From: Anaerolineae bacterium
GTDB lineage: Bacteria; Chloroflexota; Anaerolineae; Anaerolineales; UBA4823
Length of the DNA stretch: 64,000 nucleotides
Assembly (NCBI GenBank): GCA_003130835.1
Contig: QEXX01000088.1
Coordinates: forward strand, 16,715 to 80,714
Direction: 5' to 3'
Numbering within the stretch: position 1 is the stretch's first letter; each line of letters starts with the position of its first letter. Positions 1 to 64,000 of this stretch are shown in pieces. Position numbers and translations under genes: made by a program. The notes below the pieces were generated by a model. That model saw only the letters and a program-made list of their open reading frames with translations. It had not been told where the DNA came from and ran no database searches.

Positions 1-1
1 T

Positions 2-1411
2 GCTTCAGGCGCAGGAGAAGCTTTTGGGGAACTCGGTGGTGAGGATGTCGATATCTATCGCCAAATCTTTGAACAGCTCACCTCCCAAAAGAAACTGTCT
101 TCCGCCGGGGTTGAGCATGACCCTTATTCACAATTATCCGTTCAGGGAGAAATTCTCGCCCTTGTCCAAGATGGTCAGCAAACTCCTGTTGCGCAGACCG
201 GTCAGCGCGTCGAGGTCATCTTACCTCACACCTGCTTTTATTTAGAAAGCGGGGGTCAGGTCTCGGATACCGGCTGGATTCACTCGGTGAACGGCTACGA
301 ATGGGAGATTGAAGTAGAAGATGTGCGTAAACCAGCAGCCGGCATCATCGTGCACATTGGCAAGGTTACCAAAGGGTCACCCAAAGTAGGCGACTTTGCC
401 ATTGCCGAGGTAGATAGCCGCCGGCGACAAGACATTATGCGCAACCATACAGCGACCCATCTGCTTCATCGCCATTTACGACGAGTGCTTGGCGAACACG
501 CTCGCCAGGCCGGTTCATTGGTTGCGCCTGATCGCTTGCGTTTCGATTTTACCCACCCCGAACCGCTAACACCGCAACAATTGCAAGCCATCCAAGATGG
601 GGTGAACCAGGACATCCTGGATGACTACCCCTTACATATCGAATACAAACCACTCCAAAAAGCGATTGAGGATGGGGCAATCGCCCTATTTGGCGAGAAA
701 TACGGCGAGATCGTCCGCAACGTGACCATTGGTGCAGATGAAACGCTTTCGAATGAACTGTGTGGCGGCACGCACGTTGAGCATACTGGTCAAATCAGCC
801 TTTTCTTGATTCTATCCGAAGGCAGTGCAGCAGCCGGCATTCGCCGCATCGAAGCTGTTACCGGACGAAGAGCCTATGAGGTGGCTGCTCAGCGAATGAA
901 CATTCTTTCCCAAGTTGCGGCAAGTTTGTCGGTTTCTCCCGAAAACCTTGTCTCAAAAGTGCAGCGTGTTCTTGAGGATCTCGATACTTCACACAAGCAG
1001 ATTCTGACCCTCAAGCAACAAGTAATTCAACAAGAATTCGAAAAAGAATGGCAAAAGCATCAAAAACGAATTGGGAAGCTCACCTACGTGTCCTTCCATT
1101 TTGCGGATGCTGAACCCCAAACCTTGCGCCAAATCGTGGATTATTTCCGTCAGAAAAACCCCCAAAAAGGCCTCATCGTCTTATCCAGTGAGGTCAATCG
1201 CCGCCCGCAAGTCTTGGTCGGCATCACCGATGATTTGGTAAAGGAGGGTTGGAACGCGATCGATCTCGTCCGTTATCTAGCAGAGCCGCTGGGCGGTGGT
1301 GGAGGGGGGCGCCCCAATCTGGCACAAGCAGGCGGCAAAGATAGTAGCAAGCTCTCTGAGGCGATTACCCGCGCCGAGGCATGGATTTTGAACAAGCTGA
1401 ACGGAGGCTGA
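2..1411 (+). CDS. alaS: Alanine--tRNA ligase, C-terminal part (5' end outside window)
   Basis: Frame is open from position 2 (contains FYLESGGQVSDTG). Editing-domain motifs NHTATHLLH and ELCGGTHV, GIRRIEAVTG, and C-terminal DHHA1 GGGGGRPNLAQAGG. Confidence 0.97.
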   Translation, partial: ASGAGEAFGELGGEDVDIYRQIFEQLTSQKKLSSAGVEHDPYSQLSVQGEILALVQDGQQTPVAQTGQRVEVILPHTCFYLESGGQVSDTGWIHSVNGYEWEIEVEDVRKPAAGIIVHIGKVTKGSPKVGDFAIAEVDSRRRQDIMRNHTATHLLHRHLRRVLGEHARQAGSLVAPDRLRFDFTHPEPLTPQQLQAIQDGVNQDILDDYPLHIEYKPLQKAIEDGAIALFGEKYGEIVRNVTIGADETLSNELCGGTHVEHTGQISLFLILSEGSAAAGIRRIEAVTGRRAYEVAAQRMNILSQVAASLSVSPENLVSKVQRVLEDLDTSHKQILTLKQQVIQQEFEKEWQKHQKRIGKLTYVSFHFADAEPQTLRQIVDYFRQKNPQKGLIVLSSEVNRRPQVLVGITDDLVKEGWNAIDLVRYLAEPLGGGGGGRPNLAQAGGKDSSKLSEAITRAEAWILNKLNGG

Positions 1412-1439
1412 TGTTTCCACCTCCCGTTTCTAGCCATCC

Positions 1440-2963
1440 ATGAAAACACAAATTCTGCAATTAGAAACACATGATGATTTGATTTCTATCCTCGATAAAA
1501 TCGGCTGGACTCAAACCGAACGAGTCTTACTCGTGCTACCTCGCCGCAGGAGAATCCTCAACCACAAATTGGATCTCCTGCGGTTGAAGCGGCACAGCAG
1601 CCAAAGGGGATGTCAGATTGCGATCGTGACCACTGACTCGTTGGTCAAAACACTAGCAAAGGAAGTAAATATCCCCACTTTCCATTCGATTCAAAAAGCC
1701 AACCAAGTGGACTGGCCGACAAGCTTCGAGCCTAAAGATCGCTTCTCGCCAAACAACGACAACGATTTCAAAAGACAACCCCTCGAAGCTCAAAAAGCAG
1801 CCCTTCAAGCCAGCCGGGCAAATCCATCGACGAATGCTTTACCGCTTTGGGCAAGACTCGCTTGGTTTAGCCTTGCCATTTTAGCCGTGATGAGTATTGT
1901 CGGCGTCCTGGCACCGAGCGCCACGATTCGCATCACACCCCCTGTTCAACAACAAAGCCTCACAATCCCGATTCTCGTCACCCGGCGCGTCCAACAAACG
2001 CGTATCTCCGGTGAACTGCCAATTTCCACACTTAAAGTGACGGTCAGCGGACAAAAGACGCTTAAGACGAGCGGTTCTGTTACGATTCCAAAGGATTTCG
2101 CCGTGGGGGAAGTGATTCTAACCAATCTTACTGACCAGCCTCTCGAAGTCCCTGCTGGCACTCCTGTGCGAACGTTAGACCCCACCCCACGCCGCTATGT
2201 TACTCAGCAAACCGTCCTCCTCACGCCAACTGGGGATGAGAAGAGCGCCACCGTTGCTGTTCAAGCGATCGAGAACGGAGCAAGCTTCAATATACCCCCG
2301 AACGCAATCAAAGCCGTTGAAGGGCTTCTGGGATTAAAAATCAGCGTAACCAACCCGCAACCAATCCAAGGCGGAAGCAACCTCATCGCCTCTGCGCCAA
2401 GTCAGCAAGACCGCCAATTACTTTTCCGACAATTGCAAGCTGAACTACTCGAGAAAGCCAAAGACCAAATCAGAAACGACCTCCCAGAGGGAGCTCTCCT
2501 TCTTCCCGACTCAGCAGTGCAAATTCAGGTACTCCGTCAACAGTACACTCCTGAGGAAATCATTCCGTCCGATAGGCTTTCTTTAGATCTCGAAATCGCA
2601 GTTTCGTTTGGCGTTGTTAACCGCCAATCAATCTTAGATTTAGGTGACCAGATTTTTGCCTCTTCTCTGCCGGTTGGCTATCAGCCTATGCGCGAAACCT
2701 TTATCGCCTATTGTCAAACCCCGCTCACTCCCACAAATAGCGGTGATTACACCTGTAATCTCGAAATCTCCCGAAAAGTGCAACAAACGATTGATGCCGA
2801 AGAAGTTCGGCGTTTGGTAATCAGCAAACCGATAGCCATCGCTTCTCAGAGTTTACAACAATCCTACCACTTGACCGAACCACCCCGCATCGAGATGAAG
2901 CCCAACTGGTTTCCAATCCTACCCTTGTTGCCTATGCGAATTGACATCGTGATAGAAAAATGA
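1440..2963 (+). CDS. Membrane-anchored baseplate J/gp47-like domain protein
   Basis: N-terminal soluble domain, one TM helix (WFSLAILAVMSIVGVLA), then beta-rich region with AVGEVILTN..VPAGT, NIPPNAI and VTNPQPIQGG typical of baseplate-J-like proteins. Overlaps ruvX start (ATGA). Confidence 0.6.
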   Translation: MKTQILQLETHDDLISILDKIGWTQTERVLLVLPRRRRILNHKLDLLRLKRHSSQRGCQIAIVTTDSLVKTLAKEVNIPTFHSIQKANQVDWPTSFEPKDRFSPNNDNDFKRQPLEAQKAALQASRANPSTNALPLWARLAWFSLAILAVMSIVGVLAPSATIRITPPVQQQSLTIPILVTRRVQQTRISGELPISTLKVTVSGQKTLKTSGSVTIPKDFAVGEVILTNLTDQPLEVPAGTPVRTLDPTPRRYVTQQTVLLTPTGDEKSATVAVQAIENGASFNIPPNAIKAVEGLLGLKISVTNPQPIQGGSNLIASAPSQQDRQLLFRQLQAELLEKAKDQIRNDLPEGALLLPDSAVQIQVLRQQYTPEEIIPSDRLSLDLEIAVSFGVVNRQSILDLGDQIFASSLPVGYQPMRETFIAYCQTPLTPTNSGDYTCNLEISRKVQQTIDAEEVRRLVISKPIAIASQSLQQSYHLTEPPRIEMKPNWFPILPLLPMRIDIVIEK

Positions 2964-3379
2964 AAATCCTAGCTATTGACCCTGGTCAACAAAGAATCGG
3001 TGTTGCAATTAGCGATGCAAGCGGTAAAGTAGCTTTTCCATTGACGGTCATCCCGCACCAATCAAAACGGGCGGATGCCGAACGGATTCTTGCACTGGCA
3101 CAAGAGCATCAAGTTGGCCTAATCTTGATCGGCCAAGCCTTGGGTCTCGATCAGCAACCCACCTTACAGAGCCGTCGCTCATTTAATTTAGCTCAAACCT
3201 TACAAGCCCTGACAACCATCCCTGTCCGCTTGTGGGATGAGTTTGAAACCACACAAATTGCGCTGCAAGCCCGACAGGAAATGGGCATAAAAGGGAAAAA
3301 GAAAACCAATCCCATCGACGCATTAGCTGCAGTAGTTCTTTTACAATCCTATCTAGATAACAGTTCAACTTCCGAATGA
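2960..3379 (+). CDS. ruvX: Holliday junction resolvase-like / pre-16S rRNA nuclease YqgF
   Basis: ILAIDPGQQRIGVAISD, WDEFETT and IDALAAVVLLQSYL motifs; classic alaS-ruvX-mltG context. Confidence 0.93.
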   Translation: MKILAIDPGQQRIGVAISDASGKVAFPLTVIPHQSKRADAERILALAQEHQVGLILIGQALGLDQQPTLQSRRSFNLAQTLQALTTIPVRLWDEFETTQIALQARQEMGIKGKKKTNPIDALAAVVLLQSYLDNSSTSE

Positions 3380-4524
3380 TGACTTCATCCAAACGCTTTC
3401 TTCCATGCTTCATCCTTGTTGTCGTGATTCTCTTGTGTGTTTTTACGGTCAGTCTTATGACCTACAGCCTGTTTTTTATTCAGAGAGAAGTTGAGCAAAC
3501 TTTCGGAAAAGCTCCTGCGCATCTCGATCCTCCACAGAAACTTCGGTTTCAAGTTTTGCTCTATGTCCATCGCAAAACCCTATTAACTCCGCTCAACCCC
3601 AACGCCCCCTTACAATCTTTCACCATTTCCCCGAATGAACCAACCCAGCGCATCCTACAGCGATTAGCCGAAGAAGGCATAATTTCAGACCCGCAAGCAT
3701 TGCAAATCTTCATGCAATACCAGAATTACGACACCCAAATCCAAAGCGGGGAACATCTCTTGAGCCCCGCAATGAGTCCGCAGCAAATTGCCCAAGCTCT
3801 TATCGATCCAGCTAACCTGCTGATTCAGTTTAACCTATTGGCTGGATGGAGAAATGAAGAAGTCGCAGCAGCGCTGGCAGCCTCTGGCCTCAGTTTCTCC
3901 GCCCAAGCGTTCTTAGACGCAGCCGATCAACCCCTTGAGCTTTTCCTTCCACAACGAATATCCACAGCATCGATTCGCAATCTACAAGGTTTCTTAATGC
4001 CGGCCACATACCGGCTCTTAAAGAATGCGTCCCCAGAGGAATTGCTCAGTCTATTTACCCAAAACTTTAACACTCAGGTTACAACGGAGCTTGAGCACAA
4101 GTTCCAAGAACAAGGATTATCGCTCTATGAAGGCATCATCCTTGCCTCAATTGTCCAACGGGAAAGCATGCTTGAAGAAGAAATGCCCCTTATCGCCTCG
4201 GTATTTCTCAATCGGCTGCGCGCCCAAATGAAGCTAGATTCGGACGCCACGGTTCAGTACGCTCTAGGATACAACGAAGCCCAAAAAACCTGGTGGACCA
4301 ATCCTCTGAGTACAGCCGATTTTTCAATTGACTCGCCCTATAATACCTACCGATATGCTGGCTTACCCCCTACGCCAATCTGCAATCCCGGTTTGACCGC
4401 TATCCGCGCAGTTGCTGAAGCGCCGCAGACAGATTATTTTTACTTCCGCGCCGCTTGTGACGGTAGTGGCCGGCATCTGTTTGCCAATACCTACGCCGAA
4501 CATCTCGAAAATGCTTGTCCTTAA
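3376..4524 (+). CDS. mltG: Endolytic transglycosylase MltG (YceG family)
   Basis: N-terminal TM; LASIVQRE catalytic Glu, VFLNRL, LDSDATVQY and SPYNTYRYAGLPPTPICNPG. Confidence 0.93.
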   Translation: MMTSSKRFLPCFILVVVILLCVFTVSLMTYSLFFIQREVEQTFGKAPAHLDPPQKLRFQVLLYVHRKTLLTPLNPNAPLQSFTISPNEPTQRILQRLAEEGIISDPQALQIFMQYQNYDTQIQSGEHLLSPAMSPQQIAQALIDPANLLIQFNLLAGWRNEEVAAALAASGLSFSAQAFLDAADQPLELFLPQRISTASIRNLQGFLMPATYRLLKNASPEELLSLFTQNFNTQVTTELEHKFQEQGLSLYEGIILASIVQRESMLEEEMPLIASVFLNRLRAQMKLDSDATVQYALGYNEAQKTWWTNPLSTADFSIDSPYNTYRYAGLPPTPICNPGLTAIRAVAEAPQTDYFYFRAACDGSGRHLFANTYAEHLENACP

Positions 4525-4529
4525 ACGAA

Positions 4530-4567
4530 ATGCGTGTGGAGGAAGTTAAGCCTTTCTCCACACGCAT
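4530..4567. terminator. Hairpin between convergent mltG and aminotransferase genes
   Basis: ATGCGTGTGGAGGAAG-6 nt-CTTTCTCCACACGCAT inverted repeat; no clear U-tract. Confidence 0.6.
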
Positions 4568-4585
4568 AGCCCATCGCCGATTGAC

Positions 4586-5872
4586 TTAAGCCGCTTCGAG
4601 CTCTTTCATTTTCTCTCGAATGACATTTCCCAACCGATAGATCCCTTCCTCGATTTTTTCCGGGGTAGCATTCGAGAAATTCAAACGCATGGTATTGTGC
4701 CCACCGCCGCCTGGGTAAAAACTCTCACCCGGCACAAAGGCTACTTTTTGCGCAATGGCTTCTTTTAGCACCTCTTTGGCGTCTAAATACTCTGGCATTG
4801 TCCCCCATAAGAACAGCCCTCCTTCGGGTTGAGTCCAATCCACTTCAGGCGGGAAGTAGCGGTCCATCGCTGAGAGCATCACATCCCGCCGCTCACGATA
4901 GACGCGGCGGATCAATTTTACATGCTCATCCAGAAATCCGCCTTTGGAGACCTCGTGCGCGACCAGTTGGTTGAAGGTTGCGGTATGCAAGTCTTCGCCT
5001 TGTTTGGCTTCCACCATTTTGCGAATCACTTCAGGAGGAGCAACCACCCACGCTAAGCGTAAACCGGGGGCTAAGATTTTCGAAAAGGTGCTGAGGTAAA
5101 TCACATTGCCACGATAACAGCGATCGTGATTACCACGATACTGGCTATCCACAACAACAATGGAGGGTAAATGCTCCCCTTCAAAACGCAACTGCCCATA
5201 GGGATCGTCTTCAACGATCGGCACACCAAAACGATTTGCCAATTCCACCAATTGATAGCGACGTTCTAAGGAGAGCGTCACTCCAGTCGGATTTTGGAAA
5301 TTCGGGAGTACATAGATAAACTTGGGTCCGTACCGTAGCGCCTCTTCCAAGGCATCGGTGATCATGCCATGTTTATCGGAAGGTACCGCCACATACTCTG
5401 CGCCATAGGCATTCCAAGCTTGCAGGGCTCCCAAATAGGTGGGCGATTCAACCAAAATGCGATCGCCGCGATTGATAAACACCTTTCCGATTAAGTCCAG
5501 CGCTTGTTGTGAACCGGATGTAATCAGAATGTTCTCCGGATTTATCGTGATCCCATAACGCGCAGTATGGCGAGCAATCTGCTCACGCAAAGGTAAAAAG
5601 CCTTCGGTGGTGCTGTATTGCAACGCTTGCGCGCCATGATCGCGAAGAACCTTCTGACAGGCTTCAGCAAAACGCTCAATTGGGAAGACCTCAGGTGCTG
5701 GTAAACCCCCTGCAAAGGAGATGATGTCGGGTTGCTCGGTAAGCTTCAACAACTCCCTTACTGCAGAGCTTCCCATGCGTTTTGTGCGATGGGCGTAACG
5801 ATGATCCCACGGAGTCTGTAAACCTCTTTCGTCTCGAAATGCACCCGTTACTTTGACCGCGGGTCTAACCAT
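4586..5872 (-). CDS. PLP-dependent class I/II aminotransferase (2-aminoadipate transaminase/LysN-like)
   Basis: ISFAGGLPAPEVFP, PNFQNPTG, VEDDPYG, STFSKILAPGLRLAW (PLP Lys) and MRLNFS; SD AAGGAGG upstream. Confidence 0.9.
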   Translation of the reverse strand: MVRPAVKVTGAFRDERGLQTPWDHRYAHRTKRMGSSAVRELLKLTEQPDIISFAGGLPAPEVFPIERFAEACQKVLRDHGAQALQYSTTEGFLPLREQIARHTARYGITINPENILITSGSQQALDLIGKVFINRGDRILVESPTYLGALQAWNAYGAEYVAVPSDKHGMITDALEEALRYGPKFIYVLPNFQNPTGVTLSLERRYQLVELANRFGVPIVEDDPYGQLRFEGEHLPSIVVVDSQYRGNHDRCYRGNVIYLSTFSKILAPGLRLAWVVAPPEVIRKMVEAKQGEDLHTATFNQLVAHEVSKGGFLDEHVKLIRRVYRERRDVMLSAMDRYFPPEVDWTQPEGGLFLWGTMPEYLDAKEVLKEAIAQKVAFVPGESFYPGGGGHNTMRLNFSNATPEKIEEGIYRLGNVIREKMKELEAA

Positions 5873-5901
5873 TTAGAAACCTCCTTCCTTTGTGGAAACA
5901 A

Positions 5902-8900
5902 CTATTTTGGAAAACGGCTTAGAACAACCGCCTCACTCGGCAAAATGGATTTCTCTCCAAGCGTTAAGGACGACGGAGCTTTGATCGCTTTATCGGGAGA
6001 GCCTTGATAGATCAAAATGCGCGTGCCTTCTTCGGCAGCTTTCAACTCAACGTATGCTTGTCCGGTGAGATTCCCTTGTTGATCGATCGCACAACTGGTG
6101 ACCCAACCGATCACTCGTCCGCGTTTATCCAAGACCGGATCACCACCGTGCGCCATACGGACTCCCTTCTCTAAGAATTGAAAGCGAACCACCACCCCTT
6201 TGCGTGTTTTTTCTCGCTCAACAAATGCCTGCCGTCCGATAAACCAGGGTTTATGCAACTTAACATAACTTCCAAAACCACCCTCTGCCACGCCCAAGTC
6301 TCGTTCGCCGCGTTTTCCAGAGCCTTCACCCATCTCATGTCCATACAGTGGCAAGCCAGCCTCAGTGCGCAGTGAATCGCGCGCCCCTAATCCAACCGGT
6401 TTGATCCCAAAGGGTTCTCCCTTTTCCAACAAGGCTTTGAACAATTCTGCTGCCCGATCGGGATGAACAAATAGCTCAAAAGCCATCTTTTCACCCGTAT
6501 AGCCAGTGCGAGAAACAATCAAATCAAATCCACCAACGGTCGCATCGCATAACTCAGTTCGCTTGAGAGCAAAGATTTTCTTGCGCGTCTCAGGGTCAAC
6601 GCCCAGAGCCAGTAAAATTTCTCGAGATTTTGGACCCTGCAGAGCAATATCCACCCGCATATCTTTGCCCTCTCTTGGATCGCGCAGGTTGCGCAAGCGA
6701 GCTTTACGGCCAAAAGCCCGCGCCCACGGCCGTTGACGGTCAATACATACTTTCCCCTCTAAAACCGCATTCAGCCATGCCCAATCCTTGTCATCATTTG
6801 AAGCGTTGACCACTACCAAAAAGGCATCCAAAGCCCGGCGGTAGACCAAGGTATCATCAATCACATTGGCGTCCGGATCGAGGAAATGGGTATAGCAGGA
6901 CTCCCCCACTTCTAATCCTCCAATGTCATTGCCACACACGCTATCAAGAAACGCTGCTGCATCTGCCCCCTCAACCTGATAGACCCCCATGTGGGCAACA
7001 TCGAATAAACCGGCTGCCGTACGCGTGGCTTGATGCTCCTCAATCACTGAGCTATACCAAACTGGCATCTCCCATCCTGCAAAGGGAATCAACTTTGCCC
7101 CCAATTGACGATGCAAATCATAAAGAGGCGTTCGTTTTAGCTCCCCCTCGCTTTGAGTCCACTGAAAATCTGGCTTTGCCTCCCCGCTATCGGCTGTCAT
7201 GCCAATATAATAAGGTTTTTCGGCAGGATGGTTCGACCTTGAAGCCTGAACCGCTTGCGCATTGAGCTTTTCTTTGATGACGACCGGCCCCGGTAGCTTC
7301 TTCATCACCCGATCGGTTGCACCTTCTGCCTGATCAAAATCAACATATCCATCGGACAAGGCGCGCAGCCAGGCTGCAAAATAGGCGGCCTCTTTGGCCG
7401 GCAGGATTAAGTCAAATTCTCTTTCGGCTCGGCAGGCTAACGTACCTTCCACACTTCTTTGGGGCGCTCGAATTTTCACCTGACAGGCCTCACCAACATC
7501 GAGCGTGGAGACATCGACATCGGTCGCGTAATTCAGAAATTGACGGACAGCATCCCCTTTGATGACAAAGGAAACCATCCCAGTCTCTGAGAGATAAGAA
7601 TCATCGACAAAGTAATAATGGGGATAGCCATGGCGAGTGACTTCAAGATCTGAGCCAGCCTGTTCAGCTAATTGTCGCACTTGAATCTTGACCGACTCGA
7701 GCGTATCGAAATCGACTTTCGCCCGCCGCAGATTGGCAACCCGCACAGCGTACGTATAAGGTTTGGTCGCCCCTAAAACCTGCACGATGAACTCTGCTAC
7801 CTTGCGCATCTGTTCTTCCTTGAAGCCGCGTTGGGTCACCCAAGGGGTTCCCATCCGAATTCCAGAAGGGTCAGCAGCCGAACTATCACCCGGTATCGTG
7901 TTGCGATTTACCACAATTCCAGCAATATCCAAAATCCGTGCAGCTTGATCACCTGAAAGGGCAGTTCCATCTGCCCCGATAAAGGTGCGGCAGTCTAAAT
8001 TGGTCAAATGGGTGTTGGTGCCGCCATAAGAAATTCGGCAGCCAAGCTCTCTTAATCGCTCGGTCAAAGCGATACAGTTCTTAACCACCTGAGCTTGCAA
8101 CTGGCGAAACTGCTCGGTTTTGGCAAGCTTAAATGCCAAAGCCATCGCCGCAATTGTGCTGACGTGCGGCCCGCCTTGCTCTCCTGGAAAGACAGCCCGG
8201 TCAATCTTCTTGGCTAAGGAAGCATCTGTTGTCAGAATACACGCTCCGCGTGGGCCGCATAGGGATTTATGAGTGGTAAAGGTGATCACATCTGCATAGC
8301 CAAGCGGAGATGGGTAAACACCGGCTGCAACCAACCCTGCCACATGGGCAATATCTGCCAGTAGGTAAGCCCCAACCGAATGAGCGATCCTGGCAAAGCG
8401 TTCCCAATCGACCGACCAGGGATAAGACGAGTAACCGGCAATGATAAGCTTCGGGCGAACCTGCTCAGCCAATGCTTGGATACTATCGTAATTGATTTGT
8501 TCTGTTTCGGGATCAACAGTGTAATGATAGGCTTGATAAAACTTTCCAGAACGATTGACCGAAGAACCATGCGTTAGGTGACCACCATGCAGCAAACTCA
8601 TCCCCAAGATTGGGTCACCAGGGTTGAGCAAAGCATGAAAAACAGCGTTGTTTGCCGGTGCACCGGAAAGCGCTTGAACATTGACAAAGATATCGTCGGC
8701 ACCTACGCGCTCGTTGGCAAATAATTCGGCACAGCGCCGTCTAGCGAGCATTTCTACAACGTCAGCATATTCTACCCCTTTATAGTAGCGCGGATCGGAA
8801 TAACGCCGATAGGAGGAAAGTTGAAAATCATAATCCAAGATTTGGCTTTCCGTGTAGACACGGCTCTCCTCCGGGGGATAGCCTTCGGCATAGATGTTTT

Positions 8901-9060
8901 GAAAAGAAGAGCTTAAGATTTCCCGCACCGCCAGGGGAGCTGTACTTTCGCTGGGAATCAAGATCAGCTTACGGACTTGCCGTTCCGATTCTAGGTCTAA
9001 GAGTTCTTTGAGCTCTCTGTCAAAGTCTGCAACGGAACCGCGGAATAGATAGTCAGCCAT
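5902..9060 (-). CDS. glyA-gcvT: Fused serine hydroxymethyltransferase / glycine cleavage T protein
   Basis: N half: YAEGYP, GGHLTHG, TTHKSLCGPRG (PLP Lys), FPGEQGGP. C half: KRTPLYDLH, FAGWEMPVWY, GLFDVAHMG, SRTGYTGE, GLGARDSLRTEAGLPLYGHE. One continuous ORF. Confidence 0.93.
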   Translation of the reverse strand: MADYLFRGSVADFDRELKELLDLESERQVRKLILIPSESTAPLAVREILSSSFQNIYAEGYPPEESRVYTESQILDYDFQLSSYRRYSDPRYYKGVEYADVVEMLARRRCAELFANERVGADDIFVNVQALSGAPANNAVFHALLNPGDPILGMSLLHGGHLTHGSSVNRSGKFYQAYHYTVDPETEQINYDSIQALAEQVRPKLIIAGYSSYPWSVDWERFARIAHSVGAYLLADIAHVAGLVAAGVYPSPLGYADVITFTTHKSLCGPRGACILTTDASLAKKIDRAVFPGEQGGPHVSTIAAMALAFKLAKTEQFRQLQAQVVKNCIALTERLRELGCRISYGGTNTHLTNLDCRTFIGADGTALSGDQAARILDIAGIVVNRNTIPGDSSAADPSGIRMGTPWVTQRGFKEEQMRKVAEFIVQVLGATKPYTYAVRVANLRRAKVDFDTLESVKIQVRQLAEQAGSDLEVTRHGYPHYYFVDDSYLSETGMVSFVIKGDAVRQFLNYATDVDVSTLDVGEACQVKIRAPQRSVEGTLACRAEREFDLILPAKEAAYFAAWLRALSDGYVDFDQAEGATDRVMKKLPGPVVIKEKLNAQAVQASRSNHPAEKPYYIGMTADSGEAKPDFQWTQSEGELKRTPLYDLHRQLGAKLIPFAGWEMPVWYSSVIEEHQATRTAAGLFDVAHMGVYQVEGADAAAFLDSVCGNDIGGLEVGESCYTHFLDPDANVIDDTLVYRRALDAFLVVVNASNDDKDWAWLNAVLEGKVCIDRQRPWARAFGRKARLRNLRDPREGKDMRVDIALQGPKSREILLALGVDPETRKKIFALKRTELCDATVGGFDLIVSRTGYTGEKMAFELFVHPDRAAELFKALLEKGEPFGIKPVGLGARDSLRTEAGLPLYGHEMGEGSGKRGERDLGVAEGGFGSYVKLHKPWFIGRQAFVEREKTRKGVVVRFQFLEKGVRMAHGGDPVLDKRGRVIGWVTSCAIDQQGNLTGQAYVELKAAEEGTRILIYQGSPDKAIKAPSSLTLGEKSILPSEAVVLSRFPK

Positions 9061-9159
9061 TAGATACTCCTCGTAGGATAAATTTTGGAATATTCGAATT
9101 TAATCCAAAAAATTGCGTTAAGGATTCAATTCTGGAATAAGGGCAATCAGCTTTCTGAC

Positions 9160-9558
9160 TTATGGAATGATCCCCCCGCATGAAACCTTGTCTTTGGGTG
9201 ATTTGGCAAATTGTTCTTTCCATTCTTTTCCATCGAGGTATAACTTGCACTTTAAGTCTCCTGTCTGAGTCGGATTGCCAACTGTAAGAACGACAATCAT
9301 CCCCTTTGGGAAATTCATCGTTTTATGCCACGGTACAGAGATTTCTATCAAGCCCGTCTTCGATCCATCTGGCTGAGTATAAGTCACCACAGCAGTAGAA
9401 GCGCTACCTTCGACCCGATAAGTAATTGAACGGTATCCCTCTGGTCTTGAATTAAAAACCCCTAGAAGATAATAAATGAGAGCCGCAATACCCAAGACCA
9501 AAGCGATGATCAAGAATTGGGCAGCCAGTCCTGTCCTCGATTTAACCGTTAGAGACAT
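9160..9558 (-). CDS. Small membrane protein with MmpS-like Ig-fold domain
   Basis: N-terminal TM, then ITYRVEG..VTY..PW and a C-terminal Cys pair, resembling the MmpS family. Confidence 0.55.
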   Translation of the reverse strand: MSLTVKSRTGLAAQFLIIALVLGIAALIYYLLGVFNSRPEGYRSITYRVEGSASTAVVTYTQPDGSKTGLIEISVPWHKTMNFPKGMIVVLTVGNPTQTGDLKCKLYLDGKEWKEQFAKSPKDKVSCGGIIP

Positions 9559-9623
9559 CTTTTCCTACACGATAATCATCCTCTTCGATTTTATTCCTAT
9601 GAATCCTTTCGGTCAAGTTAATA

Positions 9624-9661
9624 AAATCATCCTATGAAGGATGAACTTCATAGGATGATTT
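9624..9661 (-). terminator. Intrinsic terminator of tRNA-Val
   Basis: Perfect 16-bp inverted repeat AAATCATCCTATGAAG-6-CTTCATAGGATGATTT, running into a T-rich tract on the minus strand directly after the tRNA. Confidence 0.8.
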
Positions 9662-9665
9662 CTGA

Positions 9666-9739
9666 TGGGCGGAAAGGGACTCGAACCCCCGACCTCCTCT
9701 GTGTAAGAGAGGCGCTCTAACCAACTGAGCTATCCGCCC
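9666..9739 (-). tRNA. tRNA-Val(TAC)
   Basis: Reverse complement GGGCGGATAGCTCAGTTGGTTAGAGCGCCTCTCTTACACAGAGGAGGTCGGGGGTTCGAGTCCCTTTCCGCCCA folds as a cloverleaf; anticodon TAC; CCA not encoded. Confidence 0.97.
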
Positions 9740-9851
9740 ATTCACCCTTATATTATACCCGAAATTCCCTTCTTCACCCTTAAGTTATCCCATGACCAGA
9801 CCGATCATTTATCGATTCTAATTGAAGATTCATTTAGAATTTCAGAAAAGA

Positions 9852-9880
9852 TTGCATTTGAATGAAAAGTATGGTAATAT
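9852..9880 (+). promoter_or_regulatory. Sigma70-type promoter of the RpiR-family gene
   Basis: TTGCAT-17 nt-TAATAT with extended -10 TG; SD GAGGAG before ATG 9924. Confidence 0.55.
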
Positions 9881-9923
9881 TTATTGAAAGGTTTGGTTTT
9901 CCTTTGTATTATGAGGAGTTGAA

Positions 9924-10760
9924 ATGAGTTACGAGGAAAGAATACGAGCAGCTAGGTCTAATATGTCAAAAAGTTTTTCTAAGCTGGCTGATTATCTATT
10001 AGACTCTTATATCGAAGCCTCATTTATGACGGCAAGCGAACTTGCTCATACCTTAAACCTTGATGCAGCCACCGTTGTTCGGTTCTCCCAATTTCTTGGT
10101 TATAATGGCTTTCCAGAATTGCAACGGGAAATTCGCCAAAAGGTACGCAATGATTTGCTTCTTCGGCCTCAGGAAGCTTTAGAACCCAACAGCGTGACGG
10201 GAATCGTCCAATCAGCAATGCGGGAAATCGCTGAAGCCATCGAACACACCCGAATCTCTTTAGATATTGATTCGATCCAAAAGTTAGTTGAATTGCTCGG
10301 TACGGTGCGTCGCATTCTCATCTTTGCCGAAGGTCCTGCTCAACCAAACGCCTATAGTCTCGTGCAATATCTTGAACAAGGTGGTTTCCCGGTCTATATC
10401 GCGCGTGCAGGAGTTGTCGACTTAGCGCGCACCCTAAATAATGCTACCCCTCAGGATTTGATTCTAGCTATGGAAATTACCGGACAGACTCCCTATATTG
10501 CGACAGCGCTTTGTGAAGCGCGCTCACGCGGCATCCCCACTGCGGCGATTGTCGGTGCAGCTTCCTTAGCGTCAACACGCTGCGCCGATATTGTCATCGC
10601 TGCAGCTGCGCATTCTTCTGTCGGAGTAGGCACGGTATCCTTGGAGGCAATTATCTATACCTTTGCCAAACTGTTGCGTTGGCGTTTTGCCGATCGTTTT
10701 GCTGGTACAGAACAAGCCATCTTAGAGATCTCAAACCGCATCCAACAGCCTTTAGAATAA
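9924..10760 (+). CDS. MurR/RpiR family transcriptional regulator
   Basis: N-terminal HTH (TASELAHTLNLDAATVVRFSQFLGYNGFPELQ) plus C-terminal SIS domain. Confidence 0.9.
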   Translation: MSYEERIRAARSNMSKSFSKLADYLLDSYIEASFMTASELAHTLNLDAATVVRFSQFLGYNGFPELQREIRQKVRNDLLLRPQEALEPNSVTGIVQSAMREIAEAIEHTRISLDIDSIQKLVELLGTVRRILIFAEGPAQPNAYSLVQYLEQGGFPVYIARAGVVDLARTLNNATPQDLILAMEITGQTPYIATALCEARSRGIPTAAIVGAASLASTRCADIVIAAAAHSSVGVGTVSLEAIIYTFAKLLRWRFADRFAGTEQAILEISNRIQQPLE

Positions 10761-10780
10761 ATCTTTTTTCGGAGAGAACC

Positions 10781-11551
10781 ATGCGATTTGTTCGTTATCA
10801 AAAGCCCAATCAACCCCCCCGTCAGGGTTGGCTTTCTGGCAATCAAGTCGGTCCAATCGAAGGTTCGATCTTCACCGAGTTCCGCCGTTTGGAAGCCGAA
10901 GAGGAGCTCTCGCAAATCCGAATCTTACCCCCTGTCCAACCAAGCAAGATAATTTGTGTCGGCAGAAATTATGCTGCCCATGCTTCGGAACACGGAGCTG
11001 AGGTTCCAGAAGTGCCCCTATTGTTTCTGAAACCCCCCTCCGCAGTCATTGGGCACTTAGACCCCATCATATTGCCTCCTCAAAGCCACCAAGTCGAACA
11101 CGAGGCAGAACTGGCTATTGTTATCGGAAAGCGCGGCCGATGGATCCTTCCCGACCAAGCCGAAGGCTATATTCTTGGCTACACGATCGCCAATGATGTT
11201 ACCGCTCGAGACTTGCAAAATAGAGACCATCAGTGGACACGTGCAAAAGGTTTCGATACGTTTTGCCCAATCGGGCCTTGGATCGAAACGGAATTCAATC
11301 CCTCCGATGCCTTAATCACCTGTACGGTGAACGACGATATCCGTCAAATGGCTTCAACCCACGATATGGTCTTTAATATTTACCAACTGATTGCTTTTGC
11401 CTCATCGATTATGACCCTAGAACCGGGTGACCTGATTCTCACCGGCACGCCAGCGGGGGTAAGCCCTCTTTCCGATGGGGATGTCGTCCGCATCACCATT
11501 GATGGAATCGGCACCCTAGAAAACCCGGTTAAAGCAGAAGCCCCCCACTAA
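10781..11551 (+). CDS. Fumarylacetoacetate hydrolase family protein
   Basis: KIICVGRNYAAH, LFLKPPS, HEAELAIVIG, NDVTARDLQ, AKGFDTFCPIGP, GDLILTGTP. Start moved to ATG 10781 after GGAGAG. Confidence 0.92.
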   Translation: MRFVRYQKPNQPPRQGWLSGNQVGPIEGSIFTEFRRLEAEEELSQIRILPPVQPSKIICVGRNYAAHASEHGAEVPEVPLLFLKPPSAVIGHLDPIILPPQSHQVEHEAELAIVIGKRGRWILPDQAEGYILGYTIANDVTARDLQNRDHQWTRAKGFDTFCPIGPWIETEFNPSDALITCTVNDDIRQMASTHDMVFNIYQLIAFASSIMTLEPGDLILTGTPAGVSPLSDGDVVRITIDGIGTLENPVKAEAPH

Positions 11552-11558
11552 TGGTTCG

Positions 11559-12716
11559 ATGTCCTTAGATATTCATACTACGGTTCAGGTTATCCTGTTG
11601 ATTCTTTTGCTCTTGGTAGCCTTGATGGTCTGGCAAGGCATCCAGTCGATTCGCACAGCCCGCAAGCTACCTTTCTTTCGTTTGCGCCGTAATCGAAATT
11701 TGCGCGGTTGGAGGCTGATCGGTGGGTCTATTCTTCTCTTTATCCTAACTTTGATCCTGAATACTCGCCTTGAGCCAATGATCTACACCGTGTTTCCCCC
11801 ATCGCCAACGATAACACTCAGTCCAACCATCACCCTGTCACCAACCATTACCTTATCGCCAACCATCACCCTAACCCCCACCATCACGTTAACTCCCGAA
11901 GTGACCGACACTCCGACCATCACCCCAACCCCTTTTGTCCCACTCGCCATCGAAGCCCGTTTTGAAGCAACTGTTCCCCCCAACCCAGAAGCGAAATTTA
12001 GCCCCATTATTTTCACTCAAGGAATTGATGCCCTCTATCAACCCATTGCGCCCGGTGAAGAGTTTCAGAATCCGGTCGGACATCTATACGGCGTATTTAG
12101 CTACGATCAAATGGTCGATGGTTCGCAGTGGACTGCTCTCTGGTATCGAGATGGCGAGTTAGTGCACTTTGAAACCAAAGTCTGGGATGGAGGCACTGGG
12201 GGGTATGGTTATACGGATTGGAATCCCGATCCCTCACAATGGTTACCCGGCGAATATGAGGTGCAATTGTTCAACGGCTTATTATGGAAACGTTCAGGGC
12301 GCTTTCGAGTGGTTGGTGAACCTCCAACTCCTGCCCCAAGCCCCACCTATACCCAAACCCCAACTCCGTCAAGAACACCCACCCCCACACGCAGCTTAAC
12401 ACCCACGCGTACCCTTACACCTACGCGCACTGCGACCTTATCACCCGAACAACGTCTGACCTTAACAGCAGCCCCAACGCGCACCCCTACGCCAACGCGT
12501 ACCCGCATCCCAACCTTTACACCTACAATCACTCAGACAAAACGCCCCACCTGGACAATCACTCTCTCCCCCACCGTAACCTTAACTCGCACTCCTTATA
12601 GCAGCCCCACGGTGACCTTAACGAGAACCCCTTATCCAACCCTCACGCGCACCCCGGTAACGCCTAGCATCACTCCTTACCCCACTCTGACCCGTACGCC
12701 CACGCCAACCAATTAG
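11559..12716 (+). CDS. Membrane protein with Thr/Pro-rich repeats flanking an Ig-like domain
   Basis: Two N-terminal TM helices, (PTITLS/T)n repeats, a beta domain ending WLPGEYEVQLF, and a long TPT-rich C-terminal tail. Confidence 0.75.
   Translation: MSLDIHTTVQVILLILLLLVALMVWQGIQSIRTARKLPFFRLRRNRNLRGWRLIGGSILLFILTLILNTRLEPMIYTVFPPSPTITLSPTITLSPTITLSPTITLTPTITLTPEVTDTPTITPTPFVPLAIEARFEATVPPNPEAKFSPIIFTQGIDALYQPIAPGEEFQNPVGHLYGVFSYDQMVDGSQWTALWYRDGELVHFETKVWDGGTGGYGYTDWNPDPSQWLPGEYEVQLFNGLLWKRSGRFRVVGEPPTPAPSPTYTQTPTPSRTPTPTRSLTPTRTLTPTRTATLSPEQRLTLTAAPTRTPTPTRTRIPTFTPTITQTKRPTWTITLSPTVTLTRTPYSSPTVTLTRTPYPTLTRTPVTPSITPYPTLTRTPTPTN
11805..11897 (+). repeat. In-frame 18-bp tandem repeats encoding PTITLS/T x5
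   Basis: CCAACGATAACACTCAGT / CCAACCATCACCCTGTCA / CCAACCATTACCTTATCG etc.; synonymous divergence between copies. Confidence 0.8.
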
Positions 12717-13648
12717 CGACCTTTGCTCCAAGCCAAAGCAATTTGAGCTGCAATCCGAGCGTTATTCTTCAACAAGCTAAGATTGGTTTGCACGCTCTTA
12801 CCCCCCGATAATTCGTACAGCCTTTGTAGTAAGAAGGGGGTCACCGCTTGACCGTGAATGCCCTGTTTTTCCGCTTCAGACACAGCTTGTTGAATATAGG
12901 CTTCCACCTCATCAGCCGATAAAGCATCGGCTTGCGGTGGAGGCGCGGCGACCAAAATTGCGCTCTGAAACCCCAATTCCCAATGCGTTCGCGCCAAACT
13001 CGCAATGTCTTGAGGGGTGTTTACTACTACACTGACCTCCAAATTCGGGCTTCCGAGGCTATAAAAAGCAGGAAACACCTCGGTTTGATAGCCCACCACC
13101 GGAACAGAGCGGGTTTCAAGCGCCTCCAACGTTGCAGCTAAATCCAAGATCGCTTTCGCACCTGAACAAACCACGATAACAGGGATTTCCGCCAAGGCTT
13201 GAATATCGGCGGATACATCACTGTGCCGCAAGGTTTCCGTATAACGATGTACCCCACCAATTCCGCCCGTCGAAAAAACTCGAATACCGACCTGATGAGC
13301 AACCCACATCGTTGCAGCCACCGTCGTGCCACCCCAACCTTTTTCAACCACCAACGGCGCTATATCGCGTAAACTCACTTTGGAGACTTGCGCTCGGGTT
13401 GCCAAAGCATGAATTTCATCTACAGTCAATCCGCATACGATCTTGCCGTCGATGATTCCGATCGTTGCTGGTATACAACCCGCATTATGGATTTCTTCTT
13501 CGATTTCTTGTGCCAATTGCAGGTTTTGGGGATAGGGGAGCCCATGCGTGATCACCGTTGTTTCAAGGGCAACCACCGCTTGGTTCTCATTTAATGCTTT
13601 CGATAGAGAAGGAGATAAACGGAAATAAGGCGGAAGAGTACGGCTCAT
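12713..13648 (-). CDS. psuG: Pseudouridine-5'-phosphate glycosidase
   Basis: VVALETTVITHGLPYPQN, TTVAATM, FSTGGIGGVHR, DVSADI, GAKAILD, VTPFLL. Confidence 0.95.
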   Translation of the reverse strand: MSRTLPPYFRLSPSLSKALNENQAVVALETTVITHGLPYPQNLQLAQEIEEEIHNAGCIPATIGIIDGKIVCGLTVDEIHALATRAQVSKVSLRDIAPLVVEKGWGGTTVAATMWVAHQVGIRVFSTGGIGGVHRYTETLRHSDVSADIQALAEIPVIVVCSGAKAILDLAATLEALETRSVPVVGYQTEVFPAFYSLGSPNLEVSVVVNTPQDIASLARTHWELGFQSAILVAAPPPQADALSADEVEAYIQQAVSEAEKQGIHGQAVTPFLLQRLYELSGGKSVQTNLSLLKNNARIAAQIALAWSKGR

Positions 13649-14604
13649 TAGATTACCAATTGGTCATAGAGTTTTTCCAGAGATAAGTCAGGCACCACTG
13701 CACCAGGATATCGGAGCGTTAACGTGGCAGCCGAAACTCCCAAGCGCAAAGCATCATCCAAAGGCATTTCATTGAGTAAACCAAATAGAACTGCAGCCGT
13801 CAAGGCGTCTCCTGCGCCGGTTGGGTCTAAAATCTCGGTTTGAATGGCCGGGATATGTCCGTTGGTCTCTGAAGAAGCATAGCACACACCCTGTTCAGCT
13901 AAGGTGATGATCACCACATCCACCCCTTGACTGACCAAGGTTTTGGCAAGCAACAAAGCTTGCCGACGGGATGGCGACTTAGGAGGCTCTTGGGCCAACA
14001 AATTCGCTTCTGCAAAATTCGGTGTGATCAGAAAAGTCTGCTCCAAATAAGGCAATAAACGAGACGAAAGATGTAAAGAGGTCGGATCAGCGCAGACCGG
14101 AACGCGGTATTTTTTTGCCAGAGAATAAACGACCCGCAAAGTTTCTGGAGGAAGATTTAAGTCTATGAAAATAAAAGAGGCATCCTTGAACAATTTGGAG
14201 TGCTTCCGAAGGTAGGTCGCTGTAAGGTTATGAGTTACTTCCATGCTATCTAAGGCGAAGAGCATTTCCGCCTTATTGTTTAATATCCCCATATACATTC
14301 CAGTTGGACAATCTCCACAGCGGATAATATATTCTGTATTGACCCCTGCTAATTGGGTATGTTTGACAAGACGCTCACCGTCTTCATCCTCTCCAACAGC
14401 CGTAAGCAAGATAACACCTTGACCTAGACGAGCTAAATTTTCGGCAACATTTCTTGCCACTCCCCCAAAGGTTGTGCGGATACGGGCTGGGTTTGATGAA
14501 CCTTCGCGCAATTCACTCTCAAGTTTGCCGACAATGTCTATGCCCGCCGCGCCAATCACCACCACCGGACACTCTGACTTGAGCTCAAAATTGTTCTTTT
14601 TCAT
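13648..14604 (-). CDS. psuK: PfkB-family kinase, probable pseudouridine kinase
   Basis: GGVARNVAENLARLG and DPTGAGDA PfkB signatures; 1-bp overlap with psuG. Confidence 0.8.
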   Translation of the reverse strand: MKKNNFELKSECPVVVIGAAGIDIVGKLESELREGSSNPARIRTTFGGVARNVAENLARLGQGVILLTAVGEDEDGERLVKHTQLAGVNTEYIIRCGDCPTGMYMGILNNKAEMLFALDSMEVTHNLTATYLRKHSKLFKDASFIFIDLNLPPETLRVVYSLAKKYRVPVCADPTSLHLSSRLLPYLEQTFLITPNFAEANLLAQEPPKSPSRRQALLLAKTLVSQGVDVVIITLAEQGVCYASSETNGHIPAIQTEILDPTGAGDALTAAVLFGLLNEMPLDDALRLGVSAATLTLRYPGAVVPDLSLEKLYDQLVI

Positions 14605-14850
14605 TTCCTAAATTATAATAGCTCTCGTTCTTTGCTGATATCAAATTTTTGGGATTTCTAAAACGCCTCATGCTATCTAAAGCCATATCTCTGGCAACCG
14701 ATCATAGCTGGCCGAGCAACTTATCTGATGGCTATACCCATCTTCAGTCCTCCCATCGCCATCAATGTCACAGGCTGCAATGACAGCCCTTCTGCCTTTA
14801 CTCGTCGCTTAGGAAAATAGCAGACCCTATCGAGGAGATGGACCCTTAGC

Positions 14851-15507
14851 ATGCTGATTCGAGTTGAACTCCACTGTCACACCGATGCATCCGAAGATAG
14901 TTTACTGAGCGTTTCCGAATTGCTGGAAACTTGCAAACGAAAAAGAATCGATAAAATCGCCATCACCGACCATAACACGATTCGCAATGCTCGCTTAGCC
15001 CAACAAATTGCTCCGGATACGGTAATTCTCGGAGAAGAAATCCTTACGCAACAAGGCGAACTACTGGCTTTTTTTGTCACCGAAGAGCTCCCAGCCGGTT
15101 TAGATGCTCTTGAAGCTATCACTGAATTACGCCGACAAGGTGCATTCATCAGTGTTTCCCATCCATACGACCATTTCCGCAAGGGTTACTGGCAGGAAAC
15201 TGAGCTAATTAAAATTGCAACGAAAGTCGATGCAATTGAAATCTTCAATGCAAGATGTCTTCGCAATCGACACAACCGTTTGGCGCGTGCCTTCGCTGAA
15301 CGCCATCAGCTATTCGGGACAGTGGGCTCAGACGCTCACTCTGCCATTGAAGTGGGCCGCGCTTATCATATGATGGACAATTTTTCGACTGCCGAGCAAT
15401 TTCGCTATGCACTGGTCAATTCACAAATTCGCACTCAACGATCCTCGCCGCTCGTTCATCTATTATCCAGATTTGCCAAATGGAAAAAAACCTTCAAAAT
15501 CGCTTGA
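14851..15507 (+). CDS. PHP domain phosphoesterase
   Basis: ELHCHT, IAITDHN, SHPY and GSDAH metal-binding motifs. Confidence 0.88.
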   Translation: MLIRVELHCHTDASEDSLLSVSELLETCKRKRIDKIAITDHNTIRNARLAQQIAPDTVILGEEILTQQGELLAFFVTEELPAGLDALEAITELRRQGAFISVSHPYDHFRKGYWQETELIKIATKVDAIEIFNARCLRNRHNRLARAFAERHQLFGTVGSDAHSAIEVGRAYHMMDNFSTAEQFRYALVNSQIRTQRSSPLVHLLSRFAKWKKTFKIA

Positions 15508-15531
15508 CCATTCTCAATTTTTGAGTAGAAT
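15504..15531 (+). promoter_or_regulatory. Sigma70-type promoter of tRNA-Leu
   Basis: TTGACC-16 nt-TAGAAT ending 9 nt before the tRNA. Confidence 0.6.
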
Positions 15532-15540
15532 CAAATTAGT

Positions 15541-15626
15541 GGGGCGGTGGCGGAACTGGCAGACGCAGGGGACTTAAAATCCTCCGGAGGTGACACTCCT
15601 TGTGGGTTCGACTCCCACCCGCCCCA
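15541..15626 (+). tRNA. tRNA-Leu(TAA)
   Basis: GGGGCGG acceptor stem, GGGGA-CTTAAAA-TCCTC anticodon arm, long variable arm, GTTCGACTC T-loop. Confidence 0.97.
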
Positions 15627-15654
15627 TGTAAAATCTCTGATTCAAGGCTTATAC

Positions 15655-15681
15655 GGCGGTTCATGATCGACATGAACCGCC
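15655..15681 (+). terminator. Hairpin downstream of tRNA-Leu
   Basis: GGCGGTTCATG-ATCGA-CATGAACCGCC perfect 11-bp stem; lacks a U-tract. Confidence 0.5.
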
Positions 15682-15791
15682 AACGCAATTCTAGGGGCGT
15701 CTGATCAAAGATTCCCCTTTCAATGATCAACGTTCATGGGTTTGTTCTAGGTGTAACGCTGATCCCTATCTTTATGGTATGATTTTTCACG

Positions 15792-16769
15792 ATGTCTGCG
15801 GCGAATCATTTTCCACGCATTGTCTTTATGGGCTCTCCGAGCTTTGCTGTACCCATCTTAGAGCACCTTGCAGAGCGATATAACGTCATAGGAGTTGTTA
15901 CACAACCGGATCGTCCGGCGGGCAGAGGCAACAAGCTGACATCCCCACCGGTCAAAGAAGTAGCAGAGCGTTTGGCGCTTCCATACATTCAGCCCACTCG
16001 TCTCAGTGAACCGACAGCCATCCGTCAGCTAGAAACATGGCGACCCGACCTCATCGTCCTTGCCGCTTTTGGACAAATCCTAAAACCCAATGTCTTGAAT
16101 CTCCCCCCTCATGGTTGCATCAACGTTCATGCCTCGTTACTTCCCCGTTGGCGAGGAGCAGCTCCCATTGCAGCAGCCATTTTACACGGCGATCCAGAAA
16201 CCGGCATCACGATTATGAAAATGGATGAAGGGATAGATACGGGGCCGATTCTACGGCAACAAGCCACACCCATCCTTGATTCAGACAACAGCCTAACCCT
16301 TTCTGCCCGCTTAGCAGACCTTGGGGCACGATTATTACTTGAAACGCTACCCGACTACCTAGAAGGCAAAATTGTGCCTCGAGAACAAGACCATCAACAA
16401 GCCACCTATGCACCCATGCTAAAGAAAGAGCAAGGCGAGCTGGATTTCCATCAGCCTGCCATCCATCTCTGGCGTAAAGTGCGTGCTTTTTATCCTTGGC
16501 CTTCTGCATTCACCTACCTTAACGGAAAGCACCTGATCGTCCACGAAGCCTCTGCTCTTGAGGTTGAACACAACTATCCAATCGGACAAACCGTCCGCTA
16601 TCAAAAGAAAGCTGCCATAGCAACTGCTAGGGGATTGCTCGAATTGATCAAAGTCCAACCCAGTGGTAAAAACCCTATCTCAGGCAGTGATCTCATCAAC
16701 GGCTATCGCGATTGGGGCAAGATTGTCCTGCCCGATTACGGAAAAGGACTTTCTAAGACATCGAGCTAA
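15792..16769 (+). CDS. fmt: Methionyl-tRNA formyltransferase
   Basis: IVFMGSPSFA, VVTQPDRPAGRG, INVHASLLPRWRGAAPI, MDEGIDTG. Confidence 0.96.
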   Translation: MSAANHFPRIVFMGSPSFAVPILEHLAERYNVIGVVTQPDRPAGRGNKLTSPPVKEVAERLALPYIQPTRLSEPTAIRQLETWRPDLIVLAAFGQILKPNVLNLPPHGCINVHASLLPRWRGAAPIAAAILHGDPETGITIMKMDEGIDTGPILRQQATPILDSDNSLTLSARLADLGARLLLETLPDYLEGKIVPREQDHQQATYAPMLKKEQGELDFHQPAIHLWRKVRAFYPWPSAFTYLNGKHLIVHEASALEVEHNYPIGQTVRYQKKAAIATARGLLELIKVQPSGKNPISGSDLINGYRDWGKIVLPDYGKGLSKTSS

Positions 16770-16838
16770 ACTTCAATCGTTTTCTAAAGGCATCTTTACG
16801 CAACCCAAGAGAACATCTACGCACGAATTAAGACAAAT

Positions 16839-17483
16839 ATGGAATCGATTGACTACTATCAAATCTACTTTCTGCGACACGGTGAGTCCACCGGTAATGC
16901 CAACGGTTATCATCAAGGACAATCGGATTTTCCGCTATCTGATCAAGGTATACAACAAGCTCAGCGGCTGGGTTCGTTGTGGAAAACACAAGGCATTTAT
17001 TTCGACACAATCATCAGCAGCCCATTATCCCGCGCAAGGCAGACCGCAGAAATTATCGCTCAAGCGCTCTCTATGCCGCTCGAATTTGATCCAATTTGGA
17101 TGGAAAGAGACGCCGGCATGCTTTCTGGCCTTCACGCAGATGAAGCTCAAAAACGCTACCCTCGTCCGCAGTTCATGAGCGTATATGATAAAGTTGGCAT
17201 GACAGGGGAAAGTCAATGGGAGCTCTTCTTGCGCGCTGGAAAAGCTGTAGATACCCTGATAAAACGCGAGCCAGGGCGTTATTTGGTTGTCTCGCATGGT
17301 GGCATCCTCAACATGGTGTTGTACGTCACCTTGGGCATTTTCCCCCAACCCAATTTTTATGGGGCACAGTTCCTCTTCACCAACACGGGGTATGCTCTGC
17401 TTCACTTTTATCCCCAAACCCACAATTGGCTTTTGGTAGAGCTAAGCCACCCGACAAAAACGGGACCAACTGAGGAAAAATAG
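16839..17483 (+). CDS. Histidine phosphatase (phosphoglycerate mutase family)
   Basis: LRHGESTGN, SSPLSRARQTA, GES, VVSHGG. Confidence 0.9.
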   Translation: MESIDYYQIYFLRHGESTGNANGYHQGQSDFPLSDQGIQQAQRLGSLWKTQGIYFDTIISSPLSRARQTAEIIAQALSMPLEFDPIWMERDAGMLSGLHADEAQKRYPRPQFMSVYDKVGMTGESQWELFLRAGKAVDTLIKREPGRYLVVSHGGILNMVLYVTLGIFPQPNFYGAQFLFTNTGYALLHFYPQTHNWLLVELSHPTKTGPTEEK

Positions 17484-17488
17484 ATTCT

Positions 17489-18544
17489 ATGTACAAAATC
17501 TCCATGCTCTCCATCGGCGCCGGCGCCATCGGCTCTTACATCGGCGGTCGCTTGCTTCTAAGCGGGCAGCAAGTGGTTTTCTTAGAAAAACCCAACGTAG
17601 CCGAAAGCCTTCAAAAGGTTGGATTAACGATTTATCAAGGCAAAGAAAGCCAACGGGTTGAGTCGTTGCAGGTCCTGTCCTCTCTACAACAAGCGCTCTC
17701 GCAGGAAAAGGCTTATGACATCCTCCTCGTAGCGGTAAAGTCCTATGATACCGCCAAATTAATCGAGACTCTTTTGCCTTACAAAGATCACATTCCACCG
17801 ATTCTCAGCCTGCAGAATGGAGTCGAAAACGAGCCCCAATTTCGCTCCGCTTTTGGGGAGGAACGCGTTATTGCCGGCACTGTAACCAGCGCAATCGGGT
17901 GGAAGCAGGTCGGTGAAATTGTGATCGAAAAAGAACGGGGCGTTGGAATAGCCACCCAAACACAAAGCGAATTAGCCTTGCGGCTCATTCACGCGTTCAA
18001 ACAAGCTAGATTTAATGTCAAGGGTTATGCAAGCGCGGATGCTTTGAAATGGTCAAAACTCATTACAAATCAATTAACCAACGCCACCTGTGCTATCTTA
18101 AGGATGCCGCCAGCAGCGGTTTTATCTCACCCTGCGGGTTTCCAATTAGAAATGCTTCAAATTCGTGAGACCCTGAAGGTAATGGACGCCTTGAAGATCC
18201 AGGTCGTCGATCTGCCGGCTACTCCGGTTCGAATCTTGGTTTGGGCAATTCGCAACCTTCCTTTTTGGCTTAACCAACCGCTTTTCGTCCAATTCATCGG
18301 CAAAGGGCGCGGAAATAAGATGCCCTCTTTGTTCTTAGACTTAACAGCCGGAAAAAAACAGAGTGAGGTGGAATACCTAAACGGTGCTGTCGTTCGCTTT
18401 GGCAAAAAAGCTGCAATCGACACGCCGGTCAACCACTTTTTGAACCAAACCTTGAGCGACATCGTTCAAGGGAAACTTTCCTCCCAAACCTACGAACATG
18501 CCCCCGAAAAACTCCTCGCAGATTGCCTCAACTCGGCTAAATGA
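17489..18544 (+). CDS. panE: 2-dehydropantoate 2-reductase (ketopantoate reductase family)
   Basis: GAGAIG Rossmann motif, AVKSYD, LQNGV, KWSKL, PSLFLDL..GK..SEVEYLNG. Confidence 0.85.
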   Translation: MYKISMLSIGAGAIGSYIGGRLLLSGQQVVFLEKPNVAESLQKVGLTIYQGKESQRVESLQVLSSLQQALSQEKAYDILLVAVKSYDTAKLIETLLPYKDHIPPILSLQNGVENEPQFRSAFGEERVIAGTVTSAIGWKQVGEIVIEKERGVGIATQTQSELALRLIHAFKQARFNVKGYASADALKWSKLITNQLTNATCAILRMPPAAVLSHPAGFQLEMLQIRETLKVMDALKIQVVDLPATPVRILVWAIRNLPFWLNQPLFVQFIGKGRGNKMPSLFLDLTAGKKQSEVEYLNGAVVRFGKKAAIDTPVNHFLNQTLSDIVQGKLSSQTYEHAPEKLLADCLNSAK

Positions 18545-18616
18545 AAAACTTCTCATCGAAACGTTGCGAAAAGTACTTTCAACAGGTATGATTAGGCCTC
18601 AGTACATCTTGGAGAT

Positions 18617-19201
18617 ATGGAAATGAAGAAAATACAAGTAACGAATTGGCTTTTGGTTTTGTGGGTTGCGTCCTTTTTTCTAGCTTCCTGTTCAGCAGCC
18701 ACTCCACAAGTGATCGAGGTAACCCGTGAAGTACCTCAAACGGTTGTGGTTACTCAAGTCATTACCCAGGTAGTAATCCTTGAACCTTCTCCCACGCCCA
18801 GCGAAACACCTGCACCGATCGTCTACCCGACTTGGACTCCCACTTCACTTCCTCAACCGCCAACCCCGAACCCGGGTCAAGTTCAAGCCCTCAAGCAAAA
18901 GGGATTTTATGTCTATTATCCATTGGAAGGATGTGGACCTTCGATTGTTCGCCCGAGCTTCGATGTTTATGTCAGTATGGATGGGGGCAAGAACGCAATT
19001 CGCAGCAGTCCAGATATCAGCAGTGCCCATAATATTATTGGGTATGCCTTGCCTGGTGAACACCTAAAAGTCATCAGCGGTCCTGTCTGCTCATGGGGAT
19101 GGTTGATGTGGATGGTTGAGACAGACTACGGTTTAACCGGCTGGACACCCGAAAGCGACGGCAAATCTTTTTGGTTGATACCGATGCTACCTCCTGAATA
19201 A
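18617..19201 (+). CDS. Lipoprotein with Thr/Pro linker and SH3-like domain
   Basis: Lipobox LASC, TP-rich linker, C-terminal IRSSP..IIG..PGE.LKVISGPVC..W..V..GWT.E SH3-like pattern. Confidence 0.7.
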   Translation: MEMKKIQVTNWLLVLWVASFFLASCSAATPQVIEVTREVPQTVVVTQVITQVVILEPSPTPSETPAPIVYPTWTPTSLPQPPTPNPGQVQALKQKGFYVYYPLEGCGPSIVRPSFDVYVSMDGGKNAIRSSPDISSAHNIIGYALPGEHLKVISGPVCSWGWLMWMVETDYGLTGWTPESDGKSFWLIPMLPPE

Positions 19202-19217
19202 AAGGAGGAACCGCCTG

Positions 19218-20522
19218 TCACTCAACCACGCCGTAGAAGTGGGGTAAAGGATCGATAGGCTCCTCTTTGATAATCACTGCCTCAGAAAGCATTTGCCTAG
19301 CCAGAGAGAGTTGCTCTTCTCCGTTTGCATGAACGGTGAAGAGTGGCTCATTTTTTTGAATCAGTTCACCCACCTTGCGATGTACCTCGATTCCAACACC
19401 ATAATCGATTGAGTCACCTTTCTTTGCCCTGCCTGCGCCGAGATAAACAGCCGCCAAGCCTACCTTTTCGGCATGAACCTGATGAATCACCCCGCTTTCT
19501 GGCGCAAGGATCTCTTGGCGCAATTTGCTACTCGGCAGCCGATGCGGCTCTAAAACGACCCCTAAATCCCCCCCTTGAGCTTCAATCCAATCCAGAAACT
19601 TTTGCCAGGCTTTTCCACTTTTCAGGACCTGCGCAACGGTTTGGTAGGCGGTTTCCATTGAAGGGCTTTGCTCACCAATCACTAACATTCGGCTAGCGAT
19701 TTCTAGACAGTGAGCTTCAAAATCCTGTGGCCCACGGTTTTGTAACGTTTCGATGGCTTCGCGTAGCTCAAGGGCATTCCCCACTGCAACACCCAAGGGT
19801 TGATTCATATCCGAAAGATAGGCAACCGCTCTCCGACCAGTCTTGCGCGCAATGGCTACCATTAAGTGAGCTAATTGCTCGGCTTCAGCGAGGGTCTTCA
19901 TGAACGCGCCAAGGCCCACCTTTACATCTAATACAATCGCTTGGGCGCCAGCCGCAATCTTCTTACTCATAATCGAGGAGGCAATCAGCGGTATCGATTG
20001 AACGGTACCAGTCACATCCCGCAGGGCATATAACTTTCCGTCGGCAGGAGCTAAATCGGCTGTTTGCCCACAAACAACCACTCCAACGTTCGCCAATTGA
20101 GCTAAAAACTGCTCTGTGGTCAAGTTTGCCTGAAAACCTCGAATCGATTCGAGTTTATCTAAGGTGCCCCCGCTAAAGCCCAATCCCCTGCCAGACATCT
20201 TTCCAACCGGTAAACCGCAAGCTGCCACCAGGGGCGCAACCACCAAAGTGGTCTTATCCCCCACCCCACCAGTCGAATGCTTATCCACTGCAATGGGCAC
20301 TACCGATCGCAGGTCTAGCATTTCACCGGACCGCGCCATCGCCAACGTTAGCGCAGTCGTTTCTTCATCGGTCATGCCATTAAGCAGAACCGCCATTGCC
20401 CAAGCCGCGACTTGATAATCCGGAATATCTCCTTGGGTAAAACCTCGAATAAACCACTCAATTTCCTGAGCGGTAAGTTCTTGCCTATCCCGTTTCTTAA
20501 TAATGATATCAACTGCTCTCAA
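19218..20522 (-). CDS. pdp: Pyrimidine-nucleoside phosphorylase
   Basis: DKHSTGGVGDK, KMSGRGLGFSGGTLDKLESI, PADGKLYALRDVT, SIMSKK. True start probably TTG at 20522 (MRAVDIIIKKRD), overlapping the upstream stop. Confidence 0.94.
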   Translation of the reverse strand: MRAVDIIIKKRDRQELTAQEIEWFIRGFTQGDIPDYQVAAWAMAVLLNGMTDEETTALTLAMARSGEMLDLRSVVPIAVDKHSTGGVGDKTTLVVAPLVAACGLPVGKMSGRGLGFSGGTLDKLESIRGFQANLTTEQFLAQLANVGVVVCGQTADLAPADGKLYALRDVTGTVQSIPLIASSIMSKKIAAGAQAIVLDVKVGLGAFMKTLAEAEQLAHLMVAIARKTGRRAVAYLSDMNQPLGVAVGNALELREAIETLQNRGPQDFEAHCLEIASRMLVIGEQSPSMETAYQTVAQVLKSGKAWQKFLDWIEAQGGDLGVVLEPHRLPSSKLRQEILAPESGVIHQVHAEKVGLAAVYLGAGRAKKGDSIDYGVGIEVHRKVGELIQKNEPLFTVHANGEEQLSLARQMLSEAVIIKEEPIDPLPHFYGVVE

Positions 20523-21202
20523 TGGATGCTCCTTACTAGAAACGATTTTGCCTGTGCCCAAATCTGATCGAACATCTGCTCGGTGAGACGTCCAGTTTGC
20601 GTGTTTTGGCGGCTGGGATGATAGGAAGCAAGGATCGTGATTGCAGGGAGTCCGCCTCGATAGCAACCACCATGCTGAAAAGCAGGTTTGGGAGATAGCC
20701 CGAAATATGTTACCACTTGTTCAAAAGCGATTCTTCCCAGCGCCACTACAACCCGCAAATTGTGAAGCAGCGCAATCTCGCGATGAAGATATGGAATGCA
20801 ATTGCGCACCTCGCTTGGAGTGGGTTTATTCAATGGTGGCACGCAGCGACAGACAGCGCTGATATAAACATTCCTAAGCTGTAAACCATCGTCTCTATGG
20901 CTGGCATTTGGCTGATTGGAAAAACCAGCCTTATACAGCGCGCGGTAGAGAAAATCCCCGGAAGAATCACCAGTGAACATCCGGCCGGTTCGGTTCGCTC
21001 CATGTGCCCCGGGTGCTAAACCCACAATGAGCATCTCCGCCTGATAGTCCCCAAAACCCAACACAGGTTTCCCCCAATAAAGTTGCTCTCGAAATGCTTT
21101 TCGCTTGGTTGCAGCAACCTGCTCCCGCCAAGCAACCAGACGCTCGCATTTGCGGCATGCTAGGATTTCCTCTTCCAATTCCTTCCACGTTTCAAGGCTC
21201 AT
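20519..21202 (-). CDS. Uracil-DNA glycosylase, family 5 (UdgB-like, Fe-S)
   Basis: CRKCERL, GLAPGAHGANRTGRMFTGD, RCVPPLNKP, SYHPSRQNT. Confidence 0.9.
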   Translation of the reverse strand: MSLETWKELEEEILACRKCERLVAWREQVAATKRKAFREQLYWGKPVLGFGDYQAEMLIVGLAPGAHGANRTGRMFTGDSSGDFLYRALYKAGFSNQPNASHRDDGLQLRNVYISAVCRCVPPLNKPTPSEVRNCIPYLHREIALLHNLRVVVALGRIAFEQVVTYFGLSPKPAFQHGGCYRGGLPAITILASYHPSRQNTQTGRLTEQMFDQIWAQAKSFLVRSIH

Positions 21203-22230
21203 AGAATCAACATTGCATCACCGAAAGAATAGAACCGATAGCGTAGTTGAATTGCGGTTTGATAGAGGCTCAAGACCCATTCTCTACCTGCAAAAGCAGA
21301 TACCAGCATTAACAAGGTAGAGCGCGGTAGATGAAAATTGGTAATCAACCCTTGCACAACTTTAAAGCTATAGCCTGGCAAGATATAGAGATCGGTCATG
21401 CCTGTATAAGGTTGCATACTCCCTTCGGGGCTATGCGTTGCAGCCGTTTCTAAAGCCCGTACACTGGTCGTGCCGACAGCAATGACCCGTCTTCCCATCT
21501 GACGCGTTTCCCGAATCAAGCGTACGGTTTCCTCGCTGACCTGACACCACTCTGTATGAATCCGATGCTGAGATGGGTCTTGCTCGGTGACCGGTGCAAA
21601 GGTGTCTAAACCGATGTGGAGAATTAATCGCCCAAATCGTACGCCCTTTTTTTGCAACGCCTCCATCAATTGGGGAGTAAAGTGCAGGCCGGCAGTAGGG
21701 GCAGCGACCGAACCATCCACTTTGGCAAACACGGTCTGATAACGCTCGGACACATTCTCGATCTTATGATGGATATATGGAGGCAAGGGAGTCTGGCCAA
21801 ACTCATCGAGATGTGGCTCGATCGGTTGCTCGAATTGAATCACTCGCTCCGCACCTTGCAAAGACTCAACCACCCAAGCACGCAAGCCATCTCCAATCAC
21901 CAATTCAATGCCTACTCGCACCTTTTTTCCCCCGACCAGGGCATGCCATCTTAAGGAATCTATTTTTTTTAGAAGCAGTACTTCTACTTGCCCACCGCTT
22001 ACTGCTTTTTTGGCAAACAGACGCGCTGGAATGACGCGCGTCTCGTTTAGCACCAACAAATCCCCCGCTTCTAAATATCGACCGATCTCTCGAAAAACCG
22101 TATGTTCCACTTGACGCGAGTCGCGAAAAGCGACCATTAACCTGGCTGAGTCTCTTGGCTCAGCCGGGGTTTGAGCAATCAACTCTTGAGGTAGGTGATA
22201 GTCAAAATCATCAGTTCTCAAGGTTGTCAC
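21199..22230 (-). CDS. queA: S-adenosylmethionine:tRNA ribosyltransferase-isomerase
   Basis: DFDYHLPQELIAQ, PLPPYI, YQTVFA, AAPTAGLHF, TNFHLPRSTL, YRFYSFGDAM. Confidence 0.97.
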   Translation of the reverse strand: MTTLRTDDFDYHLPQELIAQTPAEPRDSARLMVAFRDSRQVEHTVFREIGRYLEAGDLLVLNETRVIPARLFAKKAVSGGQVEVLLLKKIDSLRWHALVGGKKVRVGIELVIGDGLRAWVVESLQGAERVIQFEQPIEPHLDEFGQTPLPPYIHHKIENVSERYQTVFAKVDGSVAAPTAGLHFTPQLMEALQKKGVRFGRLILHIGLDTFAPVTEQDPSQHRIHTEWCQVSEETVRLIRETRQMGRRVIAVGTTSVRALETAATHSPEGSMQPYTGMTDLYILPGYSFKVVQGLITNFHLPRSTLLMLVSAFAGREWVLSLYQTAIQLRYRFYSFGDAMLIL

Positions 22231-22472
22231 CGGTTTAGAAGCCTAACAACGAGATTAAGAATGATCGTGAGGAGAATAGACAACAAAATCGAGCTGGCAA
22301 TCGGGATAAAACACGTGAAGTTATCACCCTGAATCCGCAAATCGCCTGGCAACCTCCCCAAAGGCAACTTCAGTCCAGCCAAGCCCAATCGGTTGGCTAG
22401 CAAAATGATCCCTCCGATCACAATCAGCACAACCCCAAAACCAATCAGCCATTTTGCCATTTGTGTCATCAT
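22227..22472 (-). CDS. DUF2905 family small membrane protein
   Basis: Two TM helices around LGRLPGDLRI..F.C.IPI; usual ruvB-DUF2905-queA context. Confidence 0.85.
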   Translation of the reverse strand: MMTQMAKWLIGFGVVLIVIGGIILLANRLGLAGLKLPLGRLPGDLRIQGDNFTCFIPIASSILLSILLTIILNLVVRLLNR

Positions 22473-22497
22473 CGTGCGATCTCACCTCCAAATGGAA

Positions 22498-23529
22498 TTA
22501 AAACATTGTTGGTTGCGAGGGGGTTTCCTTTGGAAACGCACAACCCAAGTGTTCATAAGCGATCCGAGTGACGACGCGCCCTTGAGGTGTGCGCTCAATC
22601 ATCCCTAATTGGAGTAAATACGGCTCAACGACATCCATAATGGTATCCGATTCCTCACTTAAGGAGGCTGCAATGGTACTCAGCCCAACTGGCCCACCGT
22701 TGTATTTTTCAATAATTGTTCGCAGGACCCGCCGATCAATATCATCTAAGCCTAAAGTATCAATTTCTAGCAGGTCTAAGGCTTGACAAGCAATTTCCCG
22801 GGTAATGACCCCATTGGCGCGCACGGTTGCAAAATCTCTCACCCGTCGCAATAAACGCAGCGCCACGCGCGGCGTGCCGCGACCACGTTGGGCAATCTCG
22901 CGCGTGCCACCTTCATCAATCTGCACTTTCAAAAGTTTGGCTGCGCGGGTGACAATTTCAACCATCGCTTGAACATCATAGTAATCCAATCGAAAAACCA
23001 CTCCAAATCTCGCCCTTAACGGCGCAGTAACCAGCGCCAGACGGGTGGTCGCACCCACAACCGTAAAGCGAGGTAACTTTAGGCGAATCGAACGCGCCGA
23101 AGGCCCTTTTCCTACCACAAAATCAAGAGCAAAATCTTCCATCGCAGGATATAAAATTTCTTCGACCGCGCGGCCTAAACGATGGATTTCGTCGATAAAG
23201 AATACATCTCCTTCTTGAAGGTTGGTCAATATGGCTGCCAAATCCCCGGCTCGCTCAATGGCTGGTCCTGAAGTCACCTTGATATTCACTTTCATCTCAT
23301 TGGCAATTACATGTGCGAGGGTAGTCTTCCCTAACCCCGGTGGCCCGTAAAATAAAACATGTTCAAGCGGATCTCCCCGCTTTAGAGAAGCCTCAATGAG
23401 GATACGCAAGTTTTCCTTTACACGTTCCTGCCCGATCACATCCGCCAAGCGTTGCGGACGCATCGTTAAGTCAAAACTATCTTCGTTTTTCAAGCTCGGA
23501 TCAATCATCCGTTCAGAGTTCGCATTCAT
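22498..23529 (-). CDS. ruvB: Holliday junction branch migration helicase RuvB
   Basis: [47 protein letters not shown]. Confidence 0.98.
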
Positions 23530-23607
23530 AGCAGCGATTATAACCCGTAATCCATTATAATAAACCTAGCAGACAACTGCTGATGATCTTTTTCTTTGGA
23601 GCCCAAA

Positions 23608-24231
23608 ATGACTGTTCACGTTTCCCCCCATCCCCTGGTGGCGCATAAGCTGACCTTGTTACGGGATCATACGACCGATCATCGTACGTTTCGGGAGCTA
23701 GTCAAGGAAATTGCTACCTTGTTAACCTATGAAGCTACCCAAGATCTTCAGCTTCGACCACGGCCGGTTCAGACCCCGTTAGCGCGCACGAATGGTGCGG
23801 AGTTGAAAGAAAATGTCGGCTTGGTGCCAATTTTACGAGCTGGTTTAGGGATGGTTGATGGGGTTTGGGAGCTTTTGCCCTCAGCAGAGGTCTGGCATAT
23901 TGGCTTATATCGCGATGAAAAAACGCTCAAACCGGTCGAGTATTACAACAAACTACCCGTCGAACCAACCGTGTCGGTTTGTCTCATTTTAGACCCTATG
24001 TTAGCTACCGGAGGATCGGCTGTTGCAACGGTAAGCATCTTAAAAAACTGGGGAGTTCGCAACATCAAGTTCATGGGCATCCTTGGCGCGCCGGAAGGAA
24101 TCAAGTTCCTTCAGCAAAGCCATCCGGACGTCCCAATTTACCTTGCTGCCGTTGACGAGGGTTTGAATGATCAAGGCTTTATTCTTCCGGGTCTTGGAGA
24201 CGCAGGCGACCGCCAATTTGGTACAGGTTAA
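23608..24231 (+). CDS. upp: Uracil phosphoribosyltransferase
   Basis: [46 protein letters not shown]; ATG 23608 after GGAG. Confidence 0.97.
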
Positions 24232-24238
24232 GCCATGT

Positions 24239-25450
24239 TCAATGATTCTCTCTGAGAAATAAAAATGGATCGAGATAGTTGTTGATCACTTCTTGCTTTA
24301 TTTTCATTCGGGCGATAAGATAGGAGCGGGACTCGGTTTGTGAGGCTTGCCATCGTAGGGCGCGAATCACATCCAAATTCGGCCAATGCGCTGGCCTTTT
24401 TGCCAATAGATCGGTATAACAAATGTCAAAGTGCAAATGGGAGCCACTCACGGCATTAGCTGCCAAGCCAATGGAACCAATAGGCTGACCTCTCTTCACA
24501 CGTTGCCCGACGCGGACGAAAATCCGATTGTCAACATGACCATATCTCGAAAAGACCGCTTGTTTGCGCCGGTCGCCATTCGGCAAGGTTACTTTTGCTT
24601 CAGGGTGAGAGATCACGATCAGGTTACCCCAACTTCCAGCCCGTCCAGCAAAGGTCACCACTCCATCACCAATACTATAGATTTCCTTACCACGATCAGC
24701 TTCAGTGCCGCCAGGTAAGTTCAAGTCTGCACCGGTGTGATATCCATAGGTGTACCACGATAAAAAGGGATTGGCATCGTACCACTGCCCCACCCAGATG
24801 GGATACTTCCCAAACATCAACCTGCCCGTCGGGAAAGGAGCATTTCGTTCCTCTTGACTACCCACCGGAGCATCAAATCGCGAGACCTTACTTGGCGGAG
24901 AAAATAGAGGCACCCAACGAACCGGACCATACGCAGCAAGCGCCGGCGGGTCTTCGATGCTGAGGTCATATTGACGAACTTTACCGATTTCTCGTCCTAG
25001 AGATGGATCAAGGTAAAACTCACCCAGCGGATGCCAGACATCGGATAACTCAGACATATCCACCATGGCGTAGTTATATTCTTCTTGAACGCCAGAATCG
25101 TTATAATTTACCTTATAGGTGATCGTAAAAATGACCCGTTTAGACGTTGAAAACTTAGCCGGCACAAAAATTTCCACCCGATAAGGTCCAGCAGGGGCAC
25201 CTGGTGGAAGATAGCGGTCTACCGTTACTTCCAAATTGGGATTGGTCGGACGACACAACACCTCGTAGGTTTGAGATAAGGCCGGGTCATAACACTTAAA
25301 CCGTTTCCATTGGCTCTTTAAGAATTCGAGTTTTGCGCCATCCGTAACATGATATTGAATTACATAATTCTCATCTTCATGATTCAATACATAAAGGGGC
25401 TTTGTCATCCTAAAGTCTCCATCTAAACCCAAGCATGCTTTCGTTTCCAC
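24239..25450 (-). CDS. M23 family metallopeptidase with N-terminal beta-sandwich domain
   Basis: HTGADLN (HxxxD), YGHV and HLHF (HxH) zinc motifs; start uncertain (possibly ATG near 25408). Confidence 0.8.
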   Translation of the reverse strand: METKACLGLDGDFRMTKPLYVLNHEDENYVIQYHVTDGAKLEFLKSQWKRFKCYDPALSQTYEVLCRPTNPNLEVTVDRYLPPGAPAGPYRVEIFVPAKFSTSKRVIFTITYKVNYNDSGVQEEYNYAMVDMSELSDVWHPLGEFYLDPSLGREIGKVRQYDLSIEDPPALAAYGPVRWVPLFSPPSKVSRFDAPVGSQEERNAPFPTGRLMFGKYPIWVGQWYDANPFLSWYTYGYHTGADLNLPGGTEADRGKEIYSIGDGVVTFAGRAGSWGNLIVISHPEAKVTLPNGDRRKQAVFSRYGHVDNRIFVRVGQRVKRGQPIGSIGLAANAVSGSHLHFDICYTDLLAKRPAHWPNLDVIRALRWQASQTESRSYLIARMKIKQEVINNYLDPFLFLRENH

Positions 25451-25516
25451 AAATCACTCAGAGAGCAATCTATCTGACCAACCAGAGGATACAAGTTTTA
25501 TTCCAACAGAGGCAAG

Positions 25517-26365
25517 ATGATCACCACCGAGCAAATCCATCGCTATCGCAGGGAAACTTTTCGATTAAGTCAACCCATCCAAAGCCTTGATGAAGCCATT
25601 CAATTTGTCAATACTCGTGGCTTTGTATTCTTATGGCCCATCCAGGAACTTTTGCTTCCCAGTTTGTGGGTAGCGGTAGCTGGAGATCGACCTGTACCCA
25701 ATCAGCATGATGATCCTGCCCACATAACCTGGCGCTGGAAAGATGCCATGCTTAGTAAACAGGTATGGTATTACGCCAAAATTCTGCGCAAGAAAGCCAC
25801 CATTCTATCCTTAGAACTCGCTCCCTATTTTTACGCCTTAACAGAAAACTATGGCGATATCGAAAACGACATCTTGATTCTCTACCGCCAAGGAAAGATA
25901 ACCCAAGAAGCCAAAGCGGTTTACGAAGCTTTGCTCCATCACGGCCCGTTAGACACCATCCGTCTTCGCCAAGAAGCTCACCTGTCCTCACCCAATAGTG
26001 ACGCTCGCTTCAACAAAGCCCTGACCGATCTGCAGGCAGACTTTAAGGTTGTCCCGGTTGGTGTAGCTGAAGCCGGAGCATGGAGATACGCGTTTGTTTA
26101 TGACCTCACCGCAAGGAAATTCCCTTCCATTGTTGAACAAGCCTGCTGGATTAGCGAGGGCAAAGCCTATGCAAAAATCCTGCAGACCTACCTAACCTCC
26201 ATTGGTGCAGGCACCTTACAGCATATCCGCAAACTCTTCTTATGGGAAAGTTCAACAATCCTTAAGACCCTAGAACGGCTGCTCGAGCAAAAACAGATTG
26301 TGGTTGAAACACTGCAAGGACAAGATGAAACGTGGTACTGTGTCACCCAGATTTTAGATAAATGA
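25517..26365 (+). CDS. AlkZ-related winged-helix protein
   Basis: A..FV..RGFV, LPSLW, W.WKD, YAK pattern and wHTH segments resemble AlkZ/YcaQ-related proteins. Confidence 0.55.
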   Translation: MITTEQIHRYRRETFRLSQPIQSLDEAIQFVNTRGFVFLWPIQELLLPSLWVAVAGDRPVPNQHDDPAHITWRWKDAMLSKQVWYYAKILRKKATILSLELAPYFYALTENYGDIENDILILYRQGKITQEAKAVYEALLHHGPLDTIRLRQEAHLSSPNSDARFNKALTDLQADFKVVPVGVAEAGAWRYAFVYDLTARKFPSIVEQACWISEGKAYAKILQTYLTSIGAGTLQHIRKLFLWESSTILKTLERLLEQKQIVVETLQGQDETWYCVTQILDK

Positions 26366-26443
26366 CTATAGCAAAAACCATGAAATCTCGCTATACTACT
26401 AGAAGAAGGTTTGTATACCCAAGATCATCATGAAGGAGAAAAT

Positions 26444-27478
26444 ATGAGCGCGCCCGTGACCTATTCATCCGACTCAATCATCACCATTGAAAGACATATC
26501 CTTGAGGAACAAAAAAGTTATCCTGAAGCAACCGGCGTCTTGACTTCATTGCTATATGACATCGCTCTGGTGGGTAAATACATCGCTAGTCGCATCTCTA
26601 GAGCTGGATTGATGGACATTCTCGGCGCAACGGCTTCGATCAACGTCCAGGGAGAAGTCGTCATGCGGCTTGATGAGCTGGCTGATGAGACAATTATTCG
26701 CCTTAACCAACATACCGGCCGTCTAGCTGTGATGGCTTCTGAAGAGCATCCAGATATTATCCCGATTCCAGAACAATACCCAACTGGGAAATATGTCTTA
26801 TTATTTGATCCCTTAGATGGGTCTTCAAACATTGACGTGAATGCCCCGGTCGGGACGATCTTCTCCATCTATCGCCGCATCTCCGAAGAGGGACCTGGAA
26901 CCTTAGCCGACTGTCTCCAACCCGGCAAGAATATGGTAGCCGGTGGGTATATTTTGTTTGGGACAAGCACAATGTTAGTATATACCTCAGGAAACGGCAC
27001 GCATGGCTTTACCTTGGATCCCATGCTCGGTGAATTTTTGCTTTCTCATCCGAATATCCAAATCCCTTCCAAGCCGAAATACTACAGCGTCAATCAAGGA
27101 TATGACATCTATTGGAGTGAAGGGGTGCGCAAATTTACCGAATACCTGCAAGGCAAAGACGGGCAGATCAAACCGCTTTCAAGCCGTTATATCGGCTCCC
27201 TCGTTGGCGACTTTCACCGCACCCTGCTGACCGGTGGCATTTTTTATTACCCGGCAGATAAAAAAGACCCCAAACGGCCAACGGGTAAATTGCGTCTGTT
27301 GTACGAAGCTGCTCCGCTTGCTTTTGTCATGGCTCAAGCAGGTGGCTATGCCTCCGACGGACATCAGGATATTCTCGAAATCGTACCTCACGATCTTCAT
27401 CAGCGAGTTCCTCTGTATATCGGCAATCGGGAATTGGTAGAAAAAGCCGAAGAGTTTATCCGCACCTACGATTCCTAG
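26444..27478 (+). CDS. fbp: Class 1 fructose-1,6-bisphosphatase
   Basis: [45 protein letters not shown]; ATG 26444 after AAGGAG. Confidence 0.96.
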
Positions 27479-27548
27479 CCTTCATGGATTGATCAGCAAA
27501 GAGATCAACAACAAAGCAAGTCTAAGGTCTTAGCTCCATTATTCAAAT

Positions 27549-27600
27549 GCGACGAAGCGATCAAAGCGAAATAAAAGCAAAAGCTTCGTCGCTTTATTTT
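27549..27600 (+). terminator. Probable terminator downstream of fbp
   Basis: GCGACGAAGC-24 nt-GCTTCGTCGC followed by TTTATTTT. Confidence 0.55.
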
Positions 27601-27642
27601 CGGATACAATACATTTTATGACTCTACTGAAAAAAGCCTATT

Positions 27643-27720
27643 CACCACGAAGACACAAAGGTGCTAAGACTGTATAATAATAATGAAAACTTCGTGTCTT
27701 TGTGTCTTTGTGACTTTGTG
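27643..27720. repeat. Inverted array of octamer repeats (CTTYGTGN)n, REP/MITE-like
   Basis: Left arm CACCACGAAGACACAAAGGTGCTAAG; AT-rich spacer; right arm CTTCGTGT-CTTTGTGT-CTTTGTGA-CTTTGTG. Confidence 0.7.
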
Positions 27721-27795
27721 CTCCCATACCCTTTTTGCAGTGGACTCATGTTATTCAAGATTTAAGCCGTATATTGCCTGTCAAAGGAGCAAAAC

Positions 27796-28476
27796 ATGCC
27801 TCCCTTTTCATCAAGATCGATAAAATTCTTCCTGATAGTGATCTTGTTCGTCGCTTCGCTTGCCTGCAATCTTATTACAGGCTTTTTCCAAAACTTCGAG
27901 CAAGTGAAATCAACGGTGGTGTCAATCGCCACCGATGCAAAAGGCGGTCAAGAAGCTATGGCGACGGCCTATGCCCTCGCCACTCAACTTGCCGGCAACC
28001 AGTTTGTGGAAACCGCAAAAGCCATAGCAACCGAGGTGGGCAAATCTGGGGCTGCTGAAACCCTGCAAGCTGTCATCACCGAGCAAGCGCCGGGCATAGA
28101 GGAGACCCTCCAGGCCTTTTTGACCCAAAATGTGCCAGAACTTGAAGGGACAGCCAAGGCTCTGCTCACCCAAGTTCCGTTGCCTTCAACCTCGCCTCCC
28201 GACGACATCCCTATTGTACAGGGAGACATACAAAATTTGCTCACCTCCAACAACACCCTCACCTATCAAGTTTCTATGCCTTTAGCCGACGTGGTAGCTT
28301 TTTATAAAACTGAAATGCCCAAGAAAGGTTGGAGCTTCCAACCAGCTACATCCAGTGAACTTGAGAACGCATCCGTCTTGAACTTCATCAAAGAGAATCG
28401 TTCAGCTTCGATCACCATTAGCCTAAATCCCATCAACCAAAAAACCATGGTGGTCATCGTCCTTCAAAATCCATAA
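27796..28476 (+). CDS. Lipoprotein of unknown function
   Basis: SD AAGGAG; lipobox SLAC; helical repeats (ETLQA.xT); C-terminal PDDIPI..V.FYK.EM...GW domain. Confidence 0.7.
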   Translation: MPPFSSRSIKFFLIVILFVASLACNLITGFFQNFEQVKSTVVSIATDAKGGQEAMATAYALATQLAGNQFVETAKAIATEVGKSGAAETLQAVITEQAPGIEETLQAFLTQNVPELEGTAKALLTQVPLPSTSPPDDIPIVQGDIQNLLTSNNTLTYQVSMPLADVVAFYKTEMPKKGWSFQPATSSELENASVLNFIKENRSASITISLNPINQKTMVVIVLQNP

Positions 28477-28489
28477 GGAGGTAAAGAAA

Positions 28490-29008
28490 ATGGCTCTTTC
28501 AGTTGCTGAAGCTATCCGAACAAAACGAGCAGTGCGTCAATTTGCCGATAAGCCTCTATCAAAGGATGAAATCTATGCAATCCTAAATGCCGGTCGAAGA
28601 GCCCAATCTTCCAAAAACACGCAACCGTGGCATTTTATCGCTATTCAGGAGCGTGAACGGCTAATTGCGCTTTCTAAGCTAGGAGATTGGGCCGGTCACC
28701 TTGCCAGCGCCGCCCTCGGTGTAGCCATCCTGACTCGCGATCCAGCCGAAAGGTTTTCCATCATGTTTGACGCAGGACAGGCGGCCGCCTACATGCAATT
28801 GGCTGCTTGGGAAATGGGAATTGGCTCTTGCTTGGCATCCATTTATCAACCTGAGGAAGCGAGGAAACTGCTTGAATTTCCAGCTGAATATCATTTGAGA
28901 ATCGCCATTTCATTTGGCTACCCTCTTGACACCAATGTTTTAACCTCACCACCGCGTAAAGGAGGGCGGAAGCCTCTACAAGAAATTGTCCATTGGGAAA
29001 AATGGTAA
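28490..29008 (+). CDS. Nitroreductase family protein
   Basis: IRTKRAVRQF, AQSSKNTQPWHF, DAG.A...MQLAAWEMGIGSC, FGYP; SD TAAGGAGG. Confidence 0.92.
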   Translation: MALSVAEAIRTKRAVRQFADKPLSKDEIYAILNAGRRAQSSKNTQPWHFIAIQERERLIALSKLGDWAGHLASAALGVAILTRDPAERFSIMFDAGQAAAYMQLAAWEMGIGSCLASIYQPEEARKLLEFPAEYHLRIAISFGYPLDTNVLTSPPRKGGRKPLQEIVHWEKW

Positions 29009-29018
29009 ACGAGGCAAA

Positions 29019-29843
29019 CTACGGATGGGACTCAGAAGGTTGGATGGTTTTGCCCAAGAGTGACAAGATTTCTGAGGCGGCTTCTTCGATCGGCTTAAGG
29101 GAAACGTCCACCAAGGGCCAGTCCTTGCGGCGTTCAAAAATTTGATACGCATAAGCCAATTCTTGATGAATGTATTCTATATCAGCATATCTATGCGCAA
29201 TCGTACCCATGCGCTCGATGCGTACTTTACGCAATTCTGCTAATCGCTGTGGATTAATCACCAACCCAACCACCCGATGTTTGGGCAATTGAAAGAGTTC
29301 CTTAGGTGGCTCTACCCCCAAAACGATCGGCACATTGGCTACCTTCCAGCCTCGATAAGCAAGGTAGAAACTCGTGGGCGTTTTGGATGTGCGCGAGACA
29401 CCCACAAGCACAATGTCAGCATCATCCAATTCATGAGGATTCTTGCCATCGTCGTGTCGCACCGTATAGTCGATTGCCTCAATCCGTTCTAGATAGCCCC
29501 GATCAAAGGGAGTCATCCCACCTGGTATCCCTTTGGGTTTTATGGAAAACATCTCCGACAAACGCACCAATAATGGCCCCATTATATCGATAGTAGTTAC
29601 ATCCAGCAATCGTCCCTCAGTGACCATCAAATGTCTCAATTCCTCTGAGACAAGCGTATGGACAATAATCCCCTTATACTTGGCAGCTTCGGCGAGTATC
29701 TGATAAACCTGTTCTTTGGTGCGAATCTCGCCAATCCGAATCACCTCCACATCTTGAGCATCGAATTGAATCAAAGCCGACTTGACGACTCGTTCTGCAG
29801 TTGCTCCAGAGGCATCGGAAACGGTATAGATTCGATGCGTCAT
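29019..29843 (-). CDS. ppsR: PEP synthase/PPDK regulatory kinase-pyrophosphorylase (DUF299)
   Basis: VSDASGATAE, RIEAIDYTVRHDDG, LVGVSRTSKTPTS.YLA, IEEAA. Confidence 0.93.
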   Translation of the reverse strand: MTHRIYTVSDASGATAERVVKSALIQFDAQDVEVIRIGEIRTKEQVYQILAEAAKYKGIIVHTLVSEELRHLMVTEGRLLDVTTIDIMGPLLVRLSEMFSIKPKGIPGGMTPFDRGYLERIEAIDYTVRHDDGKNPHELDDADIVLVGVSRTSKTPTSFYLAYRGWKVANVPIVLGVEPPKELFQLPKHRVVGLVINPQRLAELRKVRIERMGTIAHRYADIEYIHQELAYAYQIFERRKDWPLVDVSLKPIEEAASEILSLLGKTIQPSESHP

Positions 29844-29859
29844 AGAAAATACTCCTTAT

Positions 29860-32688
29860 TTACCAAGTGGGCAAACAAAGTCGAAAGGCGCTTCCAGCTC
29901 CAATCTTGCTCTCTACCTCGATTTGTCCTTGATGAAGTTCAATGATTTCCTTGACGATCGCCAGTCCTAAACCGGTGCCATGAATCTTGGATTGACGCAC
30001 GGAACGCCCGCGATAAAACCGTTCAAAAATATGGGGTAAATCTTCTTCGCTAATGCCAATGCCGCTATCCCGAATTTCTAGGTAAATCCGCTCGCCATTT
30101 TGCCAACTGGTTACTTTTACCCACCCTGTTGGTGTGTATTGGATAGCATTTCCGATCAGGTTTTGAATTGCTCTCGATAGGTAATGGGCTTCCCCCCGTA
30201 CAACGGCAGGAGCTGAAAGATCGGTTATCAACTCCAAGCCAACTTGTTGAGCCGCCGGGGTGTAAGCGGTTATCGCTTGCTCAACCAACAAATTCAAATC
30301 GACCGGTTCGAATTCAATCTTACGCGTTTTTCCTATCGCCAATCGCGAGAGATCCAAAATATCCTCAACCAGGCGGCGCAACAATTGGCTCTGATCTTTT
30401 AGCACCTGAATATATTCCGTCTTCTTATGCTCTGGTGCTATTTCGAGCAACTCAAGATACAGGCCGATATTTGTCGTCGGCGTGCGCAGTTCATGCGATA
30501 CATCCGCAACAAAGATGTCTTTGAGTCGTTCCAATTCTTTCCGATAGGTAATATCCCGCTGGGTAGCGACATAATTAATGAGTTGACCGTTTTGATCGCG
30601 TACAGGAGCAATCGTAAGAAGGATATCGTAGGGTTCACCATTTTTTCGTTGGTGAAGAAGTTCACCACTCCACACATCGCCTTTTAGCAGTGCAGCTTGG
30701 ATCGCTTCAATTGTAGAGACTGGATTATAGAGACCCAGCCAGTCGAAGTAATTCTGATGGATCAGCTCATGTTCTTCGTAGGAGGTTTGCACTTCCATCG
30801 CATGATTGATCAACTCGATCGAACCATTCAAGTCTGTCACCACCACCCCATCCCCCACACTTGCCAAAATCGCTTCCACCCGTTTCTTAGCTTCAAAAAG
30901 TTCCTTTGTCCGTTCTTGAACACGCAGTTCCAATTCGCTGGCATATTGCTGTAATTGATTCAGCAAGTGGATATTTTCAATCACCGGACCGAGGTTTCGG
31001 GAAACCACGCGTAAGATATCCATATCTTCAGCACTAAAGACATCACCCCCATATTTTGGTCCCAAAGCCAGTAATCCTTTGACAGTTTGATGGCTAATAA
31101 TCGGCACCCATAAATGAGCTTGAGCACTACCTAACAATTGAAATTCTTCGGGTGAGAGTTTCGCTTGTGCAAGGGCATGGGCTATGGTTCTTCTCTCTTC
31201 CTCCCCCACTTTCAAAAGGAATTCAAGGCTGCTTCGGGGCAAAACCGTTGTATCCCCTACTTCAGGATTCTCCTGTAAAACTGCGCCTTCTGGAGCAACC
31301 GCTACCACTGAGAAATCGCCATGAATGTCGGTCAAGAAAATACAGGCATCAGCAATGCGTAAGGTTTTGACTAACCGCTTGCTGACCTCCTTAGCTAATG
31401 CATTCAGATCATTGATATGTTCCAATCCAGAGGTGATTTGCAATACCGCTGAGCGGTAATCATACCAGCCTCCATAAAACAAGGTATCCACCAAGCGCTG
31501 AGTGTAGCGTGAAATGGGTAAAACGCTGGTTGCCAGCAATAAGATGATTAAGGTATTGAGGGCAGGATCAAAAAGCAACTGTTTGGGCAGGAATCGATCG
31601 AAAATTGAAAAAATGCCTAAGTAGATGCCCACCAAAGTAAAAAATACAATCAATACTGTCACCCCTCGATTGATGTGCCGTTCGATTTCAATTAATCGAT
31701 AACGGAAGACCGCATATCCGTAAACCAGCGGTAAAGCTGATAAAAAGATAAAGATAACGGGTGTAGCTAGTAAAGTGCGATTGAGCAAGACTTCTGGTAA
31801 TAAATAGGTGGTAATGAGTGGCAAAGCTGCAAGCAATCCCCCCAATAATACGAGGCGAATCTTGGCACGGGCACTACTGCTGGTTGTGTGTTGGTAGTTA
31901 TAGTGAAGCAAAATGACACAGATCAATAAGTTGAAAGCTAAGAACAACCGCGAGAGTGGCATCAGAAATGAGAGCAAAGGATGGTCTTGGAGGTTAGCTG
32001 TTCCCCAGAGTAGATGCATTATTCCCCCCAGAAAACCGATCAAGTACAAAAGCAGTAAAACTCCTCGACGCTGAAATTGTTTTTTCTCTTGAGGAAAATG
32101 TAAGTGAAAATGCACCGAGATCGGGCCGACGATCCACCAGAGAAAATAATACAGATCAAGCACAATCGAGGGTGCCAAACCAGAGGCTTGTCCAGCCGTG
32201 AGCAATAAGCCTGAAGCTAAAAAGAACCAGAAAAACAAACGCGTTGTTGGAGAGCGCGGTGCATAAGCTTCAACTGCCAGCGCCACAAACAAAAATACCG
32301 CAGCCACAAACAAAGGGGTTAACCTTCGAAGCAATTCAGAGGGAGGCGGAGCAGTCAGCACAACAGGCACAACCACCTTTGCCTCCCCCCTTTGCACAAG
32401 GAAATCAACAGTATCCCCAACATGTTTTCCCCCATACCAAGCTGACGCGTCAGACAATGGCTCACCATCGATCTCCAAGAGAATATCCCCTACCTCAAAA
32501 GACGGAGGCCCTTTGCTTACTGCAACTGCAAGAATTTGATGAGAAGCTGATAAGCCTCGGATGCCATCATCTGGGTACTTGCTGACCAGAATGGCCACCC
32601 AGACGATCACACTAAAAGCGAAAAGCCCGACCAAAAAAGGAAAGCTAAGACGAAGTCTAGGGGAGGGCTGAAAGGGGATTGATTGCAT
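29860..32688 (-). CDS. Sensor histidine kinase: TM-PDZ-multi-TM-GAF-PAS-HisKA-HATPase (ComP-like input)
   Basis: PDZ (GDILLEIDGEP, VGDTVDFLVQRG), about 8 further hydrophobic helices, GAF (LWVPI..GLLALG..FSAED), PAS (GVVVTDLNG), H-box SHELRTP, N-box NLIGNAIQY, G boxes DSGIGI and GTGLGL. Confidence 0.92.
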   Translation of the reverse strand: MQSIPFQPSPRLRLSFPFLVGLFAFSVIVWVAILVSKYPDDGIRGLSASHQILAVAVSKGPPSFEVGDILLEIDGEPLSDASAWYGGKHVGDTVDFLVQRGEAKVVVPVVLTAPPPSELLRRLTPLFVAAVFLFVALAVEAYAPRSPTTRLFFWFFLASGLLLTAGQASGLAPSIVLDLYYFLWWIVGPISVHFHLHFPQEKKQFQRRGVLLLLYLIGFLGGIMHLLWGTANLQDHPLLSFLMPLSRLFLAFNLLICVILLHYNYQHTTSSSARAKIRLVLLGGLLAALPLITTYLLPEVLLNRTLLATPVIFIFLSALPLVYGYAVFRYRLIEIERHINRGVTVLIVFFTLVGIYLGIFSIFDRFLPKQLLFDPALNTLIILLLATSVLPISRYTQRLVDTLFYGGWYDYRSAVLQITSGLEHINDLNALAKEVSKRLVKTLRIADACIFLTDIHGDFSVVAVAPEGAVLQENPEVGDTTVLPRSSLEFLLKVGEEERRTIAHALAQAKLSPEEFQLLGSAQAHLWVPIISHQTVKGLLALGPKYGGDVFSAEDMDILRVVSRNLGPVIENIHLLNQLQQYASELELRVQERTKELFEAKKRVEAILASVGDGVVVTDLNGSIELINHAMEVQTSYEEHELIHQNYFDWLGLYNPVSTIEAIQAALLKGDVWSGELLHQRKNGEPYDILLTIAPVRDQNGQLINYVATQRDITYRKELERLKDIFVADVSHELRTPTTNIGLYLELLEIAPEHKKTEYIQVLKDQSQLLRRLVEDILDLSRLAIGKTRKIEFEPVDLNLLVEQAITAYTPAAQQVGLELITDLSAPAVVRGEAHYLSRAIQNLIGNAIQYTPTGWVKVTSWQNGERIYLEIRDSGIGISEEDLPHIFERFYRGRSVRQSKIHGTGLGLAIVKEIIELHQGQIEVESKIGAGSAFRLCLPTW

Positions 32689-32777
32689 AGGGTTTAGTTT
32701 ACTACGTTATCAGAAGAGGTGCAACTTGAATGTCCAAGCGTCCAAACATCGATGTTGACTGCAGGCTCGAAAATACC

Positions 32778-33782
32778 TTAATTCTCCCCCACCAAGCGAT
32801 TCAGGACACAGATAAGGGTTGCTTGTGCAATTGGTTGCAATCGATTGTTGTGTAAGTGTTTTCGTGCCAACTCAGCTTCCTGAGTCAGCATTGTCATGAT
32901 GTATAAGGCAGCTCCGGTTTGATTGACCCACGCCACATAGCTTTGCCACTCCTCAGGCCGTTCGGCAAGGTTGTCGATTACCCTACGGAAGGCAAGTTTC
33001 TGGTCGTCTGGTAGAACCTCAAGGGTATAAACTGTCGGCAAATTTTTATACCAGTTTAATGAGCGAGACAACGGGCTCTCACCCGCTTGTAGCCGGTGCC
33101 AATCTTCTAAATCGTCCAAAATTTGTAAAATCGACCCCACATGGGAACCAAAGTTCGCTAAATTCTTAACACAGCCTAGATCATCGGTTGCCATCCTCGC
33201 TCCTGCGTAGCAAGCCAAAGAAAAAAACGCACCCGATTTTTTTCGTAACATCTCGAGATAACTGGACAACGAAAATTCTTGGGTGGATAAGTCCTGTTGT
33301 TGTCCCTCGCACATTTCCAACAGTCGCTCTTGAAAGCTCTTCAAGACGCTCGCAACGCGCCTCTTGTCATAATCCTGATCGAGCAATGCCGTCAGAAGGG
33401 CATTTGCGATGAAAAAATAGCTTGAAGCTAGGTTTAACCATTCAGAAAAAGAATAAGGCGTATTGGCTAGGTCAACCCGCTGATCAAAATCTTGAACGCT
33501 ATCCATCAAGTCGGCAGCAAGATAAAACAAGTACCACGCTGCGCTGATCTCAGGCGGGAAATGATCGCTTCCCCCACAAGCTTGATAGGACAAACGGGGA
33601 AAAAGCAAGGTCAAATTACTATTCGAGAAAGATTGAGGACGCGGCGAAAGGCGCGACAAACTTTTCCATATCACCTCCTTAAATGGAGGCGATATGGAAA
33701 AGTTCGCAAAATAAGATTGAATAGTACGAAAAACTAAGTCTAACTCTCGGTTGACAAGCGACTCAAGCTCGTCTATCGCCAT
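32778..33782 (-). CDS. Isoprenyl-diphosphate-synthase-fold protein, ComQ-like peptide prenyltransferase candidate
   Basis: Asp-rich motifs ADLMDSVQD and QILDDLED, GQQQDL, KKSGAF; lacks GKRxRP and post-FARM RRG; start overlaps the upstream peptide gene. Confidence 0.75.
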   Translation of the reverse strand: MAIDELESLVNRELDLVFRTIQSYFANFSISPPFKEVIWKSLSRLSPRPQSFSNSNLTLLFPRLSYQACGGSDHFPPEISAAWYLFYLAADLMDSVQDFDQRVDLANTPYSFSEWLNLASSYFFIANALLTALLDQDYDKRRVASVLKSFQERLLEMCEGQQQDLSTQEFSLSSYLEMLRKKSGAFFSLACYAGARMATDDLGCVKNLANFGSHVGSILQILDDLEDWHRLQAGESPLSRSLNWYKNLPTVYTLEVLPDDQKLAFRRVIDNLAERPEEWQSYVAWVNQTGAALYIMTMLTQEAELARKHLHNNRLQPIAQATLICVLNRLVGEN

Positions 33783-33988
33783 CCGAGATACATTGAAGCC
33801 ACTTCCTGCATTGAGATGAGGTTGCCATCCGCTCGAGTGGATCGTCGCAAGCCATGCGTGAGGAAGGCCTTCTCTTCGTAACTCAGTTGAATCCCTTTCT
33901 CCGCTAAGGCGCCTTCAGGGTCTGTCTGCAGACGCGCAGCAAACTCTGAATCGGTAGAAAGTTGGTAGACGACTTGGGCGAGTGTCAT
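33773..33988 (-). CDS. ComX-like / RiPP precursor peptide (71 aa, penultimate Trp)
   Basis: Strong SD AAGGAGAAAGG; leader-like DSEFAARLQTDPEGALAEKGIQLSYEE; only Trp is in C-terminal YLGWR; 10-bp overlap with the prenyltransferase. Confidence 0.72.
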   Translation of the reverse strand: MTLAQVVYQLSTDSEFAARLQTDPEGALAEKGIQLSYEEKAFLTHGLRRSTRADGNLISMQEVASMYLGWR

Positions 33989-34039
33989 TTTACCTTTCTC
34001 CTTGAATAAAGATATAATATGGTTTGAAATAACAATTTC

Positions 34040-34121
34040 TATTTACCATAAATTGGAGTAAAAGTCAAGTATTTTCCCTAAATATAGGGCAAGAAGCATC
34101 TACAACCCCAATATATTGGGG
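34040..34121 (-). promoter_or_regulatory. Putative precursor promoter with two upstream palindromic operator sites
   Basis: Minus strand TTGACT(34068-34063)-17-TAAATA; palindromes CCCTAAATATAGGG (34076-34089) and CCCCAATATATTGGGG (34106-34121). Confidence 0.55.
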
Positions 34122-34165
34122 GTATAAACAAAATATTTTGCAAACACAGAATTAGGAGCAAGGAT

Positions 34166-35065
34166 ATGTCTCTCGAACGAGTTGTAACCATTGACCTCAA
34201 TTTTTTTGGTTTTCCAGGTGCCATTGCCTCTTACCTCGTGCACCTCCCTCATCAAGCCGTCCTGATTGAACCGGGACCCGCAACCACCATTCCCACCCTC
34301 AAGCAGACTTTGGCAGATTTGGACCTTACGCCATCTGACATCCGCGATGTGTTTATTACGCATATTCATCTGGATCACGCCGGAGCAGCGGGGTGGTTGG
34401 CAGAGCAGGGCGCAACCATCCACGTTCATCCCAAAGGTGCCCCGCATCTGATCAATCCAGAAAAATTACTGCAAAGTGCCAGCCGGATCTACGGGGAATT
34501 TATGGATACCCTATGGGGCGAATTCAAGCCGGTGTCCGAGAGCAACATTCACATCCCCCAAGACAACGAGAGGGTATCGATTGATGGCTTTTCTTTTCAA
34601 GTTCTAGACACTCCGGGACATTCCAATCACCATTACTCGATCCTCTTTGAAGGGGTTCTCTTTTCCGGAGATATTGGGGGAATTCGAGTAGGGAACACTC
34701 CTCACATCGAGCTTCCAACTCCACCGCCAGAGTTCAACCCCCAAACGTGGCGGGCTAGCCTTTTGCGCCTGCAGGAATTGGAACTGCGAGCCATTGCGCC
34801 GACCCACTTTGGCATCTATACCGATGTTCAATATCATCTTGACCATCTATTAAGACAATTGGATCAGCTCGAAGAGTGGTTGGAGACTCAAATGTCATCT
34901 AACCCCTCAATTGAGGAACTAAGTGAGGCTTTAGGGCAGTGGCTTAACGCTCAGGGAAGAAGCCAACTGCCCCAATCTTATCAACCGTACTTTACCTACC
35001 TAAACCCAACTTGGATGAGCGCCGCCGGCATTTACCGCTATTGGCATAAAGTCCGTCAAGCCTGA
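34166..35065 (+). CDS. MBL-fold metallo-hydrolase
   Basis: THIHLDHAG (HxHxDH), TPGHSNHH, FSGD, PTHFG; SD AGGAG. Confidence 0.9.
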   Translation: MSLERVVTIDLNFFGFPGAIASYLVHLPHQAVLIEPGPATTIPTLKQTLADLDLTPSDIRDVFITHIHLDHAGAAGWLAEQGATIHVHPKGAPHLINPEKLLQSASRIYGEFMDTLWGEFKPVSESNIHIPQDNERVSIDGFSFQVLDTPGHSNHHYSILFEGVLFSGDIGGIRVGNTPHIELPTPPPEFNPQTWRASLLRLQELELRAIAPTHFGIYTDVQYHLDHLLRQLDQLEEWLETQMSSNPSIEELSEALGQWLNAQGRSQLPQSYQPYFTYLNPTWMSAAGIYRYWHKVRQA

Positions 35066-36108
35066 AAGATTCGATTAAGCTCGTCCAAAGTCTCCCGTTT
35101 CGGTCGTATCTGATCCTCACGCAGCCGATTCAGGGGCGTGTCGGTCAGTTGGTAGATATCCCACATGGACGGTTGATCGGGATCAATGTAGATCAAGCCA
35201 GTAATTAAGCAGTTGCAACGGTTAGCTTCCTCTAGTACTTTCATCGCAGCTTCTCGATCGGTTGGGTCGTAATCTCTACCTAACTTCCGTAAAACGATAA
35301 CAGAACCATCATGCAACTCAACTTCCCTTGTTTCGCCCTCATCGTATTCGAGCAGAATTTCTTCTGCGCGTGGCACATAAGATAACTCATGTAAGGCTGT
35401 TTCGTGATTCTTTCCCCATGCGTAAGAATGGGTTGCAGTGTCAACGTTGTTAAACGTCACACACGGCGAAATGATGTCCAACACCGCAACGCCATTGTGG
35501 TTTAGTGCAGCTTTGATTAATTCCTTAACCTGTTTCGGATCGCCCGCAAATGAACGAGCCACAAAGGTAGCATGCCCTACCAGTGCCTCCCAAGCGATAT
35601 CGATAGGCATATAGGGGTTGATACCATGGGATTTTAGCTCTAAACCTTGATCAGCAGTGGCCGAAAATTGGCCCTTGGTTAAGCCATAAACCCCATTGTT
35701 CTCTACAATATAGACCAATCGCATATTGCGACGCAATAAGTGTTTGAACTGCCCCATACCAATACTAGCCGTATCTCCATCGCCACTAACGCCAATCCCA
35801 CGCAGCGTATGGTCAGCAAAAAGCGCTCCAGTTGCCAACGAAGGCATTCGCCCATGCAAGCCGTTAAAACCGAACGAACGATTGAGAAAATAAAATGGAC
35901 TCTTGCTGGAACAACCAATGCCACTAAACTTAACAATCTCTTCCGGTAGTAAATTAAGCTCGTAGCAAGCAGCAATAATCTGGCTTGAGATCGAATTGTG
36001 ACCACATCCCTGGCACAAGGTCGAAGGATTCCCCCGATAATCGGCTTTGGTTAAACCGATAGCGTTTACAACAACTCGGACATCTGTCGGAGAGGTATGC
36101 TCACTCAT
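35056..36108 (-). CDS. korB: 2-oxoacid:ferredoxin oxidoreductase beta subunit
   Basis: LCQGCGH, SGIGCSSK, HGR, SGDGD TPP motif, NNGVYGLTKGQ.S, SPCVTFN. Confidence 0.92.
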   Translation of the reverse strand: MSEHTSPTDVRVVVNAIGLTKADYRGNPSTLCQGCGHNSISSQIIAACYELNLLPEEIVKFSGIGCSSKSPFYFLNRSFGFNGLHGRMPSLATGALFADHTLRGIGVSGDGDTASIGMGQFKHLLRRNMRLVYIVENNGVYGLTKGQFSATADQGLELKSHGINPYMPIDIAWEALVGHATFVARSFAGDPKQVKELIKAALNHNGVAVLDIISPCVTFNNVDTATHSYAWGKNHETALHELSYVPRAEEILLEYDEGETREVELHDGSVIVLRKLGRDYDPTDREAAMKVLEEANRCNCLITGLIYIDPDQPSMWDIYQLTDTPLNRLREDQIRPKRETLDELNRIFQA

Positions 36109-37936
36109 CTTGTTTCTCCTTAAGAAGGATAAAATCGTAGATCTGTTTTGCCGTCAATGGTAACCCATCGGTATAAGCATAGGAAATCATCTTCGGCGCT
36201 AATTCTGGAAAATGCATTCGTAATAACTGATGCAACTGTCCGTCACGATTCATCTCAATAATATAGTTCCGTTCATATTGAGAACAAATTTCTTTTACGG
36301 TATCCGTAAACGGGTAAGAACGAATGCGAGTAAAATCACTCGCAATGCCTTCATCGTGCAAGAGTGCGCGTGCTTCGCGGATCGCTGGCTCAGTCGAACC
36401 AAAGCTGACCAAATTAATTTGTGCATTGGGCATTTCTTCTACGATCGGTTGAGGTAGCGATGGCTTGAGGGTCTCAAACTTCTTTTTCAACCGATTGAGC
36501 AAGGCATGCCAGTCTTCGGGAGCTTCCGAGTAATTGGCGTATTCATCATGTCCGGTTCCTCGAGTGAAATAAGCTGCTTTAGGATGTCGATTCCCAATCA
36601 CAGTTCGATAGGGGACACCATCTCCATCGACATCCAAGTACCGCGCCCATTTTCCATTTAGCCGCTCTAAATCTTCCTCCCACAATACTTTTCCTCGCTG
36701 CATAGGGCGGTCCGGATACTCAAAGGGTTTTCCCATCCATTGATTCATGCCAAAATCCAAATCGGATAACACGATCACCGGCGTTTGATATTGCTCGGCT
36801 AGGTCAAAGGCTTTCCAAGCAAACTCAAAGCATTCGTTTACTGAACCCGGCATGAGAATAATATTCTGAGTATCACCATGGCCCATAAACGCTACAAAGG
36901 TCAGATCACCTTGTGAAGTGCGGGTCGGCAAGCCGGTGCTGGGTCCAACCCGCTGAATGTCCCAAACCACGACTGGAACCTCAGCAAAATAACCCAAACC
37001 GAGGTACTCTGTCATTAAGCTCAAGCCCGGTCCAGAAGTTGAACTCATTGCCCGTAACCCACCCCATCCGGCACCAATTGCCATTCCAATGGCAGCCAGT
37101 TCATCTTCGGCTTGTACCACCACATACGTATTTTTGCCCGTCTCAGGGTCTTTTCGTAATTTCGGTAAATATGTTTGTAGACTCTCAGCTAAACTGGTCG
37201 CCGGCGTGATCGGATACCAAGAGACAAATTGAACGCCACCGTAAATGGCGCCTAAAGCGGCTGCAGTGTTTCCATCGGTAAGGATCAAACCGGCCGTGGC
37301 ATTCATTGGCTCCAAGAAATACGGGTCTTTCTTTTCCAGGTTCTCTTTCGCCCACTGCGCCGCCAAAGAAACCACACCAAAGTTAATCTCCACCGGTTTA
37401 GCCTTGCCCTTAAAGTGAAACTCGAGCGCTTGACGGATTTTGTCTAAATCAATCCCGATCATTTGGGCTAAGATACCCACATAAACCATATTTGCCACAT
37501 AATCTTTTAAGTAAGCTGGGATGTCCACCTGTCGAATGAGTTGCTTCACCGGCATGGGATACGTCACAATGTCCTCGCGCGTGATCGGTAAGCGAATATC
37601 GTCGGCATAAAAGAAAGCCCCACCCGGCTTTAACGAGGCTAAATCTTGGGTGAAAGTTGCCGGATTCATCGAAATCAAAAGATCCGCCTCGCGTTTGCGC
37701 GCCACAAATCCATGTTTGTTGACTCGAATGGTGTACCAGGTAGGTAATCCTTGAATATTTGAGGGAAAGATGTTTTTCCCTGAAACCGGAATTCCCATCT
37801 TGAAGATGGCACGTAAAATCGCAGCATTAGAAGTCTGCGAACCAGAGCCATTCACAGTAGCGACCGTAATCGAGAAATCATTGATGATTTTCGTCCCTGT
37901 CTCTATTTGCTCATCCGTAAGAATCTTTGTTTTCAT
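36101..37936 (-). CDS. korA: 2-oxoacid:ferredoxin oxidoreductase alpha subunit (gamma-alpha fusion)
   Basis: NGSGSQT, FPSNIQG, YPITPAT, QAEDELAA, TSGPGLSLM, QRVGPSTGLPT. Confidence 0.92.
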   Translation of the reverse strand: MKTKILTDEQIETGTKIINDFSITVATVNGSGSQTSNAAILRAIFKMGIPVSGKNIFPSNIQGLPTWYTIRVNKHGFVARKREADLLISMNPATFTQDLASLKPGGAFFYADDIRLPITREDIVTYPMPVKQLIRQVDIPAYLKDYVANMVYVGILAQMIGIDLDKIRQALEFHFKGKAKPVEINFGVVSLAAQWAKENLEKKDPYFLEPMNATAGLILTDGNTAAALGAIYGGVQFVSWYPITPATSLAESLQTYLPKLRKDPETGKNTYVVVQAEDELAAIGMAIGAGWGGLRAMSSTSGPGLSLMTEYLGLGYFAEVPVVVWDIQRVGPSTGLPTRTSQGDLTFVAFMGHGDTQNIILMPGSVNECFEFAWKAFDLAEQYQTPVIVLSDLDFGMNQWMGKPFEYPDRPMQRGKVLWEEDLERLNGKWARYLDVDGDGVPYRTVIGNRHPKAAYFTRGTGHDEYANYSEAPEDWHALLNRLKKKFETLKPSLPQPIVEEMPNAQINLVSFGSTEPAIREARALLHDEGIASDFTRIRSYPFTDTVKEICSQYERNYIIEMNRDGQLHQLLRMHFPELAPKMISYAYTDGLPLTAKQIYDFILLKEKQDE

Positions 37937-37961
37937 CAAAAACTCCTTAAGTCACTGATCT

Positions 37962-38897
37962 CTATTCGAAATCGGTAAAGTAGAAAGGTAATCTTTGTAA
38001 AGCTTGTCCTAATCGGGTTCCATACCAAAAGATTAGCTTTCCATCAATTTGCTTGATTGCATTTCTTTCCACAGCGGTTACACCACAGAATTTCTGCTTC
38101 AGATCTTGCACATTGATGCGATCAAAAGGGTAAGGTTCTGAAGGTAACAGGATTAAGTTCGGATTGGCGTGGATAATTGTCTCGGTGCAAATCTTATCAT
38201 AACGGGTATCCCTAATCCCTATTTTTTGGTGCTCCGAGAACGCTGGTTGATTCTCTTCCTCAAAGTCATGTCTCCCAAAACAATTTTTGGCGCCAAAAAG
38301 GGATAACAAGTTGGCTGCGTAAGTTCGATCGTCAAATACCATCCAGACATCCTGACCCTGATTGACCTCATACCAAATCGGGCAGAAATAGCGGATATCG
38401 GGGGAATACTCCTGCCAACTCGAACGCACATATTCCAACAATTGCTCAATTGAGCGCACCTTGAGAAAGGCTTGCTTCGAGCGGAAACCTTCGGAGAGTT
38501 GATAAAGAAACCAAATTGTCTCATCAACCGTTGTTGGAAAAACAATCCAAACCGGAATCCCTCTCTTTACAAGTTGAAACAAATCGAGAGGAGAATTTTC
38601 TTCCAACCCCGCAATAATAAGATCCGGAGCTAAACGAACTATCCTCTCAATATCGATTGTCGCCGGTCCGCCAACCCGCTCAATCCGCCTCTCCCCCATT
38701 GGTTCGGGGCAATAAGAGGTGATTCCGAGCAGTGCATCCCCAAAACCAAGTTCAATGATGCTTTCTGTAATGGAAGGCACAAGGGAGACGATTTTCTGCG
38801 GGATATAGCTTACCGGCCAGGTAAAGCATTGCTCCAAAGCGGCCGCCATGCCCTCTAGTTGTTTGGTTGAGGCGATCCCTTGACCTTGTCCACCCAT
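37962..38897 (-). CDS. Helical-backbone metal receptor (BtuF-like binding protein)
   Basis: KIVSLVPSITE, GITSYC, VGGP, PDLII..EEN, LPSEPYPF, IDG..FWYG; start uncertain. Confidence 0.75.
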   Translation of the reverse strand: MGGQGQGIASTKQLEGMAAALEQCFTWPVSYIPQKIVSLVPSITESIIELGFGDALLGITSYCPEPMGERRIERVGGPATIDIERIVRLAPDLIIAGLEENSPLDLFQLVKRGIPVWIVFPTTVDETIWFLYQLSEGFRSKQAFLKVRSIEQLLEYVRSSWQEYSPDIRYFCPIWYEVNQGQDVWMVFDDRTYAANLLSLFGAKNCFGRHDFEEENQPAFSEHQKIGIRDTRYDKICTETIIHANPNLILLPSEPYPFDRINVQDLKQKFCGVTAVERNAIKQIDGKLIFWYGTRLGQALQRLPFYFTDFE

Positions 38898-38900
38898 TGT

Positions 38901-39638
38901 CTATCCCAATCTGATGCGACGAAAGGCTTCTTCGTAACGTGGCTGCTCTTCAGTAGTATCCTTTGCGAATCGTTTTTTCATCCGCTCCCTTAGAGCTGCT
39001 TCGTCTGCAATTTGACTCCTGTGGAACAAGATAGCTTGGATCTTCCGTTCCCATAGAGATGTAACATCTAGGATCACATTCGGCTCTACCGCTAAACTTA
39101 CCCAGACCTCCCGCACAATATGGGGCTCAAGGCCCTCTTCTAGCAGTTCTGGGAAGTATAGATGATCACGGGCAGCCGGGAAAATAGCATCCACACACGC
39201 TTGGCCTGCAGCACGGTGATCGGGATGATTAATGCGCTCATCTCCAACAAAGAGCAATTGGGGGTCACAGGTGACAACCACATCCGGCTGTTCCTGGCGA
39301 ATGACACGCGTAATGGCTTTGCGCAGTTGTAAGTCAGGCACCAGATAGCCATCCGGAAAATCCAAAAAACGCACCTGCTGAACTCCTAAATGAGATGCAG
39401 CCTGCATTTGCTCTTGATGACGAATACCACACAATTGCTCCCCGCTTATCTGTCGATCATGGGTGCCTTTATCCCCACAGGTCAATAGACAATACGAAAC
39501 CTGATGTCCAGCATCTGTCCAGCGAGCAATCGTAGCACCACAGAAAAACTCCGGGTCATCGGGATGGGCTAAAATCACTAAAATTCGTTGGACGGTTTCC
39601 CAACCTTCTGGTTGAAGAATCTTAACCATCGCTTTCAT
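38901..39638 (-). CDS. PIG-L/LmbE family deacetylase
   Basis: AHPDDPEF, LTCGDKG, R..E, NHPDH, HRSQ; start set to ATG 39638. Confidence 0.9.
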   Translation of the reverse strand: MKAMVKILQPEGWETVQRILVILAHPDDPEFFCGATIARWTDAGHQVSYCLLTCGDKGTHDRQISGEQLCGIRHQEQMQAASHLGVQQVRFLDFPDGYLVPDLQLRKAITRVIRQEQPDVVVTCDPQLLFVGDERINHPDHRAAGQACVDAIFPAARDHLYFPELLEEGLEPHIVREVWVSLAVEPNVILDVTSLWERKIQAILFHRSQIADEAALRERMKKRFAKDTTEEQPRYEEAFRRIRLG

Positions 39639-39658
39639 GGATCCTTCTTGATGGGTCT

Positions 39659-40564
39659 TCACTTCCCACAAGCGCACCCCCCGTTTCCATTGGACTGACA
39701 GGGCGATTGGGCTTTCGCCTTCAATGCTTGCAATTCTTCCCAAGGTTCAAGTTGGTTAACCGGAAATTCTTTCTGGATTCCACTTGGAAACTCAACCACA
39801 ACGCTTAGTTTCAACGGGTACACATCGACAACTTTTCCCTCACCCTGCGGGGTGACCACCTGTTTGCCGCGTTTTGGTAATTGTTTGCGTGCCTCAACGT
39901 ATTGCTCATATTCATAGACCAAGCAGCAACGCAACCGTCCACACATGCCGGTAATCTCTGTGGGGGTGAGCGAAATCCCCTGTTCTTTTGCCATTTTGAT
40001 CGAGATCGGGCTGAACTCGGTCAGAAATTGTGAACAGCAACGATTTTCTAAGCCACAAGCCCCAAGTCCCCCCATCAACTTGGCGACATCGCGTGGACCA
40101 ATCAGTCGCCACTCGATATTGACCTTCGGATACATCTTCTGAATGGCATTCCGCAATCGCTTCAAGTCAACTTTTCCCTCCATCTCACTACTGTATAAGA
40201 TAGAGACCTTCTCACCATCAAAGCTGAATTCAGCCGCAACAATTTTCAAGCCGTGATAGCCGAGTTCCTTTGCTTTCTCACGGCAGTTCACGACGATTTC
40301 CATTTCTTTTTTCTGATAAATCTGGCGTAAAACCAGATCGCGTGGGGTTGCTTTTCGTTGGATGGTCTTCCAAGTCCCTTCTGGTGGAGGAGGTGGATCC
40401 GATATAAACGCTATGACCTGTCCCACCTGTCTCCCTCGACTGGTCTCCACGACAGCAAAGTCACCAATCTGGATATCGGGACAGGTACTGGCATTAAAGT
40501 GGTAAATTTTGCCTGCTTTTTGAAATCGAACACCAACAATTAGAGGTTTCGTCAGGACATCCAT
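39659..40564 (-). CDS. ricT: PSP1-domain protein, RicT/YaaT family
   Basis: VGVRFQKAGKIYHF, IGPRDVAK..GG.G.CG...CCS.FL, MAKEQ, G.CGRLRCCL.YE. Confidence 0.88.
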   Translation of the reverse strand: MDVLTKPLIVGVRFQKAGKIYHFNASTCPDIQIGDFAVVETSRGRQVGQVIAFISDPPPPPEGTWKTIQRKATPRDLVLRQIYQKKEMEIVVNCREKAKELGYHGLKIVAAEFSFDGEKVSILYSSEMEGKVDLKRLRNAIQKMYPKVNIEWRLIGPRDVAKLMGGLGACGLENRCCSQFLTEFSPISIKMAKEQGISLTPTEITGMCGRLRCCLVYEYEQYVEARKQLPKRGKQVVTPQGEGKVVDVYPLKLSVVVEFPSGIQKEFPVNQLEPWEELQALKAKAQSPCQSNGNGGCACGK

Positions 40565-40576
40565 ACCGCTATATTC

Positions 40577-41644
40577 CTAAGCCTTTAGCGCCGACCCAGT
40601 TAGGGCCGCAACGCTGAGCTTGGCTGCGATCTCCTCGCTAATTTGAATTAATGCCTTGGCAACTTGTGAATCGGGCCGGGAAATAACCACCGGCACACCA
40701 TTGTCACCGCTGATACGCACTTCTGGGTCAATAGGCACAGAGCCAATAAATGGAACGCCTGCTTGATCGGCTAACACTTTTCCACCCCCTGCTCCAAAAA
40801 TGTCCATCTTCTGACCATCTGGAAGCTCCAGGTAACTCATATTTTCAATCACGCCTAAGACCGGAACTTCCAATTGGCGGAACATTTCAATGCCCCGCCG
40901 TGCATCATCTAAGGAGACTTGCTGTGGCAGGGTTACAATGACACCCCCGCTGAGCGGCAAGGATTGCGATAAACTTAAGGCGGCATCGCCTGTACCAGGC
41001 GGTAAATCAACCACCAAATAGTCAAGCTCGCCCCAATCGACATCACTCAAGAATTGACGAATTGCGGAATGCAACATTGGGCCGCGCCAGATGAGGGGTT
41101 GATCAGCACGCACTAAAAATCCAATCGACATCAACTTGACCTGATAGGCTGCTGCGGGTAGGATTTTGTTTCCCTTTTGAGGCGGCAAGCGATTGACCCC
41201 CATCATGGTTGGGATGTTCGGGCCGTAAATATCTGCATCCAATAAGCCCACCCGAGCCCCTCGCTGAGCTAAGCAGACTGCTAGGTTCACTGCTATGGTG
41301 CTCTTTCCTACGCCTCCCTTTCCGGAACCCACTGCAATAGCATTCCGAATCGGCAATTCAATTAGAGACCTAACCCGACCATCACTTGGTACATTGGAGG
41401 TCATCTCAATTTTGACCTCTTGGACACCCTTTAGAGCTAAGACAGCTTGACGAGCTTCTTCTTCGATTTTACCGCGCAACGGACAGGCCGGTGTCGTCAG
41501 TTCAATCTTAAAGCTCACCCGCTTACCATCAATTTGGATATCCTTGATCATATTCAAACTAACCAAGTCACGATGCAACTCGGGTTCTTGCACATGACTG
41601 AGTGCTTCTAAAACTGCTTCTTTTGTAATCCTTTGCTCAACCAT
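40577..41644 (-). CDS. apbC: Mrp/NBP35 Fe-S cluster carrier ATPase
   Basis: N-terminal DUF59 (LTTPACP), SGKGGVGKST, DADIYGP, WRGPM, DLPPGTGD, ENMS. Confidence 0.93.
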   Translation of the reverse strand: MVEQRITKEAVLEALSHVQEPELHRDLVSLNMIKDIQIDGKRVSFKIELTTPACPLRGKIEEEARQAVLALKGVQEVKIEMTSNVPSDGRVRSLIELPIRNAIAVGSGKGGVGKSTIAVNLAVCLAQRGARVGLLDADIYGPNIPTMMGVNRLPPQKGNKILPAAAYQVKLMSIGFLVRADQPLIWRGPMLHSAIRQFLSDVDWGELDYLVVDLPPGTGDAALSLSQSLPLSGGVIVTLPQQVSLDDARRGIEMFRQLEVPVLGVIENMSYLELPDGQKMDIFGAGGGKVLADQAGVPFIGSVPIDPEVRISGDNGVPVVISRPDSQVAKALIQISEEIAAKLSVAALTGSALKA

Positions 41645-41741
41645 ATCTGATTTCCTTTTTTTTGATTCATTCCGAACACTTATTGTCCAAACCGATTAGA
41701 TGAGGATAGTATTGAACGCTGTACTCTTTCTTTGTTTAGGA

Positions 41742-42071
41742 TCATGATTCCTCTGTTTCTGATGGCATGAGCTGACTTGCCGCTAACTCATCCAAAGCCA
41801 TCTGATAGAGGGCAATCAATTCTTCATCACTGCCTCGAAACTTGCGGATCGTTTGTTTCGAGCATTGTTCACAGCCTTGATGCGCTCGCCAAGTATCACT
41901 ATGGCAAGTCATACAATTGGCTAAGCGTGCCATAAACAACACAAATGCCCTGCGTTCCCGATCACCGACCGGTTTATTCGAGATTTGCTCGATAAACTGT
42001 TGCCACTTCTCACCGCGTTGGGTCGCCAAGCATGGTATTAAACGCGGTGGAAACAACAACTCCGTATGCAT
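41742..42071 (-). CDS. Cys-rich hypothetical protein
   Basis: 109 aa in the operon run; CMTCH and GCEQC motifs; no signal peptide. Confidence 0.65.
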   Translation of the reverse strand: MHTELLFPPRLIPCLATQRGEKWQQFIEQISNKPVGDRERRAFVLFMARLANCMTCHSDTWRAHQGCEQCSKQTIRKFRGSDEELIALYQMALDELAASQLMPSETEES

Positions 42072-42092
42072 GGATGTGTTGATTCAAACGCC

Positions 42093-42710
42093 TTAACTCT
42101 CGGCAGAAGCTGTTTTCTTAGCTGCCTTTGCCGCTTCCGCTTCAGCACGCAGCGCTTCTTCTCGTTGATAATTGGTCGGACGGATTGAAGCATAATAGGA
42201 GAGCGGCTTACTCAGTTTTTCTTTATTATAAATGTTATGCGTATGTCGGTCGTAAACCGACAATTCGTAGTCATGATCCATCTTGATCGCATCAAAGGGG
42301 CAATACTCAGCGCAATAGCCGCAGTTCATGCATATATCTACATCGATATAAAATTCCTGCGGCTCAGGCACCGGACGTCCTGTCTTCGGATCGGTCGTTC
42401 GCACAATCCAAATACATTGGGGCGGACAAACCTTTGCGCAGATGCCACACGACGTACAACGGTGAAAAATGCTTCCATCTTCGTTTTCTTCGTAAACCAA
42501 GAATGGGATAAAGCGAAATTCCTCAGGGACAGGAACCTTTTCCTCCGGATATTGGATCGTGAACACGCCACTGGCTTCTTTGCTCATGCGATGGCGAATT
42601 CCATCTTCAGTATAATACCGCTTACCTAACCACTTGATGTCATCGATATAGGTACCGATAAACCTGCGGAGCGTTACTCCAAGACCTTTGAGAATGCCTA
42701 ATCCATCCAT
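42093..42710 (-). CDS. nuoI: NADH-quinone oxidoreductase subunit I
   Basis: TIQYPEE; two 4Fe-4S motifs CTSCGICAKVCP and CMNCGYCAEYCP. Confidence 0.9.
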   Translation of the reverse strand: MDGLGILKGLGVTLRRFIGTYIDDIKWLGKRYYTEDGIRHRMSKEASGVFTIQYPEEKVPVPEEFRFIPFLVYEENEDGSIFHRCTSCGICAKVCPPQCIWIVRTTDPKTGRPVPEPQEFYIDVDICMNCGYCAEYCPFDAIKMDHDYELSVYDRHTHNIYNKEKLSKPLSYYASIRPTNYQREEALRAEAEAAKAAKKTASAES

Positions 42711-42731
42711 GACACTACTCCACTCCCATCA

Positions 42732-44489
42732 TTAGCGATCTAATTCACCTAAAACGATATCAATCGAACCCAATATGGCAACCGCATCGGCAACTTTGTT
42801 GCCTTTCGCCATGGTTTCCAATGCCGTGATGTTGACAAAAGATGGTGCACGAACATGATATCGCCACGGATTAGGTTTTCCATTGGAAACCACATAATAC
42901 CCCAACTCTCCTTTCGGAGCTTCTACCCGACCATAGGCTTCGCCCGGAGGAACTCGCACCTGGTACTGCGGTTTGCCGGCCTGAATTGGACCTTCTGGGA
43001 GATCACGAATGGCTTGTTGGAGAATGCGGATGCTTTGGCGGATTTCATCCATGCGCACGAGATAACGGTCGTACACATCGCCATGGTAGCGCACTGCTAC
43101 GTCGAACTCAAACCGATCGTAAATGCTATAGGGATCCGCGCGACGGATATCATACGGCACACCAGAAGCTCTTAGCAAAGGACCGCTTGCAGAATAGGCA
43201 ATTGCTTGCTCAGGGGTCAAGACACCCACCCCCTCACAGCGAGCGCGGATAATTTCATTATTTGTCAGGTACAAATCGAGCTCATCAATCCGCCGTGGCA
43301 ACCTCTCGTACACAAGGTCACGCATTTTCTCATAGACGCCTTCTGGCAAATCCCGTGCAACCCCTCCAAAACGGAAGTAATTACACATCATCCGTGAACC
43401 AGCTACCGCCTCGAAGATGTCCAAGATTAATTCTCGCTCCTCAATGGCGTATAACATCGGGGTAAAGTAAGCCCCCAAATCGTTGAGCAGTGATCCAATG
43501 GCGAAGAGGTGATTGCTGATCCGAGTGAATTCCGCCATAATCACCCGCAAGTATTCAGCTCTCTCTGGGGGTTTGATGCCCATCAATTTTTCGACCGCTA
43601 TAGCATAACCGAAATTGTTGCTCATTGAGGACAGATAGTCCAAGCGGTCTGTAAAGGGCATGTTCATTAGGTAGGTATTCCGCTCGCCAATCTTTTCATG
43701 GTTGCGATGTAGATACCCCATGACCGGCTTCAACGCTCGAATCGTCTCGCCCTCCAGCAAAACCACCATACGGAATACCCCATGCGTCGAGGGATGTTGA
43801 GGGCCCAAATTGACAATCAGAGTATCCGTCTTGAGCGAAGAATCCGAAAGGCTAGATTGGATTTTGGTCAAACTAGCATAGAGAGAGGAATCGTTATCGG
43901 GAATCCATTTATCTGGGTCAAAATCGGCGGGATAATCGACGTTTTTATGAAATGGATTTTTATCCTCGATCCGGTAGACATGTCCATCTGGCCAGCGGCT
44001 CTTAAAGGGTTTTGCGTCCTCCTCATAATAAGGTTCACGCCAATCCTTGCGTAACGGGTGGCCTGCAAATCCTTCCCACATCAAGATGCGCCGCAAGTCC
44101 GGATGGCCTTCGTAGCGAATGCCCAATAAATCCCACGCTTCTCTCTCTTGGAACTCTGCGCCCGGATAGAGCGAGACCAGAGACGGAACAACTGCTTGAT
44201 CACGGGGCGTTTGCACCTTTAGAACCAGCGCAGGTCCGCCAATCGTGCGGTAAAAGTGATAGACCGATTCCATCAAGCCATCTGGAAGATAATCTACGCC
44301 TGTCACCGAAGAGAGGTAGTCATATCCCATCTCATCACGCACGGTCTTGGCAACATCGAGTAACGCCTCTGCCTTGACGATATATCCCTCATACCCCTTG
44401 CGTTCATCTCGCTTTACGGATTCAGGAAATCTTTCGGTTAAGTCCATCTCTGTCAACACTACTTGTTCGGTCATTTTCCCTTTCTCCAT
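42732..44489 (-). CDS. nuoCD: NADH-quinone oxidoreductase fused subunit C/D
   Basis: NuoC EREAWDLLGI.Y.GHPDLRRI..GHPLRKD; NuoD NLGPQHPSTHGV, GYLHR..EK, EAPKGELG, DIVLGELDR; no NiFe CxxC motifs. Confidence 0.93.
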   Translation of the reverse strand: MEKGKMTEQVVLTEMDLTERFPESVKRDERKGYEGYIVKAEALLDVAKTVRDEMGYDYLSSVTGVDYLPDGLMESVYHFYRTIGGPALVLKVQTPRDQAVVPSLVSLYPGAEFQEREAWDLLGIRYEGHPDLRRILMWEGFAGHPLRKDWREPYYEEDAKPFKSRWPDGHVYRIEDKNPFHKNVDYPADFDPDKWIPDNDSSLYASLTKIQSSLSDSSLKTDTLIVNLGPQHPSTHGVFRMVVLLEGETIRALKPVMGYLHRNHEKIGERNTYLMNMPFTDRLDYLSSMSNNFGYAIAVEKLMGIKPPERAEYLRVIMAEFTRISNHLFAIGSLLNDLGAYFTPMLYAIEERELILDIFEAVAGSRMMCNYFRFGGVARDLPEGVYEKMRDLVYERLPRRIDELDLYLTNNEIIRARCEGVGVLTPEQAIAYSASGPLLRASGVPYDIRRADPYSIYDRFEFDVAVRYHGDVYDRYLVRMDEIRQSIRILQQAIRDLPEGPIQAGKPQYQVRVPPGEAYGRVEAPKGELGYYVVSNGKPNPWRYHVRAPSFVNITALETMAKGNKVADAVAILGSIDIVLGELDR

Positions 44490-44490
44490 C

Positions 44491-45159
44491 TTATGCAGGA
44501 TTTACCCCTTCTTGCGCCGTAGCTTCGGCTTGACCTTCCATCGATTTTTTCTGAGAGTACTCGCGGATTAATTCATACTCCCGCGGGTCCATAATATCCG
44601 GGCCTAAAACAGGCACCGGAATCACTTCTGAGACCCCTTTCTTATACCAGCGCGCCTCCCGTAACGTTTGATTGTCGATCTTCTTTTGAAGTGTAATCAA
44701 TCCATGCAGCAGAGCCTGCGGTGTCGGAGGACAACCTGGAATGTACACATCAACAGGAATATAGTTGTCGATTCCAGAGACAACATTGTAGCCTTCCTTG
44801 AAAGGCCCTCCTCCAGAAGCACAGGCGCCCATGGCAACCACATATTTGGGTTCGGGCATCTGGTTATATAACCGGACGATCTGCGGAACCATCTTCTTGG
44901 TCACTGTGCCGGATACCAGCAGTAGATCTGCTTGGCGTGGACTCGGCCGCATCACTTCCATCCCGAAACGAGCAAAATCAAAGCGGCTGGCAGCCGTGCA
45001 GATCATTTCAATCGCGCAGCAAGCTAAACCAAACATCATCGGCCAGATAGAAGACCGCCGACTCCAGTTGTAGATGCGGTCAATAGTTGTCACAGCAACT
45101 TGATTTTTAATCTCCGGGGGTATTTCGTAACCGGGCTTATTGAGTTCAGTGTCTGTCAT
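44491..45159 (-). CDS. nuoB: NADH-quinone oxidoreductase subunit B
   Basis: [35 protein letters not shown]. Confidence 0.96.
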
Positions 45160-45371
45160 GGATTGACCTCCTCATACCAAGTATTGAAGATTTGGAGCAA
45201 AATATCATCGTTGACAATCGAAGGATCATCGTCAAACTCTGCCAATGCTAAAATCCACTCGCACAAAGTTCCCAAAGAAAGACTCTCAAAATTTACAGAA
45301 GGATGGCTTCGTTTCAAACATTGCACGATCCCAAAGGTATCATCCCAGTTCAATCTTTCTTCTACAGCCAT
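45156..45371 (-). CDS. iscX: Fe-S cluster assembly protein IscX (YfhJ)
   Basis: LNWDD..I...L...HP, WI..L.EFDDDP..N..IL..I...W.EE closely matches the IscX pattern. True start is probably ATG 45371 (or 45380), not the 123-aa track ORF. Confidence 0.85.
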
Positions 45372-45378
45372 TAGCGCC

Positions 45379-45407
45379 ATTATAATCGGGTCATAGGATT
45401 TGGTCAA
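45379..45407 (-). promoter_or_regulatory. Sigma70 promoter of iscX-nuo operon (probably leaderless)
   Basis: TTGACC-17-TATAAT, then 7 nt to ATG 45371; no SD. Confidence 0.75.
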
Positions 45408-45430
45408 GCTAGAATATAGCAAATATATAT

Positions 45431-45459
45431 TTGCGTTAATGACCTGGTTGAGATATAAT
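45431..45459 (+). promoter_or_regulatory. Sigma70 promoter of SufR-like regulator (probably leaderless)
   Basis: TTGCGT-17-TATAAT, then 7 nt to ATG 45467; no SD. Confidence 0.72.
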
Positions 45460-45466
45460 ACGAACG

Positions 45467-46090
45467 ATGGCGCCAACACGCACGAAAATTCTTGCTTTCT
45501 TAGAAAAACGAGGGTCTGCTTCCGCAATAGAATTGAGCCATGCCCTGCAATTGACCCCTGCCAACATCCGTCATCACCTACGGGTCTTGCAAAAAGAAGG
45601 GGTGGTCATTGCCATCCGTGTCGATCGTACCCACGAACGCGGTCGCCCTGCCTATTTATTTGCCCTTCGTGAACAACAAAAAGCTCACAACCTTGACCGT
45701 TTGTGTGGTGCATTCCTGCAACACTTGCGCGCCGCAGCCTCGCCGCATGAAAAAGACTCCGTGCTTCGTTCCATTGCCCAACAAATGGCGGCGATGAAAC
45801 CAACTTCTCCCGCGCTGAACCTCACCCAAAGATTAATGGCTACCATGAAAACCCTAAACGAGATGTCTTACAAAGCAAGTTGGGAAGCACACCGCGAGTC
45901 TCCAACCATTAAGTTTGCTCATTGCCCTTATGCATCCATCATAGATTCTTTTCCAGAACTCTGTCAAATCGATCAATATCTCCTAGAAGCTCTGATGCAA
46001 TGCTCAATCGAAACTGTATCCACACAAGAGAGCACCCCGACAGGGGAGTTTATCTGTCGTTTTCGCTTACGGCAGCCCAAACCATCGTAA
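45467..46090 (+). CDS. SufR-like winged-HTH transcriptional regulator
   Basis: HTH (ELSHALQLTPANIRHHLRVL..EG), RGRP, and C-terminal HCPY-x9-LC...C metal/Fe-S ligand pattern. Confidence 0.78.
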   Translation: MAPTRTKILAFLEKRGSASAIELSHALQLTPANIRHHLRVLQKEGVVIAIRVDRTHERGRPAYLFALREQQKAHNLDRLCGAFLQHLRAAASPHEKDSVLRSIAQQMAAMKPTSPALNLTQRLMATMKTLNEMSYKASWEAHRESPTIKFAHCPYASIIDSFPELCQIDQYLLEALMQCSIETVSTQESTPTGEFICRFRLRQPKPS

Positions 46091-46243
46091 TCAGACCCGA
46101 CTTCTTCTGATAAAAACCACCTTCAAGCCCTTTTTTACGGCTGATTGATTGCCAACCAACTAGAATGAATCCCTGACCACTTTCTTTGGTAGAATCTAGC
46201 CAAACTTTTTCCCAACCCAACCACTGGACTGATTCAATATCGA

Positions 46244-46690
46244 ATGGGATTTACCGCCATGAAACAAACGCAAAAACGGAAGCGAATGCCATTCCAGGCC
46301 GATCTTGGGCAGATAAAAAGGTTATTGTATTTCCCCATCACCCTGCTGATGCTAGCCGCCTGTGCCTCCTCTGCCAATTTACCGAATCAGGTGATCGAAG
46401 CTTATTATCAAGCCCTAACCCTGAAAGACTTAAACACCATGATCTCTCTAGCTTGCCCAGAATGGGAGGAGCAAGCCCGCAATGAATACAACTCCTTTGG
46501 GGCAGTAACCACGCAATTGCAAGACCTGAAATGTGAAACCGCCTCGCAGGATCAATCCAAAGCATTAGTCACTTGTCGCGGCAAGATTATTGCCAATTAT
46601 GAGAATGAAGTATTAGAAATCGACTTATCCAAACTTAAATTTCAAGTTGTTCAACGAGGCGGGAATTGGTTGTTTTGCGGTTACCCCTAA
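46244..46690 (+). CDS. Lipoprotein of unknown function (NTF2-like)
   Basis: Lipobox LAAC, four further Cys, C-terminal W.FCGY; real start may lie downstream. Confidence 0.65.
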   Translation: MGFTAMKQTQKRKRMPFQADLGQIKRLLYFPITLLMLAACASSANLPNQVIEAYYQALTLKDLNTMISLACPEWEEQARNEYNSFGAVTTQLQDLKCETASQDQSKALVTCRGKIIANYENEVLEIDLSKLKFQVVQRGGNWLFCGYP

Positions 46691-46719
46691 TCCATGTAGC
46701 CTCCTATTAGAGAGCATCC

Positions 46720-46839
46720 ATGTTATCCAAACTCTTCTCAAAAGAAAATCTTTATGCTATCCTGCTTTGTCTGATGTTAATCGCTTTAATTGTGTTAACA
46801 GCCGATACCGCCCCCGTCTGGATTTACCAGGGGTTTTAG
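46720..46839 (+). CDS. DltX-like small membrane protein (39 aa, absent from ORF track)
   Basis: Translates as MLSKLFSKENLYAILLCLMLIALIVLTADTAPVWIYQGF; one TM helix; C-terminal WIYQGF; TAG directly abuts the MBOAT ATG. Confidence 0.82.
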   Translation: MLSKLFSKENLYAILLCLMLIALIVLTADTAPVWIYQGF

Positions 46840-48240
46840 ATGTCCATCCAACAAGTCCTATTATTAGTCTTCCTGGCTTTCCTGTGTGGAAGAGTCAAGA
46901 ACCACCGCATCCGTAATTTCCTCCTCATCGTCTCAAGTTTCGTAATTTTCTATCGCTTTCAAACTGCAACCCCCATCTTCTTTCTCGATTTTTGGTTACC
47001 CACATTCGCTATCCTCATGGCTCTTACCGTGTGGGCAGCTACGCAAACCAGCCTTAAGAAGGCACTTAAGGACAATCTTCAAACTCTAGTCATTGCGCTG
47101 CTCGTTATTTCTCTAATCTCCGCCAATCGCTATTTGACCCTTTGCTGCATCACTGCCACACGTCCTCCTCATCTCTGGGTTGTCCTTTCATTTATTGTCA
47201 TTTTTTTTATCCTATTGGCAGTATTTGTCCTGGCAATTCCCCATGGGACTCGGCTTGGATTGTTGATCATAGCCTTCATCGCTATCTTCGTCGTCCTAAA
47301 GACACCTGAGTTTTCTCTCCTGCTCAGCAAAGTGCTCCGTTGGATCAATCAACAAGACCCTCGCTTCAGTTCACCAAATGATTTGGTTTGGCTGGGAATC
47401 TCCTATATTCTTTTTCGTTTGCTTCACCTTCTGTTCGATAGTCGCGCGGGCAGACTACCTCCTGCAAATTTGGCTGAGACCCTCTGCTATATCTTTTTCT
47501 TTCCCGCCTTGGTTGCCGGGCCGATTGCTCGCTTTCCCCAATTTCAGGCGGAGTTAAAGAAATCCCCACAACTCGAAGAGGTCGTTGAGGGGATGCAACG
47601 AGTCTTCATCGGTTTGTTTCGGAAATTTGTGCTTGCGGATAGCTTAGCTTTGCTCTCTCTTTCACCCCAAAACGCCCCCCTGATTCAATCCTCTATCTAT
47701 TTGTGGACAGCTTTACTTGCTTACTCGCTGAGGATTTATTTTGACTTTAGCGGCTACACCGACATTGCTATCGGCAGTGCACGCCTGATGGGCATCCGTC
47801 TTCCCGAGAACTTCAACGCGCCTTACTTAAAAACTAATCTCATCCAATTTTGGAGTAGTTGGCATATCACCCTAGCCGATTGGTTTCGTTCCTATGTATT
47901 CAATCCACTTGCTCGCAAACTACGCCTCAATTCAGCTATGCCATCCTGGCTAACCATTCTCATCCCTCAGCTTTCCACGATGCTGCTTATTGGCTTGTGG
48001 CATGGCATTTCTCCAAATTTTTTCCTCTGGGGGGCGTGGCATGGCGTCGGATTATTTCTTAACAACCGTTGGACTAGTCTGAGAAAATCTGCTCCCAGCT
48101 CTCGCTTCCAAGCTTTACAAAGTTTCTTCGGCTGGGGATTGACATTTGCTTTTGTCACGCTCGGATGGGTCTGGTTTTTGATGCCCACTTTTGACGGCGC
48201 TATAGAAACCTTTCGCAAACTCTTAGGGTTTGGGTTATAA
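46840..48240 (+). CDS. MBOAT O-acyltransferase (DltB/AlgI family)
   Basis: LGISYILFR, FFPALVAGPI, YFDFSGYTDIA, ENFNAPY, FWSSWHITL, GLWHG (catalytic His). Confidence 0.94.
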   Translation: MSIQQVLLLVFLAFLCGRVKNHRIRNFLLIVSSFVIFYRFQTATPIFFLDFWLPTFAILMALTVWAATQTSLKKALKDNLQTLVIALLVISLISANRYLTLCCITATRPPHLWVVLSFIVIFFILLAVFVLAIPHGTRLGLLIIAFIAIFVVLKTPEFSLLLSKVLRWINQQDPRFSSPNDLVWLGISYILFRLLHLLFDSRAGRLPPANLAETLCYIFFFPALVAGPIARFPQFQAELKKSPQLEEVVEGMQRVFIGLFRKFVLADSLALLSLSPQNAPLIQSSIYLWTALLAYSLRIYFDFSGYTDIAIGSARLMGIRLPENFNAPYLKTNLIQFWSSWHITLADWFRSYVFNPLARKLRLNSAMPSWLTILIPQLSTMLLIGLWHGISPNFFLWGAWHGVGLFLNNRWTSLRKSAPSSRFQALQSFFGWGLTFAFVTLGWVWFLMPTFDGAIETFRKLLGFGL

Positions 48241-48245
48241 AGACT

Positions 48246-49376
48246 ATGCAGACCATCAGTTCCACTCAAACGAAATTCTGGTTGCGCGTTGCGTTCAAGG
48301 GGTTTACCCTGTTCGTGATCGCCAACCTTGTTTTTCCTTTTTCTAACATTGATTATGGTAAATTCTCTTTATATAATCTCATTTTTATGGGGCGCCTGCG
48401 CCTGCCCTATAGCGAACAACCCTCTGAGTCGTATAATGTCACCATCACCAACCTAGATGCCATGTTTGCTTCTCATATTTTGAGCGGCAAGCCCAAATTT
48501 TCTACAGAATATCGTGTCCTGTTGATCGGCGACTCAGCAACCTGGGGTTATCTGCTTCTGCCCGACCAAACCCTGGCAGCCTATCTCAATGAGATGCAAT
48601 TACACACGCCAGACGGCAAACAAGTTGTTTTCTACAATCTTGGTTATCCGGTCATGTCGCTCTTAAAAGATGTCCTCTTACTTAAGAGAGGCCTCGAATA
48701 TCAACCGGATTTAGTGCTCTGGTTGGTCACGTTAGAATCCTTCCCCATGCAGAAACAATTTGCCTCGCCCTTGCTTGAGCAAAATCAGAGCGAGGTTATG
48801 CGTATGCTTAATGACCTAGAATTGAACAAGGCCATGCCTACCCCTCCGCTAGTTCAACAACCGCTTTGGAAACGCTCGTTAATCGGACAGCGCAAAGCCC
48901 TCGCCGATTGGTTCCGCTATCAACTGTATGGCTTTCTCTGGACTGCCACACACATTGATCACGCCATACCCGACGAAATCCCCGAAAAGCAGGTAGACCT
49001 AAGCGCTGATACCGAATTTTACAGCCAATCCCCACCCAATTTTGACCCGCATTTCCTTGCTTTTGCAGTGCTCGAAGCAGCCTTTCACTTAGCTACACCA
49101 ACCCCCATCATCTTGATTAACGAGCCGATGTTTATAAGCAACGGTCTAAACAGTCAAATTCGGTATAATTTTTATTACCCTCGTTGGGCATATGATGAAT
49201 ATCGCAACTTATTGGCAAATTTTTGTCTAGAGAGAAGCTTGACCTGCTGGGATATATGGAATTTGATCCCACCGGATGAGTTCACCAACACGGCAATCCA
49301 CATGACGCCACAAGGCACTGCTCAAACTGCACAATGGATAGCCACTGCACTGGACAAGTGGATGCAAAAACGCTAA
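48246..49376 (+). CDS. Membrane-anchored SGNH-like protein (DltD/AlgJ-like)
   Basis: N-terminal TM; block I LIGDSATWG; YNLG; C-terminal FTNTAIHMTPQG (DxxH-equivalent). Confidence 0.7.
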   Translation: MQTISSTQTKFWLRVAFKGFTLFVIANLVFPFSNIDYGKFSLYNLIFMGRLRLPYSEQPSESYNVTITNLDAMFASHILSGKPKFSTEYRVLLIGDSATWGYLLLPDQTLAAYLNEMQLHTPDGKQVVFYNLGYPVMSLLKDVLLLKRGLEYQPDLVLWLVTLESFPMQKQFASPLLEQNQSEVMRMLNDLELNKAMPTPPLVQQPLWKRSLIGQRKALADWFRYQLYGFLWTATHIDHAIPDEIPEKQVDLSADTEFYSQSPPNFDPHFLAFAVLEAAFHLATPTPIILINEPMFISNGLNSQIRYNFYYPRWAYDEYRNLLANFCLERSLTCWDIWNLIPPDEFTNTAIHMTPQGTAQTAQWIATALDKWMQKR

Positions 49377-49398
49377 ACGAAATTGAGATTTTCAACCC

Positions 49399-50445
49399 AT
49401 GATTCATCGTAACCTTGTCTTCCTTTTCCTCGTTAGTATTTGGTTCATCGGCGCTTGTCAACCTTTACAAACGCCGTCCGTTCAAAATCCAAATCCTTCT
49501 GACGGTGAAGGTTTCCTCCCTTCTCCAACAAAGAGGGTCAATCAATCACTCACAGGAACACCATCATCGCTCAATCAAGCGCAACCATCCCCAGAACCCC
49601 AAGGTCAACAGACCATTCCTCCCCTCCCAACCCTAACCCCCACCCTCTTGTCTATACCGAGTGACTCACCAACGCCACAACCCTCTCCAACGCCATCTCC
49701 AGACCCGCAAGATTGGATGGAATGGCCGGTAGTTCCCCTTCCGTCAGAGCGTGTAAAGGAAATTTATCAGACTGGCTTAGCGTTAGGCAACCATCCGAAC
49801 GCCTTTTCCAAAGTGGGGGATTGTGGCAGCACACCCTCCTGGTTTTTAGGGGATTTTGATCGCGGCCCTCGTTTCTATAATTTGGGAGAATACACCTACC
49901 TACAGACAGTCATCGACTATTATCAGGGTTCGTTTGGACGAACCAGCCTAGCCGCTTTGGCCGGCTATAACACTTCCTCGGTATTGACTCCTTTATGGTC
50001 AAACAAAGAATTTTGCGCCAACGATGAATCGCCTTTAGCCTGTGAATATCGGCTTCACCGTCCGGCGATTGCCTTGATTACCTTAGGGGCGAACGATGTC
50101 TATCATCTTGAAAGCTTTGAGCCCCAACTACGCAAAATCATTGAGTATTCCATCGAGCAAGGAGTCATCCCGGTCTTAGCGACCAAACCGGACAATGTTG
50201 AAAAAGATCACCGTATCAATCAAACAACCGCTCGCTTGGCAGCGGAATATCAAATTCCGCTTTGGAATTATTGGAAAGCCGTCCAACCCCTCCCCAATCA
50301 TGGATTACAGGAGGATGGCGTCCACATCACGTTTGCTAGCAACGACTTCAGCAACCCTTTGAATATGCAAGCTGGTTGGCCAGTTCGAAATCTGACCGCT
50401 TTACAAGTTCTATACGCCCTGTACACATATCTCAATACCCAATAA
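49399..50445 (+). CDS. SGNH/GDSL-fold lipoprotein
   Basis: Lipobox IGAC, Pro/Thr/Ser linker, KVGDC (block I), LGAND (block III), DGVH (block V). Confidence 0.75.
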   Translation: MIHRNLVFLFLVSIWFIGACQPLQTPSVQNPNPSDGEGFLPSPTKRVNQSLTGTPSSLNQAQPSPEPQGQQTIPPLPTLTPTLLSIPSDSPTPQPSPTPSPDPQDWMEWPVVPLPSERVKEIYQTGLALGNHPNAFSKVGDCGSTPSWFLGDFDRGPRFYNLGEYTYLQTVIDYYQGSFGRTSLAALAGYNTSSVLTPLWSNKEFCANDESPLACEYRLHRPAIALITLGANDVYHLESFEPQLRKIIEYSIEQGVIPVLATKPDNVEKDHRINQTTARLAAEYQIPLWNYWKAVQPLPNHGLQEDGVHITFASNDFSNPLNMQAGWPVRNLTALQVLYALYTYLNTQ

Positions 50446-50455
50446 GGCAGACCCT

Positions 50456-50707
50456 ATGGAAGAACTTCTGAATGACCTATCCAAATTTATTGCGGAAACC
50501 ATCCTGCAAAATCCATCTCGGAAGATCAAACCGACAGAAGCGTTGATTTCAAGTGGCTTATTGGACTCTTTCCATTTAGTTGACCTTGCCATCTATATCG
50601 AAGAGCGCTTTGGCGTAAAAATCGAAGACACCGAATTAAACCGCCAAACCTTTGATAATCTGCAAGAGTTGAGCAAGATCGTTTTTGACAGAATGCAAGG
50701 CAAATGA
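50456..50707 (+). CDS. Acyl carrier protein, DltC-like
   Basis: 83 aa, acidic; GLLDSF phosphopantetheine site; IEERFGVKI. Confidence 0.9.
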   Translation: MEELLNDLSKFIAETILQNPSRKIKPTEALISSGLLDSFHLVDLAIYIEERFGVKIEDTELNRQTFDNLQELSKIVFDRMQGK

Positions 50708-52404
50708 CAACGCTAGCGGAAATCATGCGGCGTACCGCAGTTGAAGAGCCCCAAAAGACCGCCATCATTTTCCAAGCGCGCGGCAAACCCGATCAGGTCA
50801 TCACTTATGAAATGTTGTATCGGAATGCCCTTCGCTACGGCAAGGTCCTTCGAGAGCAAGGAATTCAGCCTGACGAAGTCGTCATCATTGTCCTTCAGCA
50901 TAGCGTTGATTTGATCTACGCCTTCTTCGGGGCGATATTCGCCGGCGCCGTTCCTTCGATCATGCCCTTTTTAACCGAAAAACTCTCTCCAGAACATTAT
51001 CGCAAGTCCTTACGTTCCCTTTTTGAAGTGATTCAGCCTGCGGCAGTGATCACTTATGCCGAATTCGAAGCGGAGATTCAACAGGCCGCCCAAAACAGCT
51101 CAGTTCGCAAAATTCTAATTACCCATCATTTCTCCGCCATCGACTCGGATATAAACGCATTGCCGGGCTTTAGACGCGACCCGACAACCATTGTCCTTTT
51201 ACAGCATTCTTCCGGAACTACGGGGCTGCAAAAAGGTGTAGCGCTCTCCCATCAAGCTGTGCTGAACCAATTGAACGCTTATCAAAAAGCCATCCATCTT
51301 AACACTTCAGATGTCATCATCAGTTGGTTACCGCTCTACCATGATATGGGGCTAATTGCTGGATTTCTGATGCCCATTCTGCTCAAAGTTCCATTAGTGC
51401 TAATGTCTCCCTTTGATTGGGTTCGTTCCCCCGTTTTGCTCATGCGGGCTATCCATCAATATCAGGGTACGCTAACCTGGTTGCCCAATTTTGCCTATAA
51501 CTTTTGCGCGCAAAAAATCCGCCCCTCCGATATGGAAGGCGTTAACCTATCCTCTTTGCGGGCGGTCATCAATTGCTCCGAACCAATGATGCTATCCAGC
51601 CATGAAAGGTTCTTGCAACGTTTTAAACCCTATGGACTCAAGGCAAGCGCCTTGGCAACCTGCTATGCTATGGCTGAGAACGTTTTTGCCGTCTCACAGG
51701 ATGGGATTGATAAGCCGGTCACGCTGGATTGGATCGACCGAAGAGGGCTATTGGTAGAGAAAGTTGCTCGCCCCGCCTCTCAAGGAATCGATTCAATGTG
51801 TATGGTTTCGGCTGGAAAACCGCTTGAAAACACCCAAGTTCAGATTGTGGATGAGAAAGGAAATCCCTTACCGGAGCGGGTGATCGGTGAAATTGCCCTG
51901 AAAAGTGATTGTATGTTGAGCGAGTACTACAAGCGTCCAGACTTGACGCAGGCAGCTTTTTTAGATGGTTGGTATCTGACCGGCGACCTTGGTTATCTCG
52001 CCAACGGAGAGGTTTATATTACTGGCCGAAAAAAGGACTTAATCATCGTAGGCGGAAAAAACATTTATCCCCAGGATATCGAACGGATTGCCGGAGAAGT
52101 TGAAGGCGTCTATCCAGGGCGTGTGGTTGCATTTGGTGTCCTTAATGAAGACTTGGGTACAGAGGAAGTGGTTGTCGTTGCTGAAACAGAGGAAGTTGAC
52201 CCTCAGCGAAAGCTCGAGATCTCTGAGCAAATCTGCTTCCAAGTCAACCGCTCGAGCGACATTGTCCTCAGAAAGGCTGTGCTTGTCGAGCGGGGCTGGC
52301 TCCTAAAAACCAGCAGCGGTAAAATCGCCCGCTCGGCAAATCGCGAAAAATATTTGCGGAAACTTCAAGAAACAGGACGAGGGGAGGACAGCACAGAGCG
52401 ATAG
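50704..52404 (+). CDS. Fatty acyl-AMP ligase-type adenylating enzyme
   Basis: LQHSSGTTGLQKGV, SWLPLYHDMGLI, PNFAY, CYAMAE, TGDLG, GRKKDLII.GG.N.YPQDIE, KTSSGKIAR. Confidence 0.87.
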   Translation: MTTLAEIMRRTAVEEPQKTAIIFQARGKPDQVITYEMLYRNALRYGKVLREQGIQPDEVVIIVLQHSVDLIYAFFGAIFAGAVPSIMPFLTEKLSPEHYRKSLRSLFEVIQPAAVITYAEFEAEIQQAAQNSSVRKILITHHFSAIDSDINALPGFRRDPTTIVLLQHSSGTTGLQKGVALSHQAVLNQLNAYQKAIHLNTSDVIISWLPLYHDMGLIAGFLMPILLKVPLVLMSPFDWVRSPVLLMRAIHQYQGTLTWLPNFAYNFCAQKIRPSDMEGVNLSSLRAVINCSEPMMLSSHERFLQRFKPYGLKASALATCYAMAENVFAVSQDGIDKPVTLDWIDRRGLLVEKVARPASQGIDSMCMVSAGKPLENTQVQIVDEKGNPLPERVIGEIALKSDCMLSEYYKRPDLTQAAFLDGWYLTGDLGYLANGEVYITGRKKDLIIVGGKNIYPQDIERIAGEVEGVYPGRVVAFGVLNEDLGTEEVVVVAETEEVDPQRKLEISEQICFQVNRSSDIVLRKAVLVERGWLLKTSSGKIARSANREKYLRKLQETGRGEDSTER

Positions 52405-53621
52405 AGGTCAATCATCCTATTGGCGATTAGCTCCCAACCAAACGCCTTCGCAAATTCAGCCGCTTGTTTGCCCATTTTTGCTCGTAGTTCAGAATCAGAG
52501 AGCAGGCTGGCAATACACTCCGCCAGCAATTGAGGCTCATCAACGGGGACGGTACAGCCGGTAATGCCATCCTGAACCAAGTAGGCTAATCCGCCAACAT
52601 TGGATGCTACCACTGGGGTGCCACAAGCCATGGCTTCCAAAGCAACCATTCCAAACGATTCATAATGCGATGGAACGACCACAATCTCGGCTGCAGAATA
52701 ATAATAAGGGAGGGTATCCTGACTTTTCTTTCCCAAAAAGGCGACCAAATCCTCCAATCCATATTCGCTTCTCATGGTGCTGAGGCGCTCCTGTTCAGAG
52801 CCTCGAATTTCAGGCTCTCCATCTTCATTACCGCCAATTACTGCCAGACAGAATGGAGTCCGCTCCCACAAACCATTTTGGCGCATGATCGCAATCGCTT
52901 TAAATAAAACATCCAAACCTTTTAGCGGTTCGATGCGACCTACAAAAAGCATCATCCGATCACAAGGACGAATGCCAATATATTCTTTGGCTTCATCCAT
53001 CGGAATCGGATAAAAGCGGCTTAAGTCCACCCCTGGCGGAATCACTTGAATTTTGGATACATCAGCCTGATAGAGCCACTGTAATTGGGCTAATTCTGCC
53101 GGAGTAGCCGCAACAACCCGATCCACCTCTTTCAAAACCCGATTTTCTCCTATAATGCGATATTCTCCCTCAGCCTCAGTGGCAGAGCGTGCAACACGCT
53201 GTTTCATCTTTCCAAGCGTGTGAAACATGTGTACCACTGGTACCTGCCATACCTTCTTTAACTCTAACGCAGCAAGTCCTGACATCCAATAATGGCTATG
53301 GAGCAGGTCGTACTTAAATCCCTTCTGATCCGCAAAATCGACAATCCCCTCTACAAATTGGGGTAGATATCGACTTAATTCTGCTTTCGGCAAAGGGGTC
53401 TCCGGACCAGCCGGAATGTGAACAACCCGATTGCCAAAACCCAACTCATGCAGGACATGTGGCACATGTTCATCTTGCGAACGGGTGAAAACATCTACCT
53501 GAACCCCCAACGCACCAAGCTGGTGGCTCAGATCACGCACATAGACATTCATTCCACCCGTGTCCTTTCCGCCTAAGGTTGCCAAAGGACAAGTATGATA
53601 AGACAACATGGCTATCCGCAT
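52365..53621 (-). CDS. GT4 glycosyltransferase, MshA-like
   Basis: HTCPL..GGKDTGGMNVYV, HSHYWMSG, FVGRIEPLKG, PSHYESFGMVALEAMACG. Confidence 0.85.
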   Translation of the reverse strand: MRIAMLSYHTCPLATLGGKDTGGMNVYVRDLSHQLGALGVQVDVFTRSQDEHVPHVLHELGFGNRVVHIPAGPETPLPKAELSRYLPQFVEGIVDFADQKGFKYDLLHSHYWMSGLAALELKKVWQVPVVHMFHTLGKMKQRVARSATEAEGEYRIIGENRVLKEVDRVVAATPAELAQLQWLYQADVSKIQVIPPGVDLSRFYPIPMDEAKEYIGIRPCDRMMLFVGRIEPLKGLDVLFKAIAIMRQNGLWERTPFCLAVIGGNEDGEPEIRGSEQERLSTMRSEYGLEDLVAFLGKKSQDTLPYYYSAAEIVVVPSHYESFGMVALEAMACGTPVVASNVGGLAYLVQDGITGCTVPVDEPQLLAECIASLLSDSELRAKMGKQAAEFAKAFGWELIANRMIDLYRSVLSSPRPVS

Positions 53622-53656
53622 AGTTTATCCTTTGCATGCCAAGATCATTAATTTCC

Positions 53657-53685
53657 TTGTCATTCTAGCACATCCTTTGTATAAT
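53657..53685 (+). promoter_or_regulatory. Sigma70 promoter of tRNA-Thr
   Basis: TTGTCA-17-TATAAT, 15 nt upstream of the tRNA. Confidence 0.72.
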
Positions 53686-53700
53686 CAGAGTTAGAATTTT

Positions 53701-53773
53701 GCCACCGTAGCTCAGCAGGCAGAGCAAGCGTTTCGTAAACGTTAGGTCAAGGGTTCGAATCCCTTCGGTGGCT
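53701..53773 (+). tRNA. tRNA-Thr(CGT)
   Basis: GCCACCG acceptor stem; AGCGT-TTCGTAA-ACGTT anticodon arm; GGTTCGAATCC T arm; followed by a T-run. Confidence 0.96.
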
Positions 53774-53813
53774 TTTTTGTTTTTTCGACATCTTACTTCA
53801 GTATAATTAAGTC

Positions 53814-54455
53814 ATGGTGATTCGATTGACCCCCCTAGTGATTGGGATTGCCGGTGGATCGGGTTCAGGCAAAACAACAGTTGCCAACATGATCATCCAA
53901 CACGTTGGAGCAGAAAAAATTGCTTACCTCCCTCACGATGCTTATTACAAAGACCTTAGCAACTTACCTGAAGCCCAACGCCACCTCATCAATTTTGACC
54001 ACCCCAACTCTCTCGAAACTTCTCTGCTCATCCAGCACGTCATCCAACTGAAAAAAGGCCTGCCGATCGAATTACCGATTTATGACTTTCGCATCCATTG
54101 TCGCACCAGCCAAACTCAACGCATTGAACCCAAATCAGTCATCATCGTTGAAGGTATTTTGATCTTCGCCGAAGCCGAATTAAGAGAACTTTTTGATGTC
54201 AAGATCTTTGTCGATACCGATCCAGACATCCGCTTTATCCGCCGTTTACAAAGGGACATTCTTGAGCGCGGGCGATCTACGGAATCGGTCATTCAACAAT
54301 ATTTGTCCACCGTGAGGCCAATGCACCTTGAATTCGTTGAGCCATCCAAACGGTATGCAGATATTATTATTCCGGAAGGGGGGCTAAATACTGTTGCGAT
54401 TGATATGGTGGTAGCCCGCATCAACGCTCTGCTTCAAGAAGCCAATCATGAATGA
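53814..54455 (+). CDS. udk: Uridine kinase
   Basis: IGIAGGSGSGKTT, HDAYY, NFDHP, VEGIL, RRLQRD..ERGR, EPSKRYADIIIP. Confidence 0.96.
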   Translation: MVIRLTPLVIGIAGGSGSGKTTVANMIIQHVGAEKIAYLPHDAYYKDLSNLPEAQRHLINFDHPNSLETSLLIQHVIQLKKGLPIELPIYDFRIHCRTSQTQRIEPKSVIIVEGILIFAEAELRELFDVKIFVDTDPDIRFIRRLQRDILERGRSTESVIQQYLSTVRPMHLEFVEPSKRYADIIIPEGGLNTVAIDMVVARINALLQEANHE

Positions 54456-55014
54456 ATCAGCACCAACGCACTCAACCAATCGCAAACGGTATTACCTATG
54501 GCGTATCTTAGCAATCCTAGCGGTCATCAGCTTAAGTCTGTTTATTTTCAGCATTCGTCAAGACGCAGCAAAATTAGCCATTTTGGGTTATCCGGGCGTA
54601 TTTCTAATTGCCTTCATGGCTTACGCTACGGTAATCTTACCTGCACCTGCGCTAGCGATCATCTTTACCTTTGGGGGCGTTTTATCCAATCCGCTAGCAG
54701 TAGCTCTTGCTGCAAGTTTAGGCGCCACTGCTGGCGAAATCAGTGGGTATTTAGCCGGTTTTGGCGGTCAAGTCGTCGTCCAGCGGTTTGACATCTACGA
54801 ACGATTAACCCTTTGGATGCAAAAGCATGGTGGCATTACCGTTTATGTGCTTGCGGCAATTCCAAATCCTTTTTTTGATGTTGCTGGTATGGCAGCCGGA
54901 GCACTCAAAATGCCCTTGCACATCTTTCTTTTTTGGTGTTTCTTGGGGCAGACAACCAAGATGTTGATTTTCGCTTATTTAGGTTCGGGATTCTTGAGCC
55001 GCTTTTTCCAATAA
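54448..55014 (+). CDS. DedA/VTT family membrane protein
   Basis: Multiple TM helices; LGATAGEISGY..G and IPNPFFDVAGMAAG motifs. Confidence 0.82.
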   Translation: MNESAPTHSTNRKRYYLWRILAILAVISLSLFIFSIRQDAAKLAILGYPGVFLIAFMAYATVILPAPALAIIFTFGGVLSNPLAVALAASLGATAGEISGYLAGFGGQVVVQRFDIYERLTLWMQKHGGITVYVLAAIPNPFFDVAGMAAGALKMPLHIFLFWCFLGQTTKMLIFAYLGSGFLSRFFQ

Positions 55015-55058
55015 GAATCTTGTCAGATTTCTAATTAAAACCGATATAATGAGGGGCA

Positions 55059-57854
55059 ATGGATTCACTGATTGCATTAGACATTGAAACAACCGGTTCG
55101 GATACCGAGAAAGACCTTATTATCGAAGTGGCAGCCATTCGATTCAACCTTAGACGCGTTGAAGCCGAATGGCATTCTTTAATTAATCCAGGCAAGCCCA
55201 TCCCACCGGCGATTACGCTTCTTACCGGCATCACTGATCAGATGTTGGTCAACGCACCCTCCATTCAAGAGGTTGCCCAAGACTTGAGTCGTTTTATCGG
55301 CAACAGCCCAATTGTGGGACATTCGATTAACTTCGATCTCGCCTTCCTTAACCGTTTCGGAATTGCCCGATACAATCCGATCATCGATACTTATGAAATT
55401 GCATCGGTTCTCAATCCTACCTCCAGCCGCTATAACCTAACGGCTTTGGCACAACAATACGGCATCCTGATCCAAGGGAAACATCGTGCTTTAGAAGATG
55501 CGCGGACGACGCGGGCTTTGTTTCTGCGCCTTTATGAAGAATTGCTCAAGCTTCCCATCCGTTTATTGGCAGAGATCGTTCATCTCACTGAAGACAGCGA
55601 TTGGGGTGGCTTTGGAGCATTCCAAAGCGCCCTAAAAGAGCGCACTCAAGAAATTGTCTCGCCCGAAGCTGCCACAAGCATTTTCAAAGGACCGCTTTTC
55701 CGCAACCCTGTGCCCATTCCAATGCCCATTCAACCCAACCAAACCGTTGTGCCCCTAGACGCTGAAGAAGTTTCTTCCCTCTTAGAACACGGTGGAGCGT
55801 TTGCACGGTATTTCCCTAGCTATGAATACCGTCCCCAACAAGTAGCCATGCTGCAGGCAGTTTGCGATGCCTTGTCAAACGGCAAACACCTCTTGATTGA
55901 AGCTGGCACCGGCACCGGCAAATCAATGGCTTATCTCATTCCAGCCTCTCTTTGGGCGCTGAAAAACCAAACCAGGGTGGTTATCTCAACCAACACCATC
56001 AACCTTCAAGACCAACTGATCAAGAAGGACATCCCCGACCTGATCAACGCTCTTAGCCTCGATTTGAGGGCGGTGGTGCTTAAGGGACGAAGCAATTATC
56101 TGTGCCTTAGGCGATTTGAGAATTTTTATCGCCGCGGTCCCCAAACCGCCGATGAAGCCCGTTTCCTTGCCAAAATTCTCGTCTGGTTGCAATTCACCGA
56201 GAGCGGCGACCGCGCCGAGCTTAATCTCAATAACCCGGCTGAGCGAGAAATTTGGAGCTCCATCTCGGCTGAAGACGAAGGATGTAGCATGGAAAACTGT
56301 TACCAACGTACCGGTGGACGTTGCCCCTTTTATCGCATCCGCCAATCCGCTCAAAGTGCTCACCTGTTAATCGTCAATCATGCTTTATTGCTTTCCGACA
56401 TCGCCAGTGGCAACCGAGTCCTGCCAGATTACGATTACCTAATCGTAGATGAAGCCCATCACATCGAAGATGCCACAACCAACGCCCTAAGTATTGCTAT
56501 AAATCGCAGCGATATTGAACGATTGATCCGCGAGTTGGGCAGTAGCCGCAGCGGTATGCTTCATCGCGTTGATGAGGTACTGTCAAAACTTCTTCAGCCC
56601 GCTGACTTCGCCAATTTTCAGGTTTTGCTCGATCGAGCGATGGATTTATCCTTTCGCTTAGAAGAACTCAATCGTCAATTCTTTACTGCAATTGATGAAT
56701 ATTTATATGACTTGCGTGAGGGCAGAGAAATTGGCATGTACACTCACCAAGAACGGATTGTTCAAGCGCATCGTTCTCAACCTGGTTGGTATAGCATTGA
56801 GGCAGCCTGGGAGGAAACTGAAGCAGTTTTCAACTCCCTGCTGGAAATCTTACGCTTCTTTCTATCTCTCTTAGCAGAGAACATTGAAAATGTCATCGAT
56901 TTAGACGAAGACCTGTACACAGACTTAAGCAATCTTGCCCGTCGCTATCAGGAAATCTTGGACCATCTGCATAGCTTTGTTTTCAAACCCGAAACCGACA
57001 AAATCTACTGGATTGAAATAAAAAACAATCACGGAAACATCTCTTTGCATACTGCCCCTTTAGAAATCGGCTCATTAATGAAAAGACACATATGGAATGA
57101 AAAAACCGCTGTGATATTAACTTCGGCAACCCTAACAACAGCGGGCGAGTTTCAATATATCCGCAGCCGTTTACAAGCTGAGGACGCTGTAGAATTACAA
57201 GTTGGTTCTCCCTTTGATTACGAAACGTCCACTTTGCTATATCTTATCAGCGACATTCCCGAACCCAATGAACGCTTTGCCTACCAAAAAGCACTCGAGA
57301 CAGCCATTATTCAAACCAGCCTTGCAGCGGGTGGACGAACTTTGGTGTTATTTACCTCCTATGATCAGTTGAGGCGCACATCGCAAGCAATTGCGCGGGT
57401 CTTAACGAAGAATGATATTATCATCTATGAACAGGGAGAAGGTGCCTCTCCCCACTCATTGCTGGATAGTTTCCGCTCTACCGAACGAGCAGTTCTCCTC
57501 GGGACACGTTCCTTCTGGGAAGGCGTGGACGTGCCCGGAGAAGCGCTATCCGTGCTGATGATCACCAAACTACCCTTCGATGTCCCGTCTGATCCAATTA
57601 TCTCTGCCCGTGCAGAAACTTTCGAAGACCCCTTCAACCAATATATGATCCCCGAAGCGGTACTCAAGTTCCGCCAAGGGTTTGGAAGGCTAATCCGCAG
57701 TAAACAAGACCGCGGTGTTGTGGTGATTTTAGACAAACGTGTCCAAAGTAAACGATACGGAAAGGTTTTTATCGATTCTCTGCCAGCTTGTACAACTCAA
57801 GTGGGAAGCCTTGCCACCTTACCGCGCGTGGTTCAACGCTGGCTAAATCTGTAG
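55059..57854 (+). CDS. dinG: DinG family helicase with N-terminal DEDDh exonuclease
   Basis: LDIETTG/HSINFD/HRALED exonuclease; [36 protein letters not shown]. Confidence 0.93.
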
Positions 57855-59432
57855 AGAGCCACTGCCATTTAGAGAATTGTTCTCCAGCTTAGGTTGAGAT
57901 TTTTCAATCAGTTCCTGTTTCAGGTTCCACAGTTTCTGCGTCAAAGAAACGTGATAGATATGCGGATACATCAGTCTTCGAACCCCGGGATCTAGTTTCT
58001 CCACATCCTTTTCGCGCTTGGCTCGAATCTCTTCCAGGGTCGGCAACGTGGTAACCAACTTGCCGTCTTTGAGAATTGTCTCCAATAAAGGCTCGATCTC
58101 TGAAATCTCTTCTCGGTGCAGGGTGCGATATTTGGTATGGTCCGTCGGATGCCTTAGGGTGAGAGAAGGCTTATTACGGGGGTCTTCTTCGGAGAGGGCA
58201 ATCAAATCCGCAGTGGCTTTGCCGCGTTGATCATAAATTCGCCACACCTTTTTGTTGCCTGGATTCGGTGTCTTTTCAAGCGACTCGCTGATCTTTATTG
58301 CAGGCTTCCATTGGTTTTGGTCATACACTGCCACGAGTTTATAAACCCCACCCAAAGCTGGCTCCCCCCACGAGGTAATCAAACGGGTTCCTACTCCATA
58401 CACTAAGCGGCGGATCAATCGATCGGCATCTACCCCATATCGCGGCGCTTCTTCAATAATCTGTGTGATAATTTGCCAAATGACCATCTCGTCCAAATTA
58501 TTGGATAGCACAATAGAAACATCCTCAAACCCAGCTTCATCTAACATTTTCGCAGCTTGAATGCTCAGAAAAGCTAGGTCCCCCGAGTCCAAGCGAATGC
58601 CCAGCGGTTTATGCCCCTTGCGACGCAATTCTTCAAAGACCTTGATGGCATTTGGAATACCGCTTTCAAGGGAATCAATCGTATCCACGAGTAATAGACA
58701 ATCGTCCGGATAGACCTCTGCATAAGCACGAAAGGCATCGAGTTCTGTCATCCCTAAAGCAATAAATAATTGCACCATACTATGGGCATGGGTGCCTTTC
58801 GGAGGTAACCCTAAGAGCGCAGAGACCCCTACATTCGAAGTAAACATGGCGCCGCCGATTAAAGCCGCGCGAGCGCCGGCATTGGCTCCGACATGTTGTC
58901 CTCTGCGCAAACCAAACTCCAAAACCACCTGACCCCGCCCGATCTCGTGAATGCGTGCTGCTTTGGTAGCAATCAAGATTTGATAGTTCAAGTGGTTCAA
59001 GAGAGAAGTCTCCAGAATCTGCGCCATTGCCAATGGACCTTGAACTACCGTTATGGGGACATTTGGGTGAATCACCCTCCCTTCCGGAATAGCATACAGG
59101 GTGATGCCTTCAAAGTTCCCATAGCGATACAACCAATCCAAAAAGTCTGCCTCAAAGAGCGGCTTTCCACTGCGGGTGCGTTGCGTTTTTAGATAGTTAA
59201 TTTCGGTGATTCCAAACCGCGATTGAAACATCCAATTGAGCAACCATTCCAACCCAGCGTTCACACAATAACCGGCTTTATGCGTGCCATAATCTGGATA
59301 ATTGCGGAAATAATGATCAAATTGCACCTGTTTTTCATGATACCCCATGCGAAAATAAAGTTGTGCCATGGTTAATTGATATTGATCGGTAAAAAGAATC
59401 CCCTCCGCCAATGCTTTTTCAGCCAAATTCAT
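57843..59432 (-). CDS. pncB: Nicotinate phosphoribosyltransferase
   Basis: [45 protein letters not shown]. Confidence 0.93.
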
Positions 59433-59513
59433 GGAACAATCTCCAATAAAAAGTGATATATTCTTATTCTACCTCGAATTCTGAATCACTCATCAGCAAC
59501 AGTTCATAGCACA

Positions 59514-61247
59514 ATGAATCCATATCTTGAATCTTATAGTGCAGCGATCAACGACTTTCACCGTGCCCGTAATCGAGCACAGCTAAAGGTACTTTTAGCA
59601 AAACTCAAAGGCCAACCATCCGACCTTTTGGATTTTGAGGAAGTCCGCAAGCGGTTGAAAGCTCAAGGCAGCATAGAAAGAGGATTAAGACAAATCCCTT
59701 TAGACGCAATTGTCGGCAGCCTGGGTCGTTATCATGATTTTACGCGCGACTTTCTCCCCAAACAGGATCATATCAAAGACCGTTGGGCGCGCGTGCGGCT
59801 TGCTTTTACTGGGCTAAGTGGAATCCCTCCGATTGAAGTTTACCAAATTGGCGAAGCTTATTTTGTAAAAGACGGTAACCACCGCGTCTCAGTTGCTCGT
59901 CAATTAGGTGCAACTCATATCCAAGCTTACGTTACCGAGGTCAAGACTCGAGTCCCCCTAACACCGGATATCCATCCAGACACCTTGATTATCAAAGAAG
60001 AGTACGTCGAGTTCTTAGAAAAGACCCGCTTAGATTTGCACTATCCAAACCTTGACCTGAGTGTATCCATAGCTGGGCAATATAAAGTATTACTTGAACA
60101 TATCGAAGTCCATCGCTATTTCATGGGCGTTGAACATAAGAGGGAGATTTCCCTTGAAGAGGCAGCGGCAAATTGGTATGAAACCTATTATTTACCGATT
60201 GTAAAGCGCATCATCGAATTGGGTATCCTCCGCAGCTATCCCAACCGAACCCCCACCGACCTCTATCTCTTTATGTCCGAACACCGAGCTGAGATCGAAA
60301 AACGCCTTGGCTGGGAGATGCGCACCGAAAAAGCCATTTTAGCGCTGATGGATCGAGCCCAAAACAGCCTTAGCACTCAGCTTACCAGTTTGGTCGAAAA
60401 AATCGACACATTGGTTTTAGGAGGAAAGTTTTCGGCCGGTCCACCTCCGGGGGAATGGCGTCAGCGTGCCATTGCGGTCGCAAGTCCATCAGCCTTGATT
60501 CAGGATATCCTAGTTCCAATTGACGGGGAAGAGGGAGGTTGGTTTGCCATTCAACAAGCTAGGACAATAGCCGAACGCGAACAGGCATCCTTACGCGCCA
60601 TACACGTAACAGAAAATTCTTCTTCAGAGCAGGAAAACCTCTACCTCCAAGAAACGTTTGAGCAGCTTATGAGAGGTTGCCAGGTTGCTCACGATCTGGT
60701 TGTCGTCAAAGGTGACATTGCTGATACCATCTGCGATCGCTCGCGATATATCGATCTGGTTGTCATGAATGTTCGCTATCCACCCGGGCCTCTACCGCTG
60801 GATCGGTTAGTCTCCGGCTTCCGGGAATTGGTGCAGCGTTGTCCTCGTCCGATCCTGGCAACCCCGCAAGTTGTGTCACCGCTCTCAAAGGGACTGCTAG
60901 CCTTTAATGGCAGCCCAAAAGCCCAAGAAGCGCTTTATATGGCTGTTTATCTAGCCAAGAAGTGGTCAATTCCAATAACGGTGTTAAGCGTTGACGAAAA
61001 ATCCTCCAAAGCCCAAAAATATCTTGGCATCGCTCGCAAACATCTCACTTATCGCAAAGTTAATGCAGAGTATGTGCATCGCACCGAACCGGTGAGCGAC
61101 TCGATTTTATCAACCGCTGACCAATATGGCTGTGATTTTATTATCGTTGGTGGATATGGCTACGCGCCACTCGTACAAGTTCTGCGCGGCAGCGTTGTCG
61201 ACGAACTGTTGCGAAAATCCACAATCCCCCTGCTAATTTGCCGCTAA
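59514..61247 (+). CDS. ParB/Srx-like N-terminal domain fused to tandem universal stress protein domains
   Basis: IPLDAIVGS, PPIEVY..YFVKDGNHRVSVAR; then ILVPIDG and LLAFNGS..DFIIVGGYG..GSV..LLR..IPLLI. Confidence 0.8.
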   Translation: MNPYLESYSAAINDFHRARNRAQLKVLLAKLKGQPSDLLDFEEVRKRLKAQGSIERGLRQIPLDAIVGSLGRYHDFTRDFLPKQDHIKDRWARVRLAFTGLSGIPPIEVYQIGEAYFVKDGNHRVSVARQLGATHIQAYVTEVKTRVPLTPDIHPDTLIIKEEYVEFLEKTRLDLHYPNLDLSVSIAGQYKVLLEHIEVHRYFMGVEHKREISLEEAAANWYETYYLPIVKRIIELGILRSYPNRTPTDLYLFMSEHRAEIEKRLGWEMRTEKAILALMDRAQNSLSTQLTSLVEKIDTLVLGGKFSAGPPPGEWRQRAIAVASPSALIQDILVPIDGEEGGWFAIQQARTIAEREQASLRAIHVTENSSSEQENLYLQETFEQLMRGCQVAHDLVVVKGDIADTICDRSRYIDLVVMNVRYPPGPLPLDRLVSGFRELVQRCPRPILATPQVVSPLSKGLLAFNGSPKAQEALYMAVYLAKKWSIPITVLSVDEKSSKAQKYLGIARKHLTYRKVNAEYVHRTEPVSDSILSTADQYGCDFIIVGGYGYAPLVQVLRGSVVDELLRKSTIPLLICR

Positions 61248-61864
61248 GGGATGCTAATCTCTTGATACCCATAACAATTGATGACTTTGGTCAACCCTAG
61301 CTCACTGGTTTGGCGTTGCTCTGTACCATAGAGATGGATATGTCCGTGCAAGTGATAGAATGGTTGAAAGACTTCATCAAACCAGCGAAAGGCACGGATT
61401 CCCTGATGCGCATAATCGGCTTGGTCATGAACACCAAAAGGGGGCGCGTGGGTAACAAACACATCTAAATATCTGCCATAGCGTACCTTATTAAGCAATA
61501 GGGCTGGCAACAGACGAAAGACATGTAACCACATTTCACTTTGGGAGTACATGAATGGGCCCTCTTTATAACGAATACTTCCTTCAACACCTGCTAAAAG
61601 CAACCCCTCATGATTGATAGAACGAAGGTGCAGATCAACTCCACCTAACGGTGCTGGAGGGGATTTGTACGGGTGATCGGCGGCTAAGTCGTGATTGCCG
61701 CGAATGAAATACAAGGAGGCGTTTAACAAACTAGTGAGATACTCAGGATATGCATAAGGAAGGTCGCCACAGCTTACAACCAAATCGATCTTAGAAAAAC
61801 GCGTTCGAACCTGAGGGGAATACAGCGTATCGATGACCTTGTCACTTACAGCCAAAATTCTCAT
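61244..61864 (-). CDS. Calcineurin-like metallophosphoesterase
   Basis: AVSD, SCGDL, RGNHD, VTHAPP, HGHIH. Confidence 0.88.
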   Translation of the reverse strand: MRILAVSDKVIDTLYSPQVRTRFSKIDLVVSCGDLPYAYPEYLTSLLNASLYFIRGNHDLAADHPYKSPPAPLGGVDLHLRSINHEGLLLAGVEGSIRYKEGPFMYSQSEMWLHVFRLLPALLLNKVRYGRYLDVFVTHAPPFGVHDQADYAHQGIRAFRWFDEVFQPFYHLHGHIHLYGTEQRQTSELGLTKVINCYGYQEISIP

Positions 61865-61910
61865 CGCTAATCAGATAGACCTAAACCAACCGCTAGGAAA
61901 ATCCTCAAAA

Positions 61911-62369
61911 TCAACCCTGTGCCAACTGTTCAATACGAGGCAACCCTCTTTTTAGATAACTTTCGATGTGCCAAGCAGTTTTACGGTAATCCTCAAGGCT
62001 TCCGCCGACCGGATCATCAATTTCATTCTCTTCATCGACCATTTCACTCAGTAGATATATTTTTCCAGCAAAATCCGGAAACTGCGCCTGTAACATTTGC
62101 TTATGACGGCGCTCCATGACCAAAATCAAGGCAGATTCCTTGACCAGGTTCTGGGTAATTTGGCGGGCTTTATGAAAGGATAAATCTATGCCGTGCTCTG
62201 CTAAGATTTGGAGCGTTTTTTGGCTTGCCGCACTGCCTTCCAACGCTGCCACACCAGCCGATTCGATCCGCCAACCCTCGCGTTTCTCACCCAATTGCGC
62301 CAGGAGCAACCCCTGCGCCATAGGCGAACGACACATATTGGCTGTGCAGACAAATAAAACCGATTTCAT
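61911..62369 (-). CDS. Low-molecular-weight protein Tyr/Arg phosphatase
   Basis: VCTANMCRSPMA P-loop, SAG, IDDP. Confidence 0.92.
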   Translation of the reverse strand: MKSVLFVCTANMCRSPMAQGLLLAQLGEKREGWRIESAGVAALEGSAASQKTLQILAEHGIDLSFHKARQITQNLVKESALILVMERRHKQMLQAQFPDFAGKIYLLSEMVDEENEIDDPVGGSLEDYRKTAWHIESYLKRGLPRIEQLAQG

Positions 62370-62376
62370 CTTCCAC

Positions 62377-63999
62377 TCAGCGCTTCATTTCTTCTAACAC
62401 TTCAGCCAGGTTTTCGCATACAAATTGGACTTCTTCGGCTTTCATCGGAGCCGAAAAGGGTAATGCCAGAATTGATCGACCCGCAGCCTCTGCAATTGGA
62501 AAATCACCTTCCTTGAAGCCAAATCGTTCACGATAGAAGGGTTGCAGATGAATCGGTGTGAAATAGGGACGCGCTGGAATGCCCCTGCGCGCCAGTTTTT
62601 CGATGACGATATTGCGATCAATGGTATCGTCGAAACGCACTGGGTAAACAAACCAGCTCATCCGGGTGGTAGTGGGCACAATGGTCAGAGGAGATACCCC
62701 AGGGATGTTTTTCAAGTGTTTCCCGTATTCTGCAGCAACCTGCTCGCGCTTGCTTAGCAAGGTATCCAAGCGGCGTATTTGCACGACCCCAACAGCAGCA
62801 TTCATTTCGGAAATCCGGTAGTTATATCCCAAACGCGAGTGATTCAACCAACCGTCGAATACATCTCGCCCTTGATTGCGCAAGCTACGGAAGAGATCGG
62901 CCCATTTTTCATCATTGGTCACCAAAACGGCGCCTTCGCCCGTGGTAATTTGTTTATTGGGATAAAAGGCAAATGCGCCAGCCTTTCCTAAAGCCCCTAC
63001 TCGTCTGCCTTTATACTCAGCCCCAATTGCCTCACAGGCATCTTCGATCACAATCAGGCCGTAGCGTTCCGCAATTTCCAAAATCGGATCCATATCAGCC
63101 GGCTGTCCGAAAATGTGAACGGGTAAAATGGCTTTGGTTCGCGGGGTAATGGCTGCTTCAATTCGATTTGGATCGATATTTAAGCTCACCGGATCAATAT
63201 CGACAAAAACAGGTTTTGCGCCTTCATACAAGGCAACATTTGCGGTTGCCACAAAACTGAAGGGAGAGGTAATGACTTCATCACCGGGGCCAATCCCCGC
63301 CGCAACGATACACAAGTGTAAAGCCGCTGTTCCATTAATCACTGCCACAGCGTGTTCGGCATGCGCCACCGCAGCGGCATATTTCTCAAAAGCCATCGTC
63401 TGCGAGCCAATCGAGAGATTGCGGGATTGCATCACCCGAACGACCGCCTCGATTTCCTCACCAGTTATATCCGGTAACGCCATCGGAACCTTTAGATTGG
63501 TCGAGAGCTGTTCCTCCTCTAGCTTCAAAAAACTGCTTAAAGAAGGCATGGTTGAATAAGGCAGTTGGGCTTCGTGACACAGACTTTTGATGTTTTGAAT
63601 GGTTTGTTGTGGGGCGCTTGGGATGGCAATAATCACAGCTTCCGCTTGACGTTGGGTTGCAATCTTAGGCAGGTTGATAATCGGCCCTTCGACCGGAAGC
63701 CCAAAGACCCGTTGCCCAATTTTTCGCGGATCGTCATCCACAAATCCAATCGCTTTTAAGCCTAATTGAGGGTTGGATTGAATCTCTCGCAACATTTGTA
63801 CTCCGGCATTACCGGCACCGACGATCAAAACTTTCCGGGCAGGGTCAAGTTTGACCCGCCGCCATGAAATATCCCCCGGATAACGCTCCAATTGATGAAT
63901 GATAACCCTTAACCCTCCCAACAAAATTAGGCTCAAGGCAAATTCAATTCCAAGCACCGAGCGAGGCAGAGTGTACACAAAGCGAGGGTAGAGAGAAAA
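62377..63999 (-). CDS. Fusion of CapD/PglF-type membrane + CoA-binding domain with DegT/DnrJ sugar aminotransferase (5' end outside window)
   Basis: Frame open to the window edge; LIVGAGNAG and GFVDDD; then NGTAALH, PVHIFG, IEDACEA, FAFYPNKQITTGEG (PLP Lys), GYNYR. Confidence 0.85.
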   Translation of the reverse strand, partial: FSLYPRFVYTLPRSVLGIEFALSLILLGGLRVIIHQLERYPGDISWRRVKLDPARKVLIVGAGNAGVQMLREIQSNPQLGLKAIGFVDDDPRKIGQRVFGLPVEGPIINLPKIATQRQAEAVIIAIPSAPQQTIQNIKSLCHEAQLPYSTMPSLSSFLKLEEEQLSTNLKVPMALPDITGEEIEAVVRVMQSRNLSIGSQTMAFEKYAAAVAHAEHAVAVINGTAALHLCIVAAGIGPGDEVITSPFSFVATANVALYEGAKPVFVDIDPVSLNIDPNRIEAAITPRTKAILPVHIFGQPADMDPILEIAERYGLIVIEDACEAIGAEYKGRRVGALGKAGAFAFYPNKQITTGEGAVLVTNDEKWADLFRSLRNQGRDVFDGWLNHSRLGYNYRISEMNAAVGVVQIRRLDTLLSKREQVAAEYGKHLKNIPGVSPLTIVPTTTRMSWFVYPVRFDDTIDRNIVIEKLARRGIPARPYFTPIHLQPFYRERFGFKEGDFPIAEAAGRSILALPFSAPMKAEEVQFVCENLAEVLEEMKR

Positions 64000-64000
64000 G

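Follow-up and report, generated by a model that had tools for sequence, protein, structure and literature searches.

A unit consisting of a small peptide gene, a gene for an enzyme of the prenyl-attaching type, and a kinase gene was identified in an Anaerolineales contig, and this unit looks like the ComX pheromone system of Bacillus. All three genes are encoded on the minus strand of the window, namely the 64,000-nucleotide stretch analysed here. The unit is probably (roughly 0.6) a peptide-pheromone-like cassette of the ComQXP or PalPXQ kind, in which prenylation, processing, export, sensing, and output would follow the scheme outlined below. The features of the region are as follows.

33773..33988, minus strand: precursor peptide gene, 71 aa (ORF and sequence read)
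33998..34003, minus strand: Shine-Dalgarno sequence AAGGAG, read from the sequence, 9 nt 5' of the peptide ATG (33988)
34014..34041, minus strand: promoter-like TAGAAA-16-TATTAT 5' of the peptide gene, 9/12 match, a weak call
32778..33782, minus strand: trans-IPPS-fold enzyme, 334 aa, predicted peptide Trp prenyltransferase (PF00348, alignment, models)
29860..32688, minus strand: sensor histidine kinase of 942 aa in which a ComP-type sensor is joined to GAF-PAS-HisKA-HATPase
32344..32580, minus strand: PDZ domain (kinase residues 37-115) lying between TM1 and TM2 and predicted to be extracytoplasmic
31489..32343, minus strand: membrane bundle of about nine helices in the kinase, residues 116-400
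29869..31410, minus strand: cytoplasmic GAF (427-571), PAS (603-717), HisKA (723-783), and HATPase_c (835-940) of the kinase (Pfam)
34166..35065, plus strand: metallo-beta-lactamase-fold protein, 299 aa (PF00753, 91 bits)

The three co-oriented genes described in the initial annotation were all found, as were the strong Shine-Dalgarno sequence of the 71-aa ORF and its sole, penultimate Trp. The peptide ends in ...SMYLGWR, in which W70 (codon 33781-33779) is followed by a single residue, R71. The ATG of the enzyme gene (33782-33780) lies, as annotated, within GGATGG, i.e. the Gly69/Trp70 codons of the peptide, resulting in a 10-bp overlap between the two ORFs. The promoter-like match alone is not significant (2 such sites in the region vs 6.6 expected in shuffles); one RNA-library contig stops at 34012 with adapter letters beyond, which is no more than a hint.

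The peptide comprises an NHLP-type leader (approximately residues 1-45) and a variable tail (residues 46-71). Its match to NCBIfam NF038399 (38.8 bits, E 7.4e-10) is just below the cut-off of 40, and TIGR04509 and TIGR03793 are matched more weakly. The alignment of relatives shows a conserved leader and a variable tail, whose sole invariant residue is W70, unchanged in all 27 sequences. A profile search yielded 294 homologous small proteins (E <= 0.001); among the 120 listed, Trp always resides within the final three residues, the last Trp being at -1 in 6, -2 in 86, and -3 in 28. Compared with 12 relatives of equal length, the peptide ORF contains 246, 182, and 501 differences at codon positions 1, 2, and 3, respectively, and 22 synonymous but only 4 non-synonymous codon changes distinguish it from its closest relative. 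Judged by this codon-position bias, the 294 small homologues, and the homologues found upstream of related enzyme genes (see below), the 71-aa ORF is more than a chance reading frame. In the metatranscriptome contigs of one sample (three runs), the peptide gene is wholly covered by separate contigs at a depth of 85-125 and the enzyme and kinase genes at a depth of 2-11; the peptide gene is thus present in RNA libraries, and these assembled contigs cannot prove transcription, strand, or level.

Peptide-enzyme-kinase synteny, for which a search of Chloroflexota had been proposed, was found at about 25 loci of this phylum. Among 27 related loci, a homologous small ORF is located directly 5' of the enzyme gene in 25, and the other two end without upstream DNA. 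These loci contain 30 peptide genes, including two to four tandem copies in each of three loci (L010, L013, and L014), and Trp is penultimate in 27 of the 30 peptides, so that the expected small ORF with a conserved C-terminal Trp does accompany the enzyme. A kinase homologue directly follows the enzyme gene in 25 of the 27 loci; in L009, no kinase match was found in the ~850 bp after the enzyme gene. By the conservation of their order, the peptide, enzyme, and kinase genes are a conserved unit. In 17 of the 27 loci, including distant ones whose other flanks differ, a homologue of the metallo-beta-lactamase-fold protein (48-80% identity) is encoded divergently 5' of the peptide gene; the protein of the window matches no NCBIfam model at cut-off. 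It is possible that this protein is a fourth component.

The enzyme matches PF00348 above the cut-off (54.9 bits), and its AF2 model (pLDDT 89.9) has the IPPS fold by structure match (TM 0.76-0.79), in agreement with the initial annotation. Two canonical synthases encoded elsewhere in the genome score 224.6 and 198.6 bits against the same family. D94 and D98 (first motif), G160/Q161, K182, Q220, and D223/D224 (second motif, DDLED) are invariant in the enzyme family, the enzyme retaining D94/D98, K182, and Q220-x-x-D223. In contrast to the genome's own canonical synthases, the family as a whole lacks GGKRxR, the RRG that follows the first motif, and the GK..D..K that follows the second, and all 22 aligned members carry other residues in place of the basic ones with which canonical enzymes bind IPP. 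The argument from motifs rests mainly on these lost IPP-binding residues, because the second aspartate motif is an intact DDxxD (vs NDxxx in ComQ) and the conserved Q also occurs in canonical synthases. Accordingly qualified, the motif pattern makes this isoprenyl-synthase-fold enzyme look unfit for chain elongation. Specific membership in the ComQ clade was not supported: in the profile comparison suggested earlier, two ComQs scored 111 and 99, no better than the genome's own GGPPS-like synthase (128).

In a complex model, the tail of the peptide sits at the enzyme's aspartate-rich site, with predicted contacts between peptide residues 2-12 and 57-71 and enzyme residues 219-229 and 283-304. 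The ipSAE of this pair was 0.69, whereas none of the 3 controls exceeded 0.02 (58 of 80 solved complexes reach this ipSAE mark, as do 2 of 110 mismatched pairs), the prediction being built from author-made alignments and, as a predicted complex, unable to show binding. The runs share at least 93% of their contacts, with a partner pLDDT of at least 77.

In the kinase, Pfam detected a weak PDZ domain (residues 51-106, E 0.013; PDZ_2, E 0.007-0.013) together with GAF, PAS, HisKA, and HATPase_c. The PDZ fold aligns with the DegS PDZ 4rqy_B (VIA-align, Z 10.3, rmsd 2.0 A over 77 residues) and with the PDZ of ComP, confirming the PDZ originally noted. The sensor contains 10 helices; the PDZ separates TM1 from TM2, and about nine further helices come after it, which is the multi-TM part of the input originally noted. 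The AF2 model including this bundle has a pLDDT of 83.4. H193, H195, N340, and R341 are invariant in the bundle, and an FYGGWYDYR motif is located at its exit (family alignment). An hhalign comparison of the sensor profile with ComP of an Anoxybacillus comQ-comX-kinase locus gave a probability of 96.7% (E 4e-10, 334 columns, with the helix bundle covered as well as the PDZ) and a score of 80.8, whereas the reversed sequence scored 14.7 and 20 local shuffles scored at most 22.1. By this profile comparison, the sensor is homologous to ComP encoded beside comQ-comX. In each of 7 comparisons, more divergence was seen in the sensor half of the kinase than in its cytoplasmic half, which parallels the variability of the peptide tail. 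Three features place the PDZ on the outer side: an N-terminus that follows the positive-inside rule, an even number of helices, and the reported topology of ComP (PMC9620489).

The cassette encodes no response regulator, protease, or exporter, and, as stated in the initial annotation, no regulator adjoins it in the window. A REC-HD_5 (REC-HD-GYP) regulator directly follows the kinase gene in four related loci (L015, L016, L019, and L023), and the genome of the window contains one full-length REC-HD-GYP orthologue (56% identity, motif HHERWDGNGYP) with no kinase beside it. Because its orthologues directly follow the kinase gene in these loci (4 of 27, the extent of the adjacency), this single protein, of the c-di-GMP phosphodiesterase type, is the best candidate for the output partner. 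A similar arrangement is known from RpfC/RpfG, in which an HD-GYP c-di-GMP phosphodiesterase acts as the regulator in DSF signalling of Xanthomonas. The likeness consists of the gene order in the four loci and of the orphan orthologue with HHExxDGxGYP; such a pairing of the present kinase is suggested by the synteny of relatives, and in place of a fatty acid the signal would be a prenylated peptide.

In the proposed mechanism, the 71-aa precursor would be produced in excess, and its NHLP-type leader would dock on the IPPS-fold enzyme, the aspartate motifs of which would bind an allylic prenyl diphosphate, probably C10-C15. The prenyl group may then be transferred to the indole of W70, by analogy with the in vitro precedents of PalQ, StheQ, and ComQ. 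After removal of the leader, a short lipidated C-terminal peptide would exit the cell by means of factors not encoded in the cassette. The secreted peptide could be sensed by the co-encoded kinase via the extracytoplasmic PDZ and the 10-helix bundle, and the kinase would phosphorylate a regulator encoded elsewhere, the REC-HD-GYP protein being the best candidate.

A rather unlikely alternative to signalling is that the product is a prenylated membrane-active or antimicrobial lipopeptide and that the kinase senses something else, such as envelope stress or the producer's own product (immunity or autoregulation). The tandem precursors and the high precursor RNA depth are typical of antimicrobial RiPPs, but no immunity, ABC-exporter, or protease genes were found in the loci examined. 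Prenylated peptides are membrane-active, PalQ-prenylated antimicrobial peptides gain activity according to the available text of a review, and the PalX and StheX products are given no biological role in the available text of their source papers. Against this, the sensor is homologous to that of ComP, which is known to perceive a prenylated peptide, the kinase is linked with the enzyme in nearly all loci, and the rapid divergence of the sensor half parallels that of the peptide tail.

That the prenylated peptide stays with the cell, acting on the kinase as a lipid-anchored ligand inside the cell or in the membrane, or as its chaperone-like partner, appears improbable. NHLP leaders are normally cut off by C39 peptidase-bearing transporters (NHLP/PCAT systems), and Peptidase_C39 was not found in the 94%-complete genome, nor is an exporter or leader protease encoded nearby, as would be expected of a non-diffusible ligand; however, the PDZ is predicted to face outward, and the operon of ComX, which is exported, is not known to encode a dedicated transporter. 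It is very improbable that the enzyme makes isoprenyl diphosphates, as an ordinary or specialised synthase, or another isoprenoid, beside an unrelated NHLP-type peptide that is modified otherwise or unmodified. Although the PF00348 match, the top profile score of the GGPPS-like synthase, and the intact second aspartate motif fit this reading, the replaced IPP-binding residues, the two canonical synthases elsewhere, the start codon within the Gly-Trp codons, the Trp-tailed peptide accompanying the enzyme gene wherever upstream DNA is available, and the predicted complex, which beats its controls, argue for a peptide-directed enzyme.

The pheromone-like cassette shares with Bacillus ComQXPA, represented here by annotated comQ-comX(-kinase) loci on Anoxybacillus and Lysinibacillus plasmids (L061 and L060), a Trp-bearing precursor, an IPPS-fold prenyltransferase, and a membrane kinase. 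In a sister variant (L024), a HisKA_3 kinase is followed by a REC-GerE regulator of the NarL/LuxR type, as in ComP-ComA. The present cassette differs in gene order (X-Q-P vs Q-X-P-A) and in the transmitter (GAF-PAS-HisKA vs HisKA_3), both as initially annotated. A relationship of the peptide to ComX was ruled out by the lack of a PF05952 match (Pfam) and an hhalign probability of 0.6% against a ComX; it carries a leader of the NHLP RiPP clan instead, and its Trp is penultimate, not internal. The original comparison with ComQXP therefore holds for the conserved trio, the invariant Trp, and the sensor, but not for the peptide, and the enzyme is no nearer to ComQ than to GGPP synthases.

The described systems nearest to this cassette are PalP-PalX-PalQ of Paenibacillus alvei (Miyata, Ito and Fujinami, Adv Sci 2023/24, PMC10853753) and StheQ/StheX of Sphaerobacter thermophilus (Matsui et al., preprint, bioRxiv 10.64898/2026.08.29.745113), as far as the available portions of both sources describe them. 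The Pal system likewise pairs a histidine kinase with an NHLP-type precursor whose C-terminal Trp is conserved; its prenyltransferase, PalQ, belongs to the IPPS superfamily, falls outside the ComQ cluster, and prenylates PalX in vitro (PMC10853753). By published residues, PalQ shares the order D-x3-D, then Q-x-x-D-x3-D (D89/D93, Q197, and D200/D204, vs D94/D98, Q220, and D223/D227 here), and Gly before Trp, which favours PalQ, is common in the present peptides (GWR, GWM). The Trp of PalX is its last residue and any residue after it abolishes PalQ activity, whereas one residue follows Trp here; the Pal system is also from Bacillota, not Chloroflexota (PMC10853753). StheQ/StheX, to which the Sphaerobacter ComQ homologue mentioned in the initial annotation corresponds, is from Chloroflexota, with a precursor of similar size (StheX, 69 aa) and an IPPS-fold enzyme gene adjoining the peptide gene, and StheQ prenylates the penultimate Trp of StheX (bioRxiv 10.64898/2026.08.29.745113). 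Among the prenyltransferases compared, StheQ alone provides a precedent for a penultimate Trp. It differs in a ComQ-like pseudo second motif (N215-D216 vs DDLED) and in the order Q-X (vs X-Q with the 10-bp overlap), and the available preprint text contains 0 mentions each of a kinase and of NHLP (bioRxiv 10.64898/2026.08.29.745113). The novelty is smaller than first judged because the trio itself was published in 2023 as PalP/PalX/PalQ. This kind of system has already been described in two other bacterial groups.

The three co-oriented genes that the initial annotation read as a ComQXP-like cassette were all found on the minus strand of the window:

33988..33773, minus strand: precursor peptide gene, 71 aa, ending in ...SMYLGWR
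33782..32778, minus strand: isoprenyl diphosphate synthase (IPPS)-fold enzyme gene, 334 aa, PF00348 at 55 bits (54.9)
32688..29860, minus strand: sensor kinase gene, 942 aa, with Pfam matches to a weak PDZ, then GAF, PAS, HisKA, and HATPase_c

The sequence AAGGAG lies 9 nt 5' of the ATG of the peptide gene, and the ATG of the enzyme gene (33782-33780) is located inside GGATGG, the codons for Gly69 and Trp70 of the peptide, generating an overlap of 10 bp. The ComQXP-like reading was right in outline, but the cassette is nearer to the PalPXQ trio of Paenibacillus alvei and the StheQ/StheX pair of Sphaerobacter thermophilus than to ComQXPA, and it is a variant of a kind of system that is already known. 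W70 is likely to be prenylated in this cassette (probability, about 0.8).

A scan of species-representative genomes for the enzyme family detected 27 loci, all in Chloroflexota and mostly in Anaerolineales. The peptide-enzyme-kinase synteny that the initial annotation proposed to seek in this phylum is conserved: 25 of the 27 loci have a homologous small ORF directly 5' of the enzyme gene, and likewise 25 have a kinase homologue directly 3' of it. The two loci without an upstream peptide gene (L003 and L027) are on contigs that begin at the enzyme gene. Of those without a kinase gene, L005 ends 5 bp past the enzyme match, and in L009 no kinase match was found in the ∼850 bp of further DNA after the enzyme gene. 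In total, 30 peptide genes were identified across 25 loci. An alignment of 27 of 31 peptides (one L013 copy, two L014 copies, and L026 omitted) shows strong conservation of the leader, a variable tail, and an invariant W70. Of the 30 peptides encoded at these loci, 27 have Trp as the penultimate residue; it is the third from the end in those of L019 and L023 and internal in that of L024. The peptide ORF is considered a genuine, conserved gene. When it was compared with 12 equal-length relatives, differences at codon positions 1, 2, and 3 numbered 246, 182, and 501, respectively; relative to the closest relative, there are 22 synonymous and 4 non-synonymous codon changes. Tandem precursor genes precede a single enzyme gene in L010 (1789-2247; two copies), L013 (2361-2821; two copies), and L014 (4969-5994; four copies), with near-identical leaders and slightly different tails (GWM or GWK).

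A profile search with the peptide alignment yielded 294 homologous small proteins (clusters) at E <= 0.001, the named members of which carry the label 'hypothetical protein'. Of the 120 homologues listed, 6 have their last Trp at position -1, 86 at -2, and 28 at -3. The peptide gene is present as a single copy in the genome of the window (G000). Within the class, the profile matched 19 of 401 sampled genomes (including G000 and the unpublished genome G346, on which the count partly depends), with only ∼6 full-length matches, and the distribution of the peptide system is thus patchy. Most of the class matches (L040-L059) cover the leader only (positions 1-50) and probably represent other NHLP precursors with different tails.

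The N-terminal 44 residues of the peptide match NHLP-clan RiPP leader models, the best being NF038399 (38.8 bits against a cut-off of 40; E 7.4e-10), followed by weaker matches to TIGR04509 (E 4e-5) and TIGR03793 (E 0.027). By these profile matches, the peptide is clearly NHLP-clan-like, yet it falls under every curated cut-off. An assignment to ComX was rejected: the peptide has no PF05952 match, to which the ComX peptides of the Anoxybacillus (L061) and Lysinibacillus (L060) plasmid loci score 72 and 37 bits, respectively, and an hhalign comparison of the peptide alignment with a ComX gave a probability of 0.6%.

A search for database relatives of the enzyme returned 42 at E <= 0.001, and those named are from Anaerolineales bacteria. 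In a protein atlas, the enzyme fell in generic polyprenyl-synthetase clusters, which we treat as a lead only. Its AlphaFold2 model (pLDDT 89.9) has the trans-IPPS fold and a TM score of 0.76-0.79 to geranylgeranyl diphosphate (GGPP) and polyprenyl synthases. In this structural comparison, Ord1, an indole prenyltransferase, ranks ninth; by sequence, it is the best match among solved proteins (E 1e-10). The two canonical synthases of G000 score 224.6 and 198.6 bits against PF00348, compared with 54.9 for the cassette enzyme, and in an alignment with them, all three basic motifs (GGKRxR, the RRG that follows the first aspartate motif, and the GK..D..K that follows the second) are replaced throughout the enzyme family. 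In chain-elongating synthases, IPP and diphosphate are bound by the residues that are missing here. The cassette enzyme does not have the motif set of a canonical trans-isoprenyl diphosphate synthase. One of the two canonical synthases, a GGPP synthase (GGPPS)-like protein, is encoded directly after a gene that, by its sequence, resembles one for a type 2 IPP isomerase (L029:314-2361, contig C49).

Membership of the ComQ clade was not supported either. The initial annotation suggested comparing the enzyme with ComQ and with canonical synthases, and no grouping with ComQ emerged: against the enzyme family profile, two ComQs scored 111 and 99, no higher than the GGPPS-like synthase of G000 (128), with its long-chain synthase at 77. 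Moreover, the second aspartate motif is DDLED and not NDxxx, by which the pseudo second motif of ComQ is defined in the StheQ preprint (bioRxiv 10.64898/2026.08.29.745113). In the first aspartate motif, Ser replaces the second Asp. The invariant residues of the family are D94, D98, GQ..D, K182, Q220, and D223/D224, and the enzyme keeps the D-x3-D plus Q-x-x-D-x3-D pattern reported for PalQ (D89/D93, Q197, and D200/D204; PMC10853753), in which the Q of the Q-x-x-D motif is non-discriminating because canonical synthases also have it. A tblastn search of plasmids with the enzyme gave 19 weak matches, two of which are useful comQ-comX loci; the others included a menaquinone HepT-type synthase and an unannotated Stenotrophomonas stretch.

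Binding of the peptide by the enzyme is supported by structure prediction. The predicted complex scored 0.69, versus 0.02 for the best of three controls; 58 of 80 solved complexes attain that mark, as do 2 of 110 mismatched pairs. At least 93% of contacts are shared between the prediction runs, and the partner pLDDT is at least 77. In the model, the leader helix (peptide residues 2-12) would lie on enzyme residues 249-256 and 283-304, and the peptide tail (57-71) against residues 219-229, which contain the second aspartate motif.

In the AlphaFold2 model of kinase residues 1-430 (pLDDT 83.4), TM1 precedes a beta domain (43-110) and a further nine long helices. This beta domain can be superposed on the PDZ domain of DegS (VIA-align; Z 10.3, rmsd 2.0 Å over 77 residues). 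ComP of Bacillus has been modelled in the cited study as ten TM segments with a PDZ domain between TM1 and TM2 (PMC9620489). The plasmid loci are annotated as comQ-comX-kinase in Anoxybacillus and comQ-comX in Lysinibacillus, and hhalign aligned the sensor alignment of the kinase family with the Anoxybacillus ComP over 334 columns covering the PDZ domain and the helix bundle (probability 96.7%, E 4e-10). The alignment score was 80.8, compared with 14.7 for the reversed sequence and at most 22.1 for 20 local shuffles. Because this profile alignment spans both PDZ and bundle and passed the controls, the sensor was assigned to the ComP type. The transmitter differs, being GAF-PAS-HisKA (HisKA, PF00512) in the window kinase versus HisKA_3 in ComP. 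The sensor half was less conserved than the cytoplasmic half in all seven comparisons made (e.g. 76.6 versus 83.9% identity). The weak PDZ was the only match of the sensor alone to Pfam and NCBIfam, a Foldseek search of it against the PDB returned nothing at E <= 0.001, and in the protein atlas it fell in PDZ- or HisKA_7TM-bearing clusters (leads only). Seven-TM receptors, alkaline ceramidase 3, and Myomaker also align with the helix bundle (residues 116-400; window 31489-32343) at Z 10-13.6, values that helical bundles can attain through a common arrangement alone. In three loci from metagenome-assembled genomes, the kinase is spread over two to three ORFs or lacks its N-terminus (L015:7509-9910, L019:6986-9834, and L023:7554-9971), which could reflect assembly frameshifts or decaying genes; these three loci also hold an adjacent REC-HD-GYP regulator.

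The related loci contain two types of regulator. The distant loci L024, L025, and L027 encode a PDZ/bundle-GAF-HisKA_3 kinase of ∼810 aa, which in L024 is followed by a REC-GerE (NarL/LuxR-type) regulator, giving an X-Q-P-A arrangement. The combination of HisKA_3 and an adjacent NarL/LuxR-type regulator was found in L024 only and is absent from the window. In L025, a NarL/LuxR-type regulator 46% identical to that of L024 is encoded ∼2.3 kb upstream of the peptide gene (2670-3335), and the regulator of this variant may thus lie close by without being adjacent. In four loci whose kinase is of the window's type (L015, L016, L019, and L023), the kinase gene is directly followed by one for a REC-HD_5 regulator. 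Searches of 10 downstream ORFs with Pfam and of all locus ORFs with BLAST against both regulator types revealed no further locus with either type adjacent. No response regulator adjoins the window cassette, where the gene 3' of the kinase gene is a kinase/pyrophosphorylase, as in five close relatives. G000 contains exactly one full-length REC-HD_5 orthologue (56% identity over residues 1-326):

G000, contig C136, 12850-13863: orphan REC-HD-GYP regulator, PF00072 and PF13487, motif HHERWDGNGYP

This gene has no kinase gene beside it, its neighbours encoding an S58 peptidase, a YkuD protein, and an SPFH protein. We infer that its product is the best candidate partner of the cassette kinase; c-di-GMP as the output of the cassette would be speculative. 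Next to the neighbourhood of this regulator, the stretch L038:1-5049 of contig C136 encodes a Cas3-like helicase/HD protein, a Cas5d protein, and a WYL/WCX-domain regulator, all belonging to a CRISPR-Cas locus.

Upstream of the peptide gene and divergent from it is a metallo-β-lactamase (MBL)-fold gene (34166-35065, plus strand). A homologue is divergently placed in 17 of the 27 related loci (48-80% identity), including distant loci with different flanks, and the protein gave a generic family match only. Beside it are two ORFs of 350 and 612 aa (window 35056-37939, minus strand), the sizes and positions of which are kept in the close relatives L001-L006 and which, by their sequences, look like 2-oxoacid:ferredoxin oxidoreductase subunits. 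Protease and exporter genes are absent from the cassette, and Peptidase_C39 had no match in the 94.4%-complete genome G000, a result that does not prove its absence.

RNA data were available as assembled contigs from four metatranscriptome runs of one microbial-mat sample, which contain 37-41% of the sampled words of the window. Separate short RNA contigs cover the peptide gene in three runs (33704-33993, 33758-34012, and 33702-33937), and one contig (32393-32945) runs across the gap that separates the enzyme gene from the kinase gene. The contig depth was 85-125 over the peptide gene versus 2-11 over the enzyme and kinase genes, a contrast that hints at the highly expressed precursor expected of a RiPP system; such contigs are no proof of transcription, strand, or level, uncovered stretches are uninformative, and identical peptide genes of relatives could raise the depth. 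A hairpin (window 33745-33788, minus strand) encloses the peptide stop and the enzyme start, and a 131-nt stretch there folds at z -3.5. It may be a coupling or attenuation element, but as an established element it was rejected because L006 and L007 do not share its stem, which only the five closest sequences preserve, and because covariation is weak. RNA contigs end at 33702-33704 in two runs and at 33758. A promoter and terminator scan of the region found fewer sites than in shuffled sequences.

The trans-IDS-like peptide prenyltransferases named in a 2026 review are, in its account, ComQ, the P domain of ChrPC, and PalQ (PMC13290415). As described for P. alvei, PalQ prenylates a C-terminal Trp at C3 in vitro, forming a pyrroloindoline, and its turnover is raised by the NHLP domain (PMC10853753). 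The cassette shares with PalPXQ the gene trio, including a histidine kinase gene in the cluster, and the adjacency of the kinase; its own leader is NHLP-clan-like, with matches below the curated cut-offs. PalQ and the cassette enzyme are likened here by the motif pattern described in that paper. The acceptor Trp of PalX is terminal, whereas R71 follows W70 in the window peptide and a terminal Trp occurs in just 6 of the 120 listed homologues. In this respect, the cassette resembles the pair of Sphaerobacter, also a member of the Chloroflexota, in which StheQ is reported to prenylate the penultimate Trp of the 69-aa StheX (bioRxiv 10.64898/2026.08.29.745113). The same preprint describes a crystal structure in which a single Mg2+ sits at the first motif, and its available text names no kinase. 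StheQ differs in having a pseudo second motif with N215 for the first Asp, the position of D223, which is invariant in the enzyme family alignment. With ComQXPA, the cassette shares the ComP-type sensor (PDZ between TM1 and TM2, about ten helices), but the precursor is not PF05952, the enzyme does not group specifically with the ComQ clade, the transmitter is not HisKA_3, and no ComA-like regulator is adjacent. The cassette combines features of the PalX, StheX, and ComP systems, and its own features are the X-Q-P order with overlapping genes, the GAF-PAS-HisKA transmitter, and the conserved MBL-fold neighbour; an HD-GYP regulator as output is likely to be a further one. In the literature searched, no paper connects Anaerolineae with either PalQ or StheQ, with NHLP, or with a tryptophan prenyltransferase; a lead under 'Os1348' gave a Pseudomonas paper only.

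Signalling through the co-encoded kinase is plausible, with the odds slightly in its favour. A much wider reading, which we consider doubtful as a whole, would be that uncultured Anaerolineales of microbial mats use a ComX-like prenyl-Trp peptide as a diffusible signal, with the PDZ domain of the ComP-type receptor reading the free C-terminus G-W(prenyl)-X-COOH and the lipid entering the helix bundle. The output would be c-di-GMP turnover via REC-HD-GYP rather than transcription, the sensor-peptide-enzyme module would operate across the family with either of two exchangeable transmitters, HisKA_3 paired with a LuxR-type regulator or GAF-PAS-HisKA paired with HD-GYP, and the conserved MBL-fold hydrolase would mature or degrade the signal. 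If this were true, prenyl-peptide sensing would be an old modular signalling device common to Bacillota and Chloroflexota. To our knowledge, prenylated-Trp peptide pheromones have long been regarded as peculiar to Bacillus, and in the later cases, PalQ and StheQ, the enzyme is the only part characterized. In this locus and its ∼25 syntenic relatives, as seen in Anaerolineales, the enzyme and a Trp-tailed precursor travel with a ComP-homologous receptor kinase, and this linkage supports sensing of the product and provides a testable receptor-ligand pair. The two transmitter/regulator variants suggest how a single sensing module could be connected to distinct outputs, c-di-GMP among them. With 294 peptide clusters, the family is large and has hardly been annotated, and it offers predicted Trp prenyltransferases that, by analogy, would accept a penultimate Trp and may be of use in peptide lipidation.

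Follow-up and report, generated by a model that had tools for sequence, protein, structure and literature searches.

A candidate Trp-peptide prenyltransferase of the trans-IPPS fold encoded between a precursor peptide gene and a sensor histidine kinase gene in an Anaerolineae bacterium

The window (the whole 64,000-nucleotide stretch of Anaerolineae DNA that we analyzed) contains three neighboring genes on the minus strand. These are a precursor peptide gene (X, 33773..33988, 71 aa plus stop), a candidate peptide prenyltransferase of the trans-IPPS fold (Q, 32778..33782, 334 aa), which was characterized using the ORF list, profiles, alignments and a structure model, and a sensor histidine kinase (P, 29860..32688, 942 aa), which was identified from its Pfam domains and hydropathy. 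The enzyme ORF is a real gene. Its ATG overlaps the Gly-Trp codons of the peptide (10 nt of overlap), an arrangement in which the two genes are predicted to be translationally coupled. An RBS-like sequence (AAGGAGAAAGG) precedes the ATG of the peptide, and ahead of the peptide gene a consensus scan gave a weak match to a sigma-70-like promoter (TAGAAA-16-TATTAT, 34014..34041, minus strand), with 2 matches in the region versus a mean of 6.5 in shuffled sequences. In the same scan, no terminator-like sites were found from the peptide gene through the enzyme gene to the start of the kinase gene; the only two minus-strand matches were at 32131-32113, within the kinase gene, and at 29880-29854, at its 3' end.

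The enzyme was assigned to the isoprenoid synthase superfamily (PF00348 fold) by its profile match together with its all-alpha fold. It scores 55 bits (54.9) against PF00348, above the cut-off of 27, with positions 92–191 of the profile's 251 covered, and it has 42 homologs at E ≤ 0.001. The AlphaFold2 model has a mean pLDDT of 90.6 and is matched by Foldseek to GGPPS (1wy0) with a TM of 0.80. All of the motifs named in an earlier sequence-only reading of this DNA (DLMDSVQD, GQQQDL, KSG, and DDLED) are present in this ORF. The first Asp-rich region, D91-L-M-D94-S-V-Q-D98-F-D100 (33483..33512), is a predicted Mg2+/allylic diphosphate site, with DLMDSVQD at residues 91–98. It does not have the canonical DDxx(xx)D pattern, as it reads D94-S-V-Q-D98, and from the sequence the functional motif is best read as D94-S-x-x-D98 with D91 and D100 on its flanks (D-x-x-D-x-x-x-D-x-D). 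GQQQDL (residues 160–165, 33288..33305) aligns with the canonical GQ/GE..D.L, and K182-S-G (residues 182–184, 33231..33239) aligns with the canonical KTA and includes a predicted diphosphate-binding lysine. The second motif, Q220-I-L-D223-D224-L-E-D227 (33102..33125), is predicted to position both the indole and the diphosphate and contains a full DDxxD (DDLED, residues 223–227).

Chain-elongating synthases have an N-terminal basic motif, GKRxRP, which binds the diphosphate of IPP, as is known from the FPPS literature. This motif and the RRG that follows the first Asp-rich motif had both been described as missing from the enzyme, and this was borne out when the ORF was aligned with 14 relatives and with L006 and L007, the two canonical polyprenyl synthases that the genome encodes. 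Where the canonical proteins have GGKRIRP or TGKRIRP, the enzyme has S-N-L-T-gap-L, with zero basic residues, and the canonical HDDxxD....RRG aligns with M-D94-S95-V-Q-D98-F-D-Q-R-V-D. Both canonical paralogs carry GKRIRP and RRG. As for a basic motif in shifted form, the sole candidate in the alignment was R102, which is one column off and is not kept by the relatives. The string RRG is absent from residues 61–140 of 185/186 family and hit proteins. Across a 34-member family alignment, in which members are 29–66% identical to the enzyme, D94, D98, G160, Q161, K182, Q220, D223, and D224 are invariant and D164 is nearly so; D94, D98, K182, Q220, D223, and D224 are also invariant among the ORF, the 14 relatives and the 2 canonical paralogs. 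The donor-side residues are thus invariant, in agreement with the earlier view that an allylic-diphosphate/Mg site is retained, and by sequence this is a candidate site.

The basic motifs are gone, as is the Asp that normally stands second in the first motif, and the protein might be a catalytically dead, regulatory or scaffolding paralog, comparable to the small subunits without catalytic activity in heteromeric prenyl synthases. However, D94, D98, K182, Q220, D223, and D224, the predicted metal- and diphosphate-binding residues, are kept in relatives with as little as 29% identity, and the structure model shows a well-formed fold at high confidence, so we consider a dead paralog highly improbable. 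An ordinary chain-elongating polyprenyl diphosphate synthase is what automated annotation would suggest: PF00348 is matched above its cut-off, the fold matches GGPPS, the second motif is a complete DDxxD, and the source names of relatives are "polyprenyl synthetase family protein" or "geranylgeranyl pyrophosphate synthase", which is the mislabeling that had been anticipated. Yet the enzyme is without GKRxRP and RRG, its first motif is DSxxD, and its PF00348 match is confined to the 92–191 segment, at 54.9 bits versus 224.6 and 198.6 bits for the two canonical synthases that the genome already has. Fourteen NCBIfam synthase models matched the enzyme, none of them near its cut-off (62.9 bits versus 450 for the top one), and canonical enzymes lie across a branch with support of 100 (see the trees below). 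An ordinary synthase is therefore extremely unlikely. An ESM Atlas look-up with the enzyme was uninformative, returning "polyprenyl synthetase" clusters only.

The precursor peptide, which ends in ...MYLGWR, is composed of an NHLP-clan-like leader (residues 1–44, 33857..33988) and a core (residues 45–71, 33776..33856) that is variable except for W70, the predicted acceptor (codon 33779-33781). Residues 3–44 match NF038399 (Os1348 family, NHLP clan) with 38.8 bits, slightly below the cut-off of 40, and there are weak matches to TIGR04509 and TIGR03793. In an alignment of 26 peptides (a chosen subset, with the window peptide and 25 of 40 related peptides), the leader is a conserved block (MxLAQVVYxxSTDxxFAxxxxxDPExALxxxGxxLSxEExAFL) and W70 is the sole invariant residue of the core. 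Considering all 40 related peptides, every one has at least one core Trp, and 33 have a Trp among the final 5 residues; in the remaining 7, Trp is in internal motifs, which are mostly repeated. In the window peptide the Trp is penultimate, preceded by Gly (G69-W70) and followed by Arg. As Trp is retained where the peptide and enzyme genes do not overlap, the gene overlap does not explain its conservation.

The linkage of the three genes was counted across 44 related species-level Chloroflexota loci from a genome collection. A homologous, Trp-bearing peptide precedes the enzyme in 40/44 loci, which corresponds to 40/41 with room for one (3 of the 4 misses are at a contig edge), and a homolog of the first 420 residues of the kinase lies directly downstream in 38/44. 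In 5/186 proteins, and also in L057, the leader is naturally fused to the enzyme through a Trp-containing linker. Some of the wider neighborhood is kept in related loci as well (the MBL gene in 20/44 and OFOR-beta in 14/44). Because much of the neighborhood is syntenic among Anaerolineales, synteny alone is weak evidence of linkage, and the case rests instead on the contrast with canonical enzymes and on paralogous cassettes. Among 30 loci in high-quality Chloroflexota genomes, the sensor adjoins 10/12 enzymes outside the canonical clade and 0/18 inside it, and kinase-sensor homologs adjoin paralogs of the enzyme in 5/5 other genomes checked.

The sequence-only reading had proposed that the enzyme accepts something other than IPP, most plausibly the indole of the neighboring peptide. 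Family-wide loss of the IPP motifs, together with a coupled peptide that has an invariant near-terminal Trp, supports this proposal. A different non-IPP acceptor would be a small molecule: the enzyme could resemble Ord1 and prenylate an aromatic compound (indole or Trp), or it could be some other terpene enzyme that does not elongate chains, and the peptide would then not be its substrate. Ord1 is an all-alpha-helical indole farnesyltransferase from Streptomyces (PDB 9v4g/9v4j). No other solved structure matches the enzyme as well by sequence (E 9.6e-11 for 9v4g), and by Foldseek against the enzyme model Ord1 ranks 9th, with a TM of 0.73. Its Q-x-x-D-D motif (Q216/D219/D220) has the same spacing as that of the window enzyme, and according to the Ord1 report the Gln and leading Asp of this motif work on the N-H of the indole (PMC12510300). 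In contrast to the window enzyme, Ord1 is described there as having a DDxxD first motif, free indole as its substrate, and no peptide or kinase partner (PMC12510300). The translational coupling of the peptide gene, the near-universal Trp-bearing peptide and the existence of leader-enzyme fusions all argue against a small-molecule acceptor, as does the absence of other secondary-metabolite genes nearby, and we regard this possibility as improbable.

The kinase is composed of TM1, a PDZ-like extracytoplasmic domain, ~8–10 TM segments, GAF, PAS, HisKA, and HATPase, in that order. The PDZ-like domain (residues ~38–112, 32353..32577) was identified using Pfam, AlphaFold2 and Foldseek: its match to Pfam PDZ_2 is weak (E 0.013), its model has a pLDDT of 90.4, and the top Foldseek matches are the PDZ domains of DegS, DegP/HtrA, and CtpB (best E 1.2e-4). 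A role in lipopeptide signaling with this adjacent kinase is our preferred prediction from the gene arrangement, if by a modest measure. The peptide could also be prenylated and yet not be a pheromone for the kinase, acting rather as an antimicrobial or membrane-active RiPP or as a membrane-anchored factor, while the kinase senses or regulates something else. Consistent with this, no protease, exporter, leader peptidase or response regulator was found within ~10 kb (for the response regulator, among ORFs of at least 120 aa, ~10 kb on either side), and the cytoplasmic GAF and PAS domains could take other inputs. In addition, prenylation boosts the antimicrobial potency of peptides in the PalQ work, as summarized in the available part of a review (PMC13290415), and the preprint that describes StheX assigns it no known biological role (bioRxiv 10.64898/2026.08.29.745113). 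On the other hand, the sensor domain accompanies the enzyme in most loci, including beside separate paralogs within single genomes, and it is beside none of the canonical synthases; the three-part logic is also common to ComQXP and PalPXQ. We therefore find a non-pheromone role rather unlikely and continue with the lipopeptide-signaling reading.

Enzymes of the proposed class do exist, as had been claimed: for ComQ, PalQ, and StheQ, prenylation of a peptide Trp is reported to have been demonstrated experimentally (PMC10853753; bioRxiv 10.64898/2026.08.29.745113). The system is most likely of a kind already known (ComQ/ComX/ComP, PalQ/PalX/PalP, and StheQ/StheX), to which this locus would add a Chloroflexota member. 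StheQ, from Sphaerobacter thermophilus, is also from the Chloroflexota, though from another taxonomic class than the Anaerolineae of the window. Searching by the residue numbers in the preprint, we did not find StheQ among the 186 family and hit proteins (best fit, 6/13 positions). A search of genomes from the phylum found a StheQ-like locus (G213), whose peptide and enzyme fit every residue number in the preprint (bioRxiv 10.64898/2026.08.29.745113). This locus has the order peptide, enzyme, kinase, with a homologous sensor. StheX is similar to the window peptide in that precursors are 69–71 aa, have an NHLP-like leader, and carry the acceptor Trp (a predicted one in the window peptide) as the penultimate residue.

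StheQ and the window enzyme both have the all-alpha trans-IPPS fold, with first regions D82/D85/D89/D91 and D91/D94/D98/D100, respectively, and near-identical spacing of K174 versus K182 and of Q212, three residues ahead of the second motif, versus Q220. In the available text of the preprint, D85 and D89 coordinate a single Mg2+ and K174 is at the pyrophosphate (bioRxiv 10.64898/2026.08.29.745113). The two enzymes differ in the first motif (DE in StheQ versus DS) and in the second (NDAQD, with Q212/N215/D216, versus DDLED), and they share ~25% identity over 213 aligned columns. By hhalign, the family profile matches the StheQ-like enzyme with a probability of 99.4% (E 8.3e-22, 213 columns), as compared to E 2.5e-11 for a canonical synthase from the window's own genome, and the alignment places D94/D98 on D85/D89 and K182 on K174. 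HMM scores against the family profile are no closer for the StheQ-like enzyme (110 bits) than for canonical enzymes (100–140 bits).

The position of StheQ-like enzymes also differs between two quick trees, in which "canonical" was assigned from motif regexes and "HK-linked" from the neighborhood. In the 67-row tree, the StheQ-like group sits next to the canonical clade, with an unstarred support of 93, and apart from the window's family. In the reduced tree, one branch with SH-aLRT of 100 separates 21 enzymes (from the window's family or sensor-adjacent) from 9 canonical ones, so that the window's family and the StheQ-like group are together opposite the canonical enzymes. The reduced tree left out PalQ and L006 (long branches), 24 of the 34 family rows, and L057, L061, L064, L068, L070, L073-L076, L079, L080, and L083 (ambiguous or redundant).

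PalQ, from Paenibacillus alvei, is described as prenylating an NHLP-type precursor at its C-terminal Trp, with a histidine kinase in its cluster (PMC10853753), and a Gly ahead of the acceptor Trp is reported to improve recognition by PalQ. The window locus has the same components, namely an NHLP-type precursor, an IPPS-superfamily enzyme that would be a Trp prenyltransferase, and a histidine kinase. As in PalX, the Trp is at the C-terminal end with a favored Gly before it, and as in PalQ, a conserved Gln (Q220) lies ahead of the second motif (D-D-x-x-D-W in PalQ, with Q197/D200/D204), with the same Q-x-x-D-D spacing (Q197/D200/D201). However, the similarity to PalQ is remote (hhalign probability 12%, E 0.0024, 83 columns), PalQ has zero Pfam matches, and it requires Trp as the very last residue, whereas the window peptide has an Arg after it. 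The Pal locus has Q before X and a convergent kinase. PalP was ruled out as a relative, as its sensor is unrelated to that of the window kinase (BLASTP E 0.2). Between the precursors, the leader profile has weak matches to both the StheX-like leader (E 9.5e-5) and the PalX leader (E 1.5e-4).

ComQ, from Bacillus subtilis, was compared by description. The review describes an IPPS-fold enzyme that prenylates a small precursor encoded next to it, on a Trp close to the C-terminus, and a polytopic membrane histidine kinase, ComP, that senses the product (PMC5331326). The window locus likewise has an adjacent small precursor with Trp near its C-terminus (the 71-aa ORF ending in GWR), and its enzyme retains Asp at both the first and the fifth position of the first motif (D94 and D98). 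As far as that description goes, ComX is without an NHLP-like leader, and the Com locus is Q-X-P-A, including a response regulator (ComA), while near the window kinase no regulator was found among ORFs of at least 120 aa within ~10 kb on either side. The second motif differs too, as ComQ has a pseudo-SARM (NDxxx/GDxxx) rather than DDLED, in which D223 is invariant among the 34 family members; by regex count, 12/186 family and hit proteins have an ND second motif. Compared with the StheQ, PalQ, and ComQ systems, the DSxxD first motif of the enzyme and the PDZ-like extracytoplasmic domain of the kinase are distinctive, and the full DDxxD second motif sets the window apart from ComQ and StheQ (NDxxx). 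Canonical synthases (GGPPS 1wy0, L006, and L007) share the fold, GQxxD, K(T/S)(A/G), and the DDxxD second motif, but they carry GKRxRP, a DDxxD first motif and RRG, all three of which the window enzyme is without, and neither the peptide nor the kinase sensor is alongside them in any of the 18 loci.

The DDLED motif counts against Trp prenylation, because the review names NDxxx/GDxxx as a requirement for Trp prenylation by ComQ and calls DDxx(D) "unsuitable" (PMC5331326), and because StheQ N215D is reported to lose 98% of its activity (bioRxiv 10.64898/2026.08.29.745113). Against this objection, PalQ (D200-D201-x-x-D204) and Ord1 (D219-D220) are described as active indole prenyltransferases with Asp at that position in the portions of the reports available (PMC10853753; PMC12510300). 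Overall, we consider it quite likely that the enzyme prenylates the Trp of the peptide encoded just upstream, as a "trans-IDS-like" peptide prenyltransferase of the ComQ/StheQ/PalQ type.

We infer the chemistry, donor length, processing and signaling role as follows. The enzyme would bind an allylic prenyl diphosphate, probably C10–C20, via Mg2+ on D94/D98, with K182 and Q220 at the diphosphate. The pocket that takes IPP in chain-elongating synthases would instead hold the 71-aa precursor by its flexible C-terminal tail, and the NHLP-like leader (residues 1–44) may dock this precursor onto the enzyme; for StheQ, the helix 6–9 surface has been proposed as the place where the leader docks. Ionization of the donor would give an allylic cation, to be attacked by the Trp70 indole, by analogy at C3, with ring closure then yielding a pyrroloindoline. 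The leader would be removed and the lipopeptide exported, and the polytopic histidine kinase encoded downstream might then sense the product, which would make the locus a three-gene X-Q-P cassette. More tentatively, and with less than even probability, the locus could belong to a widespread lipopeptide pheromone cassette in which the PDZ-like domain reads ...G-W(prenyl)-R-COOH, in the way that DegS recognizes outer-membrane proteins by their C-terminal YxF, and the prenyl group inserts among the TM helices of the kinase. This possible cassette would include paralogous "pherotype" versions, multi-core precursors (up to five repeats ending in AAWRA) and precursor-enzyme fusions, and in it DDxxD would be compatible with Trp prenylation.

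Prenylated-Trp peptide signals were reportedly once thought to be specific to Bacillus, and PalQ (2023) and StheQ (preprint, 2026) are said to have broadened their range. Sediments, digesters, and hot springs harbor abundant uncultured Anaerolineae. If confirmed, the cassette would offer a handle on cell-cell signaling in a phylum with almost no genetics, would correct "polyprenyl/GGPP synthase" annotations that distort isoprenoid-pathway reconstructions, and would provide new motif rules (DSxxD plus DDxxD, with a penultimate Trp) for the toolkit of late-stage peptide lipidation. The locus and its relatives make up a large mis-annotated family, with 455 cluster representatives at 50% identity (E ≤ 1e-30). 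In the scans made, the cassette is almost confined to Chloroflexota, and the 44 loci from the genome collection are mainly from uncultured Anaerolineae.

The window enzyme (32778–33782, minus strand; 334 aa) has retained donor-side residues and lost IPP-side residues. The motifs listed in the sequence-only reading were all found on the minus strand: DLMDSVQD (residues 91–98), GQQQDL (160–165), KSG (182–184) and DDLED (223–227). That reading had also claimed that GKRxRP and RRG are absent. The window's own genome (94% complete) contains three PF00348 matches (224.6, 198.6 and 54.9 bits), of which the weakest is the window enzyme; the two strong paralogues have GGKRIRP/TGKRIRP, HDDxxD....RRG, KTA and DDxxD. 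When aligned with these paralogues, the window enzyme has S-N-L-T-gap-L opposite GKRIRP and M-D94-S-V-Q-D98-F-D-Q-R-V-D opposite HDDxxD....RRG, and it retains G160-Q, K182, Q220 and D223-D224. These kept residues are invariant in a 34-member alignment of its trans-IPPS-fold relatives (the family), which are 28–66% identical to the window protein, and a string search found no RRG within residues 61–140 in 185 of 186 family or search-match proteins. The alignments and the family-wide search therefore confirm the claimed absences, and, as judged from sequence, the motif pattern is a trait of the family and not an accident of the window sequence. Pfam's polyprenyl_synt model scores 55 bits (cut-off 27) over profile positions 92–191 of 251 only, and 14 NCBIfam synthase models matched, none near its curated cut-off (best 62.9 bits vs 450). 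The structural model (pLDDT 90.6) matches GGPPS (TM 0.80) and Ord1 (rank 9, TM 0.73) alike, so the predicted fold alone does not discriminate between GGPPS-type and Ord1-type enzymes. Among solved structures, Ord1 (PDB 9v4g) is the top sequence match (E 9.6e-11), with GGPPS 1wy0 behind.

A protein search returned 42 homologues, and the expectation that annotation would mislabel such enzymes was borne out: those with names go under "polyprenyl synthetase family protein" or "geranylgeranyl pyrophosphate synthase". When one genome per prokaryote species was pattern-scanned with the family alignment, 44 loci emerged, 43 of which are Chloroflexota by record title (mostly Anaerolineales/Anaerolineae) and one an "uncultured bacterium". 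The family is large yet patchily spread: it comprises 455 cluster representatives at E ≤ 1e-30, and among the matches listed only 8 of 401 high-quality Chloroflexota genomes, the window's included, reach at least 175 bits.

In the window, the minus strand carries consecutive genes for a peptide, the enzyme and a kinase. A consensus scan found no terminator-like site from the peptide gene through the enzyme gene to the kinase start, and a weak sigma-70-like match just upstream of the peptide gene. The peptide gene (33773–33988, minus strand) is a 71-aa ORF with an AAGGAG-type ribosome-binding site and the end ...SMYLGWR; it shares 10 nt with the enzyme gene, whose ATG lies within the peptide's final codons (GGATGGCGATAG). 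Residues 3–44 match NF038399 (Os1348 family, NHLP clan) at 38.8 bits, slightly below the cut-off of 40, and further NHLP-type leader models match weakly. An HMM built from obvious enzyme-adjacent peptides matched an ORF right before the enzyme gene in 40 of the 44 loci; in three others (L003, L043 and L044) the enzyme is at a contig edge, leaving L048 as the sole real miss. We aligned the window peptide with 25 of these 40, setting aside 15 whose tails are long, repeated or divergent. Across the 26 peptides, residues 1–44 are conserved and the remainder is variable, with W70 as the sole invariant core residue. Over all 40, Trp is among the last five residues in 33, and the remaining 7 have it in internal, often repeated motifs. 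As loci without such a gene overlap also keep the Trp, the overlap cannot explain its conservation.

Some relatives have unusual precursors. Locus L046 (3096–3590, plus strand) encodes a single leader with five near-identical repeats behind it, each ending AAW(R/H)A, and precursors with 2–3 repeated Trp motifs (RTWFE, HTWYES, IPWY, KPMFNWY) occur at L050 (3654–3986), L052 (3696–3986), L041 (2028–2285) and L031 (162–485). By analogy with cyanobactin precursors, multi-core precursors would imply cleavage either side of each core. At L021, tandem, almost identical precursor genes (2361–2576 and 2606–2821, plus strand) are upstream of a single enzyme gene.

The kinase gene (29860–32688, minus strand; 942 aa) lies downstream of the enzyme gene after an 89-nt gap and encodes one N-terminal transmembrane segment, an extracytoplasmic stretch, about 8–10 further hydrophobic segments, GAF, PAS, HisKA and HATPase. 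A homologue of its first 420 residues (the sensor part) is directly downstream of the enzyme in 38 of the 44 loci. Residues ~38–112 (32353–32577, minus strand) form a conserved, PDZ-like extracytoplasmic domain, modelled (pLDDT 90.4) as a small beta domain flanked by two transmembrane helices. In structure searches it matches best the PDZ domains of DegS, DegP/HtrA and CtpB, which bind C-termini (best E 1.2e-4), and Pfam's PDZ_2 matches weakly (E 0.013). These matches lead us to put forward, purely as a hypothesis, a sensor that recognises the pheromone's free C-terminus, with the prenyl group among the transmembrane helices.

Since much of the wider neighbourhood is also conserved in Anaerolineales (20/44 related loci have an MBL-fold gene no more than 4 kb from the cassette, and OFOR-beta is kept in 14/44), synteny alone is weak evidence, and the association was considered in three further ways. 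First, we searched 401 high-completeness Chloroflexota genomes and took the best 30 loci, with flanks of just 1.5 kb: a sensor homologue is beside 10 of 12 enzymes outside the clade of canonical (chain-elongating) polyprenyl synthases vs 0 of 18 inside it. Second, where a genome has several enzyme paralogues (e.g., G270 and G285), each of them has its own sensor-kinase paralogue next to it. Third, 5 of the 186 proteins (P0115, P0122, P0150, P0159 and P0161; 406–436 aa) and the product of L057 (1213–2502, plus strand) are single natural chains in which an N-terminus resembling an NHLP-type leader is joined, through a linker containing Trp, to the prenyltransferase-like enzyme. The fusions tie peptide to enzyme in Rosetta-stone fashion; the fused proteins may self-modify or work as leader-activated enzymes. 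The enzyme is linked to an invariant-Trp peptide and to a dedicated kinase, and the sensor contrast, paralogous cassettes and fusions support a real functional link.

Several Trp or indole prenyltransferases are described in the literature. ComQ, the P domain of ChrPC and PalQ have been grouped as "trans-IDS-like" prenyltransferases, sharing a Gln ahead of the second motif (PMC13290415). In Paenibacillus alvei, the NHLP-type precursor PalX has a C-terminal Trp that PalQ prenylates at C3, and the NHLP domain boosts the reaction; the cluster includes a histidine kinase, and PalQ Q197, beside the D200...D204 motif, is the proposed holder of the indole N-H (PMC10853753). A Gly ahead of the acceptor Trp aids PalQ (PMC13290415), and the window peptide has G69-W70, Gly directly before the predicted acceptor. 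The core peptide sequence given in PMC10853753, turned into a degenerate pattern, served to retrieve the PalQ locus. PalQ is a remote match to the family profile (hhalign E 0.0024 over 83 columns), centred on Lys and Q-x-x-D-D-x-x-D-W, and the PalX leader weakly matches the family peptide leader (E 1.5e-4). The kinase at this locus was rejected as a relative of the window sensor, the sensors being unrelated.

StheQ is reported to bind a single Mg2+ on D85/D89, with K174 and Q212 at the diphosphate, and to require its pseudo-SARM (second Asp-rich motif) N215/D216/D219, N215D costing 98% of activity (bioRxiv 10.64898/2026.08.29.745113). Genome G213 (locus L085) encodes a 69-aa peptide with the C-terminus ...PIGTLGWWA, together with an enzyme of 300 aa; the two coincide with all positions named in the preprint (StheX I62, G63, T64, G66 and W68; StheQ D82, D85, E86, D89 and D91). 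This StheQ-like enzyme matches the family profile with 99.4% probability (E 8.3e-22, 213 columns), compared with E 2.5e-11 for a canonical synthase of the window's own genome. The equivalent residues (window/StheQ-like) are D91/D82, D94/D85, S95/E86, D98/D89 and D100/D91 in the first region and K182/K174, Q220/Q212, D223/N215, D224/D216 and D227/D219 later, and the StheX-like leader matches the window-family leader (E 9.5e-5). The peptide gene (3156–3365, minus strand) is upstream of the enzyme gene (2215–3117, minus strand) with a 38-bp gap, whereas the preprint's text says "downstream". In G213 the enzyme is followed by a large histidine kinase whose sensor is homologous (E 2.3e-14); the preprint's main text, as far as available, makes no mention of a kinase (bioRxiv 10.64898/2026.08.29.745113).

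The StheQ-like enzyme scores 110 bits against the family profile, no closer than many canonical enzymes (100–140). A 67-row quick tree places its group beside the canonical clade (support 93), but in a 30-row quick tree one branch (SH-aLRT 100) separates 9 canonical enzymes from 21 others, StheQ-like included, these 21 being window-family enzymes or enzymes with an adjacent sensor. The smaller tree omitted PalQ and L006 (long branches), 24 of the 34 family rows, and ambiguous or redundant loci (L057, L061, L064, L068, L070, L073–L076, L079, L080, L083). Given the HMM scores and conflicting trees, these peptide prenyltransferases may have had one origin or several.

The second motif departs from the rule for ComQ, which needs NDxxx/GDxxx, DDxx(D) being considered unsuitable for Trp prenylation (PMC5331326); the window enzyme has a true DDxxD. 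However, PalQ and Ord1, which has the same fold and farnesylates indole by means of Q216 and D219 (PMC12510300), show that an Asp at the first position is compatible with indole prenylation. In the window system, Mg2+ on D94/D98, together with K182 and Q220, would hold a C10–C20 allylic diphosphate, and the leader would dock the precursor onto the enzyme. Trp70 would then enter the former IPP site near Q220/D223, where indole C3 would attack the allylic cation and the ring would close to a pyrroloindoline; leader removal and lipopeptide export would fall to further factors. The enzyme class and cassette logic are already published (ComQXPA, PalPXQ, StheQX); some features here are variant, namely the DSxxD and DDxxD motifs, the PDZ-like sensor and, in relatives, multi-core and fused precursors. 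Full-text searches found nothing relevant for ComQ with Anaerolinea and, for comQXPA with Chloroflexi, only the StheQ preprint, besides a survey placing the HK-RR pair in chloroflexi.

No response regulator, protease or exporter was seen among ORFs of at least 120 aa within ~10 kb on either side of the window cassette, the remaining genes being housekeeping. The MBL-fold hydrolase gene (34166–35065, plus strand) is divergent from the peptide gene, 177 bp apart, and is a candidate either for a functional link (e.g., processing or quenching) or for mere synteny. A PEP synthase/PPDK regulatory kinase-pyrophosphorylase gene (PF03618; 29019–29843, minus strand) starts 16 bp past the kinase stop, is kept behind the kinase in 5/5 loci with a long enough flank and may be co-transcribed with it. 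In a distant relative, L037, a 127-aa response-regulator receiver-domain ORF (3233–3616, plus strand) is directly upstream of the peptide gene, the sole regulator seen beside any of the cassettes.

Follow-up and report, generated by a model that had tools for sequence, protein, structure and literature searches.

We propose, with reasonable though not full confidence, that Anaerolineae possess a seven-gene module for envelope acylation that is organized like the Dlt system and is supplied with a different acyl donor. The window analysed here, to which all coordinates refer, is the whole stretch of 64,000 nt taken from the Anaerolineae bacterium assembly GCA_003130835.1 (contig QEXX01000088.1, positions 16,715 to 80,714 of the forward strand). 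The module comprises the following genes:

46244..46690, + strand: NTF2-like lipoprotein 'up148', with a lipobox, placed by ESM Atlas clusters
46720..46839, + strand: DltX-like microprotein X, 39 aa, ending in WIYQGF
46840..48240, + strand: DltB-type MBOAT, 466 aa, PF03062
48246..49376, + strand: SGNH1, membrane-anchored, 376 aa, with an SGNH core in the AF2 model
49399..50445, + strand: SGNH2, secreted lipoprotein, 348 aa, with a lipobox-like signal and conserved blocks
50456..50707, + strand: stand-alone carrier protein (ACP), 83 aa, GLLDSF, PF00550
50704..52404, + strand: FAAL-type ligase, 566 aa, AMP-binding

The intergenic gaps from X to the carrier gene are 0, 5, 22 and 10 bp in the ORF list, with the stop of X abutting the start of the MBOAT gene, and the carrier and ligase genes overlap by 4 bp. 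The initial annotation had described the last six genes as a packed set, and all six are present on this strand with gaps of 0–22 bp or the 4 bp overlap; its account of the membership was incomplete, since up148 had been overlooked.

The gene arrangement is far beyond chance, and a synteny survey of the kind that the annotation had called for finds the same genes together in related loci and genomes. Among 401 genomes of the class, 51 encode both the MBOAT and the FAAL, three the MBOAT only, three the FAAL only and 344 neither, and of the six discordant genomes at least three are artefacts or instances of a fused variant described below; stated from the ligase side, orthologues are found in 54 of the 401 genomes, 51 of these with the MBOAT. 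At the level of the locus, 19 of 44 cases have the ACP gene and the FAAL gene within about 9 kb of the MBOAT gene and another 19 have neither at that distance, and five of six genomes checked that have no ACP–FAAL pair near the MBOAT carry both elsewhere. In two genomes (G257 and G707) an X–ACP–FAAL trio stands apart from the MBOAT. Genome G360, which is 97 % complete, keeps X, MBOAT, SGNH1 and two copies of SGNH2, yet a search of it found no ACP and no orthologous FAAL, and no other donor gene lies near the module. No further gene family occurs in more than five of the 44 loci, no PKS, NRPS or condensing enzyme is recurrent among them, and the main, split-type module has no conserved neighbours for polymer synthesis. 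Co-conservation is thus evident by locus and by genome, whereas co-transcription, the other property on which the initial reading was to stand or fall, is weakly indicated. RNA-library contigs from one study (at least 99 % identity) cover parts of every gene and bridge four gene junctions; they are a possible sign of expression, although DNA carry-over may explain them and a single transcript is not proven. Promoter and terminator scans of the locus gave results no better than those of shuffles.

Microprotein X has a basic N-terminus, one transmembrane helix and the WIYQGF sequence at its extreme C-terminus. In an alignment of 38 sequences, P32, I35, Y36, Q37 and F39 are invariant (tyrosine in 38 of 38), and we propose Tyr36 as the acyl acceptor. 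Pairwise differences in the last eight codons are 0.054, 0.071 and 0.473 at codon positions one, two and three, respectively, and the codon changes show purifying selection. Proteins of this type form at least 3999 clusters in a public protein collection (199 representatives at 50 % identity) and are called 'hypothetical' wherever they are named; X itself has no NCBIfam match and no assigned family. The earlier description of the gene as a DltX-like micro-ORF holds for its size, its single transmembrane helix, its position before the MBOAT gene and its terminal motif with the invariant tyrosine, an ORF ending in [FW]IYQ[GAS]F being present in 40 of the 44 loci; it does not extend to the Pfam DltX model (PF12459), which matches nothing in the genome at E<=1. 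The shuttle motif is given as FXYXXF in one published account (PMC12148441) and as FLYFGF in another (PMC11035591), and the motif of X is [F/W]xYxxF, the window copy having W where the published motif has F. The C-terminal hexapeptide 'acyl shuttle' with its invariant tyrosine is present and is supplied in trans by X.

The MBOAT is a member of its family by its match to PF03062 (70.3 bits, cut-off 27) but is not a DltB equivalog, because its score against the DltB model TIGR04091 is 215 bits and the cut-off is 375. The dlt-like role first assigned to it is nevertheless supported. DltB is its only sequence match in the PDB (E-value, 7e-42), and the best fold matches of its AF2 model (pLDDT 92.3) are the DltB structures 6bug_C (Z 29.8, 379 aligned residues, rmsd 3.5) and 8jem (Z 29.7); PORCN follows at Z 24.9, which sets DltB 5 Z units above the eukaryotic MBOATs. 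H342, H388 and W397 are invariant in the orthologues and align to H289, H336 and Y345 of DltB, the residues named His289, His336 and Tyr345 in PMC11035591. A fused FxYxxF at the C-terminus was seen in none of 36 orthologues, and the window MBOAT is the only one in its genome (E<=0.001).

The carrier protein matches the PP-binding family PF00550 (26.1 bits, cut-off 20.8), and D37, S38 and F39 are invariant, Ser38 in GLLDSF being the phosphopantetheine site. Among solved structures it comes nearest to type II carrier proteins (6cxt, 1.4e-12), with DltC (4bpg) at 1.3e-5. An assignment as DltC was rejected on scores of 29.5 bits against NF003464 (cut-off 68) and 25.2 against TIGR01688 (cut-off 52.35). 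The gene occurs in 22 of the 44 loci, always beside or near that of the ligase.

The ligase matches AMP-binding PF00501 with 196.6 bits, and its top NCBIfam models are NF005850 (372.7 bits) and NF006624 (FAAL; 364.5 bits), both of them FAAL or long-chain ligase subfamily models whose cut-offs (572 and 600, respectively) it does not reach. The amino-acid A-domain model TIGR01733 gives 130 bits. DltA was rejected as an identification, the score against TIGR01734 being 58.5 bits for a cut-off of 559.85, and that model has no match above cut-off anywhere in the 94 % complete genome. The best PDB matches are the FAALs 3kxw (1.8e-66) and 3pbk (1.1e-65); in a comparison that held no FACL as contrast, the ligase aligns with both from end to end and without gaps through residues about 333–375, which we take to be the place of the FAAL-specific insertion that blocks use of CoA. 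PDB relatives with similar scores include McyG and 'amino acid adenylation domain' proteins, which presumably act on non-fatty acids. As judged by these matches the ligase is of the FAAL type and not DltA, in agreement with the substitution initially proposed. Since a FAAL-type activating enzyme feeds the module, an acyl group different from D-Ala is probably attached to the cell surface; that this exported group is a fatty acid we regard as about evenly balanced.

SGNH1 has an N-terminal helix at residues 3–32, from which its active site would lie outside the membrane. Residues G95, D96, S97, N292, E293, P294, D336 and H352 are invariant, and the core of its AF2 model (pLDDT 84.5) matches TesA 1ivn (Z 17.2) and PatB 7tjb (Z 13.7), so that both the SGNH fold and a Ser/His site, with the invariant GDS and His352, are in place. 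DltD structures 3bma and 7dxm appear at ranks 21 and 34 in Foldseek, and by VIA-align SGNH1 resembles DltD no more closely than it does other SGNH hydrolases. The SGNH1 profile found no PDB chain at E<=10, and nothing in the genome matches Pfam DltD (PF04914) at E<=0.01. GDSL_2 scores are 18 bits for SGNH1 and 27 bits for SGNH2, below the cut-off of 32.9, with 22 of 22 SGNH1 members matched at E<=1. SGNH1 is present in 34 of the 44 loci, and we propose that it accepts the acyl group from the tyrosine of X, in the role of DltD or PatB.

SGNH2 carries a lipobox-like signal, a Pro/Thr/Ser-rich linker, the conserved blocks GD[S/C], GxND and DxxH, and two invariant cysteines. The nucleophile column contains serine 16 times and cysteine 12 times among 28 sequences, the window copy having cysteine; LysM is found on two of 28 paralogues and SH3_3 on four. 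The best PDB match by profile is TesA (2.8e-6). One to four copies are present in 24 of the 44 loci, and we propose that SGNH2 is a terminal transferase or an editing esterase. The up148 protein has the lipobox LAAC with an invariant Cys40 and four further invariant cysteines in its alignment. It matches no Pfam family, groups with NTF2-like clusters of Chloroflexota in the ESM Atlas and is encoded directly upstream of X in 22 of the 44 loci; it is an accessory member of the module.

In work of 2023–2025 on Dlt and PatA/B, polymer acylation is reportedly a passage from an MBOAT through an acyl-tyrosine shuttle to an SGNH transferase. The initial annotation had proposed a Dlt-like relay of this kind loaded by a FAAL-like enzyme, and its elements are supported one by one, while the transfer steps are those that we infer. 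In the cytoplasm the FAAL-type ligase would adenylate a carboxylic acid, with a fatty acid as the likeliest substrate, and load the acyl group onto Ser38 of the carrier protein, from which the MBOAT (His388, His342) would pass it across the membrane to Tyr36 of X, in the WIYQGF tail on the outer side. This tail would correspond to the DltX tail, or to the 'acyl shuttle' that PatA/AlgI-type MBOATs carry fused at their C-terminus. SGNH1 (Ser97, His352) would then take the acyl group from the tyrosine of X and hand it to an outer acceptor, either directly or by way of the SGNH2 lipoproteins, with up148 as a putative accessory part of the relay.

For the outer acceptor, a glycan associated with the wall is the most likely candidate, as suggested by domain content and by gene neighbourhood. 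The host lineage had been described as one not known for teichoic acids, and only a marginal TagF-like match was found for teichoic acid genes in the 94 % complete genome. Genomes G367 and G365 have ACP–FAAL genes beside an MBOAT that bears its own C-terminal FVYLGF or FIYFRF. The G367 locus sits among GT2, sulfotransferase, polysaccharide deacetylase and PMT_2 genes, and its FAAL is sister to the clade of split-system FAALs in a quick tree; the fused type is an independent variant of the FAAL–MBOAT pairing. The same relay could instead serve an outer-leaflet membrane lipid, a glycolipid or a lipoprotein. TesA, a lysophospholipase/thioesterase, is the nearest solved relative of both SGNH1 and SGNH2 by profile or fold, SGNH1, SGNH2 and up148 are all membrane-tethered, and the split-type module has no conserved polymer synthesis genes at its side. 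However, TesA is a minimal SGNH fold that tends to head such lists, six of the 28 SGNH2 paralogues bear LysM or SH3_3 domains, which point to the wall, and the fused-type variant of G367 belongs to a cluster of glycan genes. We think an acceptor of this membrane type unlikely.

Two further explanations concern the donor. The MBOAT, X and SGNH proteins could make up an O-acylation system of the PatA/PatB kind that draws its acyl groups, for example acetyl, from acyl-CoA, with ACP–FAAL as an unrelated neighbour engaged in lipid or natural-product synthesis. FAAL–ACP pairs are common starting points of lipopeptide or polyketide lines, 19 of the 44 loci have neither gene nearby, and G360 appears to have no ACP–FAAL at all. 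We nevertheless consider this quite improbable in view of the 51 genomes with both genes as against three and three discordant ones among 401, the trios of X with ACP–FAAL apart from the MBOAT, and the closeness of the MBOAT to DltB, which uses a carrier protein. Nor is any PKS or NRPS gene recurrent in the loci, and the fused architecture again sets ACP–FAAL against an MBOAT. Ordinary aminoacylation, with D-Ala or another amino acid and a FAAL-like enzyme replacing DltA, would fit the Dlt-like nature of the remaining relay parts, the likeness drawn between the GLLDSF region of the carrier and DltC, and the presence of DltC among the weaker PDB matches. The ligase argues against it, with 58.5 bits for the DltA model and 130 for the amino-acid A-domain as against 365–373 for the FAAL/long-chain models, and with its end-to-end alignment to two solved FAALs; the TagF-like match is also only marginal. 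Of the explanations considered, it is the one to which we give least credence.

If the FAAL-fed, Dlt-like relay operates as proposed, the acyl-tyrosine mechanism would extend to a new class of acyl donor and into a phylum in which little is known of envelope chemistry, and surface decoration in Anaerolineae becomes testable with a defined gene set. Literature searches found no published description of such a module. A bolder and rather doubtful extension is that Anaerolineae export long-chain fatty acids by way of a tyrosine-microprotein relay, esterify them to wall glycans and so build a hydrophobic, covalently lipidated wall layer; by the usual account these Chloroflexota have, to our knowledge, no outer membrane. 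Such a wall would parallel in function that of Corynebacteriales, which is mycolylated and likewise starts from a FAAL but depends on entirely different extracytoplasmic enzymes for its construction. Other MBOAT/SGNH pathways are stated to have neither a carrier protein nor a DltX-like microprotein (PMC12148441), and the Anaerolineae module would be a second, large family with both, in this case FAAL-fed. Split and fused forms of the shuttle occur side by side within this one class.

Among the closest known systems is DltXABCD of Bacillota, the pathway for D-alanylation of teichoic acid, in which likewise a small carrier protein is loaded by an adenylating ligase, the MBOAT is of the DltB type with no shuttle motif fused to it, the first gene of the operon specifies a separate single-pass microprotein of about 40–50 aa with an aromatic-x-Tyr-x-x-Phe end, and the SGNH protein that works with the MBOAT is anchored in the membrane. 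The Anaerolineae module differs in that its ligase is FAAL-type rather than DltA, its X, SGNH1 and carrier fall outside the DltX, DltD and DltC models, the ligase and carrier genes come last in the gene order, one to four SGNH lipoproteins and an NTF2-like lipoprotein are added, and the host is a member of the Chloroflexota with no clear teichoic acid genes. PatA/PatB, AlgI/J/F/X and WssH-type O-acetylation systems share the pairing of an MBOAT with an SGNH protein and the FxYxxF tyrosine shuttle; AlgJ/AlgX/AlgF also offer more than one SGNH protein together with a small accessory extracytoplasmic protein, and the fused-shuttle MBOAT of G365 and G367 has exactly the architecture of the MBOATs in these systems. 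The PatA/PatB, Alg and Wss-type systems are described in PMC12148441 as using an acyl-CoA donor with neither a carrier protein nor a separate microprotein, whereas in Anaerolineae a carrier and FAAL are linked to the MBOAT and the main form has the shuttle as a separate gene. Finally, FAAL–carrier pairs such as FadD32–Pks13, EcFAAL, LpFAAL and lipopeptide starters have a ligase of the same family and a dedicated adjoining carrier, but in the Anaerolineae module no PKS, NRPS or condensing enzyme follows, and the acyl-carrier appears instead to feed a membrane MBOAT.

The six ORFs that the initial annotation had described as a tightly packed set lie on the forward strand exactly at the coordinates it gave; in the ORF listing the intervals between them are 0, 5, 22 and 10 bp, and the last two genes overlap by 4 bp. 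The ATG of the MBOAT gene, which is preceded by AGGGG, directly abuts the stop codon of the gene for the microprotein X. An Rfam scan over the window found three tRNAs and no other matches.

Features of the window (coordinates, strand, description)
46720-46839, +, X, ORF of 39 aa; no Pfam or NCBIfam family
46840-48240, +, MBOAT, ORF of 466 aa; PF03062, 70 bits
48246-49376, +, SGNH1 (membrane-anchored), ORF of 376 aa; weak GDSL_2 match
49399-50445, +, SGNH2 (lipoprotein), ORF of 348 aa; weak GDSL_2 match
50456-50707, +, carrier protein (ACP), ORF of 83 aa; PP-binding
50704-52404, +, ligase (FAAL), ORF of 566 aa; AMP-binding
9666-9739, -, tRNA (Rfam)
15541-15626, +, tRNA (Rfam)
53701-53773, +, tRNA (Rfam)

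Wide stretches around MBOAT orthologues were compared at 44 loci including that of the window, of which three are from named MAG contigs (Anaerolineales, Anaerolineae) and 40 from genomes of the same class, these being selected mainly for room on the contig from 55 non-own places (E<=1e-75). The places omitted were those in genomes G166, G288, G319, G225, G392, G315, G242, G373, G357, G092, G245 and G169, together with the second copy in each of G351 and G009. Co-conservation of the genes is borne out by this synteny survey, with the parts of the module recurring in 22-40 of the 44 loci. When every ORF of at least 70 aa was clustered all-against-all, no further recurrent family was found in more than five loci, and the module is therefore one of seven genes, starting at 46244 with up148, the gene for an NTF2-like lipoprotein.

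Occurrence of module genes in the 44 compared loci
X, 40/44
SGNH1, 34/44
SGNH2 (1-4 copies), 24/44
148 aa lipoprotein upstream of X, 22/44
Carrier, 22/44
FAAL, 22/44
Carrier and FAAL together, 19/44

The flanking ArsR/SufR-like gene (45467-46090) and MshA-like GT4 gene (52365-53621) are each syntenic in L002, the closest relative, and in no other locus. The GT4 glycosyltransferase gene is on the reverse strand, convergent with the ligase gene, and the two overlap at their 3' ends by 40 bases; its nearest match is to mycothiol MshA (TIGR03449, 381.7 bits against a cut-off of 462.5). Upstream, on the reverse strand at 42732-45527, translations alone, inspected by eye, suggest complex I genes, namely a 585 aa ORF resembling a NuoC/D fusion, a NuoB-like one of 222 aa and a further small ORF. 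One of the compared loci (L043 9494-14512, genome G387) has two tandem MBOAT-SGNH1 pairs that flank a lone X, and a single ACP-FAAL comes after them.

The X-like ORFs are 33-43 aa long and combine a basic N-terminus with one hydrophobic helix and a tail of the form (S/T)P-x-WIYQGF, with P32, I35, Y36, Q37 and F39 invariant in 38 aligned sequences. Pairwise differences in the last eight codons are 0.054, 0.071 and 0.473 at codon positions one, two and three, a pattern that marks the gene as translated. The tail, WIYQGF with its invariant Y36, fits the DltX-like nature claimed for this micro-ORF; the Pfam DltX model finds nothing in the genome at E<=1. The shuttle motif is published as FXYXXF in a section of PMC12148441 and given as FLYFGF in one of PMC11035591; X differs in having W first, whereas Tyr, Gly and Phe are the same. 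A profile search of a 5.8-billion-protein collection yielded at least 3999 X-family clusters, and among those listed the names read 'hypothetical' throughout, Pfam domains are absent, and the few organism labels point to Anaerolineae or Anaerolineales. The profile also matched 199 representatives at 50 % identity (1.84 billion representatives searched); the best 150 of these 199 are all short, with the match C-terminal except in one over-long ORF, and neither a fused MBOAT tail nor a DltX-like protein is recognizable among them. Within 401 sampled genomes of the phylum it matches 29, all of the window's class and with one copy each.

The genome has a single MBOAT, which scores 215 bits with the DltB model TIGR04091, under the cut-off of 375, and whose only sequence relatives in the PDB are two DltB sequences (E 7e-42). 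Its AF2 model (pLDDT 92.3) matches DltB 6bug_C with a Z of 29.8 (379 aligned, rmsd 3.5, 24 % identity) and 8jem with a Z of 29.7, the next fold matches being PORCN, MBOAT7, LPCAT3 and HHAT (Z 22-25). Counted along the PDB-search alignment, H388, H342 and W397 align with DltB H336, H289 and Y345, which are named as key residues in a passage of PMC11035591, and all three are invariant in 24 MBOAT orthologues. An FxYxxF C-terminus was found in none of 36 orthologues. The same query found plasmid MBOATs of Deinococcus and Bacillus that end in FLYYQF and FLYFNF; the plasmid search gave one Anaerolineae orthologue, the rest being fused-motif MBOATs of other phyla, and no true dlt operon for comparison of DltX. 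A cultured Anaerolineaceae strain, Leptolinea sp. HRD-7 (AP024711.1; L113 8377-10356), carries up148-X-MBOAT on a 212 kb replicon filed as a plasmid, with all three annotated as hypothetical proteins (X is hrd7_34310); SGNH1, ACP and FAAL are absent from the 19 kb stretch compared.

SGNH1 has an N-terminal helix at residues 3-32 and invariant GDS (95-97), NEP (292-294), D336 and H352, and the fold of its model shows the canonical SGNH core (TesA Z 17.2, PatB Z 13.7). DltD appears among its matches in the Foldseek list only, at ranks 21 and 34; the DltD Pfam model has no match in the genome, and the SGNH1 profile no match in the PDB at E<=10. SGNH1 could therefore play the part of DltD, but it is not a member of the DltD family. 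Two close relatives of SGNH1, P0121 and P0138, have a precomputed Pfam label, PF27429.1, that is absent from our Pfam scans of SGNH1; a more recent release of Pfam may thus already contain a family for this protein. The lipoprotein SGNH2 contains a linker rich in Pro, Thr and Ser as well as the blocks GD[S/C], GxND and DxxH. The nucleophile of SGNH proteins is normally serine, and a thiol in this role is unusual for the fold; among 28 SGNH2 paralogues the nucleophile column is occupied by Ser 16 times and by Cys 12 times, the window copy having Cys142 in VGDCGS. Two of these 28 paralogues carry LysM and four SH3_3, both of which are wall-binding modules. The up148 lipoprotein has a lipobox and five invariant cysteines, and groups with NTF2-like clusters of Chloroflexota.

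The ligase was claimed to be of FAAL type rather than DltA, and it does not cluster with DltA. It can be aligned over its full length with 3kxw and 3pbk, both FAALs (E about 1e-66), gap-free through residues about 333-375, where we take the FAAL-specific insertion to be located, and its top NCBIfam matches are to FAAL and long-chain ligase subfamilies (365-373 bits). An amino-acid adenylation model gives 130 bits and the DltA model 58.5 bits, against a DltA cut-off of 559.85, and assignment as DltA was rejected. The DSF of the carrier is invariant; among solved structures type II carrier proteins are closest to it, with DltC weaker (1.3e-5).

The donor genes are not always beside the MBOAT. 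Six genomes with the FAAL away from the MBOAT were checked, and in five an orthologous FAAL, at 55-60 % identity, lies with its carrier elsewhere. An X-ACP-FAAL trio lies on another contig, apart from the MBOAT, in G257 (L074 1501-3547); X, ACP and FAAL are likewise consecutive and apart from the MBOAT in G707 (G707:C6:11227-13263), and in G322 SGNH1-SGNH2-ACP-FAAL is 34 kb from X-MBOAT. In G360 (97 % complete) neither FAAL nor carrier was found, nor any other donor gene beside its cluster. Among 401 genomes of the class, 51 have both MBOAT and FAAL, three the MBOAT only, three the FAAL only and 344 neither, a table to which no probability is attached because the genomes are related. The thresholds (MBOAT, E<=1e-75 plus G119, whose hit is split; FAAL, E<=1e-100 with an identity of 45 % or more) were chosen after seeing the lists. 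Of the six discordant genomes, G268 has the FAAL after all, in two overlapping pieces, G395 has X-MBOAT cut by a contig end, and G367 carries a variant in which the tyrosine tail is fused to the MBOAT.

In this fused variant (G367, L104 2129-6654; G365, L105 116-4512) ACP-FAAL adjoins an MBOAT of 476 or 503 aa that ends in a TM helix and then FVYLGF* or FIYFRF*. The variant links FAAL-ACP to an MBOAT independently and makes X the equivalent of the fused shuttle. A quick tree places the 22 FAALs of the split system, in which X is separate, in one clade (SH-aLRT 93); the L104 FAAL is sister to it (99) and the position of the L105 FAAL is not fixed. Adjoining the fused-type MBOAT is a Pfam-less protein of 369 aa (L104) or 343 aa (L105), the former matching the SGNH1 profile weakly (hhalign E 0.012, probability 3.7 %) and aligning with its L105 counterpart only in a short HLN..GAR motif. 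In L104 these genes are embedded in a glycan gene cluster, with two GT2 proteins, one sulfotransferase, one polysaccharide deacetylase and one PMT_2 protein as neighbours; the acceptor suggested by the variant is a glycan.

Four RNA-library runs of one study, which represent no more than two samples of a metatranscriptome from a microbial mat, contain contigs with at least 99 % identity to the window. These contigs cover parts of every module gene and bridge up148/X/MBOAT (46551-47004), SGNH1/SGNH2 (49148-49707), SGNH2/ACP (49893-50535) and ACP/FAAL (50592-50798). They lend weak support to expression of the module, since DNA carry-over is possible, and are no proof of a single transcript. Scans for promoters and terminators were of no use, with 11 and 14 sites in the window as against 10.8 and 8.9 in shuffled sequence.

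Our literature search, outside which lies the survey of related systems by Schultz et al. (2023) that possibly bears on novelty, revealed no account of an MBOAT system fed by a FAAL. Judged by title or abstract, no such system appeared under MBOAT/SGNH/ACP/adenylation and nothing informative under Anaerolineae cell envelope and teichoic acid; for DltB-, DltD-, dlt- and DltX-like systems the PatA/B paper was the only relevant one. We think it probable that the module is a carrier-protein-dependent MBOAT-Tyr-SGNH relay, in which the FAAL would load the ACP and the acyl group would pass via the MBOAT and Tyr36 of X to SGNH1. That the acyl group is a fatty acid is an evenly balanced proposition, and a wall-associated glycan is put forward more tentatively as the acceptor. 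Other MBOAT/SGNH pathways are described, in a portion of PMC12148441, as having neither a carrier protein nor a DltX-like microprotein. The module resembles Dlt in its ligase, carrier, DltB-type MBOAT, separate tyrosine microprotein and anchored SGNH protein. Three of the five Dlt family tests, those for DltA, DltD and DltC, fail, and those for DltB and DltX give a mixed picture. With its two kinds of SGNH protein and its small accessory protein the module is also reminiscent of AlgI/J/F/X.
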